DNA of 55,294 nt, counting the filler, from Bipalium vagum (taxonomy: Eukaryota), in NCBI GenBank assembly GCA_037834085.1. It is 3 parts of 3 records of this genome, joined end to end, with 100 filler letters (N's around TTAATTAATTAA, not from the genome) between each part and the next. Parts side by side here need not be neighbours in the genome. Positions count along the whole stretch, not along the records: positions 1 to 22,269 come from JBBMKC010224337.1; 2 more parts are not named here. The stretch is one strand, 5' to 3'. The position numbers were made by a program, and so were the translations under genes. Within the stretch, counting starts at the first letter, position 1. Each line of letters begins with the position of its first letter. Positions 1-55,294 of this stretch are shown one piece after another. Below the pieces are notes generated by a model. It was not told the origin of the DNA, made no database searches, and saw only the letters and a list, made by a program, of their open reading frames with translations.

Positions 1-1651
1 AACAATAACAACAGGAACAACAATAATTATAATAATAATTAAATTATTTTAAATTAACATTTTTAAAATAATATTTAATTAATTACTCAAAAAAATTAAA
101 AGAAAGAAATGCAAAATTATTTGGAAATTCAAAAACTCTGTTAAAACATTAGTTTTATGTCAGAAGAACCTAAGCAAGGTAAAACCATTAAAATATTTCA
201 GTTCTTAAGATTTTATAAAAGGAATTATTAAGAAGAATTCTTTTGCCTATTTAGTGATTCTCTCTTATCAAAAATTAATGTTTTAAACATTAATTATTGG
301 AAACGTCTCAGAGACAATTTTCCTCAAATATATGGAATTTATTGATTTTAGTACTTCCTTAGAAGACTAATGGACCCATTCTTTCCAAAGTGCTTCCATT
401 CTTCATTTTAGGTAAAATAATAATTTTTTAATAATAATAATGTTAAGTCTCTTAATAGTGGAGCGAAAACTAAGATTTTAACGGTTAGAATGTTGTTTTA
501 AGCGTGATCTGGCTGCGATTTTTAATCGACTAAAATAACAAAATGTTTTTATAAACTTTATTGATACTAAATAACAAACAGTTGTGCAACTTTACAAATT
601 AAGAGTGATTGCTGTTTGAACAATCTACTGTAAAAAAAACTTTCCCCGAGTTTAGGATTAATTAAAGGAAGGAAATCTTTTCGCACTGATAAAAATATCA
701 GTGTCTCAAAATCCCTCAAAGATAGGTAATTCACCACCCTTATTTATCGTGTGAAATACGAAAAATAAAAAGTCTATGACAGAAATGAAGAAGAAACAAA
801 AAGAGTTACTTGATTTTAGGGCTAGACCCTAACATTTATTTTTAAGGTAATTAATTAAAACAGTTGTGTAATTTATTAAAAATTACCAACTGGAGGATTT
901 TGTTTGATATTTCAGTAAATTGTGTAACTCTGTAGAATTACCAATTACAAAAATAAAGCTTGATATTAAAAAGAAATAATAATATAATATAAATAATTAC
1001 AACTAAATAAATTACTTGAAAGCATAAAATATGGGCTGAATGTGTGATTGATGTTGTACTTTTAAAGTAATATGCGTCTATCTTGGTGGTCGAATTGGTC
1101 TGAATAATTTTGTGCTATCTGCTAATTTTTGCAGGTATTTCGTTGTTCAAATTTTTGTGCGGTTTATTTACGAAGTACGATTCAACAAAAATGTTGATCA
1201 TATTTTATAAAATTTTTGACAGTTTTTTTTTAGCAGTAATAATTTACTAATAATAAATTAAATATTTTCTTTAATACATATATGTTCATAATTATATTTT
1301 TTGCTATTTAATTTTTTATGTAAAATCTATTTTTAGTAAGTTATACTTAATATATTATTATTTTTTACATTTTTCGTATTTTTTTATTTTAATTTATGCG
1401 AATAATAATAACAATATTAATTATTATTATTGTTTATTTATATTTTATTCTATTTAAGTTTTATCATATATTCGATTTTTCGGGAAAGGATTCTTTTAGC
1501 ATGAAATATAAAAAAATAAACACAACTAATTAAATAAACAAAGTTTTTATTAATTGCTTCAGTAAAAGTAAAATTGTTATTGGTGCACAAAATATCATAA
1601 TGTTATTTGGGATTTTTGAATGAATTTTTGGATTGATTTTGGAGTCTCCTC

Positions 1652-1684
<33 letters not shown>

Positions 1685-1700
1685 TACAATAATAATAATA
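1652..1700. repeat. (AAT)n microsatellite
   Basis: Seen directly; imperfect. Confidence 0.9.
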
Positions 1701-1944
1701 AATATCGGGTAGATTTTAATAATATAACTAATTCATAATATTTATTTAAAGTTGTACATCAAAGTCAACTTTTATCTCTGGAATAATGATTTCATTGGTA
1801 AAATTATATATTTTGACATGATTTTTTTAATTGCGATGTCAACCATTGATTTTATTACACACGACCTACTTTTTTATTTTATAATAGTTGATAATTGATG
1901 TTTTGAGTTGAATTAGAAGAAAGTTAGCAGAAATATACTAACTA

Positions 1945-3100
1945 TAGGGTGGCGCATTTAAAACGTTGATGATTGATAACTTCATTCCAATGCAGAAATA
2001 TTTGTTTTAATGTGTCATTTTGTTATAAGTACAGTGTGAAAATTAAAATCATTATAATTATGCATTCAGAAATCAAAATTAAAATAATTAAATTGTTTTA
2101 TGAATTTGGTCCGGTGAGCACTCAGACGGAATATTAATGGAAGACACAAAGTACAACAACAGTTAGGCGTGTGATTAATCATTTCGAGCGTGAGGGTAAT
2201 GTTTATGTTATGTCAAGAAATAGAAATTGTCACATACGAACTGCTGACAACATTGCTGCAGTAGCCGCGGCAATTGAAACAAATCCGAGATTACCAATAC
2301 GCAGACTGTCTTGTCAACTCAATATCAGCAGACAAAGTGTTCAGCGCATTTTAAATTATTATTTGCATTTATTTCCATGCAAAATGCAAATAGTGAGTAT
2401 ATTAGAGCAAACTGACTACCGTTTGCGTCTCCAGTTCTGCGAAAAGATGAACAGTATGGTGGAAGAAGATGGGACCTTGTTAAACCGTTTATTCATGTCT
2501 GATGGGGCACATTTTGATCTTAACGGAAATGTGTATAAACAAAATTTTCGTTATTGGGCAGATAAAACCCAAGCATTATCTACGAAACTAAATTACATCC
2601 AAATATAGTAACTGTATGATGTGCAGTATCGTCCAAGTGTGTCATTGGTTCTTATTTCTTCGAAATGCAAGGCAAAAGTGCAAATGTCACTGGGAAGAGT
2701 TATTTGGAGTTGTTACAGAAGTTTTTTGTGCCAAAATTGCGTCGGCGTCGTTATTCGTTCGATATAGTTTCAACAAGATGGAGCAACACCGCACATCACA
2801 AATATCGTTATACAATACTTGAGAACGATTTTCTCTGATCGTATTCTCTCGCAGAATGTCAATTTTAGATGACCACCCAGATCGCCAGACTTGACAGCTC
2901 CGGATTTCTTTTAGTGGAGCTATTACAAGAACAAGGTCTAATAAACCAACCCGCAAAACATCACAGACTTAAAAGATGCTGTCAGAGATGCAATTCGCGA
3001 GATTCCAAAAGAAATGCTCACAGCGGTAATCAATAGCTTTTTGGCAAGATGCAGAACATGAATAAATCTCAATGCAAACCATCCTACCAATTTTATATTA
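1945..3100 (+). mobile_element. Decayed Tc1/mariner-superfamily transposon, rosa (DD41D)-like
   Basis: Left end TA+TAGGGTGGCGC. Frameshifted transposase with MSDGAHFDLNGNVYKQNFRYW, FQQDGATPH and PRSPDL-like motifs. Right TIR not seen. Confidence 0.8.
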
Positions 3101-3229
3101 GTTTTTATTTATTATTGATTTGTTTGAATAAATACTTTTCCCCTTCACGTGTTATATTCTCTACTGTTATGAAGAACGAATTAACTGGCCACCACACCGG
3201 AAATATCACTGTTGTCACAAGGAGATAAG

Positions 3230-3680
3230 ACAGGAAAATAATTATGGATGCTTTGCCGAGTAAAGCCCAAGATTTAATAAACTTTAATGTTCGTCGATTC
3301 AATGGACGAAGTTCAGGTAAGGCTGAACGATGGTTCAAAGACATAGAAGAATGGCTCCAACTTAATGACTTATGTCTCAATGGAGTCTGATGAGGCTGCT
3401 ATTTTGTGGCCAAATTTCAAGACAGAGACGACTACAAAAATCAAAGTAAAAGCCTGGTTTCAGGAGACTATTACCATTAAAAAGTCGATTTCTGAGACTA
3501 TAATGGAACTTGCTGAGGTAAAGCAAAATAGTGATGAAAGGTTTACAACCTTTGAAATCAGAGTTCGAAATCTTCTGGAAAAGGTCCTGGACTCCGGATT
3601 ATCCAGAGATGAAATTTTAGCTAATTTCATAACAAAAAGAACCAAGAGCACGGGTCTTAAAGAAGCTCTAATAACAAGGT
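3230..3680 (+). mobile_element. Ty3/Gypsy gag fragment
   Basis: RRFNGRSSGKAERWFKDIEEW and LAEVKQNSDERFTTFEIRV resemble retrotransposon gag capsid motifs; frameshifted. Confidence 0.55.
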
Positions 3681-4949
3681 CGAACTTCTGCCTACATTAT
3701 ATTTTACACATGTTGGTTGAGATATTTTCTTTAATATCTTTTAAAACAGAATCCAACCTCCAACCAATTTCTTAAAGAAATGACCGAAAAATAGATCTTA
3801 TCCAATCAAAACTCTTTTCATACATGCATAACATATATTTGACATTAATACTTTGAGAACAAGCACATTCATTTAAACATTTTTAAACTTATTTAAAGAA
3901 AAACGTTATATTTTTCCAAGTCTATTCGTTTTCTTCAGTGTTTGCATCAAATAAGCTCTAAACACAAAAAATCTTGTATTTCCAGAAACAAATTCGTGTC
4001 AGTATTCTTCGGACCTTTCAAACATGAGATAAAAGTCGATAAGTACGAATCCATGATTCGTTTCATCTTCATCAGATATGACTTCATTTCCAATTTGATC
4101 TTCTCATTTAACATATTTATTTCCGTTTCAATTTGCAGACCAATAAAGTTAGAGTTAATAATATCCATATTACTTTATTAGTTGATTATAAATATAATAT
4201 AATATTTATTATACTACGATATAAGATACTATAATAAGAAGCACTCACTAATTTATTTATGTCACCGAGGAGTAGAATGAATTAATCTTAGGTGCGATTC
4301 TAAATTATTAAAAGTTCAAATTTGACAGTTTCTAGATTGGTGTCTGAAACGATTTTTCATCTGTGCATTATACTACTTACTTAATCCCACAAAAACGCGG
4401 ATTTGTAAAAAATATTAAAACCTGAAAAATTTGTTTTTTTTCAAACATACAAGATAAAATGTTAATATTAACCATTTGTAAGTCCATTGGCAGTCACTCC
4501 TCTTGAAGTAATTGCCTGGTTAACTATTCTAGGCTTAATGTCAAATAAAGGTATTTTTTCTTCCTTCGTAGACCTATATCATATTGTAAATTGATCCACA
4601 ATACATTCAAGTTGTTACACATTGTTTGCAATTACTCGTGGTATTGGTTTCTCAAAGAATGTGATATTCATATTTAACTCAGGAGATCGATAAAGACTGG
4701 TTCATAATAGTGACTATTGTAGTTAGTTAATTTTTGCACTCAGCTTTTACCGACATTTTGAAAATGTTTTGGCACTAGTACATTTTGTTGCAGACTACAA
4801 GTATGACTTAATTATGCATCAATTTTTAAAGAAGTTTTGTACAATTAAACTTTTTGTGAGGTTTTGACAAGTACTGGACTTTGTAATCTTACTGAATTCT
4901 TTAAATGCCAATGAAATTTTTTAAATTCTTTTCAGATTTCTGTTCGATA

Positions 4950-5400
4950 AAGAGGTTAGAATCAGTATATTTTCAATCAATGTCCACATATGTGTCCATG
5001 TGTTACGGAAGTCATATCGGCACCATTTTAAACTGTTATGAGAGGGAGTATTTTCATATCGAAAAGTCTAAATGCAACAATTATTGACACGCTGATCTTT
5101 GAGAAGTCAGCAGCATTTAAAATGCTTTAGATGATACTTTAACGACACACCTCCAATAGGTGCTAATACTGTTGCCCGCGGCTCTTCATATTTCTAAGTA
5201 TAAGGTTTCCCAGAAACACGATTCCTATCAAATGTGTGATGTTCAAAAAATTTGTTTCGCAATTTTTTGGACCAGCTTTTATTTAAAACGAAAGCTTGAC
5301 ACAATTCTTTGACTGTTTCGATTCGGATATCATCTTTCTCATTTTGACCACTACTTTTTCAGAATGCAGTAAAAGATAAATTTTTTGGTCCTCTGAAAGA
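4950..5400 (-). mobile_element. Degraded FLYWCH-type (Mutator-like) transposase fragment
   Basis: Minus strand near 5190-5130 reads MKSRGQQ..(H)LYWRC, with a downstream SHN. Heavily decayed. Confidence 0.35.
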
Positions 5401-6267
5401 TGAGACATTTAAAATTTAAAAGTTTACCAAATTAAAACAATATCAATTAGAAATAAAACGAATAACCAATACTAAAATCAAATTTATTTAATCAATCTTT
5501 AGTGGATCGAGTAAACGTATAATATTATGAACAGGAAAATAATTAGAAACGAAAATTATTGGAATTTCTATTTGAATTTTAAGAAGGTCTCTTAGAAGAA
5601 TTTTCAACGATCTCTTGTTGTCAAATATAAGAGGAAAATTCATTCACGAAAGAGAATATCGGGGAATATTGTTTCCAAGACTTAAATAATTTACAAAAAA
5701 TTATAAATTCCAAAATGGAGTCGAAAGTTAATCCATTTATTTTTATCTCTTTTCCAGATAAATCTTTAACCCTTTCGAAATTTAAATGCTTAATCCAAGA
5801 CTTTCTTAAAAACGTTTCCAAGAGTTAAAACATTTTTCTGTTGACAGACTACAATCCTTTAATTTACAATGTGAATAACAAAAAAAGTTTAAGTAAGGAA
5901 TTTTAGTGAGCCAGGTGCCTCCATTTGTTGCATTAACTTTCTGCTATTTTTGTTCCATTCAATTTCGTTTTGCCTATTTTAAATATTTCTGTCAATTTAC
6001 TTTTATTGTCCATAGTTTATGGTCTCACTTTCGTGCACCAGATTCATAAAACCATAAAACGATAAGATAGGTCCATAAAACAGGAGACACAAAAATAAAG
6101 TCTCTATCGCTGTCCATCAAAATAACTAAAAACAACCATAAGGATACAGAGACGAGGAAAACATTGCAATTGAAACATGCCAAGTCCTTTTACAATAATT
6201 ATTGTGGCTATTTAATCTAAAATTTGTTTTCGTAATTTTATTTGTATAATATTAATTTAATATAATA

Positions 6268-6296
6268 AAATAATAATAATAATAATAATAATAATA
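6268..6296. repeat. (AAT)n microsatellite
   Basis: Seen directly. Confidence 0.85.
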
Positions 6297-6560
6297 GGAG
6301 AAAAGCTCCCTCTTTTGGTAATTGGAGAATACGGAAATCCAAGATACTTCTAAAATATAACACATCTTCCTGTAGATTAGTATTCAACTAAAAGCTCTTG
6401 AATGACATGTTCATTTTTTATAAAATATATGAATAATTTAGATTTATTATTTGGTGATGTAGAAAAAAATCGAAAAATATCTACGCGGTCATTTACTCAT
6501 GCTATATTAATAGAAATTTATTGAATTTCTGGAGTTTTTCATTTTTTAAAATCAAATTTG

Positions 6561-6617
6561 TCTAATCCGAATGTTTTTTATGGTCCCGAGGAATTCGGAT
6601 TAGGTGAACTCTACTGT
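6561..6617. mobile_element. Terminal fragment of a pogo/Tigger-type MITE
   Basis: Ends ...TTCGGATTAGGTGAACTCTACTG, with an inverted TAATCCGAA sub-repeat; typical CAGT.. pogo terminus. Confidence 0.45.
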
Positions 6618-6699
6618 GTGTTTTGTTTTTTATAGACTTCAACATTTTTGATTTTTCAAAATAGAGGCATTTTTTTGTTAACTAAATTATTTTTCAAAT

Positions 6700-7000
6700 T
6701 TAAATCTCTTCAATTCTTTGATCAACCGCTGGAGACCTTCATGTCTTTGAACTTCATATCGGCAGCCTTTTCAATTCATTTCTTTTAATTATTGAACCAT
6801 TCATCGGGAAATTTTTTAATCGTTGGAGATTTGAAAACCTGTGCTTTCAAATGTATTTAGTATTTGTCACAAATTATTGAATTAATGATTCACACTACAC
6901 TTTCATAATTAATAGACTTTTTATGGGAAGAAAAATAGATGATTTGACTGATGGCTAATAAAAAAATTTGATCTCGCATTTTATTCAAACTTCAACCGTA
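6700..7000 (-). mobile_element. Tigger/pogo HTH remnant
   Basis: FKDMKVSSG(W*)SK is a decayed FKASxGW motif of the Tc5/CENP-B HTH. Confidence 0.35.
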
Positions 7001-7344
7001 TATAAGAGAGTTTCACAAGTCATTTTGTTTAATCTAAATTCAATTTCATTTGATAACATCACAGTTAATTTAAAATTCAATTTTCTTAAAACCGATTTCT
7101 CAACATACTGAGATTTATTCCTCAAACTTTTATCAAATACAAAATATGAACTAAATTTATGCTTTTAAAAATTGAATTAATAATACCAAAAAAATTAAAT
7201 GTCATATAACCAAATGAGGTTTTATAAAAACAGAATCGAAATAAGTAATAATTAAATAACGTAATAAAATGAAATGAAATCTGAAATCCTGAAATATTGA
7301 AAAAAGTATCGATAAAACGATCAAAAACTAACAATTAACAGAAA

Positions 7345-7350
7345 TTTATT
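7345..7350 (-). promoter_or_regulatory. Candidate polyadenylation signal (AATAAA) of the NuMA-like gene
   Basis: AATAAA on the minus strand about 175 nt after the stop. The AT-rich context makes this uncertain. Confidence 0.3.
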
Positions 7351-7525
7351 TTCAAAAAGGATACCAAAAACCAAATAGGCCTGGAACGTATGTGGAACGG
7401 AAGAAATTAAAATTACTCGGGAAGAATGTAACCTGAAGAGAACACGGAACGTAACTGAAAACATAACTCAGAAGACATTAGAACCTGGGGGTGTGCGGAC
7501 GACGGGGAGAGGAGAACAATAAAAA

Positions 7526-7741
7526 CTAAACCAATTTTTCCAACGAGGAGCTGTCGTGCTGCTGCTGTTTTCTCTTCGGAGTTTTGCCTTTGGATTTTCG
7601 AATCAGTCTTCTGATTATCGAACTGGGCTTCGGAGTGGTTGATTTTGTCTTGTGATTGAACGCTGGAGTTGAGTCAAGTGATCTGAACGCTTTCACATCA
7701 GTATCCAATCTCAGGCCGCCACACACGGAACCACTAGGTGT
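7526..7741 (-). CDS. Last coding exon of the NuMA-like gene
   Basis: Acceptor ctttag|ACA in phase 0. Translates TPSGSVCGG...TPKPSSIIRRLIRKSKGKTPKRK...LEKLV*. Confidence 0.85.
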   Translation of the reverse strand, partial: TPSGSVCGGLRLDTDVKAFRSLDSTPAFNHKTKSTTPKPSSIIRRLIRKSKGKTPKRKQQQHDSSSLEKLV

Positions 7742-10700
7742 CTAAAGTTTTGTAGATTGATTAGTTGAAATCAATAATTGATGATTTAAAAGATTAAAAT
7801 GAAATCGAAATAATAATTGTAATGAATATTATTATGTAATATATTATTACATATAATATAATATTATATAATTATGTGTAATATTATTTTTGTTATTCTT
7901 TTATTATTATTATTATAGAATTTTTAAAAATTAATATTGGAATTTATTTTAGATTGAGAAATCAATACAATTTTCCTCAACAAAAACTAATAATATCAAT
8001 ATTAAAATATTTTTAAAAATCAATAAAATATATCAGGTAAAGAACTACGTTTTCGTTTTTTCAGTTGTTTAAATTTGTTAGCCCCTGGGTTAGGGATTCT
8101 CATTTATCTACCGATTAAAATTTCCTTTGTTTTAGTTTTCTGCTTAAACATGTGAGCTTCAAATTTACTATATAATTAATGTTAATAACCATTATCCTCT
8201 GGAATATGTGCTCCAAAAGTTCGCTGCACAAATCACAAATTCGAGCAATTATTTATTACGAATGGAAAAATAACAAACACAAATGAAACTATCTCAAAAT
8301 TTAACGAGGTGCTTGGTGAAGGAAAAAATTGGTTCAAAAAATTCAGTAGTGGCGATTTTTCATTGGAAGACAAAGAGAAGTCTGGAAGGCCAAAAAATTT
8401 TGAGGGTTATCAAATTATGGACCTTCTTGAACAAAACAGATCAATTAGTGCTAAAAAATTGCTTCTCAGTTAAATATAAGCGATACAACCATAAGAAGCC
8501 GACTGAAAGCGTTAGGATTCACTTCTAAACTCGATAAATGGTTTCCCCACCAACTAGCTGAAAAAAACCAGTTGGATCGCAGTGAAATTTTTTCAAGAGT
8601 TCTCGAAAGAAACCGAAATGATCCTTTTCTCGACCGGATAGTCACTTGCGATGAAAAGTGGATCTATCATGACAACATAACCAGACGAAGATCGTGGTCG
8701 TTGAAAGCAGAGCTTCCGCAAAACAATGAAAAACGCAACCTTACAAGAAACAATGTTATTTTATGCATTTAGTGGGATTCACGTGGAATTATTTATCAGG
8801 AGTTTCTCAAATCTGTGGAAACCATTAATTCTGATGTCTACTGTGACATGCTAAGAAGAGTTCATGCTATTATGAAGGATAACCAGAGCAGATTGATAAA
8901 CCGAAAACAAGTGATTTTCCATCAAAATAATGCCAAGCCCCACAAATCAATGAAGAAATTGAAGGTTATTCAGGAATTGAACTGGACTCTAATGGAGCAT
9001 CCGCCATATAATCCCGATATCGCCCCATCCGATTTTCATTTGTTCCGGATATTACAGGCTCACGTGATGGGTAAAAATTGTAAAAGTTCCGAAGGTGTAA
9101 GAATGAAGTACTTTCAGTCGGTCATTCAAAGGATCGAGATTTCTTTAATACTGGGATCAATAAACTTCTATTTAGATGGGAGGCAGTAATAGAAAAAGAT
9201 GGGAAATATTGGATTAATTGTTTAATAATGTTTTGATTAATAAATTAAATTTAACTTCAGTCTTAGTTTAGAAAAAACTTATTTTGTTACCTGATATATA
9301 AAATCTGTCTGTAAAATCAACCAAAAAGTTTTACCTGTCGATAATTGATCGAATCTTCCTTCTGATTTGTGATGCCGTTGTCCTGGAAAAGTGAACAAAT
9401 CGATTCCGCTGGTGTTGGACCATTTGTTACGGTCTTAACGTTTGATACTGATCGAACATCGTCCACAGTGGTTGATTGTGAACCGAAAGGCAAGATCTCT
9501 TCCTCACCACCCTTTTCATCGTCGTTGTCTTTGTCTTTCTGCTTGCGTTTCCTGGAAGGATTGTTGATGAAATATTTTCGGTCGATTCTCTGTCGCAACT
9601 CATCCAAGTCGATAACGTTCATCAACTGTGAAGATTCCAGTTTCGAAGCCAATTTTTTCCTCGGTATCACTGGTGGCTTTGGATTAGTCGGTTGTTTTGA
9701 GCCAATGAGACTCGGTTCTTGCTTCATCAATGTCGATTGCTGACTGATTCCGGACTGATGATGATGACCGAAATCTCCGTGACCGACCACTAGACCAGCA
9801 CGAATATTCCCCGTTTCGGACGACACATGTTCCGATGAAAAACCCTCACGATCACCGGAACCCGAACCCGTGGCAAGTTTTTTAGATAAAGGTGCTGTCG
9901 AAGTCATTGAGGATGAGGTCGATGGATTTTTGGATCGATTCTGATTATTATTGCTGGACGTTTCCAAATGTAAACTGCGACGAATTTTCGATGTCAATTG
10001 ATATCGGATTCCATCTTTTCTTTTTTTCAGAGGAGTAATGATTTGATGAAAGTTTTCGTCGGCGTCAAGACGACGATTGGTGTCATATCCAACAGCAATA
10101 GGATTTTTCAGACTACTTTGGTTTGGTTTCGATTCGATGTCTTTGTGCAGCAGAATGTTGGACTCGTCTTCGCACGTGTATGGAGAAAAGACAAACGATT
10201 CGAAAAGCATTTTTGAGGTTGGGTCTAGATATTTTTTTTATCAATCGATTTTTATTTCGTTTTTATTATTATTAATTATTACCATTACTAATTATTACTA
10301 TTACTGATTATTATCATTACTGATTATTATTATTAATTATTACTATCATTCAATCAAAACTAACTGTTCAATCCGAGAGCCGACGCCGAATCTGGCTGCA
10401 AATATTCGACAGGAGGAAGTTGACGATTGAAATTCGGTCGATTGACGACCCATTGGCTCATGCGAGCGTAACGCGACTAGTAAAAATCAATAAAAAAGGC
10501 AATTCTAGCACATGTGAGTATCGATTTATCATTTATCATTTTAAAAATTTGAATCTTACAAAAGAAGCATGCCTTAAAAGTTGATTTTGAAGAAAAATTG
10601 AAAACAATTAAAATCTTAATTTAATACAAAACTTGCTAGATTTATCGATTTACTCATCGATTATCACTTTTTTGAAAGGAATACTCACATTTTCATTGTA

Positions 10701-13700
10701 CTTCTCGCTCATTTGACGCATTTCGTTTTGAGTCTGTTCCCTCAGCACAGTTCGCAAGTTATTGAATTTCGAATTGAGTTCCGCGACGTTTCTTTTCAAT
10801 GTACAATTGTCCTCGCTCAACTAAAAAAAAATCGATACTTTTCAAACAAAAATATATTTATCGATTTTTTATAAACTTTTAAAAGTCAATTATCAAAAAT
10901 ATTATTATTATTATCAATTATTTTTTATTTTATTATCACTTATTACTTATTTATTATTTTTAATATTAATTATATTTATTATTATTAAAAACCATTTTTT
11001 TATCAATATGATTCTATAAAATCGATATTGCAAATTTATTTTACCATGTTTTTCTTGACGGTCAACAGTTGAATTTGTTCCTGAAACTTCTCCACGTCTT
11101 TTGTCAGCGATCCTAAACGTTCTGGATAAAAAAAAAGGTAATAAAAAGAAATCAATGAACAAATGCCCTACCGATATAATTTTTCACGGTTTCCTCGTGT
11201 GTTTGGAGCACCTTTTCCAAGTGGCTTTCGGAGATTTCTCTCAATTTCAAATAGCGCGTTTTCAAAGATTCGTTCTCGGTCTTGATGGAATTGATTTCCG
11301 TTTCGATATTTTGGATCTTATCCAATCGCCTCTGATCCAACGATTGCAAATTGCGAATTTGGTCGTGCAAATTATTTATTTTTTCTGACATCTGAAAAAC
11401 AAAGTGCAAATTGAAAACAACACTGAAATAACTTTTCCCATTAATCTCTGTTTCCCTCCCTTTCCTCTTCAAAAACCAATTACCTCGTTTTTCTTTCTCA
11501 AACTCGCTTTATTGTCATCGATCAGGTCACGATTCCGCTGTTCCAACGCCTTATTTTTGGCGATTAATTCCTGCACCTCACGTTCTAGTCCAGCGGCACT
11601 GGCAGCACGGCTCTTGACTTCCGATCGCAAATGGGCGATTTCTTTCATATTTTCGCTGTCTTCCAATTCGTTCAGTCTCAACACCAGTCGACGACTGGTC
11701 GATTCCAACAGCTCGATTTTCGCTTCCAATGGTTCCAGTTCATTGATTCGTTTGTGCAAGTGACTTTTTTCCATCTGCAAAAAAAGAAATTAAAGAAACG
11801 CAATGGTCGTTTTATCAGGATAAAAAATCGACCTCAAATTCTTGTTCTTTTTGATTCAACTGTTCTCCGGTTCTGATTTGATAATAAAATTATAAACTAT
11901 TAACTAACAAAATAAATAATTCGACAATCATTAATGAAAATCAATAATCTCAATACTAAAAAAAATAAAATATATTACTCTAATTATCAATAATAACCAA
12001 AAATAATAACAATCAATTACATTCAATTCTCCTTTTATGCGATTTTGAAGTTATGCGGTTTATTTTTTAATGAAACTATATTCTTTTTTATGCGATTTTT
12101 TTGTGCAGTTTGTTTTTGTGCACTAAGCCAAAATAGTATACATATAAATATTTATTATGCTTAAGTGATATTGATAATATATCGAATTTATGAAAAGTTA
12201 GTGAATTTATATTTATTCGTTTTGCTTTGTAGATTATGGGTTATAAACAAGATATATGTGATTTCAAAAACGGTCATATTGTAGCTCTGAAATCTACAAA
12301 GCTACACAAATCTCGTTGTGCTGTACAAAATGCATTGAAAGCATGTCTGATGAAAAACGCTAAAATAAATAATTGTCAACGTCCCTGCAAAACAAGTCCC
12401 CGTGATGATCTTTTTTTGAAATCCGTAGTTACGGCATGTCCTATGACGTCGTCTGCAAGAATTAGCCAGTTGACAAAGGAAAGAGACATTGACTTAACTG
12501 CATGATCTGTACGTCGACGACTGGTGAACGATTTTTGTATATTAGCAAGACGTCCGCAAAAAAACAATATTGACAAAAGGTCAAATATCTGGAAGAATAA
12601 AATTCTGCGAAGAGTTGAAGGACAAACCAGCTGAATGGTGACATCAAGTTATATTCACAGATGAAAGTACGTTCCAACAAGTAAGGAGTACAGGTTACAA
12701 TTATGTCAGACCATCAGGCCAGCTGTTCAACCCCAAATTTACTATGAAAACTGTTAACCATACGCCCTCTTTGGCAGTATGGGGAGGAATAACTGAAAAA
12801 GGAACGTTTGGTCTACATATATTTCAAAAAGGCGAGACAATAAATGCTCAAAAATACATAAGCGTCCTTGATAATAAAGTCAAAAATCACATTAACAAAA
12901 CGGGAGCTACATTTCTTCAAAAAGATTCAGTTCCTTTTCACACTGAAAAGATTGTCCGCAAATGGTTCACTGATAACATAGTTAATGTTCTTCCAAATTG
13001 CCCATCCAATTCACCGGACTTAAATTTTATTGAAAACTGCTGGTGTATTATGAAGCAGAAGGTTACTGCCCATTAACCAACTTCTGAACAGCAACTAATA
13101 CAAATCTTGAAGCAAGTGTGGAGAACGGAGATAACGCCAAATTATTGTAAAAAATTAGTTGAAAGTATGCCTAGGTGTATACAAGAAGTACTTGAAAATA
13201 AGGCTTATCCTTCTAAATACTGACATTTATAAAAAAACATTATGTAAACATTTAGTTGTAAATAAATCCCCTTGTATTACTTGCTCTGAATTTTATATAT
13301 CTTTATTTTTTAATAGTGGTCTTAATGTAATGGCCACTACTGTAATTGTATACGATTTAATTAAATTTTTTTTAGTTCCAGTAGAAAGTTTTTAGTTTTT
13401 AAAAAGCTCTTTCAAAAATAATTGTACAGTCAACACTGTATAATTTCATATTTTCCGTCCCGCGAAATTTAACTATTTGTGGAACGTGAATTTATAAAAA
13501 TGGGATTTTATAGGGTATAAAATGGAAAAATTAAAATTACGTAACTTATTACTCAAATACAATATAGAAAAATACAAAATATAGAATAGACAAAAAAACA
13601 AAATATTTGACATAGATCAATTAAATAATAAAATCCGTTATGGACATTTGCTTCAAACCTTCCTGTTTCTTATTTTCAAAGAAAGATTTGATGATTCTTA

Positions 13701-16700
13701 ATGATCTAATCATTTGTGTACAATCTACAGGTTGTTGTTCAAAACCTGAGTATTTGACGTTTCTTTATATTGTGCCTCTTTTTAAAGGAGCATAGCAATC
13801 CTTCTGAAAATTTAAAGTCCTCATCAATATTAAATTTTCTTTGCCTCTTCTCTAATCATTGCATCGGATATGATTGTTATCATTTCATATTTTAATACCC
13901 ATTCCAAAAGTGCTTTTTCGAGTTCTGGGTGCTTCACCTTTCTGTCCCTCATTCCATAATTCATCTTTATATCAATATCTAATCCATATTTTAAGATCTT
14001 AGAAATGATGGAGCGGTCTATATTTTTATGGAAATTTTTCTGTACCCAGATGGCCAATTGATTTAAATTTTTATTATTTTTAAAATATGATATTAATTTA
14101 CCCTTTTCAATAAACGTTAGTGCAATATTTTTTCTCGTTGATTTAGCATTTATTTTTTAAATAGAACTAAAAATGATTATTTAAACAAATATTGCGTAAT
14201 TATTTTTAAAATTATTTGAAAAATTATGGAATTTGTGAAAATACAGAGGTTTTTGTTAAAATTTTTAATGACAAAAATGTCCCAAAAGCTATTTGTGAAA
14301 TTATGCCGAGAGTGAAATTAACGGATGTGAAATTATACAGTGTTGACTGTAGTAATGATAATATCAATTACAAAATTAAATAGTCGGTAAACTTTAATAA
14401 TCAATAAATATTACATAATTATTAATATAAATCAGGTGTAAAATAATAATTTATATAAACTTAATAATTATAATAATAATAATAAATACCTGAATAAGGC
14501 AATTTGAGTTTCTTTCAATTTTTCATTCAGTTTTCGCCAATCGTTTTTCGAATCCCTCAAATCCGACTCCATCTGTTCACGATCGATTTTCATCATGTTC
14601 TCCAATTGTCCGATCTTTTCCTCACATTGCTCTTTGCATTGAGTCTTTTCCAATTTCTCCCGTTCCAAATTACCAACCAAAAGAGCCTTTTCTTGAGCAA
14701 ACTGATTTTCACGCGCCACATTGGCTTTCTGTAGTCTTTCCCTTTCCAATTCAAAATTGACGCGAATTGTTTTGTTTTGTTTACGATTTTCAACAATTTC
14801 TTTCTTCATTGATTCCATTTCATGCATTTTTTCATCGAGATTCGTTTGCAAATCGAAGATCTGTTGTTGAAAAACGCACCAAAACACAAAAAACCAAAAT
14901 CAATAAAATAAAACGATGATTGAAACACGATTGAAAAAAAAATTAAAATCGTTCCCTTCCAACTGCGAATGTTCTCTCTTTCAAAGAGGGTCGTGTTTAA
15001 CGAAATGAATTTCATTATCATGACAAATGGAGGTTTGTAAAACAAAACACAGAAACCAATCGATTAAATTCTTTCCCATATTATTACCTTGGCATTGAAT
15101 GCTTTCTCCATTTCGTGGACCTGGTCATCTCGTTCTTCTTCTACCCTATCGATCTTATCTGACAATTTCTTAATGGTCCCTTGTAAATGAACCTCGTTGT
15201 CATGGCTCTTCTTCAACAGACTATTGTACTTTTCCTTAAACTGGAGAGATTCTTGTTCCACGACTTTCCATTCTTCGCTTACTTTTTGATAATTTCTCAT
15301 TTCGTCTTGTATTATTGATTGAAGACTTTGTATTTTAATATTAAATTCTTCCTGTGAAATATTTATTATTATTATCGATTTAGAGATTTCTATGGGGATA
15401 AATAAAAGATATATATTTTATATATTTTGGGAGATTCGGACTTCTATCTAAGGAATTTTTTGGAAGAATTTATTACCAGAAAATCTATATTTGATCAATA
15501 TTTAAAGGAAAATGTTCTGAAAAAGTATCATAGAAAAATAGATTGTTATTGAAAATCGATAAAAGATCAATATTTGTTAAATCGACACAAATATTTATTT
15601 TGTATGGGAAAATCATTAAAAATGATCATTGACGGTTCTACCAAGTGTTTTGAGACTTGGTGTTCTGCGTCCTTCTCCAAAGAACATTTTCGTAAATCGA
15701 GGAGTTTTGTGAGATTTTCACATTATTATCGACTTTCTATTTATTATAAAAACAATTCCGCTATACGAATAAAAACTTTATCATTTTTAGACGCCCTTAT
15801 TAAACAAGTTCGTATAACGTATAAGGTTTAGAAATAAATATTTATCGAATATGCACCCAAGTCTTGATTTTTTCCTTTGAGAAAATATTCAAAATTGGTA
15901 GAAATTCATAAAAATATAAATTACAGAAAATAAATAAAACTTAGTGGTCCATAAGGAACAAGCTTTATGAAAAGAAAAATCGATAATTAATCAAAAATTA
16001 TGAGAAACTGCTCTTAGTTTAAAATGCATTAAAATTGTGTTGTTATTGATTGAAAGAATGAAATTCGGGTTTGAGAATTAACGAGAATTTAATATATAAT
16101 TTTAGATTAATCGACCAAAATCAATAATGCATCTTTTGCAAGAATATTAAGAATATATCAATGAAATAAAAAATATCTAGAAAAAACAATCAATAAAAAA
16201 TGTACTTTGGCTTTTGTCAATTCTTGGACTTTAGATTCCTTTTCATTGATTAAATTATCGATCTGGCTGTGGAGTAATTTCAAATTATCAATTTTATCGT
16301 CCACAATGGTCTGCATCGATTCCAACTGATTGGTCTTTTCCTTTTCGATTTTATCGATCTCGACTTGTTTACATCGATTTACGTGCTCCAAACTACCAAT
16401 AACGGAATTCAATTTTTCAATCGATATTTGAAAATCATCAATTTTCAATTTCATTTCATCGATTTTTTGTCGACCCACACAAATTTCTCCATCCTTTTCT
16501 CCAATGATTTTGACGCTTCGATCGATATCGATCTGCATAGCTCTGATCGATTGGTTCAATGTTTCAACAGTTTTTCTATTTTCATCTATTGTCTCTTCAA
16601 GAATCGATATTTTCAAAACTTGTTCACTCAAACAGGATTCCTTTTCACTATTGATTTCTTTCTGTAGTGACAATTGATCGCGCAACGATTCCATTTCTGT

Positions 16701-19700
16701 CGACCGTTCTAACAAATGTTGAGCAAGAAGACTTTTTTCCGCCTCAATCTCGTTCAGTTGCTCTTCGATTGTCCGATATTGACTTTCCAACGTACCAATA
16801 ACGGTTTCTTTCAGTCGTTTATCGATTTCTTCAAAACTTTGCTTTTCTTTCATCAGATCGATTTTTGATGTCATTTTCTGAATTTCCTGTGCTGCCGATC
16901 GATTAGATTCTTCAAATTTAACTTTCGATTTTTCAAACTCTTTCACCAATTCGTTGTGATCGATAATCAATTTCTGATAGAGACCATCTATTTCCATCAA
17001 ATAATCGTTTCGTGCTTTTTGGTCCGATTGATTTTTTCTCATTTCTTCCAATAATAGCTCTAATCCCGAAACCCTCTCTTTCTCGCCAGCCAGTTCAAGG
17101 ATTTTTTCATTTAAATATCGACTTTTTTTGTCCAGCTCCTCTCGCACGCAAACAAGTTCCTCCTTAATGTTAGATATTGTTTCCTGATATTTCTGTGACT
17201 CGCTTTCTTTCATAACCATTTCATCGTTTTGTCGGCACAATTTCCCACTAGTTTCTTCCAATTGTTCAAGGATTTTGGCATTGATTTTATAGGATGTTTT
17301 CAATTCTGCTGTCAATGTATCGATTTTTTCTTCACAACTCACAATTTGTTGATCGAGATCTTGGATCTGTTCCGCTTTGTTTCTTTCCCAATCGATTGCG
17401 TTAAGTTCAATTGTCGATTGCAATTGTGATATCGATTTTTCACTTTTATGTAATTTCGACTGCAGATCGTTCAAAATTTCGTCGTAACCACCCGCTTCAC
17501 GTTCAATGGTCAACAGTCGATCATTCAGTTCCTTTGCTATTAGTTTTTCATGGCTTAACTCCCGTTCTTTAATGAACAATTGGTGCTCGTGATCTCGTTT
17601 CATTTTGTCCAGTTTTAGTTCCATAGCACTTTCAATTGCCAATCGATCACAATTGTGCTTTTCCAACAACTCATTTTTCGCTTCCGATAATCGATTTATG
17701 GTGACTTGTTGCTGCTGTGATTGCGATTCAAATTTCAATTTCATCAACTCAATATTGTGCTCATATTGATCAACGGTCTCCTGATATCGGAAATTGAGTT
17801 CTCCTGTTTCCATTTTGATTTTTTCCAATTCCCTTTCCAAACAATCAATTTCCACCAGCTTTCCACGGAAATCACGGATTGTTTCGTTTTGAATCAATTG
17901 AGATTGGATTCGGGCAGAATTTCTCAAATTTTCCAAATCGATTTTCAATTCGCTAACACTATCCGTAAACATTTTTCCAATCGTTATCATTTGGGCTGTC
18001 AATTTTTCAATCTTATTGTCACGGTGTCGTCTTTGTTCTCTCAATTTCTCATCAATCCATTTCCCAAGACTTTCTATATCTTTTTCCTCAACAGATCGAT
18101 CGATTCCGTAGTCTTCTCCTTCACCATCATTATCATCCAATAGAAACCGTTTAATATTCTCAACCAATCGTTCGTATTGATCTATTTTCATGTTGAAATG
18201 ATTCATCTGTGAATGAATTCGTTTTTCCTTGTCCAAAACATTTTCTAATTCATCCCCCAAAAGCTTCCGTTCATTCGTTAATTGGAACACGATGTTCTGA
18301 TAATGGGACACACTTGAGTCCATTTCGTCGAATATCGATTGTAAATCTTTGAAAATTTCTTCTGTTAATCGATCATTCACGTCATCCATTGGCTCATCGA
18401 TTGTTTCATTAATATCCCTAGAAATCTTTTTCCTTTTCAGTAATAAAAAAAAATAATTTAATAATAATAATTATCCATGAAAATCACTTTTTCAAGGTAT
18501 AACAAAGCCGAGCCAATTTCTTTTGGTCGTCATTTATCATTTCGAATTTTGCATTGGTTTCGCAAAGTTTGTTATTGAGATCTTCCAATTGTCTGGTAAC
18601 GGACTCGTAGAGGTCTTTAGATACAGTTCCTTCTTTCAACAAAGCCAATTCACTTTTCAATTCATCTCGTTCCATTTCCACAACTGCAGACATGCACTCG
18701 GGATTGAAATACGACGAGTTCAAAGACATGTCTGCAAGAGTTACAAAATGGATAATTAATGAAACCGTTTTAAAAACGAAAAATCATTATAGAATCAATT
18801 ATGATATCAGTTTGTGTAGTATGAAATTTTTAGGTAATGAAATTACCAACTTTAACTGTTTTTTATTTGTTATCGGCTTGATATTTTACCATTGTTTTTT
18901 GCGTTGGTAAATTATATATCTGTCTTGTTTGAAAATATCATTTTAATTTGTCATATTTATTTGTAATTTATTAAACTTTGTTTTTCATTTTACAAATTTC
19001 ATACAACACAACCTGATATTAAAAAGATATGAAAGAGAAAGAGAGAAAATGGGAGGCTGAGATTGAAAAAATGTCTTTAAAAGAGAAACATAAAGAATGG
19101 ACAGAGAGATCGAGAGGGTGGAAGAGAAATAGACTGAATTAAAGAGAAAGATTTAGAAAAGTCGAGAAGAAGAAAAGAATCAATAGATTATTTTGAATTG
19201 ACTTTTAATAAAAAAAATCAATATATCAAAATAAATTGAAAAACGATGGTTTTAACCTGACAAACTGTCGATATTGGAATGTCGTTGTTGTAAACTTTGC
19301 ACGTGACTTTGCAGTTCCATCAATTGTGATTCGGTTTCTGATAATCGATTTTTCGTTTCCGTCAATTCCGAGACCATGGTCTTGTAATTATTTATGTCCA
19401 CCATGAGATTTTCGATTTTAACTCGTCGATCAATAGCCAATGCTTTGAAGTGGCTGGATTCCCGATTCTGCAATGAAAGGAAGAGTTCATTATTGAATAA
19501 AATATCGATCGGTTCATCACAATTGAAAAAAGTCACCTCAATTTTCAAGAGTTTATTTTCTTCACATTTCGACTCTAATTGAGAACTCAGTGTTTGGATC
19601 TCGTTCGATTTGTCCTGCCAATCCTTCAGCTTTTCTTCCAATCTAATTGAAAAGGGTTGAAAATTTATCGATACCACATATTGAGAAATCAATAAAATCG

Positions 19701-21441
19701 TTGAAAGTTAAATAATATTTCTGAATATTATTATCGATTATTTTATTTAACATGTTTGCAATAAATAACAAATTTAAATCAATGAAAAATCGTTATTATA
19801 ATTATTATTTTTAAAGGAAGAACATCTCAAACCTTTTGTTTTGATAAGTTAAATGTTGAAGTCGTTCGATTTCTTCTCTTTTCTCCATGAGCAAATCGTC
19901 TTTGGAGTGAATTTCTGATTTCAATTGCCTCATTTCTTTTTCCAAGGTACGATACTTTTGGATCCAACCCTGCAATGTTCGATCCATCTCTGTTTCCACG
20001 CTCGTGTTCAGGAACAATTGATGTTCAAGCTGTTTTACGTTCTTTTCCAATTCGCGGTTGGTTTTCATCAAACTCTGAATTCAAATATCAATAAAATCTT
20101 TAAGGAAAACTAATGTTACTTTGCCCTGAAACGTTGGCGACTTGACATGATTGACCAAATTAGCGCTTGATGGCGGCGAAAGAGAGGAAAACGAATTGTT
20201 TCTGTCGTTGACATTTGGGAAAATTTCGTACGATTGAGAAGCCTTCATTTCCTGGTGAACCTTTTTCTTGTGGGCAGTGATAAACCTGTCATTGTCCAAA
20301 TGGGACAAATGCCTTTCTCTGATCGGTGAAAAGTAACTCGTTTGATTTTCCTTGTCTGTAATGAAAAGAAAGCGTCATTTTGAAAATTGCGATTATTTTT
20401 CAATAATTTTCGGTGAATCAAAACTTTTTTATAGTGAGAATTAGAAGACCACAAAAAATCATTCACGTTCCATCAAAAATTAAAATATAATAATAATAAT
20501 AATAAATAATATTGATATTCATTATAATATAAACTGGTATAATTTATCGACTGAATAAGCCTCAATATTGAAAATCGATAATTGACTTTAAACGTCAGAT
20601 CTATATAAACTGCCAATCAATAATCACGAACTCAAATAACTTGACAACTTTGGAATGGAGATCGCGTCAAATCGACATTGTTTATAATAATCGAACTAAT
20701 CAGTCAATTGTTGATTTTATTGATGAAACAGTAAGAAAAAAACTTTATTAAAGAATTTTCAAATAAATAAATTATTAATTTTCAGATTTAAGCGATCAGA
20801 TCAAGTTTATTGAAATCCTAGTTTTTTTAACAAGTTGAAAAATTAAATTTACTTATTGATCATTTTTTAAAATCAATATTTTATATTATTATTACCGTTC
20901 ACCATTAAGGCACTTTCCACGTCTTCTTCAGTAATTGAAACTTTCTCGTTATGTTTGGCTATAAAAGGTCTAAACATGACCGAAACGTTCTTCTGGAAAT
21001 GTTTTGGGATATTGTCGCTGAGTTTTATGAGATTGGTCGATGTATTGTTATCATCTTCGTCACCAATCAATATATTGACAACAATACATAACAATAATAT
21101 CTTAATATTATCTGAATTAATTAATATTGTTGAAAGGATGTGCATTTACTTTCGACAGTTCAAAATCTGATAAATTGTCTTTATTTCCTAAGTCTAAAAC
21201 ATCTTCAATGCTTGTCATGAAAATATCTGAATAAAATCTAAAATGTTTTAATTTCAGCTTCCCATTACTAACCTGATAATTTTTCTATCAAATTATCGAT
21301 GTCTAGTTTTAAGCTTGGTTGGTTTATAATTTTGAAAAACAATGACAGGTTTTTAAATGATGAAAATCCTTTAATGTCACATTCTAAAATATTTTCGGCA
21401 CAATACAATAAGCATTGCATATTTTCTTCGTTTACTGGCAT
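7526..21441 (-). CDS. NUMA1: NuMA-like (NuMA/Mud/LIN-5 family) large coiled-coil mitotic protein, 19 coding exons, about 2104 aa
   Basis: Hand-built exons, all GT-AG and phase-compatible: 21441-21273, 21226-21150, 21100-20896, 20355-20120, 20074-19833, 19642-19537, 19467-19257, 18731-18488, 18417-16206, 15351-15088, 14860-14490, 11872-11833, 11774-11484, 11391-11172, 11121-11045, 10820-10689, 10476-10365, 10224-9335, 7741-7526 (6315 nt). The N-terminus (MPVNEENMQCLLYC..SLFFKIIN..SDFELSKILLL..FQKNVSVMFRPFI..EEDVESAL) resembles the NuMA Hook domain as I recall it. It is followed by a long E/K/L/Q-rich heptad region and a low-complexity tail with TPLKKRK, RKRK and TPKRK. The gene structure is well supported; the orthology is an inference. 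Confidence 0.7.
8031..9296 (+). mobile_element. Full-length decayed mariner (DD34D) in the last intron of the NuMA-like gene
   Basis: Imperfect TIRs TATCAGGTAA.../...TTACCTGATA with TA flanks; 1266 bp. Motifs W(F)PHQL, IVTCDEKWIY, FHQNNAKPH, HPPYNPDIAPSDFHLF; frameshifts present. Confidence 0.93.
9335..10224 (-). CDS. C-terminal tail exon of the NuMA-like gene (disordered, NLS and CDK motifs)
   Basis: 297-aa ORF. Acceptor tctag at 10224, with an in-frame alternative AAG acceptor at 10167. Donor CAG|gtaa at 9335. Motifs YTCEDE, TPLKKRK, DLDELRQR, SRKRKQK. Confidence 0.85.
12125..13342 (+). mobile_element. Decayed Tc1 (DD34E) element, intronic
   Basis: VIFTDESTF, VWGGI, FLQKDSVPFH and PSNSPDLNFIENCW motifs. 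Right end ...GGCCACTACTG+TA; left TIR not identified. Confidence 0.88.
13427..14349 (-). mobile_element. Internally deleted pogo/Tigger element, intronic
   Basis: 22-bp perfect TIR CAGTCAACACTGTATAATTTCA with TA TSDs. CENP-B-type HTH ORF (HPELEKALLEWV..ISDAMIREEAK); no intact DDE. Confidence 0.9.
16206..18417 (-). CDS. 2.2-kb central coiled-coil exon of the NuMA-like gene
   Basis: 743-aa ORF in the track. Acceptor ttctag|G at 18417, donor AAA|gtacat at 16206. Heptad-rich, with almost no proline. Confidence 0.93.
19020..19180 (+). repeat. Purine-rich (GA/GAAA) low-complexity tract in an intron
   Basis: Degenerate (GA)n/(GAAA)n run visible directly. Confidence 0.6.
20896..21441 (-). CDS. Exons 1-3 of the NuMA-like gene: Hook/CH-like N-terminal domain (about 150 aa)
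   Basis: ATG at 21441. Introns of 46 nt (21272-21227) and 49 nt (21149-21101, AAG acceptor). Exon 3 ends in phase 1 (G|gtaata) and joins 20355 to give ..VN-D-KENQ. Confidence 0.7.
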
Positions 21442-22269
21442 AGTTAATGGAATTAACTATGAATATTATTTTTAAAATATTTGACAAAATATAAATTCTT
21501 CTGTTAAAATCAAAATTAATTTTCAAAAAATTATACTTTGATTTATTAAAACAATTTTAAAGTCAAAATAAAGAATCTTATGAAACTTATTGATAAATTG
21601 CTTAATATACTTTTTAGATGTCTTAGATTTTCGGAAAATATAAACTTTATAGGAAAAAATTCACACATTATCCTAAAAAATCGAGAAAAATAGAATTTGG
21701 TTTTTAAATATTAGATAAATGAAAATGTATGAAATTAATTGTTAAAATTCTTTTTATATGATCTTTAAAAATTGTTTTTAGAATTTTTTTTGGATCTCTT
21801 TCAATTAAAGAACTATATTTTAAGTTTGATAAAAATTATTGGTTGAAGGCAAAAAAAATCAAAAATAATAGTATGAATAATATTTAATTAAAAGATATTA
21901 TATATATCTCAAAATTAAAATCCTGCCAAAAATAATTGAAGTATTCGGAAAAAAAAACTATTCAATTTCTTATTAGAAATAATTTTTCCTGAATCAATTA
22001 GATGCACAGTGGGTTAATATATAAACTAGGTGCCTGAAATTTTGAAAATTTTATTGGAAAATTTATTTTTTGGAAATTTAATTTTGAAAATTTTTTAATT
22101 TCTTAGATTTAGAGAACGAAATACGGTCCTCTTTAGGGTCACATTTCATGACTGTTGATAATAAAAAAGTAATATATTTTTTCAGAAATCATATTGTGGA
22201 GGCTACGACCAAAACCTCAAAACCCTCTTCCAAAAACCACAAAGGTGCCGTTACCATCAAAGTCAAGTG

Positions 22270-22369
22270 NNNNNNNNNNNNNNNNNNNNNNNNNNNNNNN
22301 NNNNNNNNNNNNNTTAATTAATTAANNNNNNNNNNNNNNNNNNNNNNNNNNNNNNNNNNNNNNNNNNNN
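22270..22369. other. Assembly gap spacer (44 N + TTAATTAATTAA + 44 N)
   Basis: Artificial linker with stops in all six frames; identical to the one at 39608. Confidence 0.97.
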
Positions 22370-22444
22370 GTGTACGGAATTAAATGTTCAAATAAAAGAG
22401 GTGTTCAGCTAACAAAGGTGTTCATTTATGCAGGTTTCACTGTA
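22370..22444. mobile_element. End of a pogo/Tigger-like MITE inserted in the Gypsy protease region
   Basis: Repeated AGGTGTTCA motifs and terminus GCAGGTTTCACTG+TA next to the gap. Confidence 0.5.
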
Positions 22445-23930
22445 TGAGCATCTGTTTTATCAATTGTATCGTCTGTGATTTTGCATAGTTGGAACCCGAA
22501 TGTTCTTTGACAATAGTCTACTGCCACTGTGAAGCTGAACCGTTCTGTTCTTCCCCCAATTTTGATCTCAATCATCACATTTCCTAAAGTTTTCAACATC
22601 GTATTATTCGCGCATTTTAATCTTACATCTGTGCTTTGGAGATACACGTTTCTAAGTGTGCTGTAAACTTTGTCGTTCAGTACCTTTATTCGAGCTCCTG
22701 TATTCAATAGACATTCGTAAATTCTTCCCTGTATTTCAATTTCTGTGCTAGGTCGTCCTTGCATTTTGTCGTAGGTAATTCTCGCCTGATCCCATTCCTT
22801 GATTGTCACAATTTCTGTCTCTTCTTCCTTGTCAGGCCCGTTTTTCTTTAAGAATTTATGAAGTTTCCATATCATCTCTGCTTCTTCCGCTCTACTCTCC
22901 GCGACGCGACCTTCCTTGTGAGTAACACCTATGCCGTTTAATATGAGGCTCATATCACCTCGTCTTTGGAAGGAGTCCTTCCATTTGGGGAATTGTCCCT
23001 GCTTTCCTTATTATTTTTTCTTCGTCTTCACTGCCGTTATAGTTCGTACCGTCGAAGTTTCTGAATTTGTCTGCATTAACAGCTGTAATAGTGCTATTAA
23101 TTCTGCTCGTCAAATTTCTTCGAATTCCTCTATTATCCTTGAAAAGAATACCTTTTTGTTCATGGTCAAATCTAGATTCTCTTATCTTTCTCTTTGTCCA
23201 GTCGGTAGTTTGACATCCTTCTGCAGTGTGGCCCTTAAGCGTACATTTTTCAAATTTACCTTGTTACAAAATCTTCTAATATGCTCTGTTGACCCGCAAG
23301 CGTAACATTCTCGTTTCTTTGTTGGACAGTTTCGTCTAATGTGTCCAACTTTATTGCAACCAAAACACGTAGGTTCAACGTATCTGTCGTACCAACTTCT
23401 GTATTGTATCCTAGGCCTTGAATAATCTGGGTGACTGTTTCCCTGTCTGTGGTTGTTGACAGCTATTGTGACATCTCTGTAGCTTCTTCTATGGTCTCCT
23501 TTTCTTCAATTCTGTCCAGATTTCTGATAAGCTGGATGATGGTTTCCGAGTCCTTAATGTTTTGCATTGTGATACTTTTCTTTATTTCCTTGTTGTTGCT
23601 AAATTAAAGCAAAACGTCCTTTCTTACTTCTTCTATGTCCGTGTGTGATATGAGAGCATTTTCTTGCTTGTCATCTTCTTCTACAAAAGAATCAACATCT
23701 TCGTCTACTGCCTTAAATGATAGGATTTTCCCAATATCCTTTATGATTGAATTATCTTCTTTAAAAATGCTCCTCAGCCACTCTTCATATCCTCGCTCAT
23801 CTTTGTTCTTCTCGTATCTGGTTCTGAGGGAATCGTCTAAAAGACCCACTATCACCAGGTCTCTTGTGGATTTTGTAACGCCAGCCGCATCAAAGTATTT
23901 CTTGATTGATCGATAAATCTCTCAATGTCA
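22445..23930 (-). mobile_element. Ty3/Gypsy LTR retrotransposon gag-protease pseudogene
   Basis: Two CCHC knuckles (CFGCNKVGHIRRNC, CYACGSTEHIRRFC, about 23370-23270) and an aspartic protease motif CLLNTGA (catalytic D changed to N); frameshifts and stops present. Confidence 0.88.
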
Positions 23931-23983
23931 TAGAGAATTTCTATATGATTTTAAAGATCAAAAACTGGAAAATCGTATTCTCT

Positions 23984-24215
23984 TGTTAAAGGACCTAACT
24001 TAATGTAAGATTTTCTAATCAGATTACAGAACATAAGATTTTACACTGGATTTTGTTGTCGAGCGAGTCGAAAGTTAATACAGCTGTGATTTGGATATTT
24101 ATTCGATAGTGCTTAAGATAAAATTTTAATAGAAATTTGATAGGTAGTCTTTCAAAGTCTCAAAGAATAAAATATGAAGTCTCATCAAAGTTAATGAGAT
24201 ATTTGAGTCCTTACA
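23984..24215. mobile_element. Possible LTR next to the Gypsy relic
   Basis: TG...CA ends with a short imperfect inverted repeat (TGTTAAAGGAC / GTCCTTACA). No clear PBS. Confidence 0.35.
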
Positions 24216-26163
24216 TTGTACACAGTAGCAATCCTAAAGATGAAATATAAAAAATGTCATTTCATTAATTTAAAAAATAGTTGACAACATATTTATAATT
24301 CAGTAACACATTTTAATTCGACTTTTGATTTTATGTTATTAAACAGTTTTTTAAAATCTGGGATGTATGTACCACAACCTAATTTTTTACTGAAAAGCCA
24401 GTTAAGTACTTTCTTTATAACTGAACGCTTTAATTTTAAAAAATAAATAGTAAATAGTCATTCAAAATTTTTAAATTTATTGTTGAACTCCTGAAATTAT
24501 TATATTTAAATCTTTGTATGTTATATATTATATATCTTTCCTCTTCACTATTGGTTGGTTTTAACGATGACAGAGAAATAATCAGTTCAACAATAAAATT
24601 CTATTGAAATTAAAAAAACAATATGGATAAATGTCAAGTGTTCCAATAGATATCGAATACCATTATTCTCATTAACTGGATTAATTTATAACTTGCAACC
24701 AATGTCAAACAAGAACCCAAATTGATTCAAAAGTAAAAACAATTATATCAGAACATCAAATAAAATATAAAAACTAAAAATAAATCGATAATATAAACAA
24801 TGAAAATGAGTTGATAATTCAATTTGTATAAACACAAATTATAACAAAAATGAATTAATAAATTGAAATATAAAAAAGGATCACCACAAATTTATGAGAA
24901 TTATAATTTAAAAGAACATGTAAATCGATCACAAAAATGAATAATAAAGTAAAAAACCCTTACCAAGTTCTGAATTCACTAAACCATTGGGTCATCAGTT
25001 AGATTTGTCTAAAGACAACTGAACTCCACAGGGTCGATAGATTGTCCAACATTAAAAATAAATCGAAAATAAGCACTTAAGCAAAATTCTTTGGGCAAAT
25101 ATCTTCGGTAGTTCAACTTTTCAGTAATATCAACTTCTTCAAATGACTTTGTAACAATTTTATCGGGAAATCTCCATAATTTGTGATTTCTTTAATACCA
25201 AATTGTCAAGTCCTCAATATTTGAGTAATGGTATCTAAAATGGGAAACTTTTCCAAAAATAATCTTAAATTTGCCAGTGTCAGTACCTTTCTCATTATAA
25301 CCAGTACCACGTCAATAAAACTTTAAAATTCAAAATTTTATTATTAGTATTTAATTATTGTTATTTTTATAATCCCTTTATAATTAATAATTATTAATAG
25401 TATTTTACTATTATATTTATTATTATTACTGACCATCCTGTGGTTCTGCCTTGGGGCAACCCAACAATTAAAGTTATTATTAATAAATTTTTTGACAATT
25501 AAATAATAATTTAGGGCATTTTTCATTTCTTAAAAGTTTCTTCCAAGTTCAATGGAATATTTTGAAATTGCTAAAATCCTTTTTTCTGTATCTGTCAGAC
25601 ATAACATCTCATTTATTGCTGTAAAATCCTCAATATCAATTTTAATTTCCGAAAAATGAGTCCCAATAGAATAATTTTTATTTTAAAATACTAAAATATT
25701 ATTTAAACTATTTTTAATTGTAAAATCAATTTTTGTCTGACTTGTTATTTAATTTAAATATTCCATTATCAACGGTTATGGAAAATGATACACTTGTCCA
25801 TTATATTGAAAATTTTCTCAAAAACAAGCATTACTTTTCATTGTTATCATTTACATTTATTTATAAAATTAAAAAATATCAATAAATAATAAAATTTTGA
25901 CTGAAAAAAAAGAAACAAAAATCGTGTGTACTAACAGAGCTATGTATAATAATTGATTAAGCAGATTTATCTCACACAAAATATCTAAATAAATTTTTAC
26001 TATGATTTGAATTTAAGCATTCGGAAAATAAACTCAATTCTTTTTTACGCGGTAGATACGGACCAGAAAAAGTCGCACATAAAAAAACATATTTATATAC
26101 AAAATGATATATACGAATCACCGTCCTGGAAATTTAATCTAATGGATCTAGTAAGGCTCCTTA

Positions 26164-26340
26164 CTAAGGCATCTTAGTAAGGAGAAACGACTTCACCTTT
26201 TTCATATTTTGAAACGAATGTCTTTTTATAAAACCAGTTAGCCATCCTATGCTAGCCAAAAATAAGGATGTAGATGACTCTGATTCCCTTATCTGTTCGT
26301 AAAACCGTAGAGGTTCCTGTTTAATTAAATATCCATTTTT
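26164..26340 (-). mobile_element. Tigger/pogo transposase fragment
   Basis: FLASIGWLTGFIKRHSF matches the FxASxGWLxxFxxR motif of Tc5/CENP-B HTH. Confidence 0.65.
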
Positions 26341-27909
26341 ATCTAATATTAACATTTTTGATTTTGGAAATAATATATTACTGTGGTTTGAGTACAAGTA
26401 TATTATTACTTGTTACTTTTTTTTAAAAAACTTTATTTATAAAATTATTTTAAAAAAGCAACATTTATTTTATGAAACACTTTATGATCATCTTCATCGG
26501 ATTTTTTTATGTGTTCAATTCGTTTAAGATCTTCCTTGGCATCTTCTTTTGGTTTCTTCTTTCCAAAGGTTTCGCCAGCTCTTCTTCATCAGTCATCGGT
26601 AATAGATTGAAAAGGATTAAAAAGAAAATAAAGAAATTTACCTGGTTTTCTTCGCCAATCTTCAGCTGTGCATAGAAACCTTATAAAAGAAATTCAACGT
26701 CTTAACTGCGTATAGGAAGAACTTTATAAAACTTCCTTAATCCATTACTTATTAGATGTTTCGAAATTACCCTATATCCTAAGTCATAAATGCAAACAAT
26801 ATCACAGTTAAAAAGAAATAAAATCTAGTCTTTGTTATTTTATCGAAACATACTAATAGATGTTTTTATATGTATTAAGGTCTTATAAATAGTCCTTCCA
26901 GGAAAATCATAAAAATTATATATAAAATCACCACCATAAAAAGATTTTAAGTAAAAGTAAAATAAGAAAATTTCCATCTCACTGCTCTAATCTGAAATTA
27001 ATGCTCCTGCCTTGAGCCTTGCAGTCTGGCAAATTCAGAGTATTTTTGTGTATATAGCGAATGAGTCAGAATATAATTCCTTGATTCTTTCATTGAGAAT
27101 TACTTATTGGCCCATGAACCATAGGTGTCAAACTACTGTAGGTCATTAAAAAATCCCCTGTATAATCCTATCCTGAACCGCAGATAAAATTACGGTTTAA
27201 TATATATGTTTTTGATTTTGGAAGTAATATATTACTGTGATTTGAGCCCAGGCATATTATTGCTTGTTATTCTTCTTTCATAAAACTTTAATTCATTTCT
27301 CAGATCTACTTTTCTTGATTGATTTTAACGTTGAATTGATAGATTTCTATTATGGTTAATGAAAAAACCAGTTTATTCACCTAGTTGGACAGATATTGGT
27401 TTCGTAATTTGAGAAGTCCAATTTAACACGACACAAAAACTTGAGTCTGCAAAAATTCACACGAAACAATAACTCAATGCAAATAAACACGAGAACTGGA
27501 TCAGTTAAAACAAGACATAGGGCAAATATTTGACATTACTGGTGATAAAAGAAAATACATAAATGAAAGATACTAAAGCACATTTACTTCACAGATGTAT
27601 AGTATAAAACTGAAATAAATACTAGTGTCTGTTTAATCGCTTCTATTTTATCAACTTCAAAAATTGTTTCCTTTTTTCATCACATATCTTAATACTCTTT
27701 AAAAAGTATTTTATTTGCATTATTTAATTTTTTTATTTCTAGAATCTCTAAGAAATTCAGTTACATTAAATGTATATTTTACTTATATTTTAAATTTTAT
27801 TATTTAAATAATTTATTTTGTCCAATCAAAATTGAATAAATTCAATTTATTTAGTATAATTACTTTATTTATCTTTAATTTGACTATTGTTATAAAAATT
27901 CATTTGATA

Positions 27910-28461
27910 ATGTCTGACAACGATAATTATTGTTATTCATTAAAAGAAAAGCTGCTTGCAATTAAAATGTTGGAAAGTGGACAACATATACAAGATGTGG
28001 CCAAAAAGTATAAAACCTCTGTAAAAAGAATATTTAATTGGTCCAATAATAAAAGAATTATGAAAGATAAACTGAGACAAATAGAAAATAATGAAAAGAA
28101 AGTAAAAATAAATTATAATAGAAAAAGTCTGGGGACCAAAAGTAAAGCCATTGAAATGTATGAAAATGGCAAATCAATCAAGCATATAGCTAAAGAGCTT
28201 GAAACCTCTCAAGTTTCAATATATTCTTGGATTAAAAAGAAAGATGACATTAAAAACAAAAACAAGTTCAATCAAAAAACTTCTACCATGCAAAACACTC
28301 TTACAAATGCTAAAAAGACTTTCTATGAAAAGCTTTATTTAAAAGAATATGAACATGTAAAAAATATATACATTAATATTTCTCAAAAGACAGACCAAAG
28401 TGAGTACATGAATGAGATAAGCGAAAGATATAATTATCTAAAAAATCTGACTCTATTGTGA
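27910..28461 (+). CDS. Intronless 183-aa protein with two tandem psq/CENP-B N-terminal-type helix-turn-helix domains
   Basis: ATG at 27910 within the 209-aa track ORF. Repeats YSLKEKLLAIKMLESGQHIQDVAKKYKTSVKRIFNW and KSLGTKSKAIEMYENGKSIKHIAKELETSQVSIYSWIKKK match the pogo/CENP-B N-terminal HTH pattern. No DDE domain follows. Confidence 0.6.
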   Translation: MSDNDNYCYSLKEKLLAIKMLESGQHIQDVAKKYKTSVKRIFNWSNNKRIMKDKLRQIENNEKKVKINYNRKSLGTKSKAIEMYENGKSIKHIAKELETSQVSIYSWIKKKDDIKNKNKFNQKTSTMQNTLTNAKKTFYEKLYLKEYEHVKNIYINISQKTDQSEYMNEISERYNYLKNLTLL

Positions 28462-28699
28462 TGACTCTTAAAACATGCTATTTATATAAAATTAGTGAAT
28501 AATTTTTGAACTTTGCTAAAATGAACTTAAATCATAATTTTAAATTTTAATTCGTTTTTATTATTATTTAAAATTTAATTTATAATATTTGCAAAATATA
28601 ATTACATTAATCACAAAGCTCGTAAAAAAGTTTATAAGAAATTATTTCAAATTAATTTTTAAATTACTTTTTAAAATAAGAAATAAAAATAATTATTTC

Positions 28700-30480
28700 A
28701 TTTCATATTTTCAAAAAAAAAGATTTTTAAGGAATCTCTTAAAATTCTTTTACTTTTAAAAGTAATAAAAAACTATGAAAACATTATTTCAAACCAATTA
28801 AACTTTATCTATAAAAACCAATCTTTTTTGAAAACTATTCAATCAAAATACCAAATAAAATTTTAAAGATTTTAAATAAAAAACACATTCAATACTGTAG
28901 ACCCAAAGTTTGATCAAAATAAACATAAAAATAAATTTTGATAATGATAACTAAGTAATCCAAATTACACAAAAACAAAAGAAAACTGATTCAAGCAACT
29001 ATAACAAACCTATTAAAACCCAATTTATATTTTTCTTAATTATAAAAATTACCTTAAAAAAATCTCGTAAAAATTAAGAAAAAAGGAAAGAAAGTAAAAG
29101 CAAAGTAAATATAAAGTAAAAAAAGGACCAATAAACCAAAAACCAATAAACTCTTAGTAATTTTCCTTATACTAGTAAAACAAAAACAATAAACACTTTA
29201 TCGATACTAAAAAAAGAATCATTAAAAAACATACTGTAAAATCCCGAGTATAAGCTGCAGCGCGTATTAGCTGCAGATAACATTTTATAAAAATGTTGCT
29301 TTTATGTACGTATTAGCTGCAGATAACATTTTATAAAAATGTTGCTTTTATGTACGTATTAGCTGCAGCTTATACTCGGGATTTTACAGTACATTAAAAA
29401 CATTTACAATTTGTTCCAAAAATAAATTTTCAAATTGAAAAACTAATTATAATAAAATAAAACTTTGTTAACCAAAAAATAAGCTGAAACTGAACTAAAA
29501 AATTTAAGTAAAATCTTATGACAAAATTAACTTTTCTGTTAAAGTCAAACAAAAATATAAGCTAACCTCTAAGATAAAAATTATTTTATTTCATCAAACA
29601 AATTATACTACAAAACAGTTTATGTTTTGTAATATAATCCTAATAAAGTCACACTGAGCTTCTTCTCTATGAAAAGAAATTTGACTATTACTTTTTTTCT
29701 AAATACAGCAATTGTTTCTGGTTCTTCAATTAAAAAAAGCACTCTATAAAAAAACAAAACTCCAATTAACAAAACTTGAAATCCTTTTTCAAAACAAAAT
29801 CTCAAAACTGAGTCTAGGAAGTATATTTTGTAGCTCTCTCAGCACAATCTATTATTTGTTCCAAGTCAAAAAAACAAAACAAAATTTTTTACCTAGACTA
29901 TTTTGTGTTTTTTCGGAACATATTTAGGGGTTTTTATATGTGTTGAATTCAGAAAAAATATAAATGAAACTTTAAAAACCTATATAATCTGTCAAATAAC
30001 ACCACACTTCTTTAAGCCATATAACTGTTATCTACATTTCAATAAGTACACAAAAAAGAAGAGAAAAAAACCTAGCACTGCTTTATCAAATAATGCTTTA
30101 TCATCAAATCAATTGAGAGTTACTTTTTTGATAATCTTTGTTCTCCACCTATGAGCCCTGGGTTTCAAACTATTTCAGACAAACAAAATGTAATTCTATC
30201 CTAAACCTTGAATAGAATGACGGTTTTATAAATTTATGTTAATAATAATATTATAAAAGAATAAAATGTGAATAAATAATAAAAAGAGAATAATAAAATT
30301 AAAATAAAAGGTAAAGCAAAAGAAAAATAATAAGGATAAACTAATAAAGTACATTATTTATTTTAAAAGTAATAAGACTTTTATAAAATAAGATTTAACT
30401 ACACGCTGGGAGATAAACAAACATATCATAAAAAATGAAAATAACCTTTTTTCATGAAAATTATTGAAAAAATTAAATGA
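28700..30480 (-). pseudogene. Probable decayed nuclear mitochondrial insertion (nad2-like and upstream region)
   Basis: Strong strand skew (minus strand T/G-rich). Hydrophobic F/L/I/V-rich stretches, FGLLSYHYQNLFLCLF(TGA=W)SNFGS, and IP..SFFLKI resembling an ND2 motif. Inference only. Confidence 0.45.
29234..29389. mobile_element. 156-bp Tc2/pogo-like MITE
   Basis: Perfect 28-bp TIRs (CTGTAAAATCCCGAGTATAAGCTGCAGC), TA on both sides, and an internal exact 46-bp tandem repeat (29263, 29309, partial at 29355). Confidence 0.92.
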
Positions 30481-31053
30481 CTTGATTAGTTGAGTTGCTT
30501 TTATTTTATTTGATTTTTTATTGTTTTGACAAAAAAATCTTATAAGTTTTGAGTTAAACTCTAATAAAATAAAACAGATAACAAATGAACTGATAAGACT
30601 CTTTTTACACTTTATATGTGTTTAATAAAATTTTCTTACAACTTAATCAAAATGAAAATTTTCTAATAATAATAAGTAAAAATAATAAATCGGGTGACCA
30701 GTTCACCAGACCGTAAATGTCGGCAAAGAAACTGGAAGTTTTTATTAAATAAAAGCAGAAACAGAGAATTCATTTCTTGCGTAATTAAATTATTTAAAAT
30801 TTGTGAATTCAGTTACACTATTGTTTTATTGATTTCAATTTACTAGTTTACTTTTTTCAGATTTTTAAAACTGTTTTATGCTTTTTCTTTAACTTATGAA
30901 CTAATCTTTTTTGAAAAGACGAAATTCTGGTCTTCAATAAATTTTTAAAAACCTATTTATTCCTTTTAATGTCCATATTTTAGAAGTTATTTAGTTGTAT
31001 TATTATTTCAATGACGTCATTTCTTTATATTTTGTATTTTGTCGTTATTTATA

Positions 31054-32335
31054 CGGGGTCTTCCAAATGAAGCTTTACTACTTTAAGTTGCTATTTTTCA
31101 GTACATAAAAATTAAAAAGCCAAGTGATTTTATTTATACCTTTATTTAAAGTCATATTACAAAAATTTATATTTTAAATATGATGTCATCAAAATGACCG
31201 CCTCTGGCAGCCTTACAAGTTTGGGCTATTTTTATGGAATTTTGTATAACTTTTTGGCATAAGTCAATTGAGATCATAGCGATTTGTTCCGAAATGTTGT
31301 CATTGAGCTGTGTAATAGTTTTTGGTAGATTAATATAAACTTTATCTTTTAGATATCCCCATAAGAAATAGTCCGGAGCCGTCAAATCGGGTGATCTGGG
31401 AGGCCAATCAACATCACCGAAACGTGAGATCACGTCAGATGAAAATGTTTCGTGTAATAATACAGTTGTTTTCCAATTTATATGGGATGTGGCACCATCT
31501 TGGTGAAAGTAAATATTCTCCACATTAAAATCATTCAGATAAGGCTTAAGGAATGTTTCTATTATGTGTCGATATCTCTCCCTTTACTGTAAGTGTTTTA
31601 CCTGCAGTATTTTCTAAAAAGTATGGACCAATTACACCTCTCTCCCATATTCCACACCATACAGCAACTTTTGGCTTAGTAATGATTCTTCTTTCAAAAC
31701 ATAGGGTTGCTTTGTTGCTCAAATTCGACAATTTTGTTTATTAAAAACATCTTCACTCAGGTGAAAATGACTTTCATCAGTCATAATGATTTTTTTCCAA
31801 AAATGAGGATCCGCAATTAATCTTTCTAACAACCAATTACAATAATTCAGGCGACTTTGATGGTCTGATTCTTAAGGTTTTTGAATTACGGTAAGCTTCA
31901 CATGCAAATCTTCATGCATTATACACTGAATTTTGAGAGGTTTAATTCCTGTGCTCTATGACTGATTGAGGTGCGTTTAATGTTTTCAATACTTTCTCAT
32001 ATACCTGCAATATTTTCAGGTACACCTACAGATCAAGGTCGTAGAGATTTTGGTCTATCTGTTACCGAGCCAAAGGCTGCAAAAGCATTAACCAGACTGT
32101 AAATGGACATTTGTTTTTCCAAAATTTTGCATTTAATTTTTTAACGGTTACTGAAATTGAACTACCGCTTTGATAAAATATTTTGACAATTTTTGCCCGC
32201 TGTTGCATATTATAACGATCCATATTTAATTTTCAAAAGTTTAGTTAGAATAATTTTAAATATTAATTTATTTAAACAAAAACTACTTCGTATTTAATAC
32301 GTTAAAAGTATTAAATCTTCTTTAGGAATACCCTG
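31054..32335 (-). mobile_element. Full-length decayed rosa (DD41D)-like Tc1/mariner element
   Basis: Imperfect TIRs of about 30 bp (CGGGGTCTTCC.../...GGAATACCCTG). Motifs IIMTDESHFHL, VWCGI..GVIGPYF, FHQDGATSH, WPPRSPDLTAPDYFLWGYLK. Confidence 0.92.
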
Positions 32336-33394
32336 TTTATATTTAAAATGTTTTAATTTTTTATACTTTTATGTTTACATTTATTCCAGGTCTTAAGTAA
32401 TTCCATGGATACTGGATAATTATTAATAAAAAATAAATGTAATATTAAAATAAAAAAATATTATTTTAATAAAAAAAATATTTAGATAATTATTAAATAA
32501 AAAATTGAAAATAAAAATGAATTCTAAGAATGTCGAATTTTTAAAATAAATTTCAATCAATTTATCAATTAAACGTGGCATAATGTGATGCGATTGCAAC
32601 TCGCTTTCGTGCTCAAGCCTTTTCTACTTTTATCTCAAATTTTGTAGAAGTCATTTTAATCACACGATTTGAAAAATTATTTTTTGAAAAATAAAAACTT
32701 ACAGTCAATATTTCAATATTTAATTAATTTAGTAATCAAATTGGATTGAAATTGAAGGCCACCTGTTGATGAAGCAGTAGTGGGTATTGAAAACAGATTC
32801 ATTTGGCGATTAACAAGGACTTACAAATTCTTTTTATTGTGTAGAATGCTGTTTTAGTTGAAATCGAAGAAGAACGAAGTACCCTTTATATTTATTTAAA
32901 ATATATTTAGTGAGATAACGAAATATAATTGTTAATTGAAATATAAATCCATTTGTTTGAATAATATCTAATTAATAGGGTAATCATTTAAATTTTCATA
33001 ACATGTTAATAATTTCAAAATTTTTAGATCTAAATATGTCAATATTTACGACAAGCAAAGAATAATTTTGGGACGTTCTCACTCATTAATTCATGATGAA
33101 TAAAACTGCTACAGAAACCTGCTGGATCTTTATGTTTATAAAAATGGGTGTTTGTGTATCTGAGGACACATGAGAGCATTAGTTTCACCGCTTTAGAAGT
33201 AATGATTTCAATGTAATGATTTCAAGGAAAAAAAGAACTTTTAAAGGTGTTTTTTTAATTAGGAAAAATATTCTTTTTTTATAAATGTAATGAATTTTTA
33301 TGACAATAGTCAAATTAAAGATAAATAAATTGAATTTTTTAATTTTGATTAGCAAAATTCTTAATATCGGGGAAACACAATACGGGACTTGATG

Positions 33395-34320
33395 TTAATG
33401 CTCCTTCAACGCTTCTTCCATCTCATGTGTCCATATTAATTTGTTGACCATGAAAACATCCTCGTACTCTTTTATTATCTGCACCAGCCGCTTGTTGCTT
33501 GTCACTCCTGTTACCTCTACTGCTCTTTTAAAACGATCCGCTTCCTTAATTTCATTACCAAACTTCCCTTTAATATTACACATATATGATTCTTCTCTTT
33601 CCTTTCCCTCAGTTTTAATCTGCCCGGAATTCTCTTTAACCATCCTAAATTCGAATACCTTCTGGAGATTAAATCCGGTGTGACTTCCTCTACTACTGTG
33701 GTAAAGTTCACCAGTTTTTACTCATTTGCTACTCTCACCGAAATTGAGCATTTTCCTACTATTTCCAATTGGCTATTGTTTGCACACCTTAATCTATCAT
33801 TATTACTTCCATGCCTTAAAACTTATTCAAAATTTTAATATTCATCACACTGACTTCAGCTTCCGTATCTAATAAGCATTCGAATCTTTGTACTTGAATT
33901 TCTACCTTTATACTTGGTTTTCCGTTCATCACTTTTTCTGTTATAAAGAAATCCCCTCCTTCAATCACAGCTCCCACATCTTCATCATTCTCCGCATCAC
34001 TAAAGTCTTTCTTCATGAATTTCCACACTTTTGCCCACTCTTCTTTTTGCCCCGGGCGCTCCTTGGGAATCATCGCTGACGACGTTTAATATAAGGCTCC
34101 TACTAACTCCCCAACTAGCGAAGCCCTGTCTTTTGGGTACTGACTTTGCTTTTCTTCGTATTCGACCAGTCTATTACCGCCAACTTCTTCTTCTAATGCA
34201 TTTAAATTATTCCTCCTATAAACTTTCTCTGGACCTCTGCTTGAAAACGCCTACCATCGTGAAGGTTTGTATAACATTCCCTTTTACTATGTCCGTTCCT
34301 GTTGCACAGCCTACCCTTTA
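33395..34320 (-). mobile_element. Second Ty3/Gypsy gag-pol relic (zinc knuckle, protease, deleted RT)
   Basis: LCNRNGHSKREC knuckle, FECLLDTEA protease motif, then IIKEYEDVF linker and WTHEMEEAL. Related to the 22.4-23.9 kb copy. Confidence 0.8.
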
Positions 34321-36959
34321 ATTAACCAACATTTATTTAAAATACTTATTTAAAAATTTAAAAAACGTAACATTATAATTTTAAAAACTTTAAATTAAAA
34401 CATTTAATATTTGTTAATCGTGACGTGAGGTCCTTATTTAAAAAAATTCAAACAAACTAATTCTTCGAATCACTACTTATAGATTACATTGACTATTTAA
34501 AAAAGGATGAGACATCAAATTTTGTTTCAAAATCTTGTAATCACCTGATATTCGCCAAAGCTCAAAGTATTATCTTATTAGGTAATCAAATTTCTTAATT
34601 TAAATGTCATTCGATTTTTAACATCAGATTGAATAAATAATTAATAATAAATTAATTAGTCTCACACTACTTGTAGATGGTTTGATTTAAGAAAAACTAT
34701 GTAATGACTTACAGTAATATTAGATAAAAATTTTTTCTCTTTTTGGTTAATTTATTATTTAAATTAAATAAGTGCTAGTAATTTTTAAATACAAATACTA
34801 AAATCCAATAATAATGACATTTTGTTCCTGATACTTCTTGTAGGTTAATCCCTTTCTGTGTTAAGTTGCCTAATTGTCTCAAGCCCTAAGCGGCTTTAGA
34901 AACACTTAATATTTTGGTAATTATTTCTTAATTTTTATCTGTTTTAATTTTAATTTTATATATTTGAAAATTTTAGAAATTAGATACATTTATTTTATAA
35001 ATAAATTTGTCTACACAAACATAAATATTCATATTCAAAAGTTAAGATTTTGATGAAACTCTTGTTAAAGCTTTAATAAGAATTGTCTGGAGCAATGGAT
35101 CTGTAACCAAAGATCGTATATCATCGCTAAGAGATTCAAAATAATGATTTCTGTAGGCTTTTTTGATTTGCGTAATTGATTCCTTAAAATAAATAAAGCA
35201 AATATAAAAATTTATTTATCGATTTTCTTCATAAAAACATTATTTATCATTAAAGAATATAACTTAATAAAATTCATTCAAATTGTCGTAATAGGATTAA
35301 ACGGATTTTGAAGAAAAATAAAATACCGATAATTTTAATTAAAAGTAAAAAAATCGAAATTAATCATTCTCAACATTTATTCGTGGAAAGTAATTATTGA
35401 AATAATTTAATATACTTAAAAAAAGATAAAGTTGTTTTATAAATATTTTTTTTTCAAAATGATTCTTATAAATTAAAATTTAAAAAAACGAACTATACTA
35501 ATAAATTATTTAATGATAAAATTAAAATAAAAATCCATGGTAGTAGTTTTTCCGTGTTACTTCAAAAAAAAAATTATTATCATGAACGCGCGGAAACCTA
35601 AGCTCATAGTAAACATTAAAGAATCCTCACAAGACTGAATATAAATCCAAGGAGTACTTCAATTTAGTTCAGGGGGAACAAATTATTAATTAAACATTGG
35701 ATATTAATCAAGCAGCTCAAAATGGTAAATTTTAAATAGCAACCTGTACCACAAGACAGCTTGTGTAGATTATAAATGATTTTCTTTTTATAAAAATGAT
35801 GGTATATTATAAATTATCAAATTTGGGTTTAAAAATAAACTGATATAATTAAATGTTTAAAAATTGACTTAAATTAGTAATACAAAAATAAATAGAATTA
35901 AAAAAAAGAAATTTTTCAATAAATAAATAAATAAATAAATTTTTTAATTTCCTTTTAAACTAATTCCCAAAAATGAGAAGTTTTATAAGGATTATTAATG
36001 AATGTAGAATATAATTCTTCTTGGAATGTAGACCTTTTTTTATTATTTTTAAAAAAAGATATTAAAAAGGTTTTTTTGAAAAATTTAAATGAGCTATTAT
36101 CAAACTCTGAGAAATTTTAAATTTAAAATCAAAAATTAATTATGTAATAACATAAAATTGCAATAAAATAACCGTAAGAAATTATATAAATAATTAAAAA
36201 ATTTAAAAGAATTGAAAATATTATTTTATATAAATTTTTAATCGAAAATTAATTTTTGGAAAATATGTCAAGATTTTGATAAAATATATTTTTTAACATT
36301 ATGTAAAAAATTTATTATATATTTTAAATAGAAAAAAATATAAAAAAATGAATTTCATCATAGAAAATATATTTTTTAGTTCAATTTATTAAGTATAACA
36401 TTAAAATAAAAAAAATTTAAGATTTTAATCAGAAATATAATTTTACGAAAATTTAGAAAAGATTTTAATTAATTAAGAAAAAATATTATTCAGGAAGTGT
36501 TTATAAAAATGAGAAATATTAATTTATTAATAAAAATGTCAACAAAGTAATGAATGGTTTAATTAATATTTTAATAAAATGAAATTATCATTTATTAATT
36601 ATAATTGCAATGTTTATGGAAATTTTTAAAAAGATAAATAAGGAAATAAAAATATTAACGGAATACTTTTGAATTTATAAAAAAGAAATTTTGAAAACAG
36701 TAAAAATGAAACCATTGAATTTTTAGTATGGAAAATTTTTTTTTATAAGAACTATACATCAATATAAGATGAAAGAACAAAATAAATTCTTATTTTCCTA
36801 AATATGAAATTTATATTTGCGTAATATTAGATCCACACCGGGTTTGTGATGGGTTTGTTTATTAATAATGTTGTTTCTGGATACCTACCTCAAGATAAAA
36901 AATATCTTCAAATATTTGTCAACTTAAATATAATAAAAAGGATCAGACTTTTTTTCATA

Positions 36960-52300: not shown

Positions 52301-53266
52301 CTACCCGAAAATCATATTAGGTGTACAACTATGAATCCGGCTTTTTTAAAATGATAATAAAAATTTTGTTTGCTATAATTAATTATATTGAATTGATTTA
52401 TAAACAAAAATATCATATAATTAATAATATCAAAAGACAGTTGTTTTAATATTCCTTGTTTAAATATTATAGCGATTCAAAATGTCAATATTCATCCCAA
52501 ATAAACGACATTTGTGGGAAGTAATTCTACATTACTTTATTTCCAAGAAGACTGCAGCGGAAACGTGCCGCTTGCTTCGATATACCTATGGAGAACATGC
52601 TCCTTCGATGATCACATGTAAAGATTGGTTTTGCCGTTTTAGAAATGGCCAATATGATACGAACGACGAGGAGCATGGGAAGCCACAAAAACAATGTGAA
52701 ACATTATATGAAACATGGATTGATTAAATTACAATAAATGGCAAAGAAATAATTGATAATCAATAATTTTTAAGTTATTAGACTGAAAATTTGAAATTTA
52801 ACGATTAATTTTTAAAATTCTAAAATCAAAGAAAAAGAAAATGATATAGTATAACAATAAACGATAACCTCAACAGAAGCGATCAATGTGTCCCCGGATT
52901 GTCTGCTAGGGTCTGAATGGTGGCCTATGGACTTCTGAACTCCACAGGGCCGATTGCATAATCGAGGTGTGTCAACATCAAATACTGAAAACTTTTTTTT
53001 GTTTAAAAATAGCAAATATTTACTCGTTGTTAGATGATAACTTTAATAGTTTTGAGGTACCCACCTTGCTGTTTTTTTAAGCCTTTTAAGCTTTTTCCTG
53101 TCATTTAATTAATACGAGCATATATTAATTTAAGAAAAAATTAATCATTCATTGAATTTTCTCGCCAAAAAAATTGTATTTGTTTTCTTTCACCAAAAAA
53201 AATTATAAATATTGTTTAATTTAAAAGAAAATTGAAAAAAATTATCAAATTGGTATTATGATGATG

Positions 53267-53317
<51 letters not shown>

Positions 53318-53787
53318 TTTCACATTTTTTATTGAAAAGTGCTTACTTCTTTTAGTAAGAGAAAATTTTTTTTATAATCATAAATTATTTATTATTATTA
53401 CATTTTTACAAGGGAGAAGCTGACTTTGTTAAAATAATGTCCGAAGTCGATCCTAATGGTTCTGGTGTGATTACCTTTGGAGCTTTTATTGATTACATGG
53501 CCAAAGAAACTGCAGAACAAGATACACTTCAACAGATTCTTCAATCATTTAAAGTCTTGTGTCAGGATAAGGTATAACTCAGTTGTCTTGCTTACGTTGA
53601 TAATAATGCTTATGTTTTTTGCGGATGTCTTTAGGATTATATAACTGTTGACGAATTGCAAAGAGAATTGCCACCTACTGTAGCTGAGTATTGTATTTCA
53701 AATATGGTCCCTTATTCGGAGGGAGGAGAAGGAGCTTTGGATTACAAAATGTTCGCCTCTTCTCTGTATGGGCATTCAGATTTATAG
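40342..53787 (+). CDS. ACTN: Alpha-actinin, 3' half (end of spectrin repeat 2, repeats 3-4, EF-hands); 5' exons not visible
   Basis: Exons 40342-40450, 40497-40559, 40610-40687, 44689-44847, 45867-46154, 47620-47898, (48011-48040 optional), 53413-53571, 53635-53787, all GT-AG and in frame. Diagnostic alpha-actinin motifs: [105 protein letters not shown]. Confidence 0.95.
40907..42085 (+). mobile_element. Decayed mariner (DD34D) in an alpha-actinin intron
   Basis: TIRs TTCGGTGTGTGAATTAATTCTGTCCGTTTT and AAAACGGGCGGAATTAATTCACATACCTAA. Motifs W(F)[29 protein letters not shown]. Confidence 0.9.
44930..45125 (+). mobile_element. 3' end of a CR1/L2-type LINE
   Basis: [32 protein letters not shown] resembles the CR1 ORF2 C-terminal FFxxRxxxxWNxLP motif. 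Confidence 0.4.
46849..47300. mobile_element. Patchwork of hAT transposase fragments and a Tc2-like terminus
   Basis: [13 protein letters not shown] (+, 46849-46887; hAT first catalytic Asp motif). Repeated GCGTATTATA and terminus ...GAATACGGTA at about 46995. Confidence 0.45.
48011..48040 (+). CDS. ACTN: Candidate 30-nt in-frame microexon of alpha-actinin ([10 protein letters not shown])
   Basis: Long pyrimidine tract plus TAG acceptor at 48008-48010, consensus donor G|GTAAGT at 48041. Phase 0-0 matches the flanking exons and there is no stop codon. Confidence 0.6.
48758..50328 (+). mobile_element. Decayed Tc1 (DD34E) element with long IR/DR-type termini in an alpha-actinin intron
   Basis: TA+CAGTGATG..TATTCGTACACTT with an inner direct repeat at about 48946, mirrored at about 50129 and about 50297-50328. 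Motifs [45 protein letters not shown]. Confidence 0.85.
52317..52720 (+). mobile_element. 5' fragment of a mauritiana/Mos1-like mariner
   Basis: TA+[63 protein letters not shown] closely follows the Mos1 N-terminal HTH. Confidence 0.88.
53257..53315. repeat. (GAT)n(AAT)n microsatellite
   Basis: Seen directly, about 100 nt upstream of an alpha-actinin acceptor. Confidence 0.92.
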
Positions 53788-53929
53788 AAAATTTAATTTG
53801 AATTTGTTTCTCATTAGTTTTTGTAATTCTTTTTGTGGGATTTTCTATAACTAATTAATTCCAAACTTTATTGTCGCAATTCACACTGGGTATCAGTGTA
53901 ATGTTAAAATTTTCAATTTAATTTTTTAT

Positions 53930-53935
53930 AATAAA
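53930..53935 (+). promoter_or_regulatory. Candidate polyadenylation signal of alpha-actinin
   Basis: First AATAAA about 140 nt after the TAG stop, followed by T-rich sequence. Confidence 0.5.
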
Positions 53936-55294
53936 CTTATTACTGATTCATTTTATTTGATCCTTAAAATGTCCCCTCTCTTCACTTTCAATCGATAAAG
54001 TTGACAGGGGGAGGCAATATTGACGGAAATGAGTTATTGTTATCAATTGTTCATTTTTACTGGAGTTAATATTAAGCTGATTGGGGTTTTCGTGAAATTG
54101 CGGAAAGTTTCTTTTATTTTCCGTCTTCGAAATTTATTTTTCATAATTATTTTAAAAGATTGTTTTTTGACTGCGCTTTTATAGCAGTTTTCTACAGTAA
54201 ATCGACCAATCCAATCGATTGTTAAAAAAATTTCAACAATAACTTTTATTTTCCTTCCATAACTCGATTAGTGCTTTGAGTAAACTCAACAAAGATAAGA
54301 AAAAGATCTCGCTCTATTGTAAAAGATCGAATTGCCGCTCTACAAAATGTGTGAAGCCAAAGAAAAATATATTACCGGTAAATTGACATACAAATTTAAT
54401 AAAGGTTCAACTTCACATTACATATATGATATCAAAATACAGTAGAAGGCGCACAAAATTAAAATAAACTTTACAGAAACCCAGTACTCAATCTCGAACA
54501 CCGTTCCATACTTTGAAACTCAATTATCATGTTTGTGTTGTAAAATTGTCTTGCATTTAATATAAAATAAGTCATTTTTAATAACTAAAAATGTAGACAA
54601 TATTTTCACGGATATTTAAAATATGCTTTTGTACCAACTATCCATATATGCTTTCTCGTGACTCCTCACTTTTTATAACTCGTTTTGTTCGTAATTCCTC
54701 TCGACCTTTTCGATTTTAAAACACCCTCCACAATATTGTATCCGCACCCTTAAGAACTAATTCAAAATACTTAAACTAAAACTTTATTCATAACAATTAC
54801 AACTTCTAAATCAAAACCAAAACGTTATCTACGAATAAAATTAAAATCAAGTTCAACGTCAATACTGAAAAATAAAAGCAAAGCAATAATTAATAATAAT
54901 AACATAAACGAGAAATAAATAAAAGTTTCGATCTCACCAAGAGCGACAAGGGGTCCACGGGTCATCCTCTAGGCCCTTCTCAGGTCGCCTAGGGGTTGCT
55001 GAGTCCCTTTGTAAAAATCCGGCTACATCATCAAAAAAAACAATCTTTCTGCCTATAAAATTACCAAGATCGTCCTCGGCCGGTACCCGGTTCTCGTCTT
55101 CTTCGGAAATAATCTGGGTAGAAATAATCTTGTGGTTAAAAATCTTCTTCGAGTAGGCTTCGTCGCAAATAATCCTTTTCTCTTGTGTTGTTAAATTATG
55201 GAGGCTCTGTCGCTAATGGGAATAGCCGTCTCCTTTTATAGTCGTAGAGATTGGTCTACGATCACCAATCCCTACGCTTAGAGACGGCTATTTT

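Follow-up and report, generated by a model that had tools for sequence, protein, structure and literature searches.

A 19-exon gene in Bipalium vagum predicted to encode a long coiled-coil protein, probably a divergent orthologue of NuMA/Mud/LIN-5

The window, i.e. the whole stretch of 55,294 nucleotides of Bipalium vagum DNA (assembly GCA_037834085.1) that was analysed, carries on its minus strand, reading from 21441 to 7526, 19 GT-AG exons of consistent phase, which together give a coding sequence of 6315 nt (2104 aa) with no internal stop (Table 1). The exon model was built using a dynamic-programming exon chain followed by hand curation and a final rebuild, and it gave the same number of exons and the same protein length as the initial annotation (19 phase-consistent exons, approximately 2104 aa); the peptide blocks that had been listed there, MPVNEENMQCLLYCAENIL, SLFFKIIN, SDFELSK/ILLLC, FQKNVSVMFRPFIAKH and EEDVESAL, were all recovered. 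The coding signal far exceeds chance expectation: an open frame of 770 codons is found amid DNA of ≈30% GC, the GC content is 38% in the exons vs 27% in the introns, and only 8 of 2000 shuffles of the surrounding DNA produced an open frame of at least 90 codons (as at exon 3). The exon count reaches 19 by splitting a larger exon 6 at the 69-nt segment 19536-19468, the sole in-frame intron-like candidate within any exon; with this segment retained the protein would be 2127 aa, the additional 23 residues being non-coil. An alternative in-frame acceptor at 10395 in exon 17 would drop 27 codons, LPPVEYL among them. Exon 18 is present in a single copy in the genome. The gene had been described as hidden, which is fair insofar as automated annotation would yield an anonymous coiled-coil protein. 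Exons 1 and 2 had also been described as absent from the ORF track; this holds for exon 2 (25 aa, below any ORF threshold), whereas exon 1 is in fact listed as a 57-aa ATG ORF.

Table 1. Exons and other features of the predicted NuMA-like gene; positions refer to the window.
Feature	Position	Strand	Description
Exon 1	21273..21441	-	ATG at 21441; aa 1-56 + 1 nt; first head helices incl. SLFFKIIN; GTTAGT donor; in-frame stop five codons upstream; 27% GC; least certain exon of all
Exon 2	21150..21226	-	aa 57-82, SDFELSK at end; acceptor ttattcag, donor GTAAAT, phase consistent
Exon 3	20896..21100	-	aa 83-150, final head part; within 90-codon open frame; AAG acceptor the only in-frame solution
Exon 4	20120..20355	-	aa 151-229, Ser/Pro-rich linker; acceptor ttttcattacag, donor GTAACA; 42% GC
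Head-rod junction motif	20126..20200	-	aa 203-227: NNSFSSLSPPS, then SPTFQ
Exon 5	19833..20074	-	aa 230-310, coiled coil begins
Exon 6	19537..19642	-	Rod
Optional in-frame 69-nt intron	19468..19536	-	GTGACT donor, TCCTTTCATTGCAG acceptor; 32% GC
Exon 7	19257..19467	-	Rod
Exon 8	18488..18731	-	Opens with coil break SLNSSYFNP, then E427-C-M-S-A-V-V433 (18699-18679) as next coil starts
Exon 9	16206..18417	-	Giant rod exon, 2212 nt, 737 codons; inside the 770-codon open frame
Exon 10	15088..15351	-	Rod
Exon 11	14490..14860	-	Rod
Tc1/mariner-type transposase remnant	12744..13073	+	Intron 11; Pfam DDE_3, E = 1.4e-10
Exon 12	11833..11872	-	Rod micro-exon, 40 nt; support from phase and splice sites only
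Exon 13	11484..11774	-	Rod
Exon 14	11172..11391	-	Rod
Exon 15	11045..11121	-	Rod
Exon 16	10689..10820	-	Rod end, near aa 1697
Exon 17	10365..10476	-	First tail exon; LPPVEYL 10419-10399, aa 1719-1725; 52% GC, open frame, acceptor tttttactag
Exon 18	9335..10224	-	Tail, aa 1738-2033; ESFVFSP 10201-10181 (aa 1745-1751), TCEDE 10177-10163, KKRK 10027-10016, later RKRKQK basic cluster
Exon 19	7526..7741	-	aa 2034-2104 + TAG stop; acceptor aaaactttag, phase 0; AFRSLDSTP with T2058-P 7690-7664; SIIRR 7621-7607

The predicted protein consists of a helical head (aa 1-150), a Ser/Pro linker of 79 aa (151-229), a heptad rod of 1468 aa (230-1697) that contains three prolines and scores 0.46 for heptad periodicity (0.27 when shuffled), and a tail of 407 aa (1698-2104) with a net charge of +11 over the last 45 residues (7663-7529). 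Exon 3 alone was modelled by AF2 as four helices (pLDDT 57). The NuMA-like size and domain order that had been claimed are borne out by comparison with published human NuMA (PMC8047419). In that protein of 2115 aa the Hook domain spans 1-153, the coil extends to 1699 and the tail occupies 1700-2115, the rod being about 207-210 nm long; the corresponding values in the model are 2104 aa, a 150-aa head, a rod ending at ≈1697 and a tail of ≈400 aa.

The resemblance extends to the junction between head and rod, where S208, S210-P and S213 are followed by S223-P224-T-F-Q227 with the coil straight after, i.e. an S-x-S-P-x-S cluster in a Ser/Pro linker and [ST]-P-x-F-Q right where the rod begins, as in NuMA. 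In the human protein the CDK cluster S198, S200-P and S203-P, together with T211, adjoins HBS1 at 212-239 (10.1101/2025.07.19.665708), and the start of the coil is marked by P212, with Q215 conserved (10.1101/2024.11.26.625568). The pattern S.SP.S.{5,11}[ST]P..Q, derived from the published human sites S198, S200-P, S203-P, T211-P212 and Q215, has one match in the model; shuffling residues 151-260 gave a match in 4 of 200,000 trials, and shuffling the whole protein in none of 20,000. Beyond the junction, the acidic patch is less pronounced than in human NuMA. Further into the rod, E427...V433 in exon 8 is placed comparably to E407/L409/L413, the Spindly-type site at the CC2 N-terminus of human NuMA (10.1101/2024.11.26.625568), a match low in information that serves as a lead only.

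In the tail, other candidate landmarks are collinear with the human ones. LPPVEYL lies at 1719, and the pattern LPP.?VE.L was found in 7 of 100,000 tail shuffles, a count that overstates significance as the pattern was set post hoc. The same applies to the other collinear motifs except the junction: most patterns were composed after viewing both sequences, so that their shuffle counts overstate significance. The hydrophobic ESFVFSP, located like its NuMA counterpart 45-70 residues beyond the rod end, is near the position of the human clustering motif (E1768-P1777, including Y1774; PMC6037482, PMC8047419), although Val replaces the Tyr of that motif and the tail beyond it is longer than in human NuMA. 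Basic NLS-like clusters are present at a position other than the human one, and a T-P site at 2058, about 50-60 residues before the strongly basic C-terminus as in NuMA, corresponds to human T2055; SIIRR and the basic end are also collinear, T2055 and a basic MTBD2/DNA-binding end having been described for human NuMA (PMC8047419). The stretch FESFVFSPYTCEDE is similar to two different human tail motifs, and such short matches are thus ambiguous. For the LGN-binding peptide and the NLM motif of NuMA no clear counterpart was found in the tail.

Database searches, run exon by exon, gave no statistical homology to NuMA in Pfam, PDB, HMMER or the ESM Atlas. Specifically, the head, linker and tail exons were silent even at E ≤ 10 in Pfam, including HOOK_N and HOOK_N_NuMA (PF21670), and the head in this respect differs from that of NuMA; the PF21670 profile also had no match in the whole genome. 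Searching PDB chains, among them the Hook domain of NuMA and NuMA-LGN peptides, with phmmer using exons 1, 3, 4, 5, 18 and 19 gave no NuMA match, and tail exon 18 had no matches in the ESM Atlas. For exon 9, nothing below E = 0.06 was found in Pfam, a word search gave no relatives, and HMMER against 1.84 billion protein representatives returned only one weak and unrelated-looking match, a 330-aa coiled-coil-like protein (P0001, E = 2.3e-4). Since the protein was recognised by none of these tools, the NuMA reading rests on collinearity with the published human landmarks. Silence in such searches is, however, expected even for a true orthologue, because Mud and LIN-5 are barely alignable to NuMA outside short motifs (PMC8047419, PMC6525239).

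Taken together, we consider that the region from 21441 to 7526 is a real, single-copy gene of 19 exons and most likely encodes a divergent orthologue of NuMA/Mud/LIN-5 (probability roughly 0.6). It is probably an expected gene rather than a novelty. This orthology had been proposed in the initial annotation; size, domain order and collinear short landmarks agree with it, while the profile and sequence links to NuMA did not materialise. Best profile hits to Hook, Girdin or golgins, which had been named as speaking against it, were not seen.

An unlikely reading that nevertheless carries some weight is that the gene encodes a long coiled-coil protein that is specific to its lineage or unrelated in some other way, and whose likeness to NuMA is due to convergence or chance. 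It would account for the failure of profile, sequence, Atlas and PDB searches to tie any exon to NuMA and for the lack of an identified LGN-binding and NLM region, and short motifs do recur easily within Ser/Pro-rich disordered regions, as illustrated by the one tail stretch that fits two human motifs. It fits less well with the junction pattern, which was built from published sites, is rare among shuffles and is placed exactly at the head-rod boundary, or with at least five landmarks that keep the human order within ≈30 residues of human numbering over 2100 residues; the poor alignability of the true relatives Mud and LIN-5 also speaks against giving the silent searches much weight.

A different 5' end appears rather improbable to us. 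Exons 1-2 or 1-3 would then be missing from the mRNA, with a start downstream (e.g. ATG 21145 in the open frame of exon 3) or in an upstream exon, and the head would be shorter or different. The GC content of exons 1 and 2 (27%, near the intron level) and the unusual AAG acceptor required by intron 2 are in keeping with this. On the other hand, the three 5' junctions are in phase and have good GT donors, the mini-introns of 46 and 49 nt resemble others in the gene, an in-frame stop is present directly upstream of ATG 21441, and the joined head, at 150 aa, matches the Hook domain of NuMA in size (PMC8047419). Exons 1-3 are predicted to be spliced to exon 4 as in the 19-exon model.

Membership among the Hook proteins or the Hook-related CCDC88 proteins (Girdin, Daple), which likewise combine a Hook domain at the N-terminus with a long coil and a Ser-rich tail, would match the overall layout, and the ELSK-ILLLC-IVVN block over the exon 2/3 junction is also similar to the Hook-family helix. 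Hook1-3 and CCDC88 share with the model the general dynein adaptor plan, in which an N-terminal helical head leads into a dimeric coiled coil. This family assignment is very improbable, because HOOK_N (PF19047), applied exon by exon, readily detected three other loci in the genome (83.6, 56.9 and 25.9 bits) and gave nothing in the NuMA-like gene even at E ≤ 10, and aligning the joined head locally to these three loci gave noise only. In Hook proteins the coil comes almost directly after the Hook domain. Here the 79-aa linker parts head from rod, as has been published for NuMA (Hook 1-153, coil from 212), and the rod of ≈1470 aa is NuMA-sized and far longer than in Hook1-3 and CCDC88.

Human NuMA couples dynein to spindle microtubules. 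If the predicted protein acts likewise, two chains would pair via the 1468-residue heptad rod (≈218 nm at 0.1485 nm per residue), the helical heads and the P224-x-F-Q227 rod start would engage dynein, and a hydrophobic site that follows the first break in the coil may contact the pointed end of dynactin. The CDK-type S-P sites S210 and S223, located just upstream, might turn on dynein binding in mitosis. The tail could self-cluster through the hydrophobic ESFVFSP, the KKRK and RKRKQK clusters may bring the protein into the interphase nucleus, and microtubule binding by the strongly basic C-terminus would be controlled by the T-P site at 2058, such that heads, rod and tail jointly tether and focus microtubule minus ends. 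All these steps are taken from published human NuMA, and what we observed in silico is exon structure, composition, heptad periodicity, the presence and order of motifs and a lack of canonical Hook signatures.

A candidate partner, a gene with TPR and three GoLoco motifs (LGN/Pins-type), is present on contig C259357 of the same genome. The mitochondrial cox1 has AAA codons at conserved Asn positions, by which the host is probably a rhabditophoran flatworm. Finally, the Tc1/mariner-type transposase remnant, sitting in intron 11, is outside the gene product.

The minus-strand gene at positions 21441 to 7526 of the window is most likely a divergent orthologue of NuMA, a reading that, judged from sequence, we give a probability of about 0.6. 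An orthologue of the NuMA/Mud/LIN-5 type had been proposed in the initial annotation, and the layout, the head-rod junction, the rod length and the basic C-terminal end of the predicted protein all match human NuMA, whereas profile and sequence searches returned no match to NuMA. The same annotation had arrived at 19 exons and about 2104 residues, and our rebuilt model has the same count and contains all of its peptide blocks. Exons were first chained by a dynamic-programming script; as this had been trained on the rod, it passed over exons outside the coil and broke the tail into too many pieces, and its result was replaced by hand curation from the sequence. In the final model all donors are GT, all acceptors are AG and the phases are consistent, and the CDS of 6315 nt translates into 2104 amino acids with no internal stops.

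The part of the window that carries the gene (1-22269) has a GC content of 21-40%. The gene has many mini-introns (45-92 nt, found throughout) and a few long introns with transposon debris, and it is present as a single copy in the assembly. The model is backed by a 770-codon open frame, and GC is higher in the exons (38%) than in the introns (27%). Its weak spots are exons 1 and 2, with a GC content of 27%; moreover, intron 2 requires an AAG acceptor, and exon 12, a 40-nt micro-exon, is among the least secure parts. The sole in-frame intron-like candidate within any exon is a 69-nt segment (19536-19468, minus strand; hereafter the 69-mer), which separates exons 6 and 7 in the model and, if retained, gives a protein of 2127 aa. 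Exon 17 (10365-10476, minus strand) can start at either of two in-frame acceptors, which are separated by 81 nt (10395-10476); the alternative one is at 10395. The longer form has 52% GC and includes the peptide LPPVEYL, and alternative splicing at this exon would add or remove 27 residues right after the rod.

The layout of the predicted protein is summarised in the table, together with the canonical HOOK_N exons found on other contigs of the same assembly. The quality of the exon 3 structure model was too poor for a fold search.

Regions of the predicted protein (model residues) and canonical HOOK_N exons elsewhere in the assembly (contig positions, strand)
Feature	Position	Properties
Head	1-150	acidic; exon 3 alone predicted to form four helices, AF2 pLDDT 57
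Linker	151-229	Ser- and Pro-rich
Rod	230-1697	1468 residues with 3 prolines; heptad score 0.46 versus 0.27 when shuffled
Tail	1698-2104	Pro/Ser/Thr-rich; several [ST]P sites; two basic clusters; net charge of last 45 residues +11
Canonical HOOK_N exons	C265015:25-210 (-); C206465:1455-1607 (-); C263491:5866-6012 (-)	presumably Hook and Hook-related genes

Human NuMA has 2115 residues, with the coil extending to residue 1699 and the tail covering 1700-2115 (PMC8047419), and the rod of the model ends near residue 1697. The predicted length of this rod is about 218 nm compared with ~207-210 nm for human NuMA (PMC8047419), and it exceeds the 1000 coiled-coil residues that mark the NuMA/Mud/LIN-5 proteins.

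In NuMA/Mud/LIN-5 proteins an N-terminal Hook-type domain, residues 1-153 in the human protein (PMC8047419), binds the dynein light intermediate chain. Downstream of it, S198, S200-P, S203-P and T211 of human NuMA adjoin HBS1 at 212-239 (10.1101/2025.07.19.665708), and the start of the coil is marked by P212, with Q215 conserved (10.1101/2024.11.26.625568). The corresponding region of the model has S208, S210-P and S213, followed by S223-P224-T-F-Q227 with the coil directly after. As in NuMA/Mud/LIN-5, a CDK1-type S-P cluster directly precedes a coil start that is marked by a proline and carries a Gln. A pattern written from the published human sites (S.SP.S, a spacer and [ST]P..Q) matches the model once; shuffling residues 151-260 produced it 4 times in 200,000, and shuffling the whole protein never did so in 20,000. 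Beyond the junction, the model has a weaker acidic patch than human NuMA. The human sequence used for comparison at residues 187-217 and 1768-1777 agrees with all residue numbers in the papers.

The second coil of human NuMA is opened by a Spindly-type site comprising E407, L409 and L413 (10.1101/2024.11.26.625568), after an interruption some 200 residues into the rod. In the model, the coil is broken at P426, and E427-C-M429-S-A-V-V433 comes next, 203 residues past P224, a pattern that is low in information. Another candidate Spindly motif, FNNEL at model residue 359, was dropped because the segment corresponds to the 69-mer.

Within the tail, human NuMA has a clustering motif, E1768-P1777, that contains Y1774 (PMC8047419, PMC6037482). 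The model has MLFESFVFSP at 1742-1751, and LPPVEYL lies at 1719, 20 residues upstream; compared with the human motif, the E and P anchors appear to fit while Tyr is replaced by Val. Human NuMA also has a CDK site, T2055, and a basic C-terminal end (PMC8047419, PMC6037482) that binds microtubules and DNA, with T2055 about 60 residues from the C-terminus and MTBD2 covering 2002-2115 (PMC8047419). In the model, T2058-P in AFRSLDSTP is followed by the basic end (net charge in the table), and two more T-P sites are present; judged from composition and position, the predicted protein appears to have the basic C-terminal end with a T-P site that is typical of NuMA.

Human NuMA further carries an LGN/Pins-binding peptide (1900-1926) and an adjacent NLM motif (1922-1957), and a search of the model tail identified no clear LGN-binding peptide or NLM motif. 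The PDB includes NuMA-LGN complexes; phmmer searches against PDB chains with the tail exon and a 50-aa piece gave no match at E ≤ 10. By eye, two weak LGN-peptide candidates were seen, TCEDE at 1753 and DLDELRQRI near 1941, and the former (as SF..TCEDE) was downgraded because the stretch fits the clustering motif better by position. An LGN/Pins-type gene was found on another contig, C259357:1252-8160 (+), with a TPR_12 exon and, further along the same strand, three GoLoco motifs, and thus the usual cortical partner of NuMA exists in the genome.

Taken along the 2100 residues, at least five landmarks occur in the order of human NuMA, each within about 30 residues of the human number. We regard this match in order and position as the strongest single argument for NuMA. 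The patterns other than the junction are also rare in shuffles, yet they were written after both sequences had been seen, and they are therefore treated as leads.

The profile and sequence searches were run exon by exon, and exon-sized queries are too short to reach distant relatives. For the head, linker and tail exons Pfam gave no family even at E ≤ 10, and for the rod exons it gave only sub-threshold coiled-coil noise. Seven phmmer queries from exons 1, 3, 4, 5, 18 and 19 retrieved no NuMA chain among the PDB chains. The profile PF21670 (HOOK_N_NuMA) had no match across the whole genome, nor in the head exons taken singly at E ≤ 10; hence no better NuMA candidate is visible, and the gene under study misses the profile too. 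For the giant rod exon 9 (16206-18417), no relatives were found in a metagenome scan or in a word search, a method in which queries the size of an exon are unable to reach proteins of 2100 aa, and the one protein that HMMER retrieved from 1.84 billion representatives was unrelated and 330 aa long. The ESM Atlas returned nothing above 0.81 for the tail. The collections searched therefore hold no close relative of the protein. With the standard tools silent, annotation would call the protein an anonymous coiled coil, and the value of the finding is in this sense practical.

Membership of the Hook or CCDC88 families would predict an N-terminal HOOK_N domain, and this alternative is very unlikely. 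In a profile search of the assembly (440.8 Mb, 272,664 contigs) HOOK_N (PF19047) matched the three other loci in the table with 83.6, 56.9 and 25.9 bits, while no match was obtained in the window at E ≤ 10 and the exon scans were equally silent; the joined head aligned with the three loci at noise level. A best match to Hook, Girdin or golgins, which the initial annotation had named as an outcome that would speak against NuMA, was not seen in these searches. Separately, a 60-codon frame resembling exon 3 lies at a contig end, C221364:2047-2226 (+), with 32% identity over 53 aa (z ~11, genome-level E = 0.05), and no frames like exon 1 or exon 2 were found upstream of it. This frame may be what is left of a duplicate, a head exon of a paralogue or a product of compositional chance.

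If the gene encodes a NuMA orthologue, the protein would, by analogy, act as a dimeric tether between dynein and microtubules. NuMA-type proteins are expected in bilaterians, and the presence of this gene is therefore unsurprising; no flatworm NuMA was described in the literature that we searched. According to Azimzadeh and colleagues (2012), planarians and their close relatives reportedly divide without centrosomes, which would make a NuMA orthologue the obvious first candidate for gathering microtubule minus ends into poles. A near-identical rod length and a kept CDK/HBS1 junction over roughly the whole bilaterian span would also indicate where in NuMA the real constraint lies. It appears improbable that flatworm NuMA kept the dynein-engaging junction, the rod length and the microtubule-binding end and at the same time lost or rewrote the LGN/Pins-binding and NLM region; such a loss would fit specialisation for pole focusing in acentrosomal division and not for cortical spindle orientation.

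Transposon debris was seen in and around the gene at window positions 12744-13073 (+), 13833-14156 (-), 8283-9189 (+) and 2171-2608 (+). In intron 11, Pfam recognised a fragment of DDE_3 (Tc1/mariner) with E = 1.4e-10 and, marginally, a Tc5/pogo HTH (E = 1.7e-4). Mariner-like ORFs were noted by eye both within intron 18 and in the sequence downstream of the gene, where Pfam at 1e-3 gave no match.

Finally, the assembly includes a complete mitochondrial cox1 (C253947:276-1577) with AAA at four positions, in the motifs GFG-N-W, R-x-NN-LSFW, F-N-TSFFD and GV-N-xTFFPQH. Asn is conserved at these positions in animal COX1, and AAA at conserved Asn positions points to the flatworm/echinoderm mitochondrial code. 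Combined with AT-rich nuclear DNA and with the mini-introns, this code suggests a rhabditophoran flatworm, possibly a planarian. Additional cox1 sequences are present on C246471 and C253320, one of the same type with a different sequence and one of another type, along with many shorter or stop-ridden copies; the extra copies could be nuclear mitochondrial DNA copies, heteroplasmy or DNA from a foreign organism.
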